From NCBI GenBank assembly GCA_040437565.1, contig JBDOQK010000009.1, positions 310,001-374,000 of the forward strand: 64,000 nucleotides of DNA, written 5' to 3'. The position numbers and the translations under genes are program-made. This stretch comes from Albugo candida. Taxonomy: Eukaryota. Under the pieces are notes generated by a model that was given only the letters and a program-made list of their open reading frames with translations, did not search any database and was not told the origin of the DNA. Below, piece by piece: positions 1 through 64,000 of this stretch; positions within the stretch are counted from its first letter, which is position 1; the number at the start of each line of letters is the position of its first letter.

Positions 1-766
1 AGGCGCACTGGAAAATTCAGAATGTAGTCCAGAATGCACAGCCTAAAATGCGATGTAGAATCGTTCGCTCAAAGAAGCTGCTGAGTATCGATTGAGGCGA
101 AAGTTCTACAAAGACCACGTGTGAATTGGTAAGAGAGCTCTCTAAAAGCATGAAGTTAAGAGAATGAGAACAATCACCATCAATACTGCTCCTCAAACAT
201 AGTGACAAGGATTGTAATAGTCTATGCAAACAGACTGGGATTTGCGGCAATATGCTTCATGCATTCTACATTGAGGCCATCAGCTTCTACCAGCACATAC
301 AGCGTAGAATCGCATCCATTCCAGCGTCAACGAAAAGCTTTGGCTTAATAGAATGTCGATTAACTTCAAGTGCGTCTATCAATCCGACATAAAAGATTAG
401 TCGTGCACCGTGAAAGATGTACTTGTCCTCGAACCTAGAAATATCCAGACCTATCTCACGTTATAAAATCATTTATTAGTCTTCCTTGTTTAAAAAGCTC
501 TATCAAACAAAAACTAATGTGGGCTCCATAATCTTCTCAGCTTTGTGAAGTCAGCGGTAACTTTGAGTTAGACAGAAAGTATCTGATGGTTTGTTAGGTT
601 TGTTGCTTGTACTTGCCTCAATTCCAGTCTGTAGTAACAAAATGGTAACGATTACACAAAGCAGTCACCTCCCACTTTGTAACAGGATGGAATTTATGTC
701 AGGTGCAAGGCGTGCGTGTCAAATAAAAAACGAAAGGGGTCGTATTGCGCCGCATCTAGTGACCCA

Positions 767-1920
767 ATCTCAGACTGTAGTCATCTATGAATCAGTACAC
801 TTTGATTCACAGAAGGTGTAAAGTCAACGCACGCAAGCGCCGGTATCAAGTTCGAACAAAGACGTTGGATGATAGTGTGAAACATTGAGATAAACTCTCA
901 AATTGAATTTTGCAAAAATGATCTCCCATTTTAGACATCAGAGGGATTGCCGGCAGCCGCGAAAAGCAATTTATTTAAAAGCAGCGAAATTTGGCGTGAA
1001 AATAGTATATGTGTAGCCAAATAATGTACTAAAGATGCCATAATGAATCTACAGCATCGCCATCCACCATCAGCACGAATTAACTCCCACCTCTGGAAAG
1101 CATACTTATCGACCAAGTCTTGGTATCAGGAAGAGCCTTTTGGGCTTGGTGATATACAAAGTCTCTTGCCTTTGCAATAACAAGGAAATGATGCATGCGG
1201 ACCTCTTGCCCTGAATAGTATCCGTAGTATGCCAAAGGTCAAAAACACCACGGCTAGTATACTTTTACAAGGTACTCAACTCAACCTTGACANNNNNNNN
1301 NNNNNNNNNNNNNNNNNNNNNNNNNNNNNNNNNNNNNNNNNNNNNNNNNNNNNNNNNNNNNNNNNNNNNNNNNNNNNNNNNNNNNNNNNNNNATCTCAGA
1401 CTGTAGTCATCTATGAATCAGTACACTTTGATTCACAGAAGGTGTAAAGTCAACGCACGCAAGCGCCGGTATCAGGTTCGAACAGAGACGGTGGAGGATA
1501 GTGTGATACATTGAGATAAATTCTCAAAGTTGTCTTTTGCAAAAATGATCTCCCAATTTAGACATCAGAGGGATTGCCGGCAGCCGCGAGAAGCAATTTA
1601 TTTGTAAGCAGCAAAATTTGGCGTGAAATTAGTGTATGTGTGTGTAACCAAATAATGTACTAAAGATGCCATAATGAATCTGCTGCATCTCCATCCACCA
1701 TCAGCACGAATTAACTCCCACCTTGGAAAGCATATTTATCGACCAAGTCTTGGTATCAGGAAGAGCTATTTGGGCTTGGTGATATACAAAGTCTCATGCC
1801 TTGCAATCACAAGGAAATGATGCATGCGGACCTCTTGTACTGAATAGTATGCATAGTATGCCAAACGTCAAAAACACCACGGCTAGTATACTTTTAACAA
1901 GGTACTTAACTCAACCTTGT
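767..1920. repeat. Diverged direct repeat 767-1292 / 1393-1920 around an N gap
   Basis: Collinear copies with many substitutions and small indels (e.g. gttggatgatagtgtgaaac vs ggtggaggatagtgtgatac). Confidence 0.9.
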
Positions 1921-1964
1921 CAGGTTGTATTTGTTCAAGTAAATGAAACCATTCTAGGATTCAA

Positions 1965-2795
1965 CAATAATGTGGCTGTTCTTCAAATAACGATACAAAC
2001 CTACAGAATAGTTGATGTAACTCTCTTCGTACTTTATAAATGTGTTTTTGTGGACAGTTGTCTGTCGAGTTGCTTATGTAAAGTCGTCGATCGTGAAGCA
2101 TGTAAGAAAGAATATCGTTCTCTGATCTCGTACTTCGCATGCTAGGCTGAACACACACTTCGACTACGAGAATAATCTTGTATACCAAATGGACAATGAA
2201 TGACTACGACGTTTCATGTGACATCGGGNNNNNNNNNNNNNNNNNNNNNNNNNNNNNNNNNNNNNNNNNNNNNNNNNNNNNNNNNNNNNNNNNNNNNNNN
2301 NNNNNNNNNNNNNNNNNNNNNNNNNNNNCAATAATGTGGCTGTACCTCAAATAACCATACAAACGTATTTTTTTTGTTTTTATTTTATAATCACGCAATA
2401 AAATCAATCCCCCGATTTGAAAGTTGGAGACTCTGGAGTCTGTCCTTAAGTTGTACCTTGTTGTACATACTCTTCTGAAAGAAAAACCGCTCTGAAAAAG
2501 ATTCACAACTTACTACTCGTTCCATTACTATCACTTTAAACGGGTGAGTGTTTTTACTGTATTCAAAAATGCAGAATATTTGATGTAACTCTCTTCGTAC
2601 ACTACAAATGTGCTGTTGTGAACAGTTGTCTGTCGCCTTGCTTATATAGAGTGGTCGATCGTGAAGCGTGTACGAAAGAATATAGTTTTCTGTTTTCGTT
2701 TTTCGCATGCTAGGCTGAACACACCCTTCGACTACGAGGATAATCTTTTATACCAAATGGATGATGAATGACTACGACGTTTTATCTGAAACGGG
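1965..2795. repeat. Diverged direct repeat ~1965-2228 / 2329-2795; the second copy has a ~200-bp insertion
   Basis: Shared caataatgtggctgt...gactacgacgttt. The extra segment 2368-2571 is only in the second copy. Confidence 0.85.
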
Positions 2796-3130
2796 ATAAA
2801 TTTGTAGTAAGATTCAGATGTTGCAGCTAGGTTGCACTAAGAGAAGTCTAGAGCATTCTTGACCACACATTGGAAATTTAGAACCTAGAACGTAAACTTT
2901 GACTGAATATTCTTAATTGCACAACCCATTTATACGATCCCTATAGCCCATATAATTTATAGATCGTGCAGCATTTTTAGTTCGAATTGGCAGAAAAGAA
3001 TATCTCTACTGATAATGATTATAACCCTACAGCATATCTGGCAGAATTCCCGCGATGTCGAACGGAGAAGACGTCCTCTTTTCCGAGAGGTGGTATCTTG
3101 ACATCTACCAGCCAATGCTATTGTGGCGGG

Positions 3131-3150
3131 AGTTATTCATTCTTATTTTC
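3131..3150 (+). promoter_or_regulatory. Oomycete Inr-FPR-like core promoter motif
   Basis: ttcattcttattttc resembles the oomycete YCATTYYNNNWTTY consensus, ~40 bp upstream of ATG 3185. Confidence 0.35.
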
Positions 3151-3184
3151 TCCCAACTTTCGACAAGAACCAATTCAAATTGAT

Positions 3185-5739
3185 ATGAGATCTTGCTTCA
3201 CCCCATCGCTGCTATCTTGTTATTCTATCACAACGACTGTACTCGCGGCAGATGAAAAAATTTCCCTCGAACTGACGTGTATGTCCTACATATTATTATA
3301 CTCTTTTATAATACCATAGTCATTGTTGTGTGTAGTATGCACTGGAACGGAAAAGAAGTTATGTAATCCAAAAAGTATGAAAGAAAAGGCGACATCAAGT
3401 AAAGTAAACAGCGCGAAGTATAAGGAGGAATCATTAACATGCATGTCTTTGCTTACTTATTTGCTACGACACGAATCTAAACACGTTTTTGCTCAGCAAT
3501 TGTCACAGACAATTTTCCCGTCAATTCCAACGGGCAGCGTTCACAAGTTATGCCTACAATGGAGCAATACGGGAAAGCACTAGAGCGGGAGGGGTGGCCA
3601 AAAATAAGAGATAAACGTGGTTTAAGCGATTACTCCGAAACGAATATCCCCCACCTTTCGAACGGGAAGCGGCATGCAGCATTGACAATATCTGGTGTGA
3701 GCAATTTCAGGATGCAGAATCAAAACGGGTATGTATTTGTGCTACATGCTGACAACAAAACGCTTGACAAGATTGTTTACTACAAACTTTGTATCTTATC
3801 TCCATTCTTAGGCAAAATCAGAACCGGCCTAACGAGCGCCGCAAAGAAGGCTAAGGGACCGATGTTCTAATTTTGAGCTCGGCTTAAACTCGGTCAATGC
3901 ATATCGCGGGCCCATTTATATGAATAGAAAAGGGGATATTTCAGATGTTTTCGCCAAATTCGATCCTTCGCCTAACTCTTCCAAGCTTCGTTTCTCTATC
4001 TCCCTTCATCAAAGTGGGGTGCCGAAAAATAGGCTGGACACCGTGTTTCAAGTTCAACAGCCATAGGGCCATCGCAACATCCTCTACGGCATGTAGACTT
4101 TTCTCACGACATTTTACATGAATAAAAAAACTTCCACGATGACGTCACCTCGCAGTTGCGTTGTTGCAACATTGTCAAGCGGGATATCTTGATCTAGAGG
4201 GTAGCCTCAAGATCAATTAGTTACGCAGTCTATCTTGCAAAGGATAACGTAGCGAAGACAGTCACGACAATCTAGCAAGAGCTGCTTTTATGAGGTTGCA
4301 CTCGACTGTTTAGATTATTTCGCCGCGTATGCTCACTGGAAAATTAATTCGCAACAGAGCAGATACAATAGCGATAAATGGAGAAGGAAGTGTCACAAAC
4401 GCAATTGAGAGAGATCGTGGATCGTTACTTACGGTAACGTACTCTTCATCCCTGGATATCACTGAACACAACCAAGGTGTTCACATTATCCGACTGGTTG
4501 CAAAATCCGACAGTGGCAATGTCGCTTTTGCCATACGTATTCGAAAACTATCGGACAGATAATTTTGCACCATTTGAATCTAGCTTAAAATTTATTGATA
4601 CATTCGAAAAAATGATATATATTTTCACAGCCTCATCACTTCCAACTGATACATGATACATGATTCTGAGCACGAAACACATTCTTTTATCATCATCATG
4701 CTACTGCTCTACTTTTAAGCTTCTCAACACTAGATCTCTTCAGCAGCTACGTTCTGCGACGTCATCAGTATTGTGCTCCCCGCAATCATACCCGCTGATC
4801 TCCAGTTCATGCTGCAGATATCAATGCGATGTACTAATCGATTTAATCTAAAAAGCTACATTGCGAATATATAAGAGTTGTTGGCGCGCCTGCTGATAGA
4901 TCTGACGTCTTGTCGTTAACCCTAAGAATCACATCGTTAATACAGTGCAGAACCTGCTCCTCGTAAAGTATCCTTTTCAATCAAATAAAGCATCCCATCC
5001 TCTATATTGTGCTCGAGATGATCTCAATGATTCATTTTCCGCTCTTATTTACTCTCTCTTCCGCTTACGTTTTTTTTTTGGAGCAATTTATCAGTGACAC
5101 GGCTCAGCCTTGTATGAGGTGTAGACTACAGGTGACTTGAATTTGAAGCCGATCACTACAATCATGGTGAGTGGAGAACTCCTTATTGTGTTGCTACTCA
5201 TTTCTACTACAACTGAATGCGTGGTCATCTTTAATCAGAATGTACATGGTGCCGGTATGAAAATAAATTAGAACATTATGTGGAAGCGATATGAATGATC
5301 TGACATTACTCTTCGTAGACGACTGTAGCATACGTGTTCTTGAAAGCCGCAAGCGATTCGAGAAATTGAGACATAGGTAAAAAGAACAGCAAGTACGCAA
5401 GTCATCGTGTCATTGGTTTTCTTCATTGTATGGAGATTTCCACAGAGCAGAGTGTGCTGGAGCATTATCGCGAGCTCTATCCGGTGGGCAAACGTGTTGA
5501 TGGCTGTCATATTTTCGGTGTTGATCACGCAGAACGCCGCGTAGATCTCTCATTGATACACGCAAGTAAAGAAGCTATCACCGAGAAGCTTGCAAATAAT
5601 ACGACGGCAGTATATGAACTATGAGCAGGATTTCGACATAGTCGCGCGTGTACTTGGCGACGAAGTGGCCACACAAAGTTAAGCTGAGAAGAAATCGCGT
5701 ATGATTGCAACCATCATCAACGGTGTTCAAACTCAGTAG
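3185..5739 (+). pseudogene. Secreted-protein (candidate effector) pseudogene A
   Basis: ATG 3185 MRSCFTPSLLSCYSITTTVLA (signal-peptide-like). GTATGT intron ~3279-3335 rejoins the frame of ORF 3323. Later frameshifts and stops; CMRC motif near 5110. Collinear paralog at 19977-22278. Confidence 0.6.
5398..5596 (+). other. Captured S1 RNA-binding domain fragment (RRP5-like) inside pseudogene A
   Basis: Open frame ASHRVIGFLHCMEISTEQSVLEHYRELYPVGKRVDGCHIFGVDHAERRVDLSL fits the S1 repeat pattern (G-x-I/L-H-x-x-E-I-S...Y/F-P-V-G...V-D...R-V-D-L-S-L). The paralog has unrelated sequence at this position. Confidence 0.65.
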
Positions 5740-8479
5740 CATTGAGCCCATGAAAAAAAAATGCTTATCCCCTTTAAGTCGCTAATGTTCAACATGCAGC
5801 TTCCTTTCAACAAAGCCGATTCTATCCATTACCACGAATCCATATCTGCTGTTAGATAAGTATCTAGTTTTCACTCGGAAGACCTTGCACAACTGCAACA
5901 ATAGATCACCTTATTTTGATTTATGTGACTTCGAAATGAATATGTCCTCACTCTTTGTCTCTAAATACTGATGCATTTGATCTTTTCTCGCTTGATTATT
6001 ATATAAATCATGTCACGAAGTAATTCTCTTAATAGAGCTTGCAGTCTCAATTAAGAAGTGATATCACAAAATATGCAATTCTCACTATTTTTGAATTTGC
6101 CAGCGCATTCGGGCCGTACGATTGCAGATAGCGTTGCGCAATGTGCACTTCAGCTGGCAAGGAAGCAAATTTTAGCTCCAATTCTCAACGCTTCTGCAAT
6201 TTGTGCACCATCATTTCCCGTTTTTGATCTGTTTTTCTCCTTGATATCCGAACAACACGAATCATGACCCTTTCCCGAATACATTCAGTAGATACATAGG
6301 ACAATTGTTGTCTCTTCAGTGCGATAGAAGACTAAAGCCTAAATAGCACGAGCTGTTCCACTCTTACCTTTTTTTAACGAAATAAGTCAAGTATGTGAAC
6401 TGATGAGGATGCACATACAATCCAGAAATTGAAGATACGTATAATTACACACACTTCTTCTAGTGCAATAAAAGAAAAGCCTTCTCAAGCGCACGTATGT
6501 CAAGTACAGTGTTAAGTATGTATTCCTGCTAAATGATATGTCAAGTGCTTCAAGTAGGACAATGTTGTTCCTTTTTACTCTAGCTTTCCTTTTTTTGAGT
6601 GAGAATTTTTCTGCTCTAAGTGCTGCCAGCAATCTTTTTTACCATACTTTGGTGTGCAGCTACGCAGTCCAGCGCGTTCTTTGTAACCAATGCTAATGCT
6701 ACTTGTTTGATCAATAAATCTAGTCGTTTTGTTTCATTGCGATGAATACAAGATGGCGAAGCTTTTGCACTCTGAGAAGCAGAAAACTTGAGGTCGGCAA
6801 CGCTCGCATACCGATTTTTAGTTGCATGAACTTACACGCTAGCAGCTTGAGGGAGAACATGAACGTGCTGGCCAACATATGGCGGGCAAAATCTCATCGA
6901 GGTGAATTAGTGCGTGGTCAGTCTAAAGAACAATTTCGTACGGTCTTGTAGATGCGCTCAAGGGAATGGATACTTGAAGAGCGCGTTTGGGTTCTACGGA
7001 CCGGCAATTGAAGCGAACGTTTTGAACGCGAGCCTCGTTAAGCCATCCAGCAGGTGGAGCCGTGTACGTGCCCCTAATTCAGCTGTAAGATCTCTTTCGC
7101 TTCTGTGCAGGCGATCTCTATCGTACAGTACATTCGAATTGCGCTAGCACCCACCACGTTCTAATTCTCTTCGTCAGGACTCTTTTTGACTGAAATTCAA
7201 TAAAGCTTTGTTGGAGCTATGCGGATGACTTGAATGTATGGAGCCTGGACAATGCAGGTCACACAGAAAATCAATTGCGTAGAAATTATCTCAGCGTTGA
7301 TGGTCGCCGTTCGGTGAAAGTCTGCGATTGGTAAAATCATTTGTAACTTTAGAGCGGAATAAGTTTCAGGGTAAAAATGGCACTTCGGAGAGAGAAGAAG
7401 TATTAATTTTCGTGTATTTACAGGAAATCGAATTGACATAAATCATACGCGTTCATAGAAGCGAGTCACAATTTATTTACTTAGATTGCAATAAAGCTTT
7501 GATCTTTTAAGACCACAATGTAAAGTTCGTACACGAGTCCGTGTCGCTACTTGACACCCACACAACTCACTTGCTGGAAAACTATCTCCATTTACCATCC
7601 ACGGATATAACCCTATCAACTAATGCTGAATGAAGGTGCCTGCATAATCCTTTCAAGTATCGAGACTGGTAGCTCAAGTTTATCGCGAGTTGCTGAGAAG
7701 TGTTAAAGTGTATTCTTGCAGGGGCCCAACGTGTCAGAAAGGGCAAGCGCGCTTATCGAATGCATACTTGTTGAGGGTAATGTCACTAGTCGGAATATAT
7801 GACTATGCTACCCCGTGTAATATGATTGTGACAAAGCGTATTCAAAGTCGCGAGGGATCAAAGAAACGAGATTGTGAGTTTCGCGAGTAATGCGGATAGA
7901 TCATATAAAATTTTTTAGTGCTCATCATTATGAAACCTTGCTATGTATAGTCTTGAAATCGGATACGTAAGCTCTTCATCAGTACGGAGGGACAAAGGGC
8001 TGCACTGTAGATGGAGCGGGTGGGTGTAATAGCGAGAGAAAGCGCGTGTATAACTGATACGGCCTTCCGTTGATGGAGGACTTATTATTAAGATAGATAT
8101 GCAATTAAAAGCTTTTATTTTATAGACTTCACAAAGCTTCCCAAAACGTTAGACGAATTGCGTTTGGGAGAGTGTGAAGAGAGTTTGAGGCACTGGCATC
8201 CTCGAAGTTTTTTTTAGTTTTCATGCGCTGAGCCCAGCAAGCGTGCGCAGACAGTTTCACAGCCTTGATGCTTTGGTGGAAACGCAGTTAGCAGAATTTA
8301 CAAGCAGTCGTGATCTCCTTATACGTGAAGCTTTATCACAAAATATACGAACGTATGCCTTTTCTGCCTCAAATCACGTAATTTTTTATTTACTCGAATA
8401 TATTAACTTGAGACCGTTCTTTTTTAACCCTCAATGGTATCTGGAAATGTTTAATATCGTATAGGCCAAGTTTTTGCTC

Positions 8480-10600
8480 TAGAAAATCCCCGGTCCACGT
8501 GAAGATGATTCATCATCGTCCAACAGCTCCATCTTCGGCGAACTTGCGATCACGCAGCACGATTATAACATAAAAGCACGGAGTTGATTTTACACTGCGA
8601 ACCTTTTGGATGAACCAGAAAACTGTTTCGAGCTTGCAGCATTGAAATGATGTGCATCTTGATAATGCCGCAACATAATCATAGGTGAAAGTGGATAAAC
8701 CCGACTTCGTTTTGTGAATAGTGATATTACTTTGTAGGCCTTTGTACGTACTTCATGTTTCCATGCATCCATAACTTGTAGTCGATATTTTTTATCATTC
8801 GCCTCTCACTAAGCCTCAAGCTTTGTCAGAGTCAGCTAACCAGAATTACTTCCTTCATCCTGATTTGGTCATCATCATCAGCTTACGAAAGGGATGCAGT
8901 GAAATCAGAAAAATAAATTGGGGCTGAAATGTAAGAAAGAAGAAGTGTTGAAAGCTTTCATAAAACTTCGATTAAAATAGAATGGGATGGCGTTTCTGTT
9001 GTCGAAGCAGCGCCTCGGCCAGCAGACACTTACCGGTAGGTACTGGTGAAAGCAAATATCAAGTGATGACTGCTTGAAAGTGCCAGCTTCAAAGCGGTTT
9101 CAGATGCGCATCGACGTGGTAGTCGCTGATTGGTAGTAGAAGAAGGCTTATAGTAGCAGTAGAAACAGATTTGGCGAACTAAGGACCTTAATAAATATTG
9201 AACATTTTACCATCAAGTGCTCAAGGGACCTTTTTTCATTAGTTTTAACATGATTTACGAGCAAACGATTTTAGTATTTTTATGACATAAGAACATTGAC
9301 GGGCATGTCGGCAGGTCTACTCAGCCTCTTAGAGAATTAATACCGCTATGCATATACTCTAGCTCCCGGTAAGAAACACAAAAGATTCAACAGGTATATC
9401 TTCTTATTACTTCTTTGCAATAACTCCCAGAAGCTCGGTAATCGATGAAACTTTGATGATGTTACCAAAAGTTCAGTATAGCAAGAAGCTTGGTTTTCAC
9501 AGGACTAAACGAAAGGAACAAAAGAAATGGGTCAGCTTAGTCGAAAAGACTAACAGCAGGAACGCCAAGTTTGACCCACACTCTTTTCTCTGATGCGACA
9601 GCCTTTAAATTCGTAGTACTTTGTTTTTCTGAAAGTCCGGACGTGCCGACTGTGCACGTTGTAGTGAATTTCTCAAACGTCATTAATCAAAATTTATCGA
9701 CTTTTTGAACCGAATTTTAGTAAACAAGTCAATCGACAAAGGCGGATCATAGAATCTTGAGTCTTTCTTCCTGTCGTCCTTGCTGTCAGAATGATCTTAT
9801 GACTATTATTGGTGAATGCTAAGCTTATATATCCACTAGACTTCTTACTCAGAAATAAACCTGTTTTTTTGCATTGACCCTGTAACAATCAACAAATATT
9901 ACTCTCGATGAGCCGACACTTACTGATGAATTACTCACGCTATTACTACCCCTCCCCATATTATCTTCTGTCACATGCTGGTATAAAACATATGGCACCT
10001 TCCGTATAACAGTGGCTGTTTCATTCGAAAGCGGACTTGAAAATCGTTCTAGACAACTGGAGTCGATAATATTCTACGGCCACGCACTTGCAGATGTCTT
10101 GGTCACACATGAGCAAGGTAAGGAGCGTATTGTGAAAAGCGCTGAGTGCAAGATTGATTTTGAAAGACCAGCTTCCTGAAACGAGAACGATTGACTCAAG
10201 CACACTGTGCTTACATCACATAACGGGCTCATATTGTAAATAAATCCTCAAAGTTTATTGACTTATGTACTTGAAACGCAAGTGAGTTCACTTTTTGTCT
10301 TAATCATATGTTTCAGCGGGGCTTTCTTCTGCATAAGCCTATGTCACCATCACCTTTACCTTATGAGTGTGTTTAATCTAGCGTTGTGGCGTGCCCAAAA
10401 TCTTCTACAGCGATGACTGCCAATTGCGTGTCGACCCAACTAGTTTTTTTGATGTACAAACTTCACCATATCACTACACTTGTAGCCCAGTAGAACAAGT
10501 TTGACGAAAGTAGTTGGTTTCGATTACACGAGGCATTCGCAAAGCTTGCATTATATCAGAACAAGTCACTCCTCAAGAAGGAAAGATGTGAACCAACTTA
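8480..10600 (-). pseudogene. Degenerate gene B (possible CHxC/CCG-like), convergent with A
   Basis: Fragmented minus-strand ORFs; 9720-10480 is homologous to 22490-23450. Decayed CH(M)-type motif in both copies. Limits are uncertain. Confidence 0.35.
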
Positions 10601-10941
10601 CTAATATGAAAGTAACCTTAATACAAGTTCTTAAATGTGCTGCGGCGTAAATGCAAAAGCTTTGAGTATGTTCCCACCAAATGTAAACGTAAAATTGACG
10701 GTACTACCTTCAGAAAAAAAGAGCAGTATGATGATCATCTACCCGTTTCTTTTATCAGAGCGACGCACGATTCCTCAATGATACCATATCGACCTTCACT
10801 AAGTAGGCCCAAACTCAAATATGTGAAAATACCTTGAAGATATCGTCAAGCGGATGGGCTTGGAATCTGAGTCAGTGTCAAGGGCACCACTACCCCATCT
10901 AGACAATTTGTGCGGACGATTCGACATTTCTCTTCGTAAAA

Positions 10942-11012
10942 AACTAGATAGCATAATGGTAATGTAAAGGACTGCAAATCCTTTAATAACGGTTCAAATC
11001 CGTTTCTAGCTA
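10942..11012 (+). tRNA. trnC: tRNA-Cys(GCA), AT-rich, organelle-like (probable NUMT or pseudogene)
   Basis: Cloverleaf: acceptor aactaga/tctagct (one mismatch), D-arm gcataatggtaatgt, anticodon stem aagga-ctGCAaa-tcctt, T-arm aacgg-ttcaaat-ccgtt; 24/71 GC. Confidence 0.8.
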
Positions 11013-11549
11013 CATTGTATAGATTTTCGAGGCAACTTGGACTCGTCCAAGTCGATTGTGATGAATGTGGCAGCAATTCGTCCTTGCCCTCGGAGTGGCG
11101 GATATTCGCATTCCCTATTCAACCATATTGTGCTGGGAAGATTCGGATAGTATTTGTGCATTCCATTCAGCCAGGGAACGACCCATTTGACGTTTGTATC
11201 AGCACTCAAACACCTTTACGATGGGTCTGCTGTAAGTTTTTTCCGGGTCCGTTTTCGACAACTACTTGCGCAGAAGATAGATTATTCAAGTCTGTGACAC
11301 TACAAGATGCACTTGGACATACCAGCAAAGAAGGGTCAGCAGTGGAAACCAGTGCTCCATCGATTTTTGCTTGGCCGAAAGCACAATTAAGATTCGTAAC
11401 ACGTTCACCTGATCAGCAAAGAACTTCATTACTTAGTCGACAGGATAGTGAACCTCAGAGTATCTCATTGGTGGGACAACGAAAAGTACAACGTCTTTCA
11501 GCAATTCACATCCGATGCGTCAAGCATCCTACCTAAGAAATAAGCAACG

Positions 11550-13990
11550 ACTTGGACGGAATTGTTCAGCATCCCTTTGAAATACACAGCTGATGAACAT
11601 ATGCACTATCGCATCTCATCGACATAGTAAAATGGTACAGTGGAAGAGCACATCTTTGTCGTGGAAGTAAATTCTTAAAAAGTGGCAAAAGATGGATTGG
11701 AGTATTATCAGATTTGAGTGTTCTACTACGTCGTCACGACGACATAAAAAATCAAAGTGGTTTCCCTGTGACCAAGCCCTACGTTATAAAGATGCTACAA
11801 GTAATCCGAGTGCACAAATGTTTGGTTCAATCCAGCATGAGGAACGAACTACATCGGCTATTCTGAAAGTTCTTCTCGACAGCATTCGAAATTCGCGGTC
11901 TTCGAGACAAATCTAGAGATTGTGAGACACGGCCTACGAAGGAAGAATTGTCGGGTCAATTTTACAACGAGAAAGGGCTCAATAAATCTATGAACAAAAA
12001 ATGCTGTGTCGACTGTATAATGAAGTCACCAGATACTCCAGCGGTTTTCACTCAGCGATTGGTCTCATCACTTGGATCAAGCTAGAGCGAAGGACAATTT
12101 ATATGCATATAAAGCAAGGAACGGCAGCATTTCCTCATCTATGAAGCTCTTAATTCTTCAAAATCTTTTAGAAAACTTCAAGAGTCATCTTTTGCTGTCA
12201 CATTGGCCATCTCAGGAGCTATCTGCNNNNNNNNNNNNNNNNNNNNNNNNNNNNNNNNNNNNNNNNNNNNNNNNNNNNNNNNNNNNNNNNNNNNNNNNNN
12301 NNNNNNNNNNNNNNNNNNNNNNNNNNCCAGCGGTTTTCACTCAGCGATTGGTCTCATCACTTGGATCAAGCTAGAGCGAAGGACAATTTATATGCAGTAT
12401 AAAGCAAGGAACGGCAGCATTTCCTCATCTATGAAGCTCTTAATTCTTCAAAATCTTTTAGAAAACTTCAAGAGTCATCTTTTGCTGTCACATTGGCCAT
12501 CTCAGGAGCTATCTGCAACAGCAGATACAGAACAAAGTAGAACTTAATGGCTGGCTACATCACGGCAGTTACGAAAACTTATCTGGCCAACATTGAAGAG
12601 ATCAGGTTCCGTTTGGGGTTCAGAATGATGTCAGTTTAGATTTCGCTTGTTGTTTTGCAACGATATTCAGCCCCACATCATATTTTTTTTGCACTCAGCC
12701 TTTCGTGTGGCGCAGTTATGTCTTTTCAGAAACTCATCTCTAGTGCAAGCACAAGACACAACATATGAATGGAGATACTTCCTCTACGGGATCATTTTCT
12801 TCATCCTGAACACGTTGTTAACATATCACATGTGCTATTGTTGTAACGCCGGTAGGAGGAAGGGGGAGGAAGCAAAGGAAGAAATTTGCTGGCGGAGCTC
12901 TATTTGCTAAAAAATGGAAAGTGAGATTTTTAATTAAAGAATCCAAGTTCACCTATCTGATTGGGTAGTCCAGTTTTCCAACTAAATATGAACTATGCAT
13001 GCATGTACAATGGAGGTTGTTACATCCTCCCGGAATTGACTTCTCGTTGTCGCTTCTTGAAATCGGCGATGAGAACATTCCAATGAGCAACATGACGAAT
13101 ATCTTGCTCCCGCTCCCATNNNNNNNNNNNNNNNNNNNNNNNNNNNNNNNNNNNNNNNNNNNNNNNNNNNNNNNNNNNNNNNNNNNNNNNNNNNNNNNNN
13201 NNNNNNNNNNNNNNNNNNNCATGTACAATGGAGGTTGTTACAATTGTGCCAGCGATACGGACGGAATGGATCGACTACAGTATCAGAAAATGATGTCCGC
13301 CTTTTGGCTTGCAATTCATGCGGTGACAATGCACTCCGTCTGGAACGATAGGATTCATTAGTTGGACTATCAGCGGTCAACAACTCTGACTACCCCGGAA
13401 GTTTTTCCGTGATATACATCACGTTTAGTGGGCATGTTCGACACTTTCGAAGGCTGGTGGTACGATAGAACAAACGCATTCAGCTTGCTGAGGTGCTGCA
13501 TCAGCAGCGTAAGGAGCATTCCTTGCTTTTTTGCAGTACTCGAAAACTCATTGCTACGTGCCTGGCCCTGGCAAGTAGAAATGCAAGTGCAACTCCGATC
13601 CAATCCTAGTTGGATGGCTCTGCTCGGACTTAACAATGATTCAAGTCGACATGTAGACGAAACTCAGGGTGCTAGCGTCCACTTTTAGTGACGTGGCAGC
13701 CCTCAAGAGTCACCCGGGTTTGGTTGATTGCATGATTGTTGTGTTAGAAGAGATCGTTTTCTGACAATTCGTCAAGAGTTTGCGCGTTAGCTTCAAGACC
13801 CATTACAGGTAAAGTCCGACCTCACCTGAACGGCGGTTTGGTGATAACGTGACAGATGGGACGAAGGGAGACGTTCACCACGCGGTACCATACGGACGTC
13901 ATGTGAAACGTGACATAGTCAAGTTTGTCATGCCGTTGCACATTCATGTAGTGTTACGATACATGTTTAATGAAATATATATATTTTACT
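11550..13990 (+). mobile_element. Truncated degenerate LINE (3' part of ORF2 + 3' UTR), related to the element at 14040-19290
   Basis: 12058-12180 aligns with 18223-18350 (attggtctcatcacttggatc...); 13240-13510 aligns with 18720-18970. Confidence 0.7.
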
Positions 13991-14039
13991 TTTAGTTCTA
14001 CCTCTATTGAAACAAGTGCAATTCAAATACTTTCAACAA

Positions 14040-17000
14040 TCACACCGCCAGGGTCACCAGACTTATTGCAACCCCTCATCCCATCCTCCAATTGGAAAGT
14101 CATTCATAATCACAGCCACGCGTGGAGTGAAATAGGCATGTCTTTATGAAGCTGGAATGGACTAGTGAAAAACGTAACGGGCTGGAGCCGTTCGCAAAAG
14201 TGCTCTCTAAAGCACCACCACATGCTCTCCTGAAGTTGATCACAAGCAACTACTTTTCTGTCCTCGCAACTATGGAGTTGTAGATCGAAGAAATCAAGCG
14301 GTTGCCATTCCGGAGAATGGAAACCGCATTCAGGTTGTTCCCTTGAAAGCACGGATGCCAAAAGTAGTGGCCAGTTCAAAAGAGGCAGCACACTGTTATC
14401 AGAAGGGTCAGACAAGGGTGGAAAAAGTGGAGCGACCAACCAGAATTGGTTAAATAGGGGAGCTCATGGAAAACGATTCCAAAAATGCCCTCTACCCGCT
14501 CCTCCCGAACAAGCTGGTTCAAGCCGATGCTTGCATCACGTGAGTAAGCTCGTCCAGTTCTGCACCAATCCGGACAAAATCATCCAAACGGAACTTGATC
14601 ATCCGATCACGATTAATGGTGCGCTATTCGCGTGTATGGATTCGAATGATACAGTGTTGGATGAATTGGCGCATCTCCTAATGATTAATCGCGTTTTTGC
14701 AGCTCACAATATCGGCGAAAATGTTACGTTTGCGACGCGATAGAGTCGCCACGTTGGTGTAAAAGTTCCCTCGAAGCGATCTGTCTTGTTCGAGAAAGTA
14801 ATGTCGTAGTGGACGTCATTGCCGGACATAGTTCTCGGTTTGACCCGAGCAATCAAAGCTCTAACCTTCTTGGAAGTCTTATTCCTCAGTACTGCTTCGA
14901 TATTCTGCGCACACGATCATTAAATCCACTAGCTCACCAACGGGCCAGTGATTTGGATGCCGGGTCATCATTGTATTTTACTTCCAACTAATGTGCTCGT
15001 ATCGTTCTTACGCTCCGACGTGGGCATAAATTGTTGGTCTCAATTGTTTGGAGGTAAATGGCGAGGAGCTCTCTGTGTGGTATCGCTGAGCTTTCCGTCA
15101 ATCTTAGATTTGTCCCAGAGGAACATACAACACTTCACCTCTCAGAATGATCTGGCTGATTGCTGCCCCGCTTCAGCGTGAATGCTAAAGGCTCCTTAAT
15201 TATTTCAACGTGGGACAATATTCAGCGCTAACTGTGAAGTTAATGGACTTCATAAATGTGGTAGTGGCGGTGTGATGACAGTCTCTCGTTCGGACTTTTC
15301 TGGTTCTTCAACAGTTGAAGGCCTCACCGAATGAAGCATTCGAAATCATTGTTTGATTTTGCGGTCTTCTCATCCAAGATATACCGTTGTATATTCACAA
15401 TGTATATGTACCGGTCACTGAGTGGTTTTCTATGAGTTATTGCTCTCCAACACTTCTGAATCGACCGCAACGCATCTCGTATTTGGTGATTATAATACAC
15501 CACTCGATCCATATTTTGATGCTTCGAGTGGAATAATTCGACACGAATTAAGTCGATTAGTGTGTTTGGAATGGCTTTCGCAGTTAAAAGTGGTAGACGT
15601 TTGGCGAATCCAACAACCGACTGAAAAAGTGTGCACAGTACCATAACCGCGCAAGAATCGACTATACTACACCTGCGTATCGGAAGAGCTTTTGAATATG
15701 ATGTACGAAAAATCTAAATATTTCCGTCCAAGGCATGCGAGAGATCATCCGGCACAAAAATTAACTTTCGCAAATCCAACTGAATCTCCGGGACGAGTGT
15801 ATTGAAAATGTTCATAACGACTATTTCATTCAAAGCAATCATTTGAGAGCGAATTCGGATCTTCAAGAGTTGTGGTCCGCTTCGAATCCCGGAAAGACGT
15901 GGGAAACTGGAACACGAAAATCATAAAATAGCTTGAAGAATTGAATAAAAACAGATCTGATAGAATTTAACCGCAGCAGCTCGATATCGAACGCAAGACA
16001 CCAATCAGTCATGGCATTTTTACGAATCGGGTCTCGAACGATTCGAAATTTTGTTCGAAAAAAATGCCAAATGCAACCAAGATGTGAGCTTCGACCATCA
16101 CGTGAAACATATGGAGAACTCTTCGCAGCATTTTTTTCACCCTCCGGATAGTTCTTATCCTCGCGTGCCGATCGAAAATCTCACCAAATAATGTGGCAAT
16201 TATTGACGAATTTATATATCATTGGGGTAGTGTCATGGGGTATCTCTACTACTCCGAGACCGACTCAGCTGATCCATGCGAAATAAATAAAAATAGCTAC
16301 TGGATTTGATTCAAGATTCCCTCAAGTCAGAAGAGCAAGACCATCTCTCAACTCGCACAAGTACGACCGAGATGGAGGAACCGATCAAGCACATGAGAAG
16401 TAGTTCCCCTTCAGGTATGGATGGACTAACAGCTGCATTTTATCGGCCTGATCTGGAAACGTTTGGCTAGTGTCTGAAGATCGTTTTCGAATATCAGCTG
16501 GAAAGGGGTATCTTGCTTAGATCACTACGTCACTCGGCTATCACCTTGTTGTACAAAAAAGGATCACAAGGTGATCCTGGAGACTATTGACCGTTCACAA
16601 TGGTTTGCGTCGTTTTGAATGTACTTTCCAAAGCATTGGCGTATCAATCACAACTGTGTTTGCCAAGGTTGATGCATCAAGATCAAAAAGATTTTGTGCG
16701 GCAACGGTTGATGCATTACCACATTTGACATCTCACCGACATACACGACTTGGTCACTCATTGTGGGGAGGAAGCATACGCGACTTTTCTCGACTTTGAG
16801 AAAGCTTGATCGAGTCAACTGGACGTGCATTTTTCGCGTTTTAGAAAATGAGCGTTGGAAAACGCGGTATCGACTGGGTTCGTCTTCTGTACAACAACGT
16901 GAATGCGCAGTTGATGATTTATTGAAAATACTACACCGTCCCTTACACCACAAGGTAGAGTGAAACCAGGAGACCCTCTCTCAGCATTAAGTTTTCTAAT

Positions 17001-19290
17001 GACGATCGAAATTTTGGGGAACTCACTTCGACAACATGGAGAAATGACATTTGGATCAATGGCACTGCTGTCGCAATTGGCTTATTTTTCGCGGACGATT
17101 CGACATTGCTTTAAGGGACACCAAATGGTGTTTTGACGCAACTCGAACTCGCTCAAGTCTACTGCGATGGATCTGGTGCGAACCTCAACCACTTACGCAA
17201 ATTATCCTTGCTCTCGCTGAATCAAACCATGCTGTGTCCTCGTATTCCCAATTTGACCATAATGGGTACGGAGTTTTTGGTCAAGTATTTGGGCATTCCG
17301 TTTGGCCAGACAGCGACTCATTCGATGATTATTTTCAACTCGACAAGCGTTTTTTTTATGGGTTTGGTTTATGGTTTCGAAGTGCAAGAACTGTTTGTGG
17401 CTGACTACTGGTTGCTCAGACGATGCTTTTATCACGTCTGTGGCATTGCACAGTGTACGTGGACATACCAGCAGAGACTATTTGAAAGTGGCAGTCGATA
17501 TTAGACCGATTTGTGCTTAACCAAAATTCGAAACACGCCCACCTACTCAAAGAGAGTGTTTGTATCTTCGCCGACAATATGGCTAACTACAAGTTCGTTT
17601 TTTGGTGCGACGACTGAAGCTACAACGTACTCAATTCTTCCAGCAGTTCGCATTCGATGCGTCGACAACTGCTTCTGCAAATTGGACAATTGCTTCGACG
17701 GAAGTATTACAACGTATACAAACTCCGTTTGGACCACACAAGCCGATGGACATATTCACCATCGGACCGCATCGCCATGGGAAAATGGTTCAACGGGGGA
17801 ACATCTTCATGGTGAAAACGCTCATTTAAAATGTGGCGTCAGATGGATTGGAGCATTAAAGTATCAGATTTGAACGTTCTACAACGCCGTCAATACTACA
17901 CGGCACAACCGATGTGGTCTCATTGCGACCGAGATTTATAATATGAAGTTGCTACTCGTACTCCGAGTACGAAAAACGTTTGATACAACCTTGACGTGTA
18001 GATGAACTACATCGCACCTTTCAAATATCGTTCGCTACAACTTTCGACATCCGAAGTCTTCCAGGGTTTTTTGTAGAAAGCGACACATGGCCAATGAAGG
18101 AAGCATTCGTTGACTAATAGTACAAAGACGAGGAGCTAAACACATCGGGTATAGCTGGAAAAAATTCTCATAGTCGATTTACAATTATGTCGCTCAGATA
18201 CTGCTGCGCGGAAACTTGACAATTGGTCTCATCACTTGGATCCAGCCTAGCTTAAATGAAAGATCGTTTTATGTGCGAGGGCACAGCAAGGAGAGGAAGC
18301 ATTTTTCTCTTGTATTCCAAGCTTTCAACTCTCAAAAATTGTCTTATAATCTCCCAACGAAACCAGACTTCATCCGATCTTGACACATTGGCCATCGCGG
18401 AAGAGATCGGTCGCAGCAGATTTAGAACGGATTCGAGTGTTTATGGAAACAAGAAGGCATATTCGAAAATGTGTCCTTCCAGTCTCAGAAGGTCTACAGT
18501 TTTTTCTTGCCGTTCCGGTGTTCCCAGTTCGATCCCACTTTGTTTCTATGGGATATTCAGCCCGATTTTATATTGTGCACTCATTCTTCGTGTGGGGCAG
18601 TAGAATCCGATCAACATATCTTTCTAGAGTGTCTTCAGACGGCACATTTATAGAGGCAGCTTCTCCCTAGTTTCGATCAGCTCTTTTCATCCCGACCCCG
18701 TCGGCGCATATTGCATGTGCAATTGTGCCAACGCTTCGGCCGGCATGAAATGCATATTCGCAAATTATATCCGACTTATGGCTCGTTTGCAGGCAGTTAC
18801 AATGCACTTCTCCTGAACCGTTAGGAATCGTCGCTTGTTCGGTTAGCGATTAGCAACTCCGACCATTATGGTATTTTCCGTGATCTGCACTACGTTTAGT
18901 GCGCACTTTCGACGGCAGTATTACGACCAAGATGGGCGCGTTCGGCTTGCGAAGGTGCTGAAGCGGCTCGCAACGCAAGGATTATTTAGTGAAGTTTACA
19001 TGGGTCGTCGATCATTGTTGCGGGTCCGACACAGGCAAGTAGAGATGTAGGTGCAGCTCCGATTCTAGTCCTTGTTGGATGGCAACGTTAAGCCTGTGCG
19101 ACGGACATCGATTTGGAAAACACGGTACTTTTGGATAATTTTACATCTGTACACGCTGGACACGGTCTCGCAATGCGGTGGTTTGATACTACCGCAATAC
19201 AGAAGCTTAAGCAAGGTGACACATTATCATGTCTCATAGGTATTTTCACGAAACAATTACTACATGTATATTTATTGTTAAGATAGCCTA
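14040..19290 (+). mobile_element. Near full-length degenerate L1/Tx1-clade non-LTR retrotransposon
   Basis: APE endonuclease motifs (HLVFGDYNTPLD, VVDVWRIQQP). RT motifs (PSGMDGLTAAFY, ITLLYKKG, DFEKA-DRVNW, PGDPLS, FFADDSTL, VKYLGIPF). C-terminal CCHC (CTHSSCGAVESDQHIFLEC). Many stops and frameshifts. Confidence 0.9.
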
Positions 19291-19976
19291 CGCATTCAAA
19301 GAAGTCAATTCGTTAATTTGATAGACACCTCTAGCCGAGCTGGGTCGATCCCTTCAAGTTGTGTGCTTTGGATACTCGTCTATCGCCCAGCGTGGAAAAA
19401 AAAGTGTCCCCAACTGGTGTACAACCCACCAAGCTGAACACACTCATCCAAGTAAAAACATGGGCCTTTGAATGAGTAAGGTGATAACACATTTAAGTTA
19501 GGTCAGGATGAATATTGTCTTTGTTGTGAGATTTAGAAGTTGCACTCTTGCAATAATAGAAGGTTCGAAGTAGTTGCAAACGCACCTTAAAATGAAAAAA
19601 CAGTAGATTACCAAATTTGCTATGAAATTTTGAAATTCCTTTAATGCTCTATCCAGTATATGAGTTCTGATGTCATCAAAAGCTAGCATAAGAGCTTGAC
19701 CATGCTATCGCTATACGCTCACATCGTTCATAACGGCTTTACCGTTTTGCATCACAGTTGGGAGTGGGAGCCAAGAATAATGCTTCTACCAATATCATTT
19801 ATTTACTATGTGCGGTTGCGAACTGACGGACTCCGACAAAATGGAATTATAATGTCGTCCTTTATGACAAGTAGGTAGCACGCTGGCAGCTAGCAGCCAA
19901 TGATATCGAGAGCCAATTCCTATTTACTTTCACTTCTACTAGCTTTTGTCAAGAATTCATTCAACTACAATCCGAC

Positions 19977-22278
19977 ATGAGATCTTGCTTCCCGCTATCT
20001 CTACTAGTTTGTTCCTCTATCACAACGGCAGTACTCGCGTCTAGTGAAGATTCAACAATAACAACATGTATGTCTACTTTATGATACCCTCGCCAATAAT
20101 CATGGCTAATCGTTTTCTAAGTAAGCAATGCGAAGGAAGAGGAGGCAGCATCCACAGGTTTGTCTTCTGCCAGTTTTGCGATGGCACATTTACACGAGTT
20201 CCGTTTGCTTAGTGAACGCTCCTGCGAAATTTCCACTAACATCTACCGTGAAGCGCCGACAAAGATTGAGAAAACGTCCATCAAGCAAGTACCAACCGCA
20301 TTACCCGGTCCTTTCTACCGGGAAGCGGGCTGAAGGATCGATATTTTCTAGTGTGAGCGATATACAAAAGCATGATTAGCGGGTATGCCTTTGTGGTACA
20401 TGCTGAAAACTAAACACTCATAAGAATTTTGTTTTCGACAAACTTTTTTGCATCTTTTTCTACGTTCGGGCAAGATCAAGACCTATCTAACACACGACGC
20501 AAACCAGGCTAAGGGACCGACTTCTGATTTCGAAGTCGACTTTAACTCGGTCATTACAATATCGCGGACTTGTTTGGTTTATATCTCTCACTATTAGAAA
20601 AGTGGACGTTTTAGATCCTTTGTCAAAGTCTTCAAACTTTGTCTCTCTGTGTGTATTAAACAAACTGGGGTGCCAAATAATAGACATGACATTGTGCTAC
20701 AAGCCCTTCCACTACGAGCCATGTTGTCATCGCAACATCCTCTACGGCATTGTCAAGCTCACCGAAGACAATGAGTACATAAATATGCACCTTTCTTACT
20801 ATTTTTTCATATGAGTATGACCCCATCCTCTCAAAGCTGCGGTATTGCAATCGTGTCAAGCGTGATGTCCCTGTTTAAACGGAGATTACAAGATATCTTA
20901 CGCAGTCTGTGTTACACATGAAAGTAGTAAAGGACCGAGAAGATAGGCACCGAATATTATTAAGAGCTTAGGCTACAAATTGTAATTCACTGTCTACATT
21001 ATCTCGACGGCAATGCTCACTGGATGATCATTAAAGCCAGGACCGATCAGAATAGCGATGAAAGGAGGAGAAAGTGTCTTATACAAAATCAAGCCAATCT
21101 GAATCATTCCGTTTTGTGAGATACTCATCATTCTAGATATCATCAATGCAATTAAGACGTTCACATCCAATTGGCTGCAGAATCCGACAGTGACAGTGTC
21201 GCTCGTGTCATTGATAAGTCTAGAAACCTCTAATCTAGCTTGAGCTTGTCGACACCTCTGGAAGCGCGATATTGTTTCCACACGACCACATCAGGACCAT
21301 CTGATACATCATTCAATTGAGCACGAAACACCTTCTATATCATTATTTTAATGCCACTGCTGGACTTCTGATTTTCTCAACATTCGATTCCCTCCGCCCC
21401 CGCTTGCTGCGACGTCCTCAGTATTTTCTATTACATATTCTTAACCACTGCTTACCAGTTGGTTCAATGCGATTATCAATGTGGTCTACTACATTTTGAT
21501 CCAGAAAACCACAATGCAAATAGGAGAGAGTTGGTGGCACGCCTACTGATAGATCTGATGGCTTGTCGATAATCCAAACGAATCGCTTAATTATTGCAAT
21601 CCAAAATCTGCTCCTCATGAATTATCCATCTCATTCAAATGACTCACCCCATCCTCTATATTGGTCTCGAGATTATCTCTCTTATGCGCTCACGTATTGG
21701 AGCAATTTTTAGCGAGACGGCTTCGTCTTGTATTGAGGTGTATACTATACATAGGTGAATTGAACTTGAATCCGATCACTTCAATCATGGTGAGTGGAGC
21801 ATTTCTCATTGTGTTGATTCTTCTTCCTGATACAACTGAATACGTCGTCATCTGTAATCAGATTGTAGATGGTGCCAGTATGGAAACCAATCATAACATT
21901 AGGTGGAAGCGATATGAATGATCTGACATTACTCTCTGTAGACGACTGTAGCATACATGTTCTTGAAAGTCGCAAAAGATTCGAGGAATTGAGAGATAAG
22001 AAGAAAGAGCAGCAAATACGCATGGAAAGAGTGATGCAAGGCAAGTAAATAATCCCACCTGAAGTGAGTCCTCATCTTGTCAAACAGAGTCGTTTGCTCA
22101 AATTGAAGCTTCAGTAAATCGATTGATGCAAATGATACAACGACAATATATGAACTACGAGCAGGATTTCGACAAGGTTACGTGTATTCTTGGCGAAGAA
22201 CTGGCCACACAAAGTGAAATTGAGAAGAAATTGCGTATGATTGCATCCATCATCAACAGTGTTGCTGAAAGCTCAGTA
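19977..22278 (+). pseudogene. Secreted-protein (candidate effector) pseudogene A', paralog of 3185-5739
   Basis: MRSCFPLSLLVCSSITTAVLA signal peptide with the same GTATGT intron position. Collinear homology through to the gctcagtag stop. Removing one base gives a CMRCILYIG motif near 21730. Confidence 0.6.
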
Positions 22279-22489
22279 GTAGCAAGCCAATAAATTGAAA
22301 ATGCTTATTGGCACCAGGTCGCTAATATTCATCATGTGCCTTCCCCATAGGAAAACCAATATATTAACAATCTCGAGTACAATTTTACTACTAGATACGT
22401 ATCTATCTCACATGGAAGGCCTCGTTTAAGTGCAGCAATAACAATTTCAATTGCCAACATTTTGTCGGCTTTTGCACGACGTCGAGAAA

Positions 22490-23450
22490 ATTGACAAATC
22501 AAGAAAAGGGGAGAAGTTAATTCTCGAGTCCGCATTCCTGTCTTTTGCAATTTCTGTACGATCTTTCACGACTTCGGTGAAGGTCAACTCTTTCACGTAC
22601 CTGTAATGGAATGCTCTTTTTTCACATTGCCTCTCAACACTCCAAGATAGATAATGACCTCACGCTTACTGATGAATTATTTCACACTATTTATACCGTT
22701 CCAGATGTTGTCTTCTGTCGCATGCTTTTTTCAAAACATGTGGCACGTTGCGTATCGCACTACTCTGACACTTTTTAATACCTGAGATCTACAAAGCAAA
22801 CATCAGTGAACTCGTGAACTCCGGTAAATGTGATTCCATTTGGAACTGGACTTGCAGATTCATACAAAACGGTTGTAAACATAGTTAATCAATAATGTGC
22901 TATATGCGTGCACTTGCAAGGGGATCGGTCACAAGTGAGCAAGGTGAGAAAATCGCAGATGGACGCTTAACAACGACAGCGTCAATGGAACAATAGACTC
23001 TGACAAGCTTGATTTTATTTTTGTTCATGCAAAATTCACTTCGTAAAGCCCAGCTGTCTGAAACGATGACAATTGAGCCAAGTACACGATGCTTAGGTCC
23101 ACAAGTCGAGACGTCACGCAAAAGAAAAAATCACTTGACAAAATCACGATTTCATCGTCTTATCCATCTCGTGAATTTTGAATAAAAGTAAGCGAGATCG
23201 CTTTTTGTCTAAACGATTTGCATATGACAATTCTCCAGACTTGCTTCAACTGTAGTTCTTGATGCATATCATTTATCGGGGCTCTACTCTTCAAGCCTTT
23301 CAAGTTGTATCATTACCATCACGTATACCTTATGGTGAGTGCAAAAAGGGCGCGTTGGTCGTGTTCAAAATCTCCTATCTGGATGTCCGCCAATCGCGTA
23401 TCGGCTCAACAACAACTAGCATGTAAGACCTCAACACTATAAATGGCACA
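22490..23450 (-). pseudogene. Degenerate gene B', paralog of 9720-10480
   Basis: Shared blocks such as cttactgatgaatta..tcttctgtc.catgct; translations KHRVLGSIVIVSDSW vs KHSVLESIVLVSGSW. Confidence 0.45.
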
Positions 23451-23500
23451 TTTAAAGCTACAATGATTCAAACATGAAATACTAGGGTCAAAATCGAAAT

Positions 23501-23536
23501 TCAATCAAGTGGTGGAAAATCAATCAAGTGGTGGAA
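23501..23536. repeat. Short tandem duplication (tcaatcaagtggtggaa x2)
   Basis: Identical 17-mers at 23501-23517 and 23520-23536. Confidence 0.85.
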
Positions 23537-24701
23537 TGCACTGCGGTGGGGTGTTAACGTAGTAGGCTCGAGAATTGTCCCTCTACATGTAACTTAATTT
23601 GACGGTGCCATATCAAGGAGGAAGGAAGGTGTGACATTTATGCCTATTCGCTGCTTGTAACGGACCACGCACTTAACTAAACGTAAACGTTAAAATTCAA
23701 CAGAGCTGGAACAAAGTTGCCTGCCAACAACAGTTGCCTATATGTCAAGTTTATCTGGACGGATAAAGTACGAAATAAAAGTAAAATCCTTGTTCGTCAA
23801 TGTTGCGCTCAGGCACTTTGAATGAATTTTTTATTAGTGTGTATCGAAGTGGCGCATAATTCCTTGCGTACAAGGTCAAGTATTTGCAAACATTCTGTAA
23901 AGCGAATTCTTTGCTTTTGAATTTTCCTGCTTCAGTCAGTATCGGACGTGATGTTGCACGTATGTGTCCGCAGTACCATTATTTTGGTACCACTAAATCA
24001 TTGGCTCTGCATGGCCAAAACAGCTCGTATTACATCAATTTTCAAAATGAATGCCACTTTACCAGCTGTCATGTCTCGTGGCTAAATGCACTCTTCGTGC
24101 TTTGCTTGAGGCAATCTATGCATGTGCAGTTAAAAAGCAAGGCAAAAATCAATTTTCGTTCTGTCAGACTGATTGCCCAAGTTCACAATTGAATGGAGAG
24201 AGAATTCGCTATCTTTGCACTGCCTCTGGCGTGCAAAGAGTAACTTCGATCGACCGCTTTTCTGCCGATCACGTCAACGAAAGCGTCTAATGCTGGAGGA
24301 GACGCAGGGCTTAAGCTCGATCCAATGGCGATGAAAGCGGAGATTCAATCCTTGGAGATTTTCAATAAGTTTTGGAATGAGTACATGTATCAAAATTGCA
24401 CTATCTTTCCATCCGCTCTCAAATAACCAATAGAGTGAAATGATATACGCAGTGCAGAGAGAGATAGTTTTACAGTGCATTATCGTTGCGCTGAAGCTTC
24501 TACTTCACTCGCATGCACTAGAATTAACATCTTATCAATATCTGATGCTTATTAATACGCGTCAAGTAGCTGGTGGTGTAGCTAAATCAGCTCGGAAATC
24601 GCTTGCAAAATCGATTTAAATCGTCGTTTGCGTGTATTCAATTGGTCATAAACAGTAAAAAATGAATATAGACCAATAAAAAAGCTTCATTTTTGTGCTG
24701 G

Positions 24702-25757
24702 ATGGACGCGTTGCAAGCTATTCTTCGAACCAAAAAACGCGAATTCGCCTCCATTCAGGCTGAAAAAGCTCGAAAAAACGGAAAATACTTGCGTCGATCG
24801 GAGATAGAAGATATACTACATAATAAAGAGACTTCTACACCATCTGACAATGGGGATAAAACTGCTATTTCGACAAAGACTGACTCTCTTTTTGAATCTA
24901 ACGCACACGACATTTCACAAAGTTGTACTAAAAACGACCTGAACGGTGGGGAAAATGCCAATTTCAATCACTCATTTACAACACTCTCGTGGGTGGAACT
25001 TAAACGTCGCTTACGCGAGCTATCAGAGCCTGTGACACTCTTTGGAGAAGATCGACACGATCGAATCGCTCGTTTGCAGAGAGTTGAGCACGAGTTGATA
25101 TCAAAGGATGATGACGCACTAGGTCAAGGTCACGACATACAGAACAATTTCCTTCGAAAATACAAAGAAGAGAGACATCAAAACGATGAACATGAAGAAA
25201 ATCGACAAGACGAAGAGCCTGACGATCTCGATATAACACGCGGGAATAAGAAGAGTGACACTGAAGAAGGCGACATGGAAGAATCCAACCCTCATCTCAC
25301 AATCTATCGATTTTTTAAGAAAATGTTGCGCTCTTGGGAAAAAGACTTGGCGAATCGACCGGAAGATGTCAAAAGAACGATACAAGGCAAAATCGCGTCT
25401 AAAACGCTCAAACAGTGCAAAGACTATATCCGCCCATTATTCAAATTGTGCAAATTGGAACGTGTTCCAAATGACATTTTACCAAATTTGGTGGAAATTG
25501 TCAAATTTTGTCAAGCAAAGGAGTTTGTGCAAGCGAATGACGCGTATATCCGTTTGGCGATCGGGAATGCGGCCTGGCCTATCGGCGTCACGATGGTTGG
25601 AATTCACGAGCGAACTGGAAGAGAGAAGATCAATGCGAACAAGCAAGCGCATGTCATGAACAATGAAGGCCAACGAAAGTACTTGACATCGGTCAAAAGG
25701 CTGATGACATATTGTCAATCTATTTCCAATGTATTACCGTCGAAAAAAGTTTGCTAA
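24702..25757 (+). CDS. PRP18: Pre-mRNA splicing factor 18
   Basis: PRP4-like SFM motif (LKRRLRELSEPVTLFGE) and the Prp18 signature AIGNAAWPIGVTMVGIHERTGREKI...KYLTSVKRLMT. ATG at 24702. Confidence 0.95.
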   Translation: MDALQAILRTKKREFASIQAEKARKNGKYLRRSEIEDILHNKETSTPSDNGDKTAISTKTDSLFESNAHDISQSCTKNDLNGGENANFNHSFTTLSWVELKRRLRELSEPVTLFGEDRHDRIARLQRVEHELISKDDDALGQGHDIQNNFLRKYKEERHQNDEHEENRQDEEPDDLDITRGNKKSDTEEGDMEESNPHLTIYRFFKKMLRSWEKDLANRPEDVKRTIQGKIASKTLKQCKDYIRPLFKLCKLERVPNDILPNLVEIVKFCQAKEFVQANDAYIRLAIGNAAWPIGVTMVGIHERTGREKINANKQAHVMNNEGQRKYLTSVKRLMTYCQSISNVLPSKKVC

Positions 25758-25812
25758 AACAAAACACTGATTCCTACCAGTTGAACGACTTGACCATACG
25801 ACGACAAAGGGT

Positions 25813-28028
25813 CTAGTGCAAAAGCCAACTTGATCGGAGTTTGGGTTGATTCAAAAAAGGATAGGAATGATACATTCGTTGGATTACGGCCAGGCGTTGT
25901 NNNNNNNNNNNNNNNNNNNNNNNNNNNNNNNNNNNNNNNNNNNNNNNNNNNNNNNNNNNNNNNNNNNNNNNNNNNNNNNNNNNNNNNNNNNNNNNNNNNN
26001 CGGAGTTTGGGTTGATTCAAAAAAGGATAGGAATGATACATTCGTTGGATTACGGCCAGGCGTTGTGACACATAGAGTCCTTCTTCCAGCAAATCGCTGA
26101 GATCTTCTTCGAATCGAACTTGATCCTCATCACGAAAGAGCACTCGATGCGAGTCGAATAGGCTTCGAAGTTGATGCAAGAGCAGAATCAGATACCCGAG
26201 ATCTCGAGCATTCAAGGTGTGCCATTGTGCTTCCTCAACACCTTCAGCCTGTAAAGATGAACCACGATTTTGTTTATTCAAAAGCCGCTCAATATCACGC
26301 AAAAATCTTCGCAAATGACTCGCAACGTCCCGAGAATCGTAGGACAAATGCTCTGTGGTTTTTCGATACAGCTGAAAGAAGAGCATTTTGGTGAGCCCAT
26401 AGATACCAGCACCGGCGAGAATCGTTGGAATAGTGGCAAGCAATTGCAAATTGAGCTGATTGGCGTGCATCAAATCATCGATCGCTCCCATGGCGACCAT
26501 GAGTTCTTTTTTGATAAACTGGATCTGGATAAGAAGCATACGAACGATATCGCCTGTCATCAGGCTACGAACAGCAGTAGAAAGCTGTTTCTCATACACG
26601 AATGAAACAAGGGACATATCCATACTTTCCACTTTTCGTTGTAATTCTTGTGGCGGCATATTCGGATTCGTATCACACGCAAAGTCGTGGAGCATTCGTT
26701 GTAGACTTGCTTTCGCATCCAGTAAAGCCGCAGCGTCTTGAATGTCATTTTTCCGGTTAAAGAGTATTTCTCCAAGAATCGCGCTGCAATACACAAAATC
26801 ATGTCAGCGAGACCGAAAAGCAAAGTATATTTCTTCGTACTCAATGGGTTCAATCATGTGCTCAATAAAGAATTGCTGGAGGGCTTCCCGTATGGTTCTA
26901 GCAATCGACAGGAATCTGACTCGATTTCGTGTGAGCCAAACACCTGCTACTCCGACAGAGACGACTGCAATGGTGAGTGGAATCCATCTAATAGTAAGTA
27001 GTGAGGTACGACCGAAATCGAAGATGAGTGTCTATACCGTCTTTGTAGCGTAGAAGGCGGTCGGCAGGGCTTTAATGCACACTGGAACAGACTTGAGAGC
27101 CTGACACGAACATCTCTCATTTGGCAGATATGCGCGTCCAAACTCAGTAAAGACCTCTGTAAGTTGGACTTTGATACAAATTCCAATCCAGAGCACACGA
27201 AATCTACCAACAATGTTGATCAGTGTGATGTCTACGATGTCTATTCCTTCACGCACCAGAGTCCAAAGAAGTAACAGAAGCCAAGGAATCAGTCTCCGAA
27301 CTCAAAGTCCCGTCCAATCTTTGCGGTGAGGTGATACTCGGTGTCAAATATATGCTTTTGAGTAAATTCATAGCTCTCTGCACGATTTCCTCGACGATCT
27401 GCGTCTGTATCGAATTTGGTTTCTGCAACATTGACACCAGTGTCGTCCTCAGCGTTTTCAATTGACCAAGTCGAGTCTACAAAGCTTTTCAATGACGCGA
27501 AAACAAAAGCTTTGGACCTGTACCAAATTCACATCCATCGTCTCTGTCAGCGCTCTTAGCTTTTCCGAATTGGCAATTCGATGCGACCTGAACGCAAGAT
27601 TCAATTTCCTTATACAAATGAAGGGGTATCCACCTCGCTATTAGCCATTCTGTCGGCATTTGCTCCAATTTTGCTCGCAATTTGTTACGCTGTAAGAATT
27701 TCCAATACAAAATCGCATCGGGAATGTGTTGTATCGCTTCTAAAAGGTCAAATGTTGCGATCTCCAATTGCGCGAGAATCACATTCAGCCACAGTGCGTA
27801 CACGCTCGTGCAAAGAATTTCGTTTGTTTCAATGGATTCTGAAGTGAATTCACATAATTGCAAGTTTTCATGCACACATTCCAACGATTGTTGCAGAGTG
27901 CTACTATCACGCGACGAATTCCGTAGCTGTAGTTCCTGTAGCGATGCGCGTACGCCGGAGGCTATTTGACCATTGATCGACGATAACGAATCCGAATCGA
28001 TGAGCGAAAGTTCACTGGCTGAGATCAT
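25813..28028 (-). CDS. NCA2: NCA2-like (nuclear control of ATPase 2) protein, multi-exon
   Basis: YEKQLSTAVRSLMTGDIVRMLLIQIQFIKKELMVAMGAIDDLMHANQLN matches the NCA2 family. Short GT-AG introns join the ORF fragments. The stop falls at 25813 once the gap-flanking overlap is collapsed. Confidence 0.8.
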
Positions 28029-28102
28029 GTCTTATGTATGCGATAGAGTACATAGCACAAAGTAGGCTTTTTGTATTGTATTTTTAGGCACAACCGTTCT
28101 TG

Positions 28103-29408
28103 ATGAGCACACCTCTTCTTCCAAGAGTACGTGCTGATGCATTCCTTTCTGCTTTCGCTTATCCTTGCACTTATATAGCCAGCGGGAAAATGCTGGCAAA
28201 ACAATGATGAATCCACAGCAGCTTGTTTCCAGTCAGAAACACGACCAACAACACCAGACCACGTGCGTCGTTATCGTAAATCCTATTTCGCCGAGCCTGG
28301 AGCTCGAATTGTTCATCCAGGTCTTATCAACGACACAAAGTCGGACCACGACACGATTTTCGGTTTGGTGACAGACAAAAGTCAGCATTTAAAGGACGTC
28401 ATGAGGACGGGTCCAAACACTGATTTTGGGTGGATGCAGCTACAGCAAAAGGAAGCTTTGTACGCTAGTCATCGTCGTGAGCCTTTGGGCAAGTCTTATT
28501 CTCGGGGACACGTCCTACCTCAGTGCATGCAAAATCCCGATTTCGCACACGGAACCATTGCAAGCACAAGTGAGTCCGCAAAGGAATTACTATACCCAAC
28601 TTTACCTCATTCACCCGATTCCGACGCACTGTATCGAAAAAGTCATCACGCGAGCTTACCCGGGGAACAGAAGAAGCGGGATTATGAATGGGGGGATCTA
28701 AAGCCTACTTCTCATCGATTTGGACGTGTCAATGTACAAGGAGAAAGCATAGACGCCTGCTTCCAGGACAGTCTTCATCCGATCCTCCGACTGAAACAAG
28801 TCGAAGATATGAGAGCACTCACTGATCGACTCGGTAAACCGCGATACCTCAGCGCAGCAAATAGAGCGTTGGACGCTACTCACGTGTACGGAAGTCGCCC
28901 GGCAAATGATGAGGGATCGGCGAGGGAATGCATTCAGAGCTGTTACTCACGTGAGGAACAAGAACCTGATGAGGATCTCGGAAAGCCTCGACATTATGGA
29001 TGGAAAAATACGACTTGCAAGTCAAGAACATTTGGTATACCTACGATACGCGCAGATATAAAAACTCCAAGCCATCGATCCATTGCAGATTGTCAGAATT
29101 ACGGCGATGATACCGCGACAAAAGAGCTTTTATACCCCTCAAAATTTGAAATGCATGGAATCTCTGAGGAAGAATTTACTCGACCGAGAGATGAGGCTTT
29201 CTTGCGATCTCTTTTTGTAAAAATCGGATTTGGGGAGAGTGATGAGATTGCGAAATTAGTATGGACTATTGTATGCGGAAAGAAAGAATGTGCGAGTATT
29301 GCTACGTATCGTGATACACTCAATGAATATTATGCAGCAAAGCGGAAAGGTGAAAGGGAGTTAGTATTGTGGAGGAAAAGAGCAGAGGCTGCAAGTAAAG
29401 TTTTGTAA
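28103..29408 (+). CDS. EFHB: EFHB/CFAP21-like axonemal protein (exon 1 28103-28126, intron 28127-28178)
   Basis: LYASHRREPLGKSYSRG, YRKSH...PGEQKKRDYEW, TFGIPTIRADI, IADCQNYGDD..A..LLYP motifs typical of EFHB. The phase-0 intron restores the frame. Confidence 0.8.
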
Positions 29409-29817
29409 GTTATATCTTGAAATTTATCAAGTTGCCCATTTTATGTGACACGTTTTGTCGACGCGGACGGGACCTTCTTGGTTGTCGCATATGTACCGTT
29501 TCAGGTCTAACGACGTATCGTGCAATGAAATGATTGATTGGCAAGTTTTTCGAGTCAATTTACCAATTTTATATGGTCGCGAAGCTTTTTCTTATTTCAT
29601 GTTAGAATTTTCATGACCACTAAAGTACCATGCATCTTACACTGACTGGATAGATAAATTTCATATATATTCTGTCAAATGATTCGAGCTTTCAGGCACT
29701 CATTTCTGCCCTCAAAGTCACTATCGCTGAAATTTATGGATTGAGTGCCGACCCGGAATATCGGCACAAACAAACGTGCCCCTTTGAGCGTAAAGCAATC
29801 GCACTTTGCGTTACACT

Positions 29818-31063
29818 ATGACTTCATCCACGAAATCGGATATAAACGACGATAGAATCGGAAAACGACTACCAGCAGATCCAGAGTACGCTGTCATCTC
29901 AGCGTTCTTAAGCACTATCGACCAATCATCGATCGGTGATGTCGAGGATACTGTGAAGAGAACCGATCAAAAAACAGTGCTGGCTCAACATTCGAGTGAC
30001 GAGAGAGAGCTTTATTTAGGCGATGAGAATTTGATTTGTAGGAATGAATTGATCAAAAGGTCTCGCTTGAATCGTTTCGCACTGGATGATAACTCGCCAT
30101 GGCATTCGTGTAATTGGGAACCGACAGTATCGAATCTATCGTTACAACACGAACACACTATCGCAAGCAGTACGGAAGGGACCACAGCGAACACTCAGTC
30201 AGTATGTTATGGTACCAATTCACTTTACAAAAACGGAACGTATGAAGCAAATCCAATTACCAAAGAAGAATTTGCGTTTACAATGGATCAAGGCTCATTA
30301 TTAATTTCACCACACTCTGAAAATGGCTCGAAAGGCTCGTTTTGTCCTATTTCACGACACACAAAACTAACAGAATTAGAGCAATATGTGCGTGAATTAG
30401 AACGCGATAATTTGCATTTGAAGCAATCACTTTTAGTCGGTAAGGACACAAATCAAGTCATGAAAACCCTCCACACAAAAGACAAAGTGGTACATGTTCT
30501 TAAAGAACGTATTTCAATAGTCGAGAATATGGTGCATCAACTTAATCAATTAAATTTGGAATTGCAGAATGTAGATCGGATTTGGCATTCGAATTGTCAC
30601 ATCGGAATCGGTGTTCGAGAATGGAACACGATTGGACATTATGAGCTCATGGAATTATGGAACTTCATTCGATCCATTTTTGTCACTCTTTCCATTGACG
30701 TTATCGAATTGCGTCCTCACGTATCCGATGGAGAAATGGTACATCAATTCACAATCATTTTCAATTTCTACCCTACTCTCTTCTTATTCATAGATCTTGA
30801 CGAAATGGCGCGTGCAAGGAGAAATCGCAGCCGCGAATCAACTCAATTCAACTCATGTTTCTGCAAAGTATGCGGCCGCACTCAAAACCGCACTTTTAGC
30901 CATCAAGTCTTCTGATTTGACATTTACCGTCACAACATTCATCATTTTTGATCAATACAAAATAGCACAACAATACCATTGCTGGGATCAAGTGAGCGTT
31001 TTTAAACGTCTGTTTGGTGGACAAATGCCTTCAGCCATCTTCAATATCCTCACAGTCGCGTAG
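29818..31063 (+). CDS. Hypothetical coiled-coil protein (probably spliced at the 3' end)
   Basis: 369-aa ORF with a heptad segment (LTELEQYVRELERDNLHLKQ). An overlapping downstream ORF suggests an intron. Confidence 0.55.
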
Positions 31064-31104
31064 CGTGTCCTCACAAACATGGAGTGAGTACGATTTTGAG
31101 GCAA

Positions 31105-34100
31105 TTAATTGAGTCCACCGATCGGCTCCAATTTTTCCTGCTGCAATTTGTCCAGCATGGATTCCGTATACGCCAATTCTCGTGCAATATCATCACAGAT
31201 AGCTGCAAAATGAGGCCCCTCTGAGAATTTTAGCATCGTTTCGGCGTCTTCTTTGAATTCCAATACGCCATTCCACGTCTCCGATAGCGTCTCGGAACAC
31301 TTGTCGACTTCATCCAATTCTACCACGTACGTATTCAGCAGATTCTTCCACAACTCCAATTTCTCTTGAGTATTTATCATCAGTGCTTGTGTGTTATCCC
31401 AATGCGTTTTCCAGGTTTCCATGCAATCCGTCTTCTCGGCCTCGTCGTCCATTACCTGTGTCAATGCAGCTCGAACACTCTGCCGAACTGATTTTTCTTC
31501 CTCGAAAATTGCTTTCTCATTCAAAAGACGAGTGTGATGCCGTTGGAGTGCTTGGATTTTCTCTTGATTGAACTGCTGTTCTGGAGGAAGAAGCTGCTGG
31601 ATGACGACTTGATAATCCATCGTTTTCGCATTGATCCATGAGAACGTGTTATCCCATTCAAATATTAGCGTCATTGGCGATTCGATCGTTAAAGAGTCTT
31701 CCAGTGAATTCACTCGACACGGATGCACGATAATGTGATCGCTTGATTCACTATTGGATCTTGTTGCAACACAGGTAAAGCCTACATCGGCTTCATCATC
31801 AATGGAGAAGGACCAGAGCACACGACTTCCAATAAGATCGCAGACCACAGGAAGACTGAAGACCGCACCAGCTTTTATGGTCACACCACTTCGCATAACT
31901 AATGCGTCTTCATACAAATTTGTATCGGTCATTGGTTCTGAGACAGCGGGCAGTAAGCCTTTCAAAGTTTGAGCATTCTCGGCACCGATTATATCGTCGA
32001 CAGATGAGTGCGTTCCATCTCGATTCGCTTGACACTCGGTAGACTGATGGAAAAGAGACGCATACGATTCCAATATCGTTTGAAGGTGTGACAATTTGGC
32101 ATTTATACCAGATGTGAACTGTGTCAGTTGCCTGGAACGATGTTCTGCCTTACTTTTCGATTGTCGCATTTCATCGATAATTTTTCGATCGTTGTGCAGC
32201 ATTTCCAGTTGGAGTCGCTCTAATGTCTCTTCCAAGTGAGAAATTTCTAGTTGGAGTGCGTTTGAGTCACAAATTGGTTGACAAGAATCTGAGTGCTTTA
32301 CTAGAGACTCCAAATGCCAACAGATCGACTGGAGGTCTTCTTGACGCATTTGGAAGCGCTCATACTCGGTCAAAAGACCATCAATGACTGCGGCTTTGAT
32401 GTGTATCGTTTCAACAGCTTCATCATAACGTGTTTGGAGCCGATATTGAGCGCTTCGATGAGCCTCCAATTCTCGCCTGAGCACCTTCATTTCTTCAGAA
32501 TGCGATATCAACGCGCTTTGGTCACTTTGCGGGGGCTCAAGTAAACGTGTTTGAACCAGCAAATGATTCTCATTTTTCAAACTGGCGATTTCTCGAATTT
32601 GTGTAGCGATCTCATCAGTCAATTGATCACATTTCAAAGTCATTTCAGCGCGAGTAGTAGCCCATTCTTTCTCTCTCAATATCCACATATCAACTTGGCG
32701 CCTCAAAAAATCACATCTATCATCATTTTCAATCAATGCTGACTCCAANNNNNNNNNNNNNNNNNNNNNNNNNNNNNNNNNNNNNNNNNNNNNNNNNNNN
32801 NNNNNNNNNNNNNNNNNNNNNNNNNNNNNNNNNNNNNNNNNNNNNNNNTGGAGGTCTTCTTGACGCATTTGGAAGCGCTCATACTCGGTCAAAAGACCAT
32901 CAATGACTGCGGCTTTGATGTGTATCGTTTCAACAGCTTCATCATAACGTGTTTGGAGCCGATATTGAGCGCTTCGATGAGCCTCCAATTCTCGCCTGAG
33001 CACCTTCATTTCTTCAGAATGCGATATCAACGCGCTTTGGTCACTTTGCGGGGGCTCAAGTAAACGTGTTTGAACCAGCAAATGATTCTCATTTTTCAAA
33101 CTGGCGATTTCTCGAATTTGTGTAGCGATCTCATCAGTCAATTGATCACATTTCAAAGTCATTTCAGCGCGAGTAGTAGCCCATTCTTTCTCTCTCAATA
33201 TCCACATATCAACTTGGCGCCTCAAAAAATCACATCTATCATCATTTTCAATCAATGCTGACTCCAAATCTTGGGTTTTCATGCGTAAAAGCTCTAGTTC
33301 CATGGTCCAACTCGCACTTTTTTCCGTCCAATTCGCCTCACATTTTCGCCATTCAGCCTGTAACGATGCTTCCGTCTGCGTTTGCATTTGCACTCGCCCC
33401 CTCCAATCTTTGATCTCATCGATCAATTTCTCATTTTCAGCATTCATATCGACCATCGCTTGATAGAGTTTTCCTTCAGAATCTTCATGTTGTAAAAATT
33501 GTCGGTTTATTGCTTTGTCCAATTCCATTGCTCGTTCTCTACCCAATTTTATGGTTTCCTCCAAATTACAGCATTTCTGAAGCAGTAATTCGCGCTCTTT
33601 CTCCAGTTCGATCGCTTTGGATCGTTTTTCCATTTTACAAAGTGCCGCGTGTGATCGCTTTCGATATTTTTCAAATTCCATTTTCAATTGTTCCAACTCA
33701 AATGTCAATACATTCACTCGATCCTCGTCAGTGGAAACTTTTTCACTAAAGATGTGGCTATGCGCACCCTCGATGGCCATTTCCAAGCAAGTGCATTGGT
33801 TTTGTACGTGGAGAACATGCTGTTGAAGCTTTGAATTTCGATTGAGAGCTTGTGTGAGTTCCTGAACGAGCATCTGATGCTCTCCATTGATATTTTTCCA
33901 ACAAAATTCGAATTCCTTCTGCGTCCGATTCAATTCTTCCGCAAACATTTCGATTGAATTTTGATCGGTTGATTGAGCAAACGCTTCTTCCAAATGTGTC
34001 GCCCAGCCGAAAGCGTTCCATTTGGTAAACAAACAATTGAAAGTCGCATGAAAACGGTTTTTTATTATGCTTATGGATTCGTTGATTTGGAGGTTCTCTT

Positions 34101-35016
34101 CGGTCAGTTTTTGAAACTTTTGTTGTACGACCGAAAGCGATTGCAGCTCTTTTGGTATCCCAATGATTCCAAGTTTATCGCAATTCCTAATCTGTTGACA
34201 GAAAGTTTGGGCTGCGTTTTCAATTTCTGATTTGTACGCTGCCAGGACTTTGGACTCTGTATCTTCCAAACGAACGAGTAGTGATCGAAGATCCTCCAGT
34301 TGCATTTCCCATGGATTATATCGATTGAGTGGTGGTGTGCAATTTAGTTCCAAATTCGTCTCCTGCTGGGTCGAAGCTTTATCGCCATTTACAACCTCGG
34401 CATCGATCTCATTGGAAGAGTTTGAATTTTTGGTTTGTTGCGTTTCGATCCTGGATTCCAAGACTGAAATTGAGGTCGTGGTAGCCTTCCAGTGCTGTTG
34501 TATGCTAGCGATGGCGTCGGATGGCTTTGAGTCGTCCAAATTCGACTTATACGAATGTGCTTCAAGATACTGACGCATTTCAAGCTCAAGTTGATCAAGT
34601 CGCATTATGTTTTGTTCAAGTGTAGAATTATCTAGGATATTACATCGAATTACATTGGAAGCTTTTGTGACGGCACAGGATGCGTTTTGTAGTGCTTTTG
34701 ATGCATTTTCATTCGATTTCTGTCTCATTTCCTCACTTTTTTTCTCAAGCATCAACGTGACCCCACTCAAATCCTCCAAAAGTTCTTGAAGGCTCCTGTT
34801 ATCGATTTGAGATGATGTATCTACTAATGACTGAAAGCTGCTCAACTGTTGCTGCTGTGTGTGCACAAATTTGGCTGCGTTATGTAAATCCTGAACAGAG
34901 CTGAGTAGAGATTTTGATATATTCCTATCCCCTCGTGCATCTGCATCGAGCGCCTTTTTCTGGAGCTTGTCGGCCACAATTTCAATACTTTGAATCACCG
35001 AATCGGCTTCTGCCAT
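31105..35016 (-). CDS. Long coiled-coil (golgin-like) protein with a C-terminal GOLD domain
   Basis: Extended heptads; GOLD motif IKAGAVFSLPV...VLWSFSI..ADVGF...LIFEWDNTFSWINAKTMDY. 32330-32748 = 32849-33267 is an assembly duplicate. Confidence 0.8.
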   Translation of the reverse strand: MAEADSVIQSIEIVADKLQKKALDADARGDRNISKSLLSSVQDLHNAAKFVHTQQQQLSSFQSLVDTSSQIDNRSLQELLEDLSGVTLMLEKKSEEMRQKSNENASKALQNASCAVTKASNVIRCNILDNSTLEQNIMRLDQLELEMRQYLEAHSYKSNLDDSKPSDAIASIQQHWKATTTSISVLESRIETQQTKNSNSSNEIDAEVVNGDKASTQQETNLELNCTPPLNRYNPWEMQLEDLRSLLVRLEDTESKVLAAYKSEIENAAQTFCQQIRNCDKLGIIGIPKELQSLSVVQQKFQKLTEENLQINESISIIKNRFHATFNCLFTKWNAFGWATHLEEAFAQSTDQNSIEMFAEELNRTQKEFEFCWKNINGEHQMLVQELTQALNRNSKLQQHVLHVQNQCTCLEMAIEGAHSHIFSEKVSTDEDRVNVLTFELEQLKMEFEKYRKRSHAALCKMEKRSKAIELEKERELLLQKCCNLEETIKLGRERAMELDKAINRQFLQHEDSEGKLYQAMVDMNAENEKLIDEIKDWRGRVQMQTQTEASLQAEWRKCEANWTEKSASWTMELELLRMKTQDLESALIENDDRCDFLRRQVDMWILREKEWATTRAEMTLKCDQLTDEIATQIREIASLKNENHLLVQTRLLEPPQSDQSALISHSEEMKVLRRELEAHRSAQYRLQTRYDEAVETIHIKAAVIDGLLTEYERFQMRQEDLXXXXXXXXXXXXXXXXXXXXXXXXXXXXXXXXXXLESALIENDDRCDFLRRQVDMWILREKEWATTRAEMTLKCDQLTDEIATQIREIASLKNENHLLVQTRLLEPPQSDQSALISHSEEMKVLRRELEAHRSAQYRLQTRYDEAVETIHIKAAVIDGLLTEYERFQMRQEDLQSICWHLESLVKHSDSCQPICDSNALQLEISHLEETLERLQLEMLHNDRKIIDEMRQSKSKAEHRSRQLTQFTSGINAKLSHLQTILESYASLFHQSTECQANRDGTHSSVDDIIGAENAQTLKGLLPAVSEPMTDTNLYEDALVMRSGVTIKAGAVFSLPVVCDLIGSRVLWSFSIDDEADVGFTCVATRSNSESSDHIIVHPCRVNSLEDSLTIESPMTLIFEWDNTFSWINAKTMDYQVVIQQLLPPEQQFNQEKIQALQRHHTRLLNEKAIFEEEKSVRQSVRAALTQVMDDEAEKTDCMETWKTHWDNTQALMINTQEKLELWKNLLNTYVVELDEVDKCSETLSETWNGVLEFKEDAETMLKFSEGPHFAAICDDIARELAYTESMLDKLQQEKLEPIGGLN

Positions 35017-35373
35017 CGCGAGACTTTCGCACCGTAACGGTTCGACACAGTTGGAGTGGCTTACATATATACACATGAATTTACTCGGATTAACGNNNNN
35101 NNNNNNNNNNNNNNNNNNNNNNNNNNNNNNNNNNNNNNNNNNNNNNNNNNNNNNNNNNNNNNNNNNNNNNNNNNNNNNNNNNNNNNNNNNNNNNNGAATT
35201 TACTCGGATTAACGTGGGTCACACGAGTAATAATCATAGTATGGTATTTTGCATAAAGCGGTATAATATTCAATGTCTTTTCCTCATAGAATAGGTTTTG
35301 TACTATTCGATTCGAAAATCACCTCTAACGCAGAGCTGTCTAACGTAAAAAACCGTTGGGGCACTTTGATTGT

Positions 35374-36663
35374 ATGGTGAGCCCTAGGACCGCCTCCAAT
35401 GAGGCTCTCTTGTATGCGGTAAATGGGCAATGGACTGAGCTTGACGCATTAGTTAGTCAATGTCCTAGCGTCGCGTGCGACTTGGATTCTGGTGGGATGA
35501 GCCTACTACACTGGATGTGCCTTCATCAGTCTATTAATTATGATACTATTGTCAGATTGATACAAGCGAATCCAAGCGCAATCGTGCAAAAGAACTCGGC
35601 TGGACATTATCCAATCGATCTGGCGCTACAAGCGCAATGTGAGGATAGAATCCTAGCTCTTTTGCAAATTGAGGATGAAGAAGTGGAGGATATACATGAA
35701 ATTAGGAACGATTTCGAGAGAACCAGACGTCAACCGCGTACTATACCTTTGTCGTATAAACATAGTGATTATAGTACGAATACTGGTCAATATTCCGAAT
35801 TCATGGAAGATAAAAACTATCGAAAGAAAGCAACATATAGTGAAAGTGGAAGCCTAATCGACAGAAGATTTAACCGTTATTCAGGCTATTCTGATTTGCC
35901 AAAGGTACAAACAGAAGAAGAGCGAGAATCACGGCAAGCAGATTATAACCTAAACTACATAAAACACTCCAGAAACGCGCCATCTGTATCGGACCGTGGA
36001 CCACATCATTTGGCATTTGATAAAACGAGTCGGACATCACGCAGTGGATCAACGTTCCAATTCGGTGACGATACAACAAGCAAAAAGTTTGTTCGCTCTC
36101 AAATGCCACTGTACTCGATCTACTCGGACGAATCAGTTGACACTCGATTGAACTTGGCGACTGAGAACCCGACTAAAAACATCAATTCCGAAAACGAAGA
36201 GCACTATCTACCACGAACCAGCTCACAATGCTTCGATAGAGAAAGCTCACAGAACGAAGATGATATGATCTCCATAAACAGCGAACCAATAAGTGGAATG
36301 GCATTTATCCGCAAAAGCCACATACAATCCAAAATACAGAGTCATTTGATAGAAGGCGACGAAGACCAGGACGGAGAGACACAATCTATTGTACAACGAA
36401 GATATAATCAGAATTTTCCACCTCGGTGGAAACAGTCACGTCGCTGCAACGTTTGTAATTACAGTTTTTCAATAATGAGACGACGGCATCATTGTCGTAA
36501 TTGTGGCCATAGTGTGTGCAGCCAGCACTCAAATCATCGTCTTCCATTGCCGAAATTCAATCTCATGCAACCACTTCGACTTTGTGATACTTGTTATGGG
36601 TCGCATGACTACATCGATCGACTTCCAGTCTCACAATCCTATTCTGTGATTGGAGAAAAATGA
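35374..36663 (+). CDS. Ankyrin-repeat + FYVE zinc-finger protein
   Basis: N-terminal ankyrin-like GMSLLHWMC / GHYPIDLA; C-terminal CNVC..F..MRRRHHCRNCGHSVC...RLCDTC. Confidence 0.85.
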   Translation: MVSPRTASNEALLYAVNGQWTELDALVSQCPSVACDLDSGGMSLLHWMCLHQSINYDTIVRLIQANPSAIVQKNSAGHYPIDLALQAQCEDRILALLQIEDEEVEDIHEIRNDFERTRRQPRTIPLSYKHSDYSTNTGQYSEFMEDKNYRKKATYSESGSLIDRRFNRYSGYSDLPKVQTEEERESRQADYNLNYIKHSRNAPSVSDRGPHHLAFDKTSRTSRSGSTFQFGDDTTSKKFVRSQMPLYSIYSDESVDTRLNLATENPTKNINSENEEHYLPRTSSQCFDRESSQNEDDMISINSEPISGMAFIRKSHIQSKIQSHLIEGDEDQDGETQSIVQRRYNQNFPPRWKQSRRCNVCNYSFSIMRRRHHCRNCGHSVCSQHSNHRLPLPKFNLMQPLRLCDTCYGSHDYIDRLPVSQSYSVIGEK

Positions 36664-37419
36664 GTATTATTGAAGTACGACAATCGCGTACGTGCCTTTT
36701 TATTGGAGAAAATGAACATCTAGAAACACCAATGTATATAAATGAAATCTTCTCATAGATAAGGGAGTTTTAGTCATGGATCCAAATGAGACTCTACGAT
36801 TATCTAAAGCGAAGTAGGATCGCAATTGTAATTAAACAACAGCTGTATCAATAACGTTATAAATTGTACAGATATGATCAGTGTTTTGACCAATGGTACA
36901 AGGAGGTGTTTCTACAACAACGCGCAAACGGGAAACTAGGCTGTGAAAACGAATACAAAGCGTATTCTAACTATTTGATGGTTTGTCTCGTCCTTCCATA
37001 GAACGAGCATGATAAGATTTGCTGAATAGAGCGAAATGGAGCATGACAAGACTTTGATAAATAATGTGACGAGCATGATGCAGGCGGATGTTAAAGCGCG
37101 GTGGGAACATAAAAGCAAAAAAGTATAGAGGCAAGGCATCAGACGCTCGGAGTACTATTAATGCTCTCCAAACGTTATAACCTCAAAAAACGAGAATACG
37201 GAAGAAACGGGAACACTTAGAAGGCCGGATTTTGTCCATCATAACAGTGTCTAAATAGAAGATCTCAGGGAGTAGGGCAGTTCTGATCCTATCTGAACAC
37301 ATTCTATGACTTTTCATCGAGATGTCATTCGACGAGCACAAATTATTCTGTAAATACATCATTTTTGTATTAAAATCGTATTACACCTCTAATCACTATT
37401 GCCACTAATCTCGAGGCTA

Positions 37420-38622
37420 ATGTTTAATTCATCTGATTCCATGGTATGGGACATAATCAAGTCTCAGAGTTTACGGTTCGGAATACAAAAGGTGTCAGAC
37501 GATCAGATTGCAATGATATCACATACTCAGAAGGACATAAATTTGCATGGTATATATGAGAATGCAACCATCAAGTCGTTCTCCCACGCTCTTGGATTTA
37601 ACCATACAAATTCAGAATTCACCTCCAGACGAAGAAGGAAAGTATCTGAAGAAGAACGCAAAGCGAAACATCGCGAAGTACAAAGAAGATTCATACAGCG
37701 TAAAAAGGTACCTTCAACAATTCAAATGGCTTTTGCAAATAATTCATAATGCTTTTAGGAAGCGTTGGAGCAAACCAAAGAAATGGTTCGCCTACTAGAA
37801 GCCCAAGTATCATATCTGAAGGTATCGCAAGAAAAAGTTGTTTTAAAGGCCAAAAACGGAGAATTGCAATTATCGGTGGAACATCCGCTGAGATGTCGCG
37901 ACCATTTGAGCGATGCATTGAGAAGAATGGAGGAAGAAATAGAGCTTGTCGTGTGTCATTATGTTCCTCTGCAGTACAAACAAATCCAATATGCTCGAAT
38001 ACAAGCGTTCGCAGAAATATGCCAGATTCTTAGTGATCCAAATTATCAGACAATTGGAACAGCTACATTGGGTTGGGTCGATCGGCGCAAGATGGAAACC
38101 ATAAATGAGACCGCAGTTAAATTTGTTTTTGAAAAAACGTTTGTCAATGTGAGTCCTTTGGAATTATATCAACGCACTTGGAAAAAAATGTGTGATGCGG
38201 CAATCTTGAGAGATTTTTTCTCACCGGCATTGATGCTGAGAAAGCACGTGTTGCAGCAAATTGATGACGATACATTCGTGACGTACCGAGTCATTTACAA
38301 TCGTCAAAATCGCGAAATAACCCGAGCCGTAGAGCTATCCTATCGAACTCAAAAAGGAGACGATTATTATCTCATCACACAAAGTGTAAACGTACCTTCT
38401 CTTACAAAATGTTTGGACAAAAGTTGTCCGTGGTCAAAGATGCTAACTTGGATCAAGTTGTCGCCAATTGCCGAATTGGAAGCAGATGCGTGTCGATTTC
38501 AATACGGTGGGAGACTAGCGAACATCACGGCTGATGGTGCGCGGTATTGGTTGATGGAAATTCTGCTTGTTGTGTTTCGTTATGAGTCTCTAATGATTCG
38601 TCCGCTGTTCTCTCTTCGTTAG
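37420..38622 (+). CDS. Oomycete bZIP-like protein with C-terminal START-like/M96-type domain (intron 37708-37758)
   Basis: Basic region RKAKHREVQRRFIQRKK followed by a leucine heptad; GWVDRR, LYQRTW, VLQQIDDDT motifs of the oomycete M96-like family. Confidence 0.65.
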
Positions 38623-38716
38623 CCATAATCCTGCATTTTTGTGTACTTATAATAACAAACCTGGAACTTTTTAAGATGATACGGTATTTGAGACGTTGAG
38701 ATAACATTGCTACGAC

Positions 38717-40441
38717 ATGAAGACAATGAATTCTGAATCAGATGAAAAGTCTGATTCTCATCATGAGGAATTCGCGTTGGACATTGGCGATGAATTTCTC
38801 GAAGATGAAGAAGAGAATGGATTTGTTGAATGGGAAGAGGAAGAAGGTGAAAAGAGAGAGAAAAATGATCAAAGTATTTGTACGAATGTCGACTGGGATG
38901 CGGTGAATAAATCGCTAGAGCAAGATAGTCAGAAGGGGAAAAGAAAACGAAGGAGGCTTTCAAAAGACGAAAAAAAACGAAATTTACTGCTTCATCAATC
39001 ACACTTGATTCTCTATCTGGCAGCTGCTACAGAATGGCATGCTAATTCTTGCAGTCACAACGTATTACGAGCTCTACTCTCATCTCTTGTGCCCGCTGAC
39101 TTATGGAATCAGAATCAAGCTATTGCTGCCAAATTACATAATTTGTGTCGGTTTTATAATCAACACTTTTCGTTGGTCAAAACAGAACGTAATGTATCCA
39201 GCGACTTGTGCGGTGAAGAGATGTTGTTGCATGCTTTTTCCGAGCGCAAGGCTACAAAAATTGCATTTCATCTATTATTTTTAGTATTATGTCGTAGCAT
39301 TGGATACTACTGCAGGCTTGTGGTAGCATTAGATGCATACCAGATCGATCTCAAAGCATCTGAGGATATCGTACTCAGAGATCCCGAATCAGATACATAC
39401 GCTCCGATAATCTGGATCGAAGTCTGGAATTCTGATACTCATTGGATTTCATGTGATGTGGCAAAAAATATTATCTCAGAACAACATCATCAGGAAATTC
39501 TTTCGAATAGATCAATCTCTTACATTCTCAGTATTGATCAAATCTCGGGGTTTGCAGTTGATGTAACAGCACGCTACGTGCACTCCTGGTCAAAAACCTT
39601 ACAACTTCGCCACGGACACCAATTCATCTCAAAATTAGTGGAGGCGCATAATCAACAGATCTTGGAAACCACGACAAAGTATGCCCCCATTCTCGCTCAA
39701 ATTGAACAAGAAAAGAAAGAGTTGCAGGAATTAGCTGATGCGGAAAGGATGCCGACCAGTATTGAAGGGTTCCGAAGGCACCATCGATATTGTCTAGAGC
39801 GACATCTTGGCCGATTGGAGGTCCTTTATCCTCGTCAAGTAATTGGCATTTTTAAGGGTCAACGTGTATACTTGCGTTGTCATATACAAAAACTTCAATC
39901 AGCACGGCATTGGCTCCGGCAAGGGCGTGTTATCAAGGAGGACGAAAAACTTCAACCATACAAGAAGCTTAATCGTAAAAAAGATACAAGGAACGGATGT
40001 GATGACCATCAACCGAGGGACATTGCACTGTATGGTCGATGGCAAACAGAAGATTTTGCTCCTTCTATCGTTATGGATGGAATACTCCCTAAAAATGAGC
40101 ATGGGAATATCGAATTATGGAGTGATAAACATCTCCCTATCGGTGCGACTCATTTACGCATGCCGCATATCACCGCTGCGGCGTCAAAGCTTGGAATCGA
40201 TTACGCACCCGCGTTGGTCGGTTTTGAGACGAAAAATGGAATCAATTATCCAAAGTTTGATGGTATCATAGTTGCTTTGTCCCATAAACAGCTTCTTATT
40301 GACGCGCATGCACATTTGGAGCAGAGAAAGATTGAGCATGCGATCGAACAGAATCAGAATCTGATACATAAACGATGGAAAAGACTCGTTCAGCGTATGC
40401 TCATTCGAAGTCGTCTGGAAAAAGATTATGGTAAAGTATAA
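38717..40441 (+). CDS. XPC: DNA damage recognition protein XPC/Rad4
   Basis: Transglutaminase-like region (WIEVW, DVTARY) and BHD motifs MPTSIEGFRRHHRYCLERHL, LYGRWQT, LPKNEHGNIE, KLGIDYAPALVGF. Confidence 0.95.
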   Translation: MKTMNSESDEKSDSHHEEFALDIGDEFLEDEEENGFVEWEEEEGEKREKNDQSICTNVDWDAVNKSLEQDSQKGKRKRRRLSKDEKKRNLLLHQSHLILYLAAATEWHANSCSHNVLRALLSSLVPADLWNQNQAIAAKLHNLCRFYNQHFSLVKTERNVSSDLCGEEMLLHAFSERKATKIAFHLLFLVLCRSIGYYCRLVVALDAYQIDLKASEDIVLRDPESDTYAPIIWIEVWNSDTHWISCDVAKNIISEQHHQEILSNRSISYILSIDQISGFAVDVTARYVHSWSKTLQLRHGHQFISKLVEAHNQQILETTTKYAPILAQIEQEKKELQELADAERMPTSIEGFRRHHRYCLERHLGRLEVLYPRQVIGIFKGQRVYLRCHIQKLQSARHWLRQGRVIKEDEKLQPYKKLNRKKDTRNGCDDHQPRDIALYGRWQTEDFAPSIVMDGILPKNEHGNIELWSDKHLPIGATHLRMPHITAAASKLGIDYAPALVGFETKNGINYPKFDGIIVALSHKQLLIDAHAHLEQRKIEHAIEQNQNLIHKRWKRLVQRMLIRSRLEKDYGKV

Positions 40442-41275
40442 TAGATGTGCTCATTCACACTGGAAGTACACTATCTAGTTTGTGGACAAAATATACCAAC
40501 CAATATAGGCTAAAATGCATACAAAAACTTCATTGTCTGTACATCTGCGTGTCGGAACAGTACCTTCACTTTCTTGACACGAACGCAGCAAACTTAGAAT
40601 CATGGGCTTTTTGACTAGNNNNNNNNNNNNNNNNNNNNNNNNNNNNNNNNNNNNNNNNNNNNNNNNNNNNNNNNNNNNNNNNNNNNNNNNNNNNNNNNNN
40701 NNNNNNNNNNNNNNNNNNCTTCTATCGTTATGGATGGAATACTCCCTAAAAATGAGCATGGGAATATCGAATTATGGAGTGATAAACATCTCCCTATCGG
40801 TGCGACTCATTTACGCATGCCGCATATCACCGCTGCGGCGTCAAAGCTTGGAATCGATTACGCACCCGCGTTGGTCGGTTTTGAGACGAAAAATGGAATC
40901 AATTATCCAAAGTTTGATGGTATCATAGTTGCTTTGTCCCATAAACAGCTTCTTATTGACGCGCATGCACATTTGGAGCAGAGAAAGATTGAGCATGCGA
41001 TCGAACAGAATCAGAATCTGATACATAAACGATGGAAAAGACTCGTTCAGCGTATGCTCATTCGAAGTCGTCTGGAAAAAGATTATGGTAAAGTATAATA
41101 GATGTGCTCATTCACACTGGAAGTACACTATCTAGTTTGTGGACAAAATATACCAACCAATATAGGCTAAAATGCATACAAAAACTTCATTGTCTGTACA
41201 TCTGCGTGTCGGAACAGTACCTTCACTTTCTTGACACGAACGCAGCAAACTTAGAATCATGGGCTTTTTGACTAG
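40062..41275. repeat. Identical duplicate across an N gap (40062-40618 = 40719-41275), assembly artefact creating a false XPC fragment
   Basis: Identical sequence on both sides of a 100-N gap. Confidence 0.9.
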
Positions 41276-41299
41276 AATAAAATACTTCGAAGTCTCGTA

Positions 41300-41800
41300 A
41301 ATAACACTTTCAATTACTTGGAAGTCGACTCCATGGGCGCAGCCGACGCGAATGTTGTCCACCTGCAAACGTTTTGGACAGATACCAAGCAAGTATCACT
41401 GTCCAGGCTATAAGGAGCTGGCTGTGGTATAGTGTAGCCGGCTCGATGGGATGCTCAATTTTATACGTAGAGAACACTCATCTACATATCGTGTTAGCAC
41501 TATAAGCACAAATTTACAGATTGTATTACTAAACTAACAGAATGTTCGCTGTCTATACTTTCTTCAATATATTTGAACAGCTGTTCATGCAAGAGATATT
41601 CAACGTAAACAATTGCTTGGATGTGTACGTAAACGTTTTTCACACGTTCTCCGAAGTAATACGCTGATTGGCTAGAGCTTTTTAGGGGGGCAGAGCCACA
41701 CACTTGATTACTCTTTTCACTCACTCGGCATCCTATTACTCCGTTAGAATTTGACACCCTTGATACAGTTCGGATTCGCATTACAACAGCTGGAAGCACA
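41300..41800 (-). mobile_element. Possible Gypsy LTR-retrotransposon integrase remnant
   Basis: Frameshifted fragments EYLLHEQLFKY, HDM*MSVLY and SAAPMES-LP resemble the integrase zinc-binding region. Highly decayed. Confidence 0.35.
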
Positions 41801-42084
41801 GTTAGTTACAAGTAGGGGGTTACATCCTGATGCGAGAACGATTCTTTTATATCCATAATCAAGTATATGTATTACTTTGTTCTCTTCTGAGTGACATGTT
41901 TACGCTTTATTCCACCGGGTTGTATCCATTCACGCCTATAGAAACCTAAGTATTTAGCTCTCAGCCCCTAAACCACAGCAGACCCGTCATACTTGTTCCG
42001 TCTTTCTTCTCGTTTACCAGCGGCTATTTTCTCATAGTGTCGTCAGTTGATGTAGAGGCGAGGTCGTCGTCATCTAAGTGCACA

Positions 42085-43607
42085 ATGCGACGGACTTCCC
42101 ATATCTCTAAATCCTTCAAAACGCACACTTCGCTTAAAACTACACGTTTTTATTTGCCAACGCCCTCAATGAAGCCCGTAACTGAGTCTCACGATTCCGA
42201 ACGTAACGGGATCCATGATGTCCGACAGAGCGTTTTTGCCGAATTCGCTCAATACGCGCTTGATTATAACACTGTGAATCTCGGCCAGGGCTTTCCCTCT
42301 TTCAAAACACCAGAGTATGCTTACTGCACTTTACTCTTCCTTTGAATATACCATTTATTCCTCGCATAGATTCATCAAACAAGCCGCCATCGAAGCGATC
42401 AATGAGGACTACAACCAGTACTCGCGACCAGGAGGTCACCCGACGTTCGTTCAAGCGATTGCGAAGCTCTATTCTCCGTTTTTGGAACGCGATATTGATT
42501 GTATGACTGAGATTGTCACATTAAGCGGAGCACAAGGAGGCATAACAGCTATTGTATCGGCTCTTATGAATCGAGTACGCAGAATGCTGATCGAGTTACA
42601 CAAAGCATCATAACTTATTATTTGTGTAGGGGGATACAGTGGCCATTTTTGAGCCATACTTTGAGTCTTATGCTAGGATTGCGACCATGTTCGGCCTTAA
42701 GACTGTTGGAATTCCCTTCGAGACTGCTGTTCCTCGCGATCAAATAAGAACATCTGGCGACTACCATGTGAATCCAGAGAAGTTGGATAGTATCCTTGCC
42801 CGGGAAAATGTCAAAGCACTGATACTCAACACTCCACATAATCCCCTCGGAAAGGTTTTCACGCGAAAAGAACTGAAAGAAATCGTCCGCGTGCTTGAAA
42901 AATATCCCGATGTTTTGGTCATTTCCGATGAAGTGTACGAGTTTATGTGTTATGATGGTCGAAAACATGAGCGAATTGCAACCATGTCAAACATGTTTGA
43001 TCGTACGATTTCACTATTTAGTGCCGGGAAAACGTTTTCTTGCACTGGGTGGCGTATAGGTTACGCTATAGCCCCACAGCATTTGGCTCAAACACTTCGT
43101 GAAGCGCAAATTCTATTGACATTTTGTGCTGCCACACCATTGGAGATCGCTGTGGCCAAATCCATGGAGCTAGCACCTAAGCTTGACTTCTTTGATGAGC
43201 AAGCTAAAGAGCTACAATCAATGCGGGATCAACTGTATCAAGCTCTTGATGAGGCAGGATGGCATCCGATTCTTCCGGAAGGTGGATATTTCATCTGCTG
43301 TGATATTTCAAAGCATGAAATGTTTCAGAAATATGCGGATACGCCAGTTGACAAGTCAATGCCATACAGTGTACGTTCAAGCACCTTATCGATGCCGATT
43401 AGTGACTTGTTTTTTGTATGGTAGCAATATCCGGACTACCAGTTTGCTCTCGATTTATGTCAAAAACACAAATTGTCGACGATTCCAATGTCGGGTTTCT
43501 ATGCAAACGCGGACAGTGTGACTGAGACGGGGATGATCCGATTGGCTTTTTGCAAAGACAAAGCGACATTGGATGCGGCGATAAGTATTATTCGTCAGAT
43601 CAAATAA
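42085..43607 (+). CDS. Kynurenine-oxoglutarate (class I) aminotransferase; exons 42085-42314, 42370-42574, 42630-43370, 43425-43607
   Basis: VNLGQGFP, NQYSRPGGHP, ILNTPHNPLGKVF, ISDEVY, SAGKTFSCTGWRIGY (PLP lysine), IRLAFCK. The basic N-terminus may be a mitochondrial presequence. Confidence 0.93.
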
Positions 43608-43940
43608 TACAAAAGTCTTTTTTTCGTTTCTACACATTTAAAGCCTAAAGTACATCTTTCAAACGTACACACACGTAAGCTGTCGAATCAAAAAATACGT
43701 ATTCAGAGCGGAGATATGTGTGAGGAGAGACACAAGGCCGCCCATACGTTCGAAATATCCGTTTCTCATACTGAACCTTCTGCGCTACGCTCATCGCACC
43801 TTCTGTTATGCAACGTTTCTCATTTCAGTTATGTGAATTGNNNNNNNNNNNNNNNNNNNNNNNNNNNNNNNNNNNNNNNNNNNNNNNNNNNNNNNNNNNN
43901 NNNNNNNNNNNNNNNNNNNNNNNNNNNNNNNNNNNNNNNN

Positions 43941-46900
43941 TTGCTCTCTCCTGTCACATACAACTGCATGCACCTCTAAAGAACAACAGTCAAAGGAAAA
44001 AAAGCAATGGGCATGCACAATGTGTACTTTTCTCAATGCAAAGACTTCATCCAAATGCGAAATTTGCGCTCATTCCATTTCATCTATTCCCGCAAAGAAA
44101 ACGAGTCAGTCCACAATTTCATTTAACACGCAACAGACTGAAAAACCGGTCATTCTCAAGTCACAAGGCGCTGATCCCATAGCCAAATGCAAATATTACT
44201 TTACGAATGAAGAGTGTAAGGCCACGCTTTCTATTGACACACAGGCTAGTAAAACACTGATTTTTCCAAGCAACTACCAGATCCGTGAATATCAAGTAAA
44301 AATCGCTGAAAAAGCGATGTATCATAACACATTGGTCTCCTTACCAACTGGACTGGGAAAGACGTTAATTGCGTCAGTTGTGATGCACAACTTTTATCGA
44401 TGGTTTCCAAATGGTAAAGTGATCTTTTTAGCGCCTACAAAGCCGCTTGTGACACAGCAAATTCAAGCGTGTTATGAGGTAACCGGTCTCCCATTGGATC
44501 AAACCGCTGAAATACAAGGAAATGTGCCGAAAGAAAGTCGAAGAAAGTGGTGGAAGCAAAAACGAATTTTTTTCTGTACGCCTCAGTCATTCACAAATGA
44601 CGTGAAAGAAGGCATTTTCAAGGATGCGCATCAGACAGTCTGCTTGATCATCGATGAAGCCCATCGTGCACGAGGAAATTATGCCTATTGTATGGCGATA
44701 CAAGAGCTCAAGCGACGTACGCAATGGTTTCGCATTGTGGCGTTATCAGCAACTCCTGGATCAAAGGTCGAATTGATTCAAGAAATCATTACGAATTTAC
44801 AAATCTCACACATTGAAGCACGAACAATGGACGATTCCGATGTGAAGAAATATATGTTTGAGCGGAGAGAAGAGATTATAAAGTGTCCTGTTAGTGAAGA
44901 AATTAAATTAATTGGGAACTTAATTGATCGAGTATTAGACAAATTACTACGTCGTCTCGGTCAATATGGCGTCTTACAAGCTGGAAGCTCGGAGAAATTG
45001 ACACAATTTTATCTTTTGCAAGCTCGCGATCATTTTCGGAATACGAAGAAAAATCAGTACCAATCGCATCAGATTCATATAATTGAAGGCGATTTTGGAC
45101 TTTTATTGAGTTGGGTTCATGCGAGGAAATTATTGCTGGTCCATGGGATCAAGCCATGCACTGGGTACATTGAGGTCTGGAGACAAGACACCAAGCGCAT
45201 TACATGGTCCAAACGAGATTTATTGGAATCAAACGAATTCAAATGCTTGCTGGAATACCTGGAATCTATGACGTCCAACGGTGATCTTCCCCAGGACCAT
45301 TCAAAGCTTGATGTACTATGCAATACGTTGGAGAAGCATTTCACGCAAGCGAAAAAAGAGACAAAAGCCATTGTATTCACACAATATCGAGCAAGTGTTG
45401 ACATCATCCAAAATCGCTTATCTCAATCTATTTCCATTCGAGCCGAACGCTTTATCGGCCAAAGTAGTGTCACCTCTTCATGTTTCAACACAAAAATGGT
45501 TGAAAATCAGCGCGGTCAAACACAAAAACTACAGCAAGAAATCATCACAAATTTCAAAGCTGGGAAAATCAATGTACTGGTGGCTACGTGTATAGCTGAA
45601 GAAGGCCTGGATATTGGGCAAGTGGATCTGATTGTTCTGTATGACACCGTCACGTCTCCCGTTCGACTGATACAGCGCATGGGACGAACGGGTAGGAAGC
45701 GGATCGGTAATGTGGTGATTCTTGTCACTGAGGGAGATGAAGAGAAAAAACTACAGAGAAGTCTATCGAATGCTCGTAGTATCACCAAAGCATTGACAAC
45801 AAATGCTCTGAAAAATAAATTGAGATTTGCAAAATGTCCACGAATGCTCCCAGAATCTGTCACACCGCAATTGATTTTCTCAAAAGTTTGCGTCGATACA
45901 TTCGATCCTTCTCGTGTTGCTGGAATTTACACGAAAATCAAACACAATTCCCTTAGCGATGATATAGTGAAACAAAGCTGGCGTCTGACAGAGTCGCAAA
46001 GACTGGAGCTTGTAAGGTTCAAATCGTCTTCCTTTGCCGAATTGCCTCGCGACTTTTCTTTCATTTCTTGGCCGAAATCACGGACGATGCATTCATCAAC
46101 AACTTGGAGCCTGTCAGAATTGGGAGTGACATCCAAGCGATCAAAAGCTTTCATGGAAATCGTAACATCTATTCGAAAGTTGGAAAGCACAGATTTCGCG
46201 GAGCTCAAAATCCAAAAGCCTTTGATTTTGGAAAAGTTGTACATTTCTCAAATCGATGCGTCTGTGGCCGAGGAAGCGCTTTTAGAGACGTCTTTCAGCC
46301 CCAGCAGCGAGACGTACTCAAATCAAGACTCGAGCTTGGTGGATCAAATTTCTGACACGAATCCAAGTACGCAATGCCAATTACCAGCAGAGTTACTCGA
46401 TACTGGTGACCAAATGTTGCGAGAATTGGAGGCGAAAATCTCAAAAACAATGTGTTCGGAGTCGACTGAAGTCGAAGGATCAAGAGAGATGGATTTTTCG
46501 ATTCCGAAGATTCCATTGCCATCGACTGCGATGAAAACACATACTTCAAATGCTAACAATATTGTACCCTACTTTGCTGAATTCTCAGAGCCCGAAATGG
46601 AGGCCACAAAAGAAGTCGCATTGACGTCAGTCCACGACGATACACGCGCACGGAGCTCAGCGAACGATGTACAGGAGCTTGGAATTCAACAAAAAGAAGA
46701 CGATGTGGCTTGCTTGATTTGCTGTACAACGGAATCCCATGACGAGAATTTGATTGTATATTGCGATGGTTGTGACATCACGGTCCATCAAGATTGCTAC
46801 GGAATTCAATCATTGACAGAAAAGTGGTTTTGTGACGTATGTCGATGGAACAATTGTGAGAAGAAGTCCTCTATATCGTGTGCGCTTTGTCCAGTACGAA

Positions 46901-48844
46901 AAGGAGCTTACAAACGCACGGAATGTGGTCAATGGGTACATGTTCAGTGTTTCTTATGGATCCCAGAACTCCAGCTTAAATGTGCTACTGCTTGTGCTTT
47001 CGAATTGGGGAGTTTGGACGCATTAGACCCAGATCGTTCCCAATTGCGTTGTGAGCTATGTCACTCCATGAAAGGAAGCGGTGTCATTCAATGTGCCTCG
47101 CCTTCATGCCTCGCTGCCTTTCACGCAACTTGTGCTTCCTTGGCAGAGACGTATATGCTCCATCAATCGTCAACCTGGCAAGCCACAGGTGAAAGTGTCG
47201 ATTTTATTGCATATTGTCCGCTCCACATACTTCGACAAGAGACATTATCTCCGAGTAGGAAAAGTGCATGTGACCAAATACTGTCACCGAGCATGTTACT
47301 ATCGACTCCATCTCAAACTCGGACACGCCGCTTCCGCCGACTAAAGCGAAAACGAGCCTCCGTGTCGAAAGCCATTGGACATTGTGCGTCGAAAGTACGT
47401 CGTGAGAATGTACAGCTCGCTGCTCAACTTTTTGTGGAAGAGGACGCTGAAGTTGTGGACGCTAGTGAGGAAGATGAATATCGAAGCGATTTGAGTCAGA
47501 TTTCGACGGATTCCTTTATCAACGATTCGTCCCAACTTGTGTACTCGCAAAGTGTCGCTCAGTCAAATTCGAGGAAATCAGATGATCGCATGCGTGCGAT
47601 CTACGCGCAATCTATCATGGAGTCACCAGAGCTTTTCAAGTTTGATGATTTAAAGACGAAGACGGGGATTCGAGCTCCAAGAGGAAAGGCTTTACGAGGC
47701 TTGCCGGCAAACGGAGTGATTCGATCGTGCTTGAAACGATTGTATCAAGACCAAAGTGATGAGTGTCAGCTTTCTACGAGCATCGGTGAAGAATCTGATT
47801 CAGAAGTAGAGCCTGAACATGAGATTACTCCGTCTCTTTCTATTTCGGAAATGCAAGAGAATGGGACGCAAAAAGAGGATGAAGGAGCAATGGAGGCTTC
47901 GATACGATGTTTTGATAAGAATTTGCACTTTTCGGACAGCTCTGATGCTCAACGACAAATCCCACTAGAAGAAGACGAGAAACCACCTGAACCCCATCCG
48001 GTAGCACTCGATCAGCTTCACGATAAGACGGAGAGCGATTGTTGCAAGTCACAAGCAACAAATCAAAACTTTGTGTCTGGCGATTCGGACACATCGAATG
48101 TCTCAAAATGCACAATCTTTATCAGCCACCAATTTGCTTCCATACACAAACAATTGTACAAGTCAATTCAGCACGAGAGTCACATCATTACAAAGCCTCT
48201 GGACGCCGATATACTTTTGAGTCTTGGAGTCGCGGTCGTTTGTCTAATGTCGAGTCCAATTGCCCAATGCGTCGAAGGAAAAAGATTACTTGCGTTGGCG
48301 ACAATCCATCAGCGACTGATTGTCCTTTTCTACAGCTTGGAATCACCGGATTGTAACACTCTTGAGCAAGATCCTTTCTCGATTTTGCAACACGCATGTG
48401 AGCAGAAGGAATTGGAGACGCTCAAGAAATGCGCTAATCTCGAAGTTCAGCTTCATCATGGCATTCCAGGGGCGATCAAGTCGATGATCATGTGTGCGAG
48501 GTACGATCCTTGTCATCCTTTTACGAGACATTCGATGTTATCCTTTTGCTGATAGGAGAGAGGCGGAATCGGGATTTCCACTGTCAATTTTGGTATCAGA
48601 TAAGCTCGGAAATCATCTCACAGCTGCGACAGTAAATGAAGAATTTCGAAAACGATATCACTTTTTCTTGTCATGCCATGAAATATCAGTAAATGGAGCA
48701 ATTTCACTGTCCTTCCGATTCAAATCCTTCAAAGTTGAAAAGATCCCAGTGCAAAAATTCAACTCGAACCACTGGCGACGAATGCTTCCCAACCTTTCTT
48801 TGGCAGCGGCGAATGCTATCGTTGCTCATTTTTGCGATAAATAG
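43941..48844 (+). CDS. FANCM: FANCM/Mph1-family DEAH helicase with N-terminal RanBP2-type finger and internal PHD-Zn-knuckle-PHD; start lies in or upstream of the gap; last intron 48501-48555
   Basis: IREYQ, LPTGLGKT, LAPTKPLVTQQ, IDEAH, LSATPG, VATCIAEEGLDI, IQRMGRTGRKR; FVEEDAEV...DSFIND...MRAIY motif of FANCM; CLIC..IVYCDGCDITVHQDCYGI..WFCDVC and CALCP..GAYKRT..WVHVQC. Confidence 0.93.
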
Positions 48845-51212
48845 ACATTGTTGATGAAAGTATTTAAAACTAATGATTGTAAAACTCAGCAAAGATTCCG
48901 ATCAGCTAATGTTTGCATTTCATGAGCAAAGTTTCGGGAGGTTGAGGCATTCTGGACACCCTCTTTGTCAATCCCAGCAACTTTGCATCGTGAGTTTAAA
49001 GCTCCCATCGATATGGACACTGAGTACATATAATGATTATACGAGTACGATCTACAATCGCCTTTCGCCTCCACTGACGATATCTAGTTCGTGAGCATCC
49101 ACAACTTCGGCACTCAAACATATCGGATTCTGTAAGACCCTCTAAATCAGGTGTGTTTCGCATCACCTCATACGTCCTTTTCTTCATCCATTGTTTTCGT
49201 TGCTTTACGAGCTGCGGATTTGCCATCTCATTAGCAGACATACGAACCAATGCAGATGCACTCAATTCCCCCGACAAAAGTCTATCGCGCAAGAAATCAT
49301 TTCGAGAGTCTCGTAGATTGAATAATAGTTGTCGAGCTTTCTGTCCGTACGCTTTTGGCAACGTGCAGCTACAAAAAGGGTCATCAGTCATCATACGGTC
49401 ACGTTTGTATGGAAATCTGACTGTAACGTACCACTCTTTGTACAGTTCAAATAGCTGATTCTCGACCTCCATTACGATTCGGTCAAAGTTGTCGGTCAGC
49501 GGTCTCATTATTTTGCTCAGACAATCCTGAAACCTTCTCCTTGAATCTGTACANNNNNNNNNNNNNNNNNNNNNNNNNNNNNNNNNNNNNNNNNNNNNNN
49601 NNNNNNNNNNNNNNNNNNNNNNNNNNNNNNNNNNNNNNNNNNNNNNNNNNNNNCATCCGGTAGCACTCGATCAGCTTCACGATAAGACGGAGAGCGATTG
49701 TTGCAAGTCACAAGCAACAAATCAAAACTTTGTGTCTGGCGATTCGGACACATCGAATGTCTCAAAATGCACAATCTTTATCAGCCACCAATTTGCTTCC
49801 ATACACAAACAATTGTACAAGTCAATTCAGCACGAGAGTCACATCATTACAAAGCCTCTGGACGCCGATATACTTTTGAGTCTTGGAGTCGCGGTCGTTT
49901 GTCTAATGTCGAGTCCAATTGCCCAATGCGTCGAAGGAAAAAGATTACTTGCGTTGGCGACAATCCATCAGCGACTGATTGTCCTTTTCTACAGCTTGGA
50001 ATCACCGGATTGTAACACTCTTGAGCAAGATCCTTTCTCGATTTTGCAACACGCATGTGAGCAGAAGGAATTGGAGACGCTCAAGAAATGCGCTAATCTC
50101 GAAGTTCAGCTTCATCATGGCATTCCAGGGGCGATCAAGTCGATGATCATGTGTGCGAGGTACGATCCTTGTCATCCTTTTACGAGACATTCGATGTTAT
50201 CCTTTTGCTGATAGGAGAGAGGCGGAATCGGGATTTCCACTGTCAATTTTGGTATCAGATAAGCTCGGAAATCATCTCACAGCTGCGACAGTAAATGAAG
50301 AATTTCGAAAACGATATCACTTTTTCTTGTCATGCCATGAAATATCAGTAAATGGAGCAATTTCACTGTCCTTCCGATTCAAATCCTTCAAAGTTGAAAA
50401 GATCCCAGTGCAAAAATTCAACTCGAACCACTGGCGACGAATGCTTCCCAACCTTTCTTTGGCAGCGGCGAATGCTATCGTTGCTCATTTTTGCGATAAA
50501 TAGACATTGTTGATGAAAGTATTTAAAACTAATGATTGTAAAACTCAGCAAAGATTCCGATCAGCTAATGTTTGCATTTCATGAGCAAAGTTTCGGGAGG
50601 TTGAGGCATTCTGGACACCCTCTTTGTCAATCCCAGCAACTTTGCATCGTGAGTTTAAAGCTCCCATCGATATGGACACTGAGTACATATAATGATTATA
50701 CGAGTACGATCTACAATCGCCTTTCGCCTCCACTGACGATATCTAGTTCGTGAGCATCCACAACTTCGGCACTCAAACATATCGGATTCTGTAAGACCCT
50801 CTAAATCAGGTGTGTTTCGCATCACCTCATACGTCCTTTTCTTCATCCATTGTTTTCGTTGCTTTACGAGCTGCGGATTTGCCATCTCATTAGCAGACAT
50901 ACGAACCAATGCAGATGCACTCAATTCCCCCGACAAAAGTCTATCGCGCAAGAAATCATTTCGAGAGTCTCGTAGATTGAATAATAGTTGTCGAGCTTTC
51001 TGTCCGTACGCTTTTGGCAACGTGCAGCTACAAAAAGGGTCATCAGTCATCATACGGTCACGTTTGTATGGAAATCTGACTGTAACGTACCACTCTTTGT
51101 ACAGTTCAAATAGCTGATTCTCGACCTCCATTACGATTCGGTCAAAGTTGTCGGTCAGCGGTCTCATTATTTTGCTCAGACAATCCTGAAACCTTCTCCT
51201 TGAATCTGTACA
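47995..51212. repeat. Identical 1.56-kb duplicate across an N gap (47995-49553 = 49654-51212), assembly artefact
   Basis: ORF translations are identical in both copies, which flank a 100-N gap. Confidence 0.9.
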
Positions 51213-51568
51213 ACAATATCAATTGATGTGATCGCTATGACTCATAAAAACTTACAGATCGTCATGGCGTGGCTCCAGGCTTTTGAAACACGACCCAATT
51301 GGGTGAATGCAGCAATTTTCAAAAGCACTTCCAAGGGCAAGTCATTCGCAATGAACCCCACCGATTTGTTCGGACTTTCCCCGCATTTAAAGTCTGTTTT
51401 GTCACATACAAAGGCTTTGAAACGATAAAGTTGGATGGACGAAGAGAAATGACCTTTTTGACGATATCTCAATTCGAATAGCTCTTCTTCGATTTCGGAA
51501 CAAAGCACTTCGTCGTGACGTTCACTCTGCTCGGCTTCAACGATAAGGCTTGTATTCAGAGGTAGCAT
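50655..51568 (-). CDS. F-box-like motif + TFIIS central domain + TFIIS-type zinc ribbon protein (intron 51206-51255; probable in-frame 63-nt intron near 51030-51090)
   Basis: NDLPLEVLLKIAAF..LGRVSKAW; KARQLLFNLRDSRNDFLRDRLLSGELSASALVRMSANEMAN; MFECRSCG...ICTQCPYRW. The start could be 51568 or 51613. The partial copy at 48996-49553 is the artefact. Confidence 0.8.
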
Positions 51569-52559
51569 AGTACTACAAGGTCTGGTGACGTATATTTTCT
51601 GGAATGAAGGCATTCCTCGAGTAAGTTTACAAAGCATTATGACTGGTTGAAATATTATATAAGATTGATCCAATTGCAATCAGCTAACTTTGTGGCATGA
51701 TAATACCACAAACGCCATCATTTGGCTTTCGTGCAGAGTGCTCTGATATTGGTCTAAAATCTAAATTAAAGAGAGTAGTTTAGGCAAGCTGATTCATCAT
51801 CCCCAGCTCTTTATTTACTACTAAAAGCATAAACCATGTTTCTCATAAATCACACATATTCGTATCAGTCAAACTATAATCAGAGTATACCGCATTACGG
51901 TTGCACGGGCCCTATCCACCGGCTCGTTATATTTGTGTATTTGTGCTGACATGTGTCGCAGTGGATAGGCAAGTACTGCAGCGAAGACGCGTATTTGAGT
52001 TATACGCATTGGACTGCAGAAAACTCTAATACGATCGTTTTGCTGCGATAAAATTTGTGTACAGCGTAAGAAAGTATACATGCCTCAGGTTACACAGACA
52101 ATTTTGTGAGCTCATACCGGTGCGTCAAATTCGTACCAAATTGTGATACGAGTTTATACCTGTTAATCGCCGTATATAATAGCCACTCATACGTGACCAG
52201 AGGGCGCCATCAAATTTGCGGAATGCCGTTTAGTGAACAAGGAAATGCATGCAATTATACCGAACTTTCTATCTTAGAGAGAACTCACTCCAAGGTTTCG
52301 CAGAATGCCCATAACACTTTTAACGTGGAGGTTTAGCGTTGAGGCGTTTGTTCATCCGATGTATTCTCACGAGCACTTACTTCTGTGGGTGGGCGATGGC
52401 CATCACGGCTAACTATTCAATATGCCAAAAAATAAGACCACAGACTTTCATGCTTGGCTTTAAGGTTACATGGTATACGATGCAGCAAAGTTCATAGCAA
52501 ACACTATGCAATTCAAGCAACAAGTGAGAGAATACGTTGTTCGTATTCAATTGCCGATT

Positions 52560-53450
52560 TCCAAACTGCTGTGGCGACGGAATGGACAAGATTGCGAGAC
52601 TCACAAGAAGCACATCTCAGGCGGTATGGTCGCGTCGGAATTATAGAATCGCATTGTCAAGAAACGAGGGATGTGTGCAGCTGTCGAGAAGGGGGTCTAT
52701 ATTTGAAGCAATTAAGTCGATGCTCCACCAAAACTCTATCATAATCGCTCAGCACACAATTTTGATGTCACGGACATGAAGTTGTAGCCATCGTACCGAC
52801 CTATCCATTCGACACTATTAGATGTGTGCTTGTGCTGAGTTGGCAATCAAACTCATTTAGAAGCTTCTTGATGCCATTCTTTTGTGGACAGAACTCCACA
52901 AAAGGTTATATGAAAGCGCTACAAACGAAAACGGGCATTGTTTTAGGCGCTTTGATGTCACGAAACTGCCTTCTACTATCGTTCCCGACAAATACATCAT
53001 CTGTTTTTCATCGAATACGATAGTTTGATGCTCGTCACCACGCTCAATCTCTTCCCGCCTGCCACCTCTTTTAATCGGCCGTTCGCAAGCATCAATCATT
53101 CCCGCAGATTGCTTTGCACACCTACCGATGCGAGCTGCAATATGTAAACATCGATGCGGTCTCCATACGTGGTCTAATCAACTTTCGACTCTGTTGAAGG
53201 CCGAAAATAATTTGCATCTTTTGGATGACAATTTTGATACGCCGTGCCCAAACCATACTGATCAATTTCGTGACCAACAAATACACAATCTAAATAGTCG
53301 AATTGACCTGTAGCTTGCAATCAGCTGCATTCGGGCAACCAGTCGTGCCTTGTCGTGATCTCTGCCTCGTCCTTTTGGGTTGTACCCAGTCACGCTTTGA
53401 TTCGAGTGAGCACTTACTAATTGCCATTAAATTGTAAATCCATTGCACCT
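52560..53450 (-). mobile_element. Degenerate Merlin (IS1016/IS1595-like) DNA transposase remnant
   Basis: Frameshifted pieces in Merlin order: GGRREEIERGDE (GG..VEIDE), FVEFCPQKN, HLIVSNG* (IxSDxW), VEHRLN..F...P...LHT (HxxVNH..F.DP...HT). TIRs were not identified. Confidence 0.45.
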
Positions 53451-53722
53451 TTGCATATTGACAGGTTCGTTATTCATTATTCCTCCATTATACGAAGCAA
53501 CGTTTCCACAGTGAGAGATGGACGCCCATAAGCATGACAAACACAGTGATCGCACTCTACTCGTTAGGATTTGAGGAAAAGATATTGACACGGAAGAGGA
53601 ACTGTTCACGTGGAAAGTTTGCTGAAATTGGGTACATGAATAAAGTCAAACGCGTAAGAATAATGCAATGATAAGACATTCCTTTCATTACACCAAAAAA
53701 ACGTTTCAGCTTTTGTGAAATC

Positions 53723-55183
53723 TCATTTTTTCTCTTCATGGAACAAGAAGAAAACAGTCAGCAACAGCACACCGGCCATCATTGAGAATGCTGACAAGTA
53801 GTACGGGAAGGCTGTCGGAATGAAACGCTCATATTCGTCATGTTTGAATGGCCGAACAGAGACCTGCGTTGTGGAGTATAGCGTCGAGAGCCCCAAACGG
53901 CGATACATCACACGAAAAAGAAAAATCCCGTACTGATCCGGTGCTTGGAATGTGGTCGAGTAGTGTCCTTTTTTATCGTGAGTCATTGTACGTCGAACAT
54001 ATGGATCCAGCATTACGAATTCCAGCTGCACATCGTCTGCCATAAATGGTTTCCATTCTCCATTACGATATTCATGGATGTCCAAAGAGTAAGTCAAATT
54101 GTCACAGATTCGGTATACCAAGGAGTCCCGAGCAATCTCAGCATCCGGATACCTCGTCACTGGCTGGTCGGATCGTGCTGTGTTTTTGAGCATTCGATCC
54201 GGTTTGCTTCCGTCTTCTCGTTGATGATGCACGTTTGACATGCGTAAAACGCCGACCTCTTGGAAAACCCATTTGCTTATACTACTCACAAAGACTTCAT
54301 TTGCAAAGTCTGAAGTAAAGTATTCATCGGAAAAGAGTTCCATGGAGCCAGAAAATATCGCACGAGCATTGTTGCGTGCTTGAACGGCGGTAACAAGTCC
54401 GATTGCTGAGCCGTATACACTTTTCCGACACGCATCACCCTTTGGATTACACAAATAGGATGTCGAAGGTGCGTGTAGAACATGGAATGCAAGGATGCTG
54501 CTTGTATCAATGGCTGTACCAAGACCTTGGAATGCGATCTGTTTCCCAGTCGAAGGAGTCGGTCCAACGACATGAGAAGATGGAGTGAAATCAGACGCCA
54601 AAATGATCGAATTATACAGATTGTTGGCTGTTTCGACGCGAGCGACATGATCCAATACGACCATAGCATCCGATGAAAACGAAATACCACACTGAAGGGA
54701 GAATTTGCGAAGACCTTTGCTCAATTGAGAGCTGCAGATAAACAAGACAAGTCAGCAAATGATAGGAAGCTGACGCAACGTACTTTGCGCCAAGAAGTAT
54801 GTTTCCTCCTTTGTCCAAAAAATCCATCAAATGTCGAGCGGTGAGACGAGTGGCTTTGATATCCGAGCTAAAAATGATCAAATGATCGAACAGGTTTTCA
54901 TCGTATTTCTCGAGAAGAAAAGCTTTTGTCGCATTTCCAAAGTCAAAAGTGAGCGAATGCCCTTGTTCTGATACAAAACATTACAATCGATGTAAAGTAA
55001 ATGCACTGTGTCGCATGCATAGAATGGATGTGCTTTTCATGTACCTCTCAATTGATCAAAGAATTTCGAGTACGTCGATACTCCTCGGTCATTCTCCAAA
55101 AGCACAGCGGTGCGAACACCTTTTGATGCGATAATCTTTAAAGAGATACAATGCAACATCACGAAAAGAAGCGTGCTGGCCAT
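53723..55183 (-). CDS. WBP1: Oligosaccharyltransferase 48-kDa subunit (WBP1/DDOST), 2 introns
   Basis: Signal peptide; FLDKGGNILL, QARNNARAIFSGS, DDVQLEFVMLDPYVR, PDQYGIFLFRV, VRPFKHDEYERFI..AFPYY; C-terminal TM and terminal di-lysine. Confidence 0.95.
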
Positions 55184-55319
55184 CGGTAGACAAGTGCGAA
55201 ATCCCATCATCTTTTGTGGGGATTCAGACGAGAAACGTGTGGCCGAGCTCGAATACGAGCCCCTTGTTGATTAAACATTAGCTTTCACAGTAATAACTGT
55301 TATTACAGGTTATCAATTG

Positions 55320-57972
55320 CTATGCGTTCCCACCAGACACCTTCATGGCAGAGTCCGGTCGCACTTCACTGTATTTTGATGTACCCGGTGGACCATTCGT
55401 CTGAATGAAAGAGATATTTGACCCATCTATAGAATTTACGTGTCCACTTTGCCCAAGTGCGATTGATGGAGCATTCAACGCTTCAAAATGAGGCAAAACT
55501 TCTTGTCCTGGCGGCAGTCCATATCGCATCTGTTCTGCCATCATGACTGGATGCAGTGGCGGTCGTGTCATCGACATGTCTATCCGATTTTCGCCATTTG
55601 ATGCAATGGGATTGTCATGAGGTGGTTTTTGTGCTGAAAAGCTGTGATAATCTTGACGAATGGAAGTGACAAGTGCTCGAGCTTGTTCGCATGCAATAGT
55701 GAAACTTCGTTCATTTTCAGACGATATGAGAACTGCAAGTGGCTCGTTGGCTATTTCTTCTGCTCCAGGCTCTTTTGATCCCGATCCTCGTCCACGAAGT
55801 CGAATCTTTGCATTCCCACCAGCTTCCGCTATTATTCGCTTCATATGCGCACCACTCGGTCCGATGATTCGTTTCGTCACACAAAATTCTGGATCATCAT
55901 CGATTCCAATGACAATCCTTTCAAAATACGCAGGTGGAGAAGTCGATTCAGTTGTGTCATTTACACCAGCAAAAGCCGTTTGTGAGGGTTCAACGACGTG
56001 AGGTGGACGAAATGGTGGAACGTTAGGATGAGGAAGGACCACACCACATCGCTGGGCAAAGATATCAGCCAATTTTTGTGTCACCGAAAGAGTGATTGGT
56101 CCAATACGAACGCCACGATCACCAAAAAGTTGTTTAATCATCGGCTCGGTGGTCGAAATGGGTGGAGCATTCATTTGGACGACAAAGCGCGTTTGTACCG
56201 GAAATGGTGACATTTGGTGAGGTGAATGGCTAAATGCATTGGGCACCATGTTGACAATAGATGGCGATACGGCCTCAAAAACACCAAGAAGGTGTCGATC
56301 CGACATATTGAGAAGGAAGAGCGGCGTCCCTGGAACGACGTGTTGCTTCGCTATTGCTTCATGGTCTTTGCCAAGTCCAAACAGTAAACGACCAAAACAC
56401 TCATCGATTGTCAAATTGTTGCATGCAAATACGAATCCCGGAATGGAAACTCGCCAGTGAAAAGTTGAGAGCGTATTGGGATTATTATAAACACTGGCAG
56501 CAGCCTCTCGACGTCGTACTGCGAGCTCGAATGCTCCACCATTCAATGCCTGTTCGTCTTCAACTGATTTATAATGGAGCTGAATCTGTGGTTGAGAGAA
56601 AAGGATACGCAGACATGTTCGCCCTTGATCGATTTCGAGTTGCAGGAATTTTGGTCTACAAGAAAAGTGAGATTTTTGCGAATTTGGCTGCTGCAATTGA
56701 AGGAACAACTTACGCATTTGGAACAAACAGATATTTGGATGCGACATTTTCAAAGCATTCCCACGGACACTCACAAATTCGGAGCCATTCAATTGGAAAC
56801 ACGCCATCCCACGATGGGCGGGTATCTGTTTGATACGGCACAATACCAGAGCTCAAGTCTTCTCCACGAGTTGGTAGTCGTTGTATAACGTCTCTAGTGA
56901 GTCGAATCACCCCTTGAAAATGCCTGCTAGAGGTGACTGTGATAAACATAAAGACGACCTCGTAGCTATCTGCTAACTCTCTAAGCTGTTGCTGGGAAGA
57001 ACTCGATAATGACCATTGTTGGTAGTGAACGGAATGCGCGATATTGTGATAACTGAATGAATGCAATATGAAATATGCGCAATTTCGATCAGCATCCGGA
57101 AGTCTCGGTTGAGGTTCTTGCAATGGAATAGAATGAATCGCTTCATTGACCGGAAAGCTGTCGGGAGCCCCTGCTTTCTGAAATCCAATCGGATCTGCAC
57201 GTTCATTTTGTCGCGGAAAAGGTCGTAATTCCTGCTCGCCATGTGCGAAATGACACTCATCGCCAAAAGGGCACGAACCCAATTTTTCCCAATGTTTACA
57301 GATTGCAATTTTATAAAATTCATTCACAGGTTGCGTTTTCCGTCGCTTTACATTCTCTTCTTCTGCGACTTTGGACTGAAGTGCGAAATCGGCTGTTTCG
57401 GGACATTCTTCTCGTGCCAATTTGATATGACTGAATTTCACAATGTATACAATTTATGATACAATATCATTAGTATAAGACCGAATGTTGTGAGCAGACA
57501 TCGCGTTACCGATAGCGACAATTGGGACCATGAGAGCAGAATCCTTGTCTATAAAATGCACATTCCATACGATCTTCATCTGGAACATGACGAAATGGAC
57601 ATTCTGGAACTTGGCATTCCATTCCCCAGCGACATTCGGGCATTTTGGACATGTCGTACTATTATTTGCAATCAATTTATGAGATTACGCTCTGTTACGC
57701 AATTTGAAGAGAATACAACGTACTTGGTGCAAAAATTCACAAGAATCGCCCTTCATACAGAGTCCACGGAGCCAATGCCGACATACAACCGTGCCTCGTT
57801 TGAAATCTTTCTTCATTCCGTCATCCTCGTTTGATAAAAAACGAGAAATACCAGACGATGTATTATTTCCATTGGAATGGGAATCGTTTGGATCATTGCG
57901 TTGACTTGCGAGCTCGAAATCAAACCGTAAATGCTGCTCTTCTTCGTCGCGAAGTAGTAAGCCGAGAACCAT
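55320..57972 (-). CDS. CPSF30: CPSF30-like CCCH protein fused to an extra CCCH, YTH, DCD and KH domains (multi-exon)
   Basis: LRFDFE, VCRHWLRGLCMKGDSCEFLH; KIAICKHW..GSCPFGDECHFAHG; YTH YFILHS..NIAHSV...W, SRHFQG, FPIEWL; DCD GFVFACNNLTIDECFGRLLFGL..PGTPLFLLN; KH KRIIGPSGAHMKRI...KIRLRGRGSG. A GT-AG intron at ~56658-56713 joins the frames. Confidence 0.88.
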
Positions 57973-58100
57973 TCGCAAATTCTGAAAGGGATGGGAGAAG
58001 TACAGTGAGTAGTATATTAAAGGCCGATTAAGGAAGATACCGCTCAAGAGGACCGCGACCTTTCAAGATCGCGCAATCGCCAAACACCACCAATTTGCAA

Positions 58101-61100
58101 ATGCTTTTTCTTGTCTTCATTAGCCTCATTATCGTATCACTTTATGGTAGGGCCTGTTTTGACGCAACTAGAGTTCCTAAGCTTTTCAATGTCTCTCTTA
58201 GTAGGCGCATGCACCGTTGATATTCTTCAAGCAACCAACGGCACGAGCACGTCCTTAACGCTTTCTTTGTACCTCACAGACACATCCAATCTTCATTACG
58301 TCGTTACTGTATCACATAGTAGCGATAATTATACCGCTTTGGACATAAGCGCGCTGACAAACAAGCGAAAATCCTCAAATGATTGCATCGAAAGTGGACT
58401 CATCAGCACTGAGCGAGCTCAGTCGATTGTTAAACAAATTGACAATTTGAAATCAGATACAAATTACAATGTGTATTTGATGGTCGAAGTTCCAGAAAGT
58501 TATGGCGTTTTTGGGCCTGTCATTAGAACGGAAGCAAGGACGCACGCGGCACCTCCACAAATTAAGACTCTCATAGCCGAGGCCATCAAGAATTCCACCA
58601 CTGAAGCACGTTTGACAATTGAATTGGATCTCCCAGGGTATATTTATATTATGGCTATTCCGCGAAATTCAAATCTATCCATAGATATATCTGTTGACAC
58701 ATTAGTATTGCCAAATTCATCCCTCAATGCTATTTCGCACGAAGCAGAAGCACTTACTGGAAACTATACCACGATATTGAAGCAATTAACGCCTGCAAAA
58801 AGCTACGATTTGTGGCTTGCATTGAAATCGCTCGGTAAAGGTAATGTATTCGGCCCCATCATAGCTTATACTGATGCATTCCGAACACACGCCCCAGCAC
58901 CTAATGTCATAAGTCTTTCTTGCAACCCACTGAATGGTAGGCATGATACCCTTGTTTTATCGTTCCAGATCCAGTATAGTGCATCTATGATTGATTCTCT
59001 TAGTGGAGAAAAGGCGTCATGGCACAGCACTTTTGCTCATTACGAAGTAATGAATCAAAATGAAGACGTGTATGGTAGGCAAGACACCGAAACAGGACGT
59101 GGCTTTAGTGAAATCAAGTTCAGGAACATTATCGAGCTCAAAAGTACACTGCATCGTACACATTCCATTGTTATACCAGTACGAAGCACCGGCGACTACT
59201 CTATAAGACTCATTGCAGAGACTACAAATCATTCGGGAGTATACGGAGAGCCACTAGTCGTACGCGGCTGTCGAGCACATGATGTTGCACCTTCAATCAA
59301 ACATCTTTCGATTAACCCAACGTATGCAACCATCGACTCCTTAGAACTCCAAGTGGAATTGGAGCGTCCTGGTATAATTCATTACTTACTCGTAGAAGAT
59401 TCCATTTGTGCTTGTCTTGCTCTAATATTCATATCAATTGACACATTAGAGCATTTCTTTCAGAATTGTGGAGATAAATACCTCGTGTCAAGAGGTTCAA
59501 TTCCGTACGGTCCGCACTTGGAAAGCAATGCTTCTCACTGGAGAAACTTCACTATCGATTCTCTGCTTCAAGACACATTATATCATATTGTGCTCTTCAC
59601 CGAAACGATCAACAGCTTTGGGGTCATAAGCCCCTCCTTCCACCATCAAGTTCGTGCTGCGACCCACGCGGATGCAGGAAGAGTTAATGTAATCGCAGCC
59701 AAACCTGAGACAGGAAGAACTGATGCACTGAACATTCTTTTGGAAATGGAGAAGCCTCAAAATTTGCTGATTGTATGTGCTCAGTCAAAGAATCGGTCAC
59801 ATTTGCGTAGTTGCATACAGTATCATAATCATACGAAATCTACGCAAATAAATATTTTGATCGAGAATCTACCGGAGGACACTACATACAAGCTCACCTT
59901 TGAGACACACAGAAGAGACAACAGCGGTGTGCGGAACATTGCCTCCACTCCACTACTAGCGTCAACGTATGCGTCCGCTCCTAGACTCAGTGTGGTGGCT
60001 AAACCAAAGTACGGTTCAACTTCCGCAATCACACTTTGGATTGATCTAGAAGGAGTTGCAGTGGTGCATTATGCCCTTCTTATGGCTCCCAATAATGCAT
60101 CGAAGCTTTTGTCACCACACGAAATATCAGCATATAATGAAACTGGACAAAACGTCGATGGGTCCATCCAAAAGAAAGGCTTTGCACAATCCGAAGTAAA
60201 ATCTATGGATATTGAAATCGACAATTTGAAAGCAAATACAACTTACCTTTTACTTGTGATGTCAGAGACTCCAACAAACAACTCTATTCATCCAAGCTTT
60301 GTTTTTAGTGAGATAAAATCCACTCAAGTATGCACTCATGCATACTCCCCCAAGATATTAGAGGTTCTTGCTCGGCCGATGGATGCTCACTTCGACACCA
60401 TTATTACTAGGATTAATCTAACGGCACCTGGAAAAGTGCATTACTTTGCGAGTAATTATGACTTTTCAGATCCAAATGTTATCAAACCCAGCAAATCGAA
60501 AGAATCCACAGAGCACACAATCAGTGGTCAAGTGGAATTGACAACAGCCGATATTATTCTAGAGTCAAATGAGAGCCGACCATTGTATGCATGTGAATTC
60601 CTCATTATGTCGCTTCTTCCTGACACAACGTATCGAGTATCCATCACAACCCAAAGCACCGGTGACAGCGGAGTTTTTGGTGATTTTCCACCTCCGATAT
60701 TGGTTACCACGCATGCACCTGCTCCCGAGTTACTACCAACAGAAAACTATCTCAGGTCTGTCCCTGGATCTGCCTCCACGCTACAAATCGAAGTATGGCT
60801 GCAAAAGAGCGCACTCGTGCACTATATCATTTTCCTTCGAAAATTTGCCGTAACAACAGCTTCCTCTGTCACACAAAATGATTCTCAGCTAGTTGTTAGT
60901 AGTTTTGAGGTCTCCCAATTGACACCGAAAATGCTTAAAGAAGCGCCTATGAAAGAACTTGGACCCGGAGTTCGGGAAAACGGGTCAATCAGTATCACTG
61001 CTGAGAATGCGCAGCGACAGAAGACTACGATGAAACTCATTGAGAATTTAATTCCTGATGCTTTGTTTGAAGTTTGTATGACAAGCGAAAGTATCGACAG

Positions 61101-64000
61101 CAACGGCATTTTTTTTTGGAAAGATTCTTACCATGGCTGCTCGGTTTTTCAGACCTTTGCCGATTATTCCAACTTCTCAAGAATGCACGACGATGCTTAT
61201 GTTAAACCAACGCCTTCTGATTGCAATAGTATCGATGTAGAGATACATGTCGCTACCAACGGTTACTCTATTCGTGATTGCTCGGAAGGAGACTTATGCA
61301 GAATAGAAACTAGAGCGAGCCGCATTCCATATTTCATTCTCGCTGATGGTAAACGTGCGAGAAAAGAATTTGAAATGAACAACTTCTCACCCCATTTTAG
61401 TCACTTCAAATCCATCTCGACTTCGTTTCGAGATGCAATACCTGGTGCAAGAAACGTCGTACATGCTGGGCAATTGAATCGTATCAAATATGAAAACAAT
61501 ACCCATCTCATTGTGGTCGCTAGACTCGGGGATCTTGAACCAAATCACTTGTATTACTTTTTTTTCGCTTATGAGTCTGTTGGCAGTGACGGCGTTTTTA
61601 CTTCTGTGAATCCTCATTTTGAAGCATCACAACAGTCTAACGCAATCGAGATCACCACATATGAAAGTGCCCCAAAACTTGAACGATATGAAGCAAGGGC
61701 GAAACCCGCAACTACCGACTCAGTCTTTTTGACTATGGACCTCTCCTGTCAAGTATGCAAAGCAGTTGTCATACACGTTTTTGTAGCACCAAGGTCATGT
61801 GGGATAGTCTCTTTCGATGAGTTCTATGATTATATCCTGCGAACGCACTCAGGAAGCAAGCATCTACATTTGGATTATCTTGATGATTGTCTTGGAAGTC
61901 TGGATCCATTTATATTAGAAGTTCCAGTCCCTGAGTCGGAACACAAAGTACGGGACTTTATATATGACGTACATGGACTTGCATCGAACACATCTTACAG
62001 AATTTATCTCATTACAGAAACCGCTTCTAGTCATGGGGTGCTGAGCCCTCATCCAAGAAAGCTACAGATCTCAACGTCCGCATCGGCCCCAATGTTTTAT
62101 GATTTGAAAGCTGAGCCACGAAAAGGCTCGACTACTGAGCTGATTCTAATATGGAAGCTGAAAGCACCTGGTCACGTTCACTATATAGTAGGTCCTAGCC
62201 AGCATCCAGAATTGGTTGTAACATCCCCTTATAACATAAGCGGGAAGGGAGCTCGGTGGCCGGATCAAGAAGGATCCAAGTACCCTTACGATGCGATCAA
62301 GACACGAAAGACTGTTCACATAAATGATGTAGAGGATATGTATTATGAGGTCGTTAGTGACTTGACAGCGGCTACAAATTACACCATTTATCTAGTGACG
62401 GAGTCTGCAAGCAGTGAAGGCCTGTATGGAGAGATTGTGTCCTTGGCAGATATCAAGACATGGAGCCCTGCACCCAGACTTTTGAGTCATTCCGTATATC
62501 CAACCCACTCCAAAAAAGCAAGTCTTTCCGTTGGATTTCGATTAATTGAATGCTGCTTGGTGCATGTAGCTGTCATTCAAACCGAGCCCGAGCCAGCAAT
62601 GCAACATGTCGCACATGACAGCACGATTTACGGCAATCGTGTGGCATTATCCGAGAAGATAATTGCTAGATATACTGTTGAAAATGAAAACCTCTTTCAT
62701 TCTGGTCGCTGGCATGAAATAAACGTTTCCGTTCCAACAAATGACGTGACGTATGATGTGTATATCGTCTCAGAAACAGCGCATAGTGATGGCGTGTTTG
62801 GGAATGTCGCAGTGCACCGGAACGTACGCTGTCATCCCAATCCGCCTCGAATTGTAGATGTGAAAGTCACAGCGACTTCCGCGAAAACAGATTCATTGAC
62901 AGCTTTCATGAAACTGGACGATTTAGGGAACGTGCATTATCGAGCGGTAGTAAAAGGAATCGGTCGTAGAATACAAGTTGAAGGAAATGCGACATTTCTA
63001 AAGAAACGGACTAATGATACGTGTGTCGGAATGCTCACTATCGGCAATTTGACGGAGGGAAGCTGTTATCACCTGTATTTTCGAACGGAAACGCTGAACA
63101 GCTTTGGTGTTTTCGGACCGTGGTCGTCGAGCGCGATTGAAGCATGCACCCACAAGTCCCCTGCAAATATTTTGGGTGGAAAAGTACTCGTGGAGAAAGC
63201 TTTAGACGATAACATCGCCGTACCCAAGGTGAGTTCCAAGCATAGTATGTANNNNNNNNNNNNNNNNNNNNNNNNNNNNNNNNNNNNNNNNNNNNNNNNN
63301 NNNNNNNNNNNNNNNNNNNNNNNNNNNNNNNNNNNNNNNNNNNNNNNNNNNAGAAACGGACTAATGATACGTGTGTCGGAATGCTCACTATCGGCAATTT
63401 GACGGAGGGAAGCTGTTATCACCTGTATTTTCGAACGGAAACGCTGAACAGCTTTGGTGTTTTCGGACCGTGGTCGTCGAGCGCGATTGAAGCATGCACC
63501 CACAAGTCCCCTGCAAATATTTTGGGTGGAAAAGTACTCGTGGAGAAAGCTTTAGACGATAACATCGCCGTACCCAAGGTGAGTTCCAAGCATAGTATGT
63601 ACGCGTACAAGTGTGATCTACAACAAGACGATGCGCATTCTTTCCTCCGAACCATCATAAGCAGTAAGGATAAACTGAAATTGAAGCTCTTTTCTTATCT
63701 CTGATTATTGCGTAGGGCAAAAAAGGGGTGAGTTTATCTCAACGATCAGAATAAGCGCAGTTCATGTGCACAGAGAATCGAATCAGACATCGACACTCTC
63801 TCAACCGGACGTTAACGATAATTGGGATGCTCAGAAAATCAGAGGAAAAACGTCCACTGATGACGCGAATCAATTTGATTTTGACACACAAGCGTCGATT
63901 CTTCCAGAATGGACCGACTTTTCAAAATCTTCCAGCTGATACAATCCTGATAGATAGTCCGCTTGCTAATAATAATCTATCGCGGCGAGAAAACGCTGTC
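58101..64000 (+). CDS. Large secreted protein with ~13 tandem FN3/Ig-like repeats (exon 1 58101-58146, intron to 58204); 3' end uncertain
   Basis: Signal peptide MLFLVFISLIIVSLYG after splicing. Repeated ~120-aa units ending L.x.T.Y.VYL.xET..S.GVFG...T[HY]A.AP. 63002-63251 = 63352-63601 is a gap duplicate. Confidence 0.8.

Follow-up and report, generated by a model that had tools for sequence, protein, structure and literature searches.

An expressed Albugo TFIIS look-alike with an F-box-like motif and an altered ribbon hairpin, a possible marker of RNA polymerase II for ubiquitin ligation

In the 64,000-nucleotide stretch of Albugo candida DNA analysed here (the window), a four-exon gene was found on the minus strand at 50655-51568, encoding a mature protein of 246 aa given a start at the ATG at 51568-51566. 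The product resembles TFIIS, and this white-rust gene is real and expressed: its three GT..AG introns are missing from one X1 contig and one X3 contig. Both runs come from one study, and their label as RNA is an automatic guess, backed solely by the spliced joints; no source run is recorded as RNA. The reading frame, an F-box-like motif and a TFIIS-type ribbon hairpin had been pointed out by an earlier sequence-only reading of the window, and all three are present as it described. The coordinates given below, all on the minus strand, were worked out manually from those of the exons and verified on the sequence.

Coding exon 1 (51454..51568; X1/X3 contigs) supplies residues 1-38 plus one base and contains a conserved acidic helix motif, EIEEELFEL (51470-51496), which aligns with WALELEEEL of other oomycetes. 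It is followed by intron 1 (51394..51453; 60 nt, GT..AG), which is in frame, lies in the N-terminal region and is read as coding in the public A. candida model P0004, while the joint 51393/51454 is found in both X1 and X3. Coding exon 2 (51256..51393), covered by the same contigs, holds the whole F-box-like motif. Intron 2 (51206..51255; 50 nt, GTAAGT..ACAG) had been predicted by the sequence-only reading and is indeed skipped in the X1 and X3 contigs; the DNA-type run X6 is unspliced across it. Coding exon 3 (51091..51205; X1/X3 contigs) encodes the first helices of TFIIS domain II, and intron 3 (51028..51090; 63 nt, GTACGT..TTGTAG) interrupts that domain in frame. The latter intron is read as coding in gene call P0003, but none of the 17 rows in the oomycete alignment, P0004 among them, contains its residues, the alignment becomes gapless after their removal, and the joint 51027/51091 is present in X1 and X3. 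Coding exon 4 (50655..51027; open reading frame and X1/X3 contigs) contains the rest of domain II, the linker and the zinc ribbon, and ends with the stop codon TAA (50655-50657). The earlier gene model, in which introns 1 and 3 were taken as coding, was therefore replaced.

The transcribed span seen so far, defined by open reading frames and X1 and X3 contig coverage, is 50655..51599, the two contigs ending at 51599 and 51598. These contigs continue below 50500 into adjoining DNA, and the lower bound given is that of the stop codon rather than of the transcript. Translation may start at the ATG at 51568, as in P0004, or at an upstream ATG (51611..51613) that would add 15 residues. The latter, chosen in the earlier model, is in frame with no intervening stop, but it lies beyond the ends of the X1 and X3 contigs; a low-depth piece from X5 (51457-51665) reaches past it. 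A tandem duplication was considered for a second partial copy at 48996-49553 and rejected; the copy is better explained by an artefact of scaffolding, with 1559 identical bases flanking a 100-N gap.

Downstream of the F-box-like motif, the protein carries a TFIIS central domain (domain II; mature residues S86-L176, 50868..51203, split by intron 3), an interdomain linker (V177-M206, 50778..50867) and a TFIIS-type zinc ribbon (domain III; 50658..50777) with the cysteines C209, C212, C237 and C240; domain II and the ribbon had been recognised by the sequence-only reading. Pfam TFIIS_M was matched at 1e-18 on the raw exon and at 4.4e-22 on P0004, above the 29.2-bit cut-off, and also in 17 of 17 oomycete orthologues (best 1.3e-23). 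A profile search of the PDB gave a match to human TCEA1 that is collinear through the ribbon (8.8e-18), as well as matches to the TFIIS-like domains of PHF3 and Bye1. In the AF2 model, domain II is helical with block-mean pLDDT values of 85-96 and one block at 76, and the best Foldseek matches of the model were TFIIS chains in Pol II complexes (7unc_O, 5.5e-8). The linker, collinear with that of TCEA1, is 4 residues longer and has a mean conservation of 0.87. For the ribbon, whose mean conservation is 0.92, Pfam Zn_ribbon_TFIIS remained sub-threshold in 16 of the 17 orthologues (best E 0.085), and the comparison with the isolated TFIIS ribbon 1tfi gave 5.7e-4, with a Foldseek TM of 0.72 and an rmsd of 2.5 over 47 columns. 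Judged by this homology, the protein probably binds Pol II.

The TFIIS N-terminal domain (TFIIS_N/Med26, PF08711) was not matched in any of the 17 orthologues (Pfam, E<=10), and neither PHD nor SPOC was matched in the same search. The architecture is thus not that of the TCEANC type, an identity that the sequence-only reading had kept in view. In Bye1, PHF3 and DIDO, and in TCEANC, the TFIIS central domain likewise serves as a Pol II docking module, but there, according to PMC12139180 and in part to general knowledge, its partners are either PHD and SPOC or TFIIS_N, and these proteins are not known to have an F-box. The relationship to TFIIS itself (TCEA1 / Dst1) is closer, since domain II, the linker and the four-cysteine ribbon are collinear and homologous and the spacing of the cysteine pairs is the same; the Albugo protein differs in having no PF08711, V-D for DE and an F-box-derived motif upstream, and in its position beyond a branch with a support of 99.

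The ribbon hairpin RQWRRKAIVDRTR (50700..50738) can be aligned with canonical TFIIS without gaps. QTRSADEP of TFIIS corresponds to RRKA(I/V)VDR, so that the Asp-Glu pair is replaced by V228-D229 (50709-50714) in a basic hairpin, and the family consensus, WRRK..VDR, is basic with one conserved acid. Throughout the family, the Asp position of the dyad is hydrophobic or otherwise non-acidic, confirming the loss of the DE dyad noted earlier. D229 stands at the TFIIS Glu position and is nearly invariant (as D250 in alignment A3, where at least 90% of 20 sequences have it), the basic tip residues are R223, R224, K225, R230 and R232, and the canonical 24 residues between the cysteine pairs are retained. 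The hairpin is also the most conserved segment of the protein (mean conservation 0.95), which marks it as re-specified rather than degraded. The earlier label "catalytically dead" accordingly fits the missing DE dyad; beyond that it is a prediction and an incomplete one, given the retained D229, the canonical length and the high conservation. With one acid kept in the most conserved segment, active-site chemistry beyond mere blockage is possible.

The protein could in principle still be a transcript-cleavage factor, with altered chemistry based on one Arg-flanked Asp or with a special class of arrested complexes as its substrate. The near-invariant acid at the Glu position and the canonical hairpin length would fit such a role. 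However, TFIIS-stimulated cleavage needs the Asp-Glu dipeptide, as stated in PMC2994637, citing Jeon 1994, and the first position of the dyad is non-acidic family-wide. We therefore regard a surviving cleavage activity as highly improbable, and the protein probably does not stimulate cleavage.

A basic hairpin devoid of the DE dyad, in the most conserved part of the protein, also suggests a pure TFIIS antagonist or regulator that competes in the Pol II pore, with the basic tip holding or destabilising the complex. Here, the F-box would no longer recruit a ligase, but would make some other contact or extend domain II. There are two precedents. The yeast mutant TFIISMut (D290A/E291A) still associates with Pol II; it prevents intrinsic cleavage and leads to polyubiquitylation of the polymerase (PMC2994637). 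In archaeal TFS proteins, a basic ribbon tip yields an inhibitor, and a chimera of yeast TFIIS and TFS4 has an inhibitory effect on Pol II (PMC5715097). Like the engineered TFIISMut, the Albugo protein has a TFIIS body and a tip of normal length and is predicted to be non-catalytic; unlike it, it occurs naturally and is conserved, its tip is basic and retains one Asp, and it has a putative ligase-recruiting motif of its own. The likeness to TFS4 is that of a cleavage-factor paralogue whose ribbon tip has turned basic, a change that is inhibitory in TFS4 (PMC5715097). In contrast to the Albugo hairpin, which is not shortened, that of TFS4 is shortened (PMC5715097), with KKK and no acid, and TFS4 has an N-terminal zinc ribbon in place of domain II and is not known to have an F-box. 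TFS4 is archaeal (PMC5715097) and arose independently, and it shares no subfamily homology with the Albugo protein.

The motif upstream of the TFIIS module, LPLEVLLKIAAF..GRVSKAW (mature residues D56-M82, 51263..51343), is contiguous coding sequence covered by the spliced contigs. By itself, the motif stays below the Pfam threshold (F-box-like, E=0.05, 13.8 bits vs a cut-off of 24.3), and so do the matches at E<=10 found in 15 of the 17 oomycete orthologues (best 5.2e-4). An oomycete-only profile gave four PDB matches at E<=10, the top two being the F-boxes of TIR1 (0.57) and FBXL2 (1.1). The parts LP.EVL..I..F and V.K.W are kept, with 5 residues between them compared to 11-12 in canonical F-boxes; the shortened region is what we take to be F-box helix 2, which contacts Skp1. 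In the AF2 model (about 60 pLDDT), the motif forms two helices, the second continuous with helix 1 of domain II. It was also considered as the first helix of TFIIS_M itself, a reading that was dropped because the TCEA1 alignment puts helix 1 downstream of the motif. The segment is conserved across the 17-row oomycete alignment, an aspect that the sequence-only reading had singled out for checking: LP.EVL is close to invariant (at least 90%), and none of the 17 rows departs from G-R-V-.-K-.-W-S-.-A.

The shortened spacer and the helix running into domain II would fit an antagonist. Nevertheless, the segment is conserved as well as domain II (mean conservation 0.83 vs 0.78), and the kept residues (LP, E, the hydrophobic first-helix positions and V.K.W) are those typical of F-boxes. 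Complete F-boxes, moreover, are retained in relatives. Taken together with the unshortened hairpin, these features make a pure antagonist rather unlikely.

The relatives also bear on the origin of the motif. F-boxes above the Pfam threshold were found next to TFIIS_M in six of them, on the same side of the tree and in the same position: P0054 (F-box-like 1.1e-9, F-box 5.2e-8), P0098 (1.2e-6), and P0058, P0068, P0125 and P0164, in which the F-box is marginally over the cut-off. An N-terminal profile of the relatives matched FBXO6 (4e-7), FBXO44 and Skp2 in the PDB, with values for FBXO6 and Skp2 ranging from 4e-7 to 1e-5, and hhalign joined the oomycete motif to the N-termini of the distant relatives with 97.1% probability (E 5.8e-11) across a 6-residue gap. 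Sequence comparison thus indicates that the motif is F-box-derived, and the earlier assignment is upheld as to ancestry, while the oomycete form itself falls short of the Pfam threshold. Similar to FBXO-class F-box proteins, the family places an N-terminal F-box before a binding module that is neither WD40 nor LRR; it differs from them in that this module is TFIIS II-III and the oomycete F-box is about 6 residues short and sub-threshold in Pfam.

In the tree, 36 of 36 non-DE rows fall on one side of the branch that sets them apart from canonical TFIIS, and the canonical hairpin pattern R-[SGAR]-[AGS]-D-E occurs in none of these 36 rows; in P0085 and P0125, a D-E pair is shifted one position further on. 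Among the best 150 representatives, an F-box-profile match (i-E<=1e-3) was obtained for 0 of 79 with a DE hairpin and for 18 of the 50 whose hairpin is non-DE. Of these 18, nine were absent from the training alignments, and many of the remaining non-DE rows are fragments lacking the N-terminal region (e.g. 121-190 aa). Because the non-DE rows all lie on one side of the branch, the linkage between F-box and non-DE hairpin represents essentially one evolutionary event with no independent replication. Seven oomycete genera, together with Nannochloropsis, are represented among the named family members. A second subclade of the family has the hairpin VHR.IRAG...VDRARTY. P0184 of Symbiodinium natans was rejected as a member, as it has TFIIS_M alone, with neither F-box nor ribbon. 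A search of the accessible literature on this architecture and on TFIIS in oomycetes found no description of F-box plus TFIIS II-III, and "F-box" is absent from the main text of a 2025 review on TFIIS-family architectures.

F-box receptors usually consist of an N-terminal F-box and a C-terminal target-binding module. The gene belongs to an old TFIIS paralogue family in which an F-box replaces domain I and a basic one-acid hairpin replaces the Asp-Glu tip. Based on the above, we propose, with a probability of roughly 0.4, that its product acts as a Pol II-bound SCF receptor. Domain II would dock on RNA polymerase II as in TFIIS; the linker and ribbon would enter the pore, where the re-specified tip would fill the TFIIS site without stimulating transcript cleavage; and the N-terminal F-box would tether a Skp1-Cul1 ligase to the polymerase. 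Acting as a substrate receptor, the protein would handle Pol II that has arrested or backtracked, with Pol II as the putative ubiquitylated target, and may mark the polymerase for ubiquitin ligation instead of rescuing it. As judged from sequence, the role of an SCF adaptor for Pol II is plausible. Recruitment of Skp1/SCF is likely for the relatives with full F-boxes, and for the oomycete form with its shortened spacer it is somewhat doubtful, an even bet at best. Skp1 was not found among the 41 window ORFs scanned, which were chosen from 55 ORFs of at least 110 aa.

Elongin A combines a TFIIS N-terminal domain with a BC-box for Elongin B/C; by contrast, the Albugo protein would pair an F-box, for Skp1/Cul1, with TFIIS domains II-III. 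Elongin A, of a Cul5 ligase, and yeast Ela1 nonetheless resemble the proposed receptor in being elongation-related proteins that double as Pol II ligase receptors (PMC5399097, PMC8294581), Elongin A being a cullin-RING substrate receptor for Pol II (PMC5399097).

The F-box ancestry of the motif would equally suit a protein that binds Skp1 and is no ligase receptor for Pol II, either within a non-SCF Skp1 complex or with the F-box destabilising the factor itself, keeping a potentially toxic TFIIS competitor low or under cell-cycle or stress regulation. F-box proteins are known to form Skp1 complexes outside SCF and to undergo self-ubiquitylation. Tight control would also make sense given the toxicity of TFIISMut-like proteins (PMC2994637). 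Nothing in the present evidence separates this explanation from the SCF receptor, and it is open to the same doubts on Skp1 binding; we consider it improbable.

Cells' discrimination between hopelessly arrested and merely paused Pol II before degradation is still debated. A natural protein in which a TFIIS pore-binding module without rescue chemistry is coupled to an F-box would solve this problem simply in some lineages. In a more specific form of the SCF-receptor proposal, which we regard as unlikely, the protein is a pore-inserting ubiquitin-ligase receptor whose basic/Asp tip recognises polymerases with backtracked RNA via the secondary channel while the F-box brings Skp1-Cul1. If that were true, arrest would be detected within the enzyme itself and lead straight to Rpb1 ubiquitylation. 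If the protein were an inhibitor only, eukaryotes would have their own equivalent of archaeal TFS4. The family would offer a testable system in tractable relatives, e.g. Phytophthora and Nannochloropsis, and, should it be such a pore-inserting receptor, it would provide stramenopiles and further eukaryote lineages with a "last resort" pathway of their own, whose mechanism would differ from those of the Elongin A, Def1 and Nedd4 routes.

The two minus-strand frames joined in a sequence-only reading are both present from stop to stop, one ending ...LPLEVLLKIAAFTQLGRVSKAWSHAMTI and the other running SRRRF...RQWRRKAIVDRTR...CTQCPYRWEL to the stop codon at 50655-50657, in a window of ~38-46% G+C. 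They are separated by a 50-nt intron (GTAAGT...ACAG, 51206-51255). Splicing was checked by placing public contigs of sequencing runs X1, X3 and X6 on positions 50500-51800; X1 and X3 come from one study, and their 'RNA' label is a guess backed only by their splice joints. One X1 contig and one X3 contig each omit three stretches, 51028-51090 (63 nt), 51206-51255 and 51394-51453 (60 nt), all with ends reading CT..AC on the plus strand, that is, GT..AG on the minus strand, and the DNA-type run X6 is continuous and unspliced across all three. The predicted intron is thus confirmed to the base, but the sequence-only reading had missed the other two, which lie in frame and open and were therefore invisible to it. 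Independent support for the 63-nt intron comes from the oomycete alignment, where its 21 residues are absent from all 17 rows, including P0004, the public Albugo candida record (266 aa), and which is gapless once they are removed. P0004 is the closest named protein and differs from the window protein by one residue and by intron handling, which places the window in A. candida or a very near relative. Existing gene calls mishandle the in-frame introns: P0004 reads the 60-nt intron as coding, which adds 20 residues, and the gene call P0003 (170 aa) begins at an internal Met and includes the 63-nt intron. Translation of the spliced message from a candidate start ATG at 51568-51566 gives 246 aa; the X1 and X3 contigs end at 51599 and 51598, respectively, and the previously proposed ATG at 51613, in frame and within a low-depth piece of run X5, is an alternative candidate start.

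The window is draft sequence, heavily scaffolded, with eleven gaps of exactly 100 N (starting at 1293, 2229, 12227, 13120, 25901, 32749, 35096, 40619, 43841, 49554 and 63252). Because 1559 identical bases (47995-49553 and 49654-51212) flank the gap at 49554-49653, a second partial gene copy appears at ~48996-49553, comprising the last two exons and reaching into intron 2. This arrangement disfavours a tandem duplication, and the second copy appears to be a scaffolding artefact in which overlapping contig ends were left uncollapsed. Eight neighbouring open frames, on the plus strand (24672-25754, 28179-29405, 35344-36660, 38705-40438 and 42278-43421) and the minus strand (53726-54980, 55323-56852 and 56713-58062), carry ordinary eukaryotic domains: Prp18, EFHB/CFAP77-like EF-hand, FYVE, Rad4/XPC, class I/II aminotransferase, OST48, KH with DCD, and YTH with CCCH zinc fingers. 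Among the window open frames scanned for domains, none was found to encode a Skp1, a cullin or a polymerase subunit.

The assignment of TFIIS domain II and a zinc ribbon to this gene held. Pfam TFIIS_M matched the raw exon (1e-18), P0004 (4.4e-22) and all 17 oomycete orthologues, in which no TFIIS N-terminal domain, PHD or SPOC was found by Pfam. A profile of the 17 orthologues matched human TCEA1 in the PDB (8.8e-18), with the alignment extending through linker and ribbon, as well as the isolated TFIIS ribbon 1tfi (5.7e-4). The AlphaFold2 model of P0004 (mean pLDDT 69.2) has a helical domain II with block means of 85-96 (one block 76) and a three-stranded ribbon; in Foldseek, its top likeness was to TFIIS chains in Pol II complexes (7unc_O, 5.5e-8), and the Bye1 TFIIS-like domain (4.7e-5) and 1tfi (TM 0.72) were also matched.

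The ribbon hairpin is altered as proposed. Its cysteine pairs are 24 residues apart, equal to canonical TFIIS, and it aligns without gaps, Q-T-R-S-A-D-E-P becoming R-R-K-A-I/V-V-D-R, so that the D-E pair is lost: the TFIIS Asp is replaced by Val, and the Glu by an Asp; every oomycete sequence in the alignment has this Asp, as do at least 90% of the sequences in the 20-sequence family alignment. Averaged over the columns of the oomycete alignment, conservation is 0.95 for the hairpin, compared with 0.92 for the ribbon, 0.87 for the linker, 0.83 for the F-box-like motif, 0.78 for domain II and 0.33 for the N-terminal region. The hairpin value rules out a decaying relic, and as judged from the alignment the tip is a new, strongly constrained surface. 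TFIIS-stimulated cleavage is reported to require the Asp290-Glu291 dipeptide, and a double-alanine mutant to bind Pol II normally with cleavage blocked (PMC2994637). By analogy, we infer that this hairpin would be unable to stimulate cleavage; a cleavage factor with altered chemistry, with which the invariant Asp might be reconciled, is very improbable.

The proposed F-box-like motif is below threshold in the window sequence by itself (Pfam F-box-like E=0.05; 13.8 bits, where the cut-off is 24.3), but stands when its relatives are considered. F-box-like matches at E<=10 occur in 15 of 17 orthologues (best 5.2e-4), and a profile of eight oomycete motifs ranked the TIR1 (E 0.57) and FBXL2 (E 1.1) F-boxes highest among 177,635 PDB sequences. 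An exhaustive profile search yielded 2609 matches at E<=1e-3, mostly ordinary TFIIS, among which several distant relatives share the layout with a complete F-box. In the relative P0054, F-box-like (1.1e-9), F-box (5.2e-8), TFIIS_M (1.4e-19) and Zn_ribbon_TFIIS (8.7e-7) were all matched; F-box reached 1.2e-6 in P0098, and P0058, P0068, P0125 and P0164 lay barely over the cut-off. A profile of eight relatives' N-termini matched FBXO6 (4e-7), FBXO44 (5.2e-7) and Skp2 (6.3e-6) in the PDB, and aligned to the oomycete motif profile with 97.1% probability (E 5.8e-11) and one six-residue gap. At the level of sequence comparison, the distant relatives thus supply decisive evidence for an F-box origin of the motif.

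The spacer between the aromatic residue that closes the motif's first part and the V of V.K.W, as read from alignments, is 5 residues in oomycetes, 5-9 in some relatives, including Nannochloropsis oceanica P0077, and 11-12 in full-length relatives, TIR1 and FBXO6; we take it to be F-box helix 2. Because the motif is contiguous in exon 2 and covered by spliced contigs, its short form does not stem from a faulty gene model. In the AlphaFold2 model the region forms two helices (79-88 and 96-118, P0004 numbering; ~60 pLDDT), the second running into domain II helix 1. The main rival reading, an inhibitor only whose oomycete motif is no longer linked to a ligase, would accommodate this shortening, less readily the conservation of the motif, and is unlikely. 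Upstream lies a conserved acidic amphipathic motif (51470-51496, minus strand; oomycete alignment columns ~55-65), which reads EIEEELFEL in Albugo, other oomycetes having (D/E)n-WALELEEEL; distant relatives carry similar acidic (W/F)A.ELE motifs, repeated three times in P0056. The conserved motif may form a helix for docking or dimerisation.

In the set of the 150 best representatives, hairpins were classed by pattern as DE (79) or non-DE (50), and 21, mostly fragments or merged models, had no detected ribbon. F-box-profile matches (i-E<=1e-3) occurred in 0/79 DE, 18/50 non-DE (nine outside the training alignments) and 11/21 ribbon-less proteins. A quick maximum-likelihood tree (simple model) was built from domains II-III only, excluding the F-box region, for the 108 representatives that have a ribbon preceded by at least 150 residues. 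A branch with support 99 puts all 36 non-DE rows on one side, and 71 DE rows plus one degenerate row, P0172, on the other. Because the non-DE rows all lie beyond one branch, the link between F-box and DE loss is probably a single old event, not repeated evidence. The non-DE side holds two 17-row groups, one with WRRK..VDR tips, including oomycetes and Nannochloropsis, and a second (support 99) whose tip, VHR.IRAG...VDRARTY, is longer by one residue in most members. Members of this second subclade are P0050, P0057, P0060-P0063, P0066, P0068, P0072-P0075, P0084, P0086, P0093, P0094, P0116, P0117, P0130 and P0158. P0054 and P0098 lie near the base of the non-DE side on long branches, for which the tree tool gave a long-branch warning. 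Two members, P0085 and P0125, have hairpins reading ..VDEVST.., with a D-E pair shifted by one position. Named family members come from Albugo, Phytophthora, Peronospora, Hyaloperonospora, Plasmopara, Pythium, Lagenidium and Nannochloropsis oceanica, and the others are metagenome or run-assembly proteins. In four longer predicted proteins the F-box-like/TFIIS_M part is joined to a ThiF (E1-like) fragment (P0036), ankyrin repeats (P0039), EH together with a sub-threshold ARMC5-type ARM region (P0040) or a lysine methyltransferase (P0043); most likely, models of adjacent genes were merged in these cases.

No description of an F-box combined with TFIIS (zinc ribbon, central domain or PF07500), or of such a protein in oomycetes or Phytophthora, was found in the literature searched; the few papers sharing these terms concern unrelated subjects. 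'F-box' is absent from the main text of a 2025 review of TFIIS-superfamily architectures, whose concluding section covers only TFIIS and BYE1 homologues, and in a 2014 census of stramenopile transcription factors TFIIS appears solely as a family count. Public records name these proteins 'TFIIS central domain-containing protein' or 'hypothetical'.

An N-terminal F-box followed by a C-terminal binding module is the layout of F-box substrate receptors. The present protein matches it, its binding module being the TFIIS segment responsible for docking on Pol II and reaching the active site. Elongin A is an elongation factor that doubles as a cullin-RING receptor for Pol II (PMC5399097). TFIIS engineered to lack the dyad traps backtracked Pol II and triggers its polyubiquitylation (PMC2994637), and archaeal TFS4 and a yeast TFIIS-TFS4 chimera are made inhibitory by a basic tip (PMC5715097), a precedent that inhibition alone would share. 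A Skp1-bound factor that is either non-ligase or self-limiting would also fit the F-box ancestry, and appears more doubtful still. By analogy with these systems, we tentatively favour, at a probability of about 40%, a non-rescuing TFIIS paralogue whose TFIIS-derived module would bind in the Pol II pore and whose putative F-box would bridge the bound polymerase to Skp1-Cul1.
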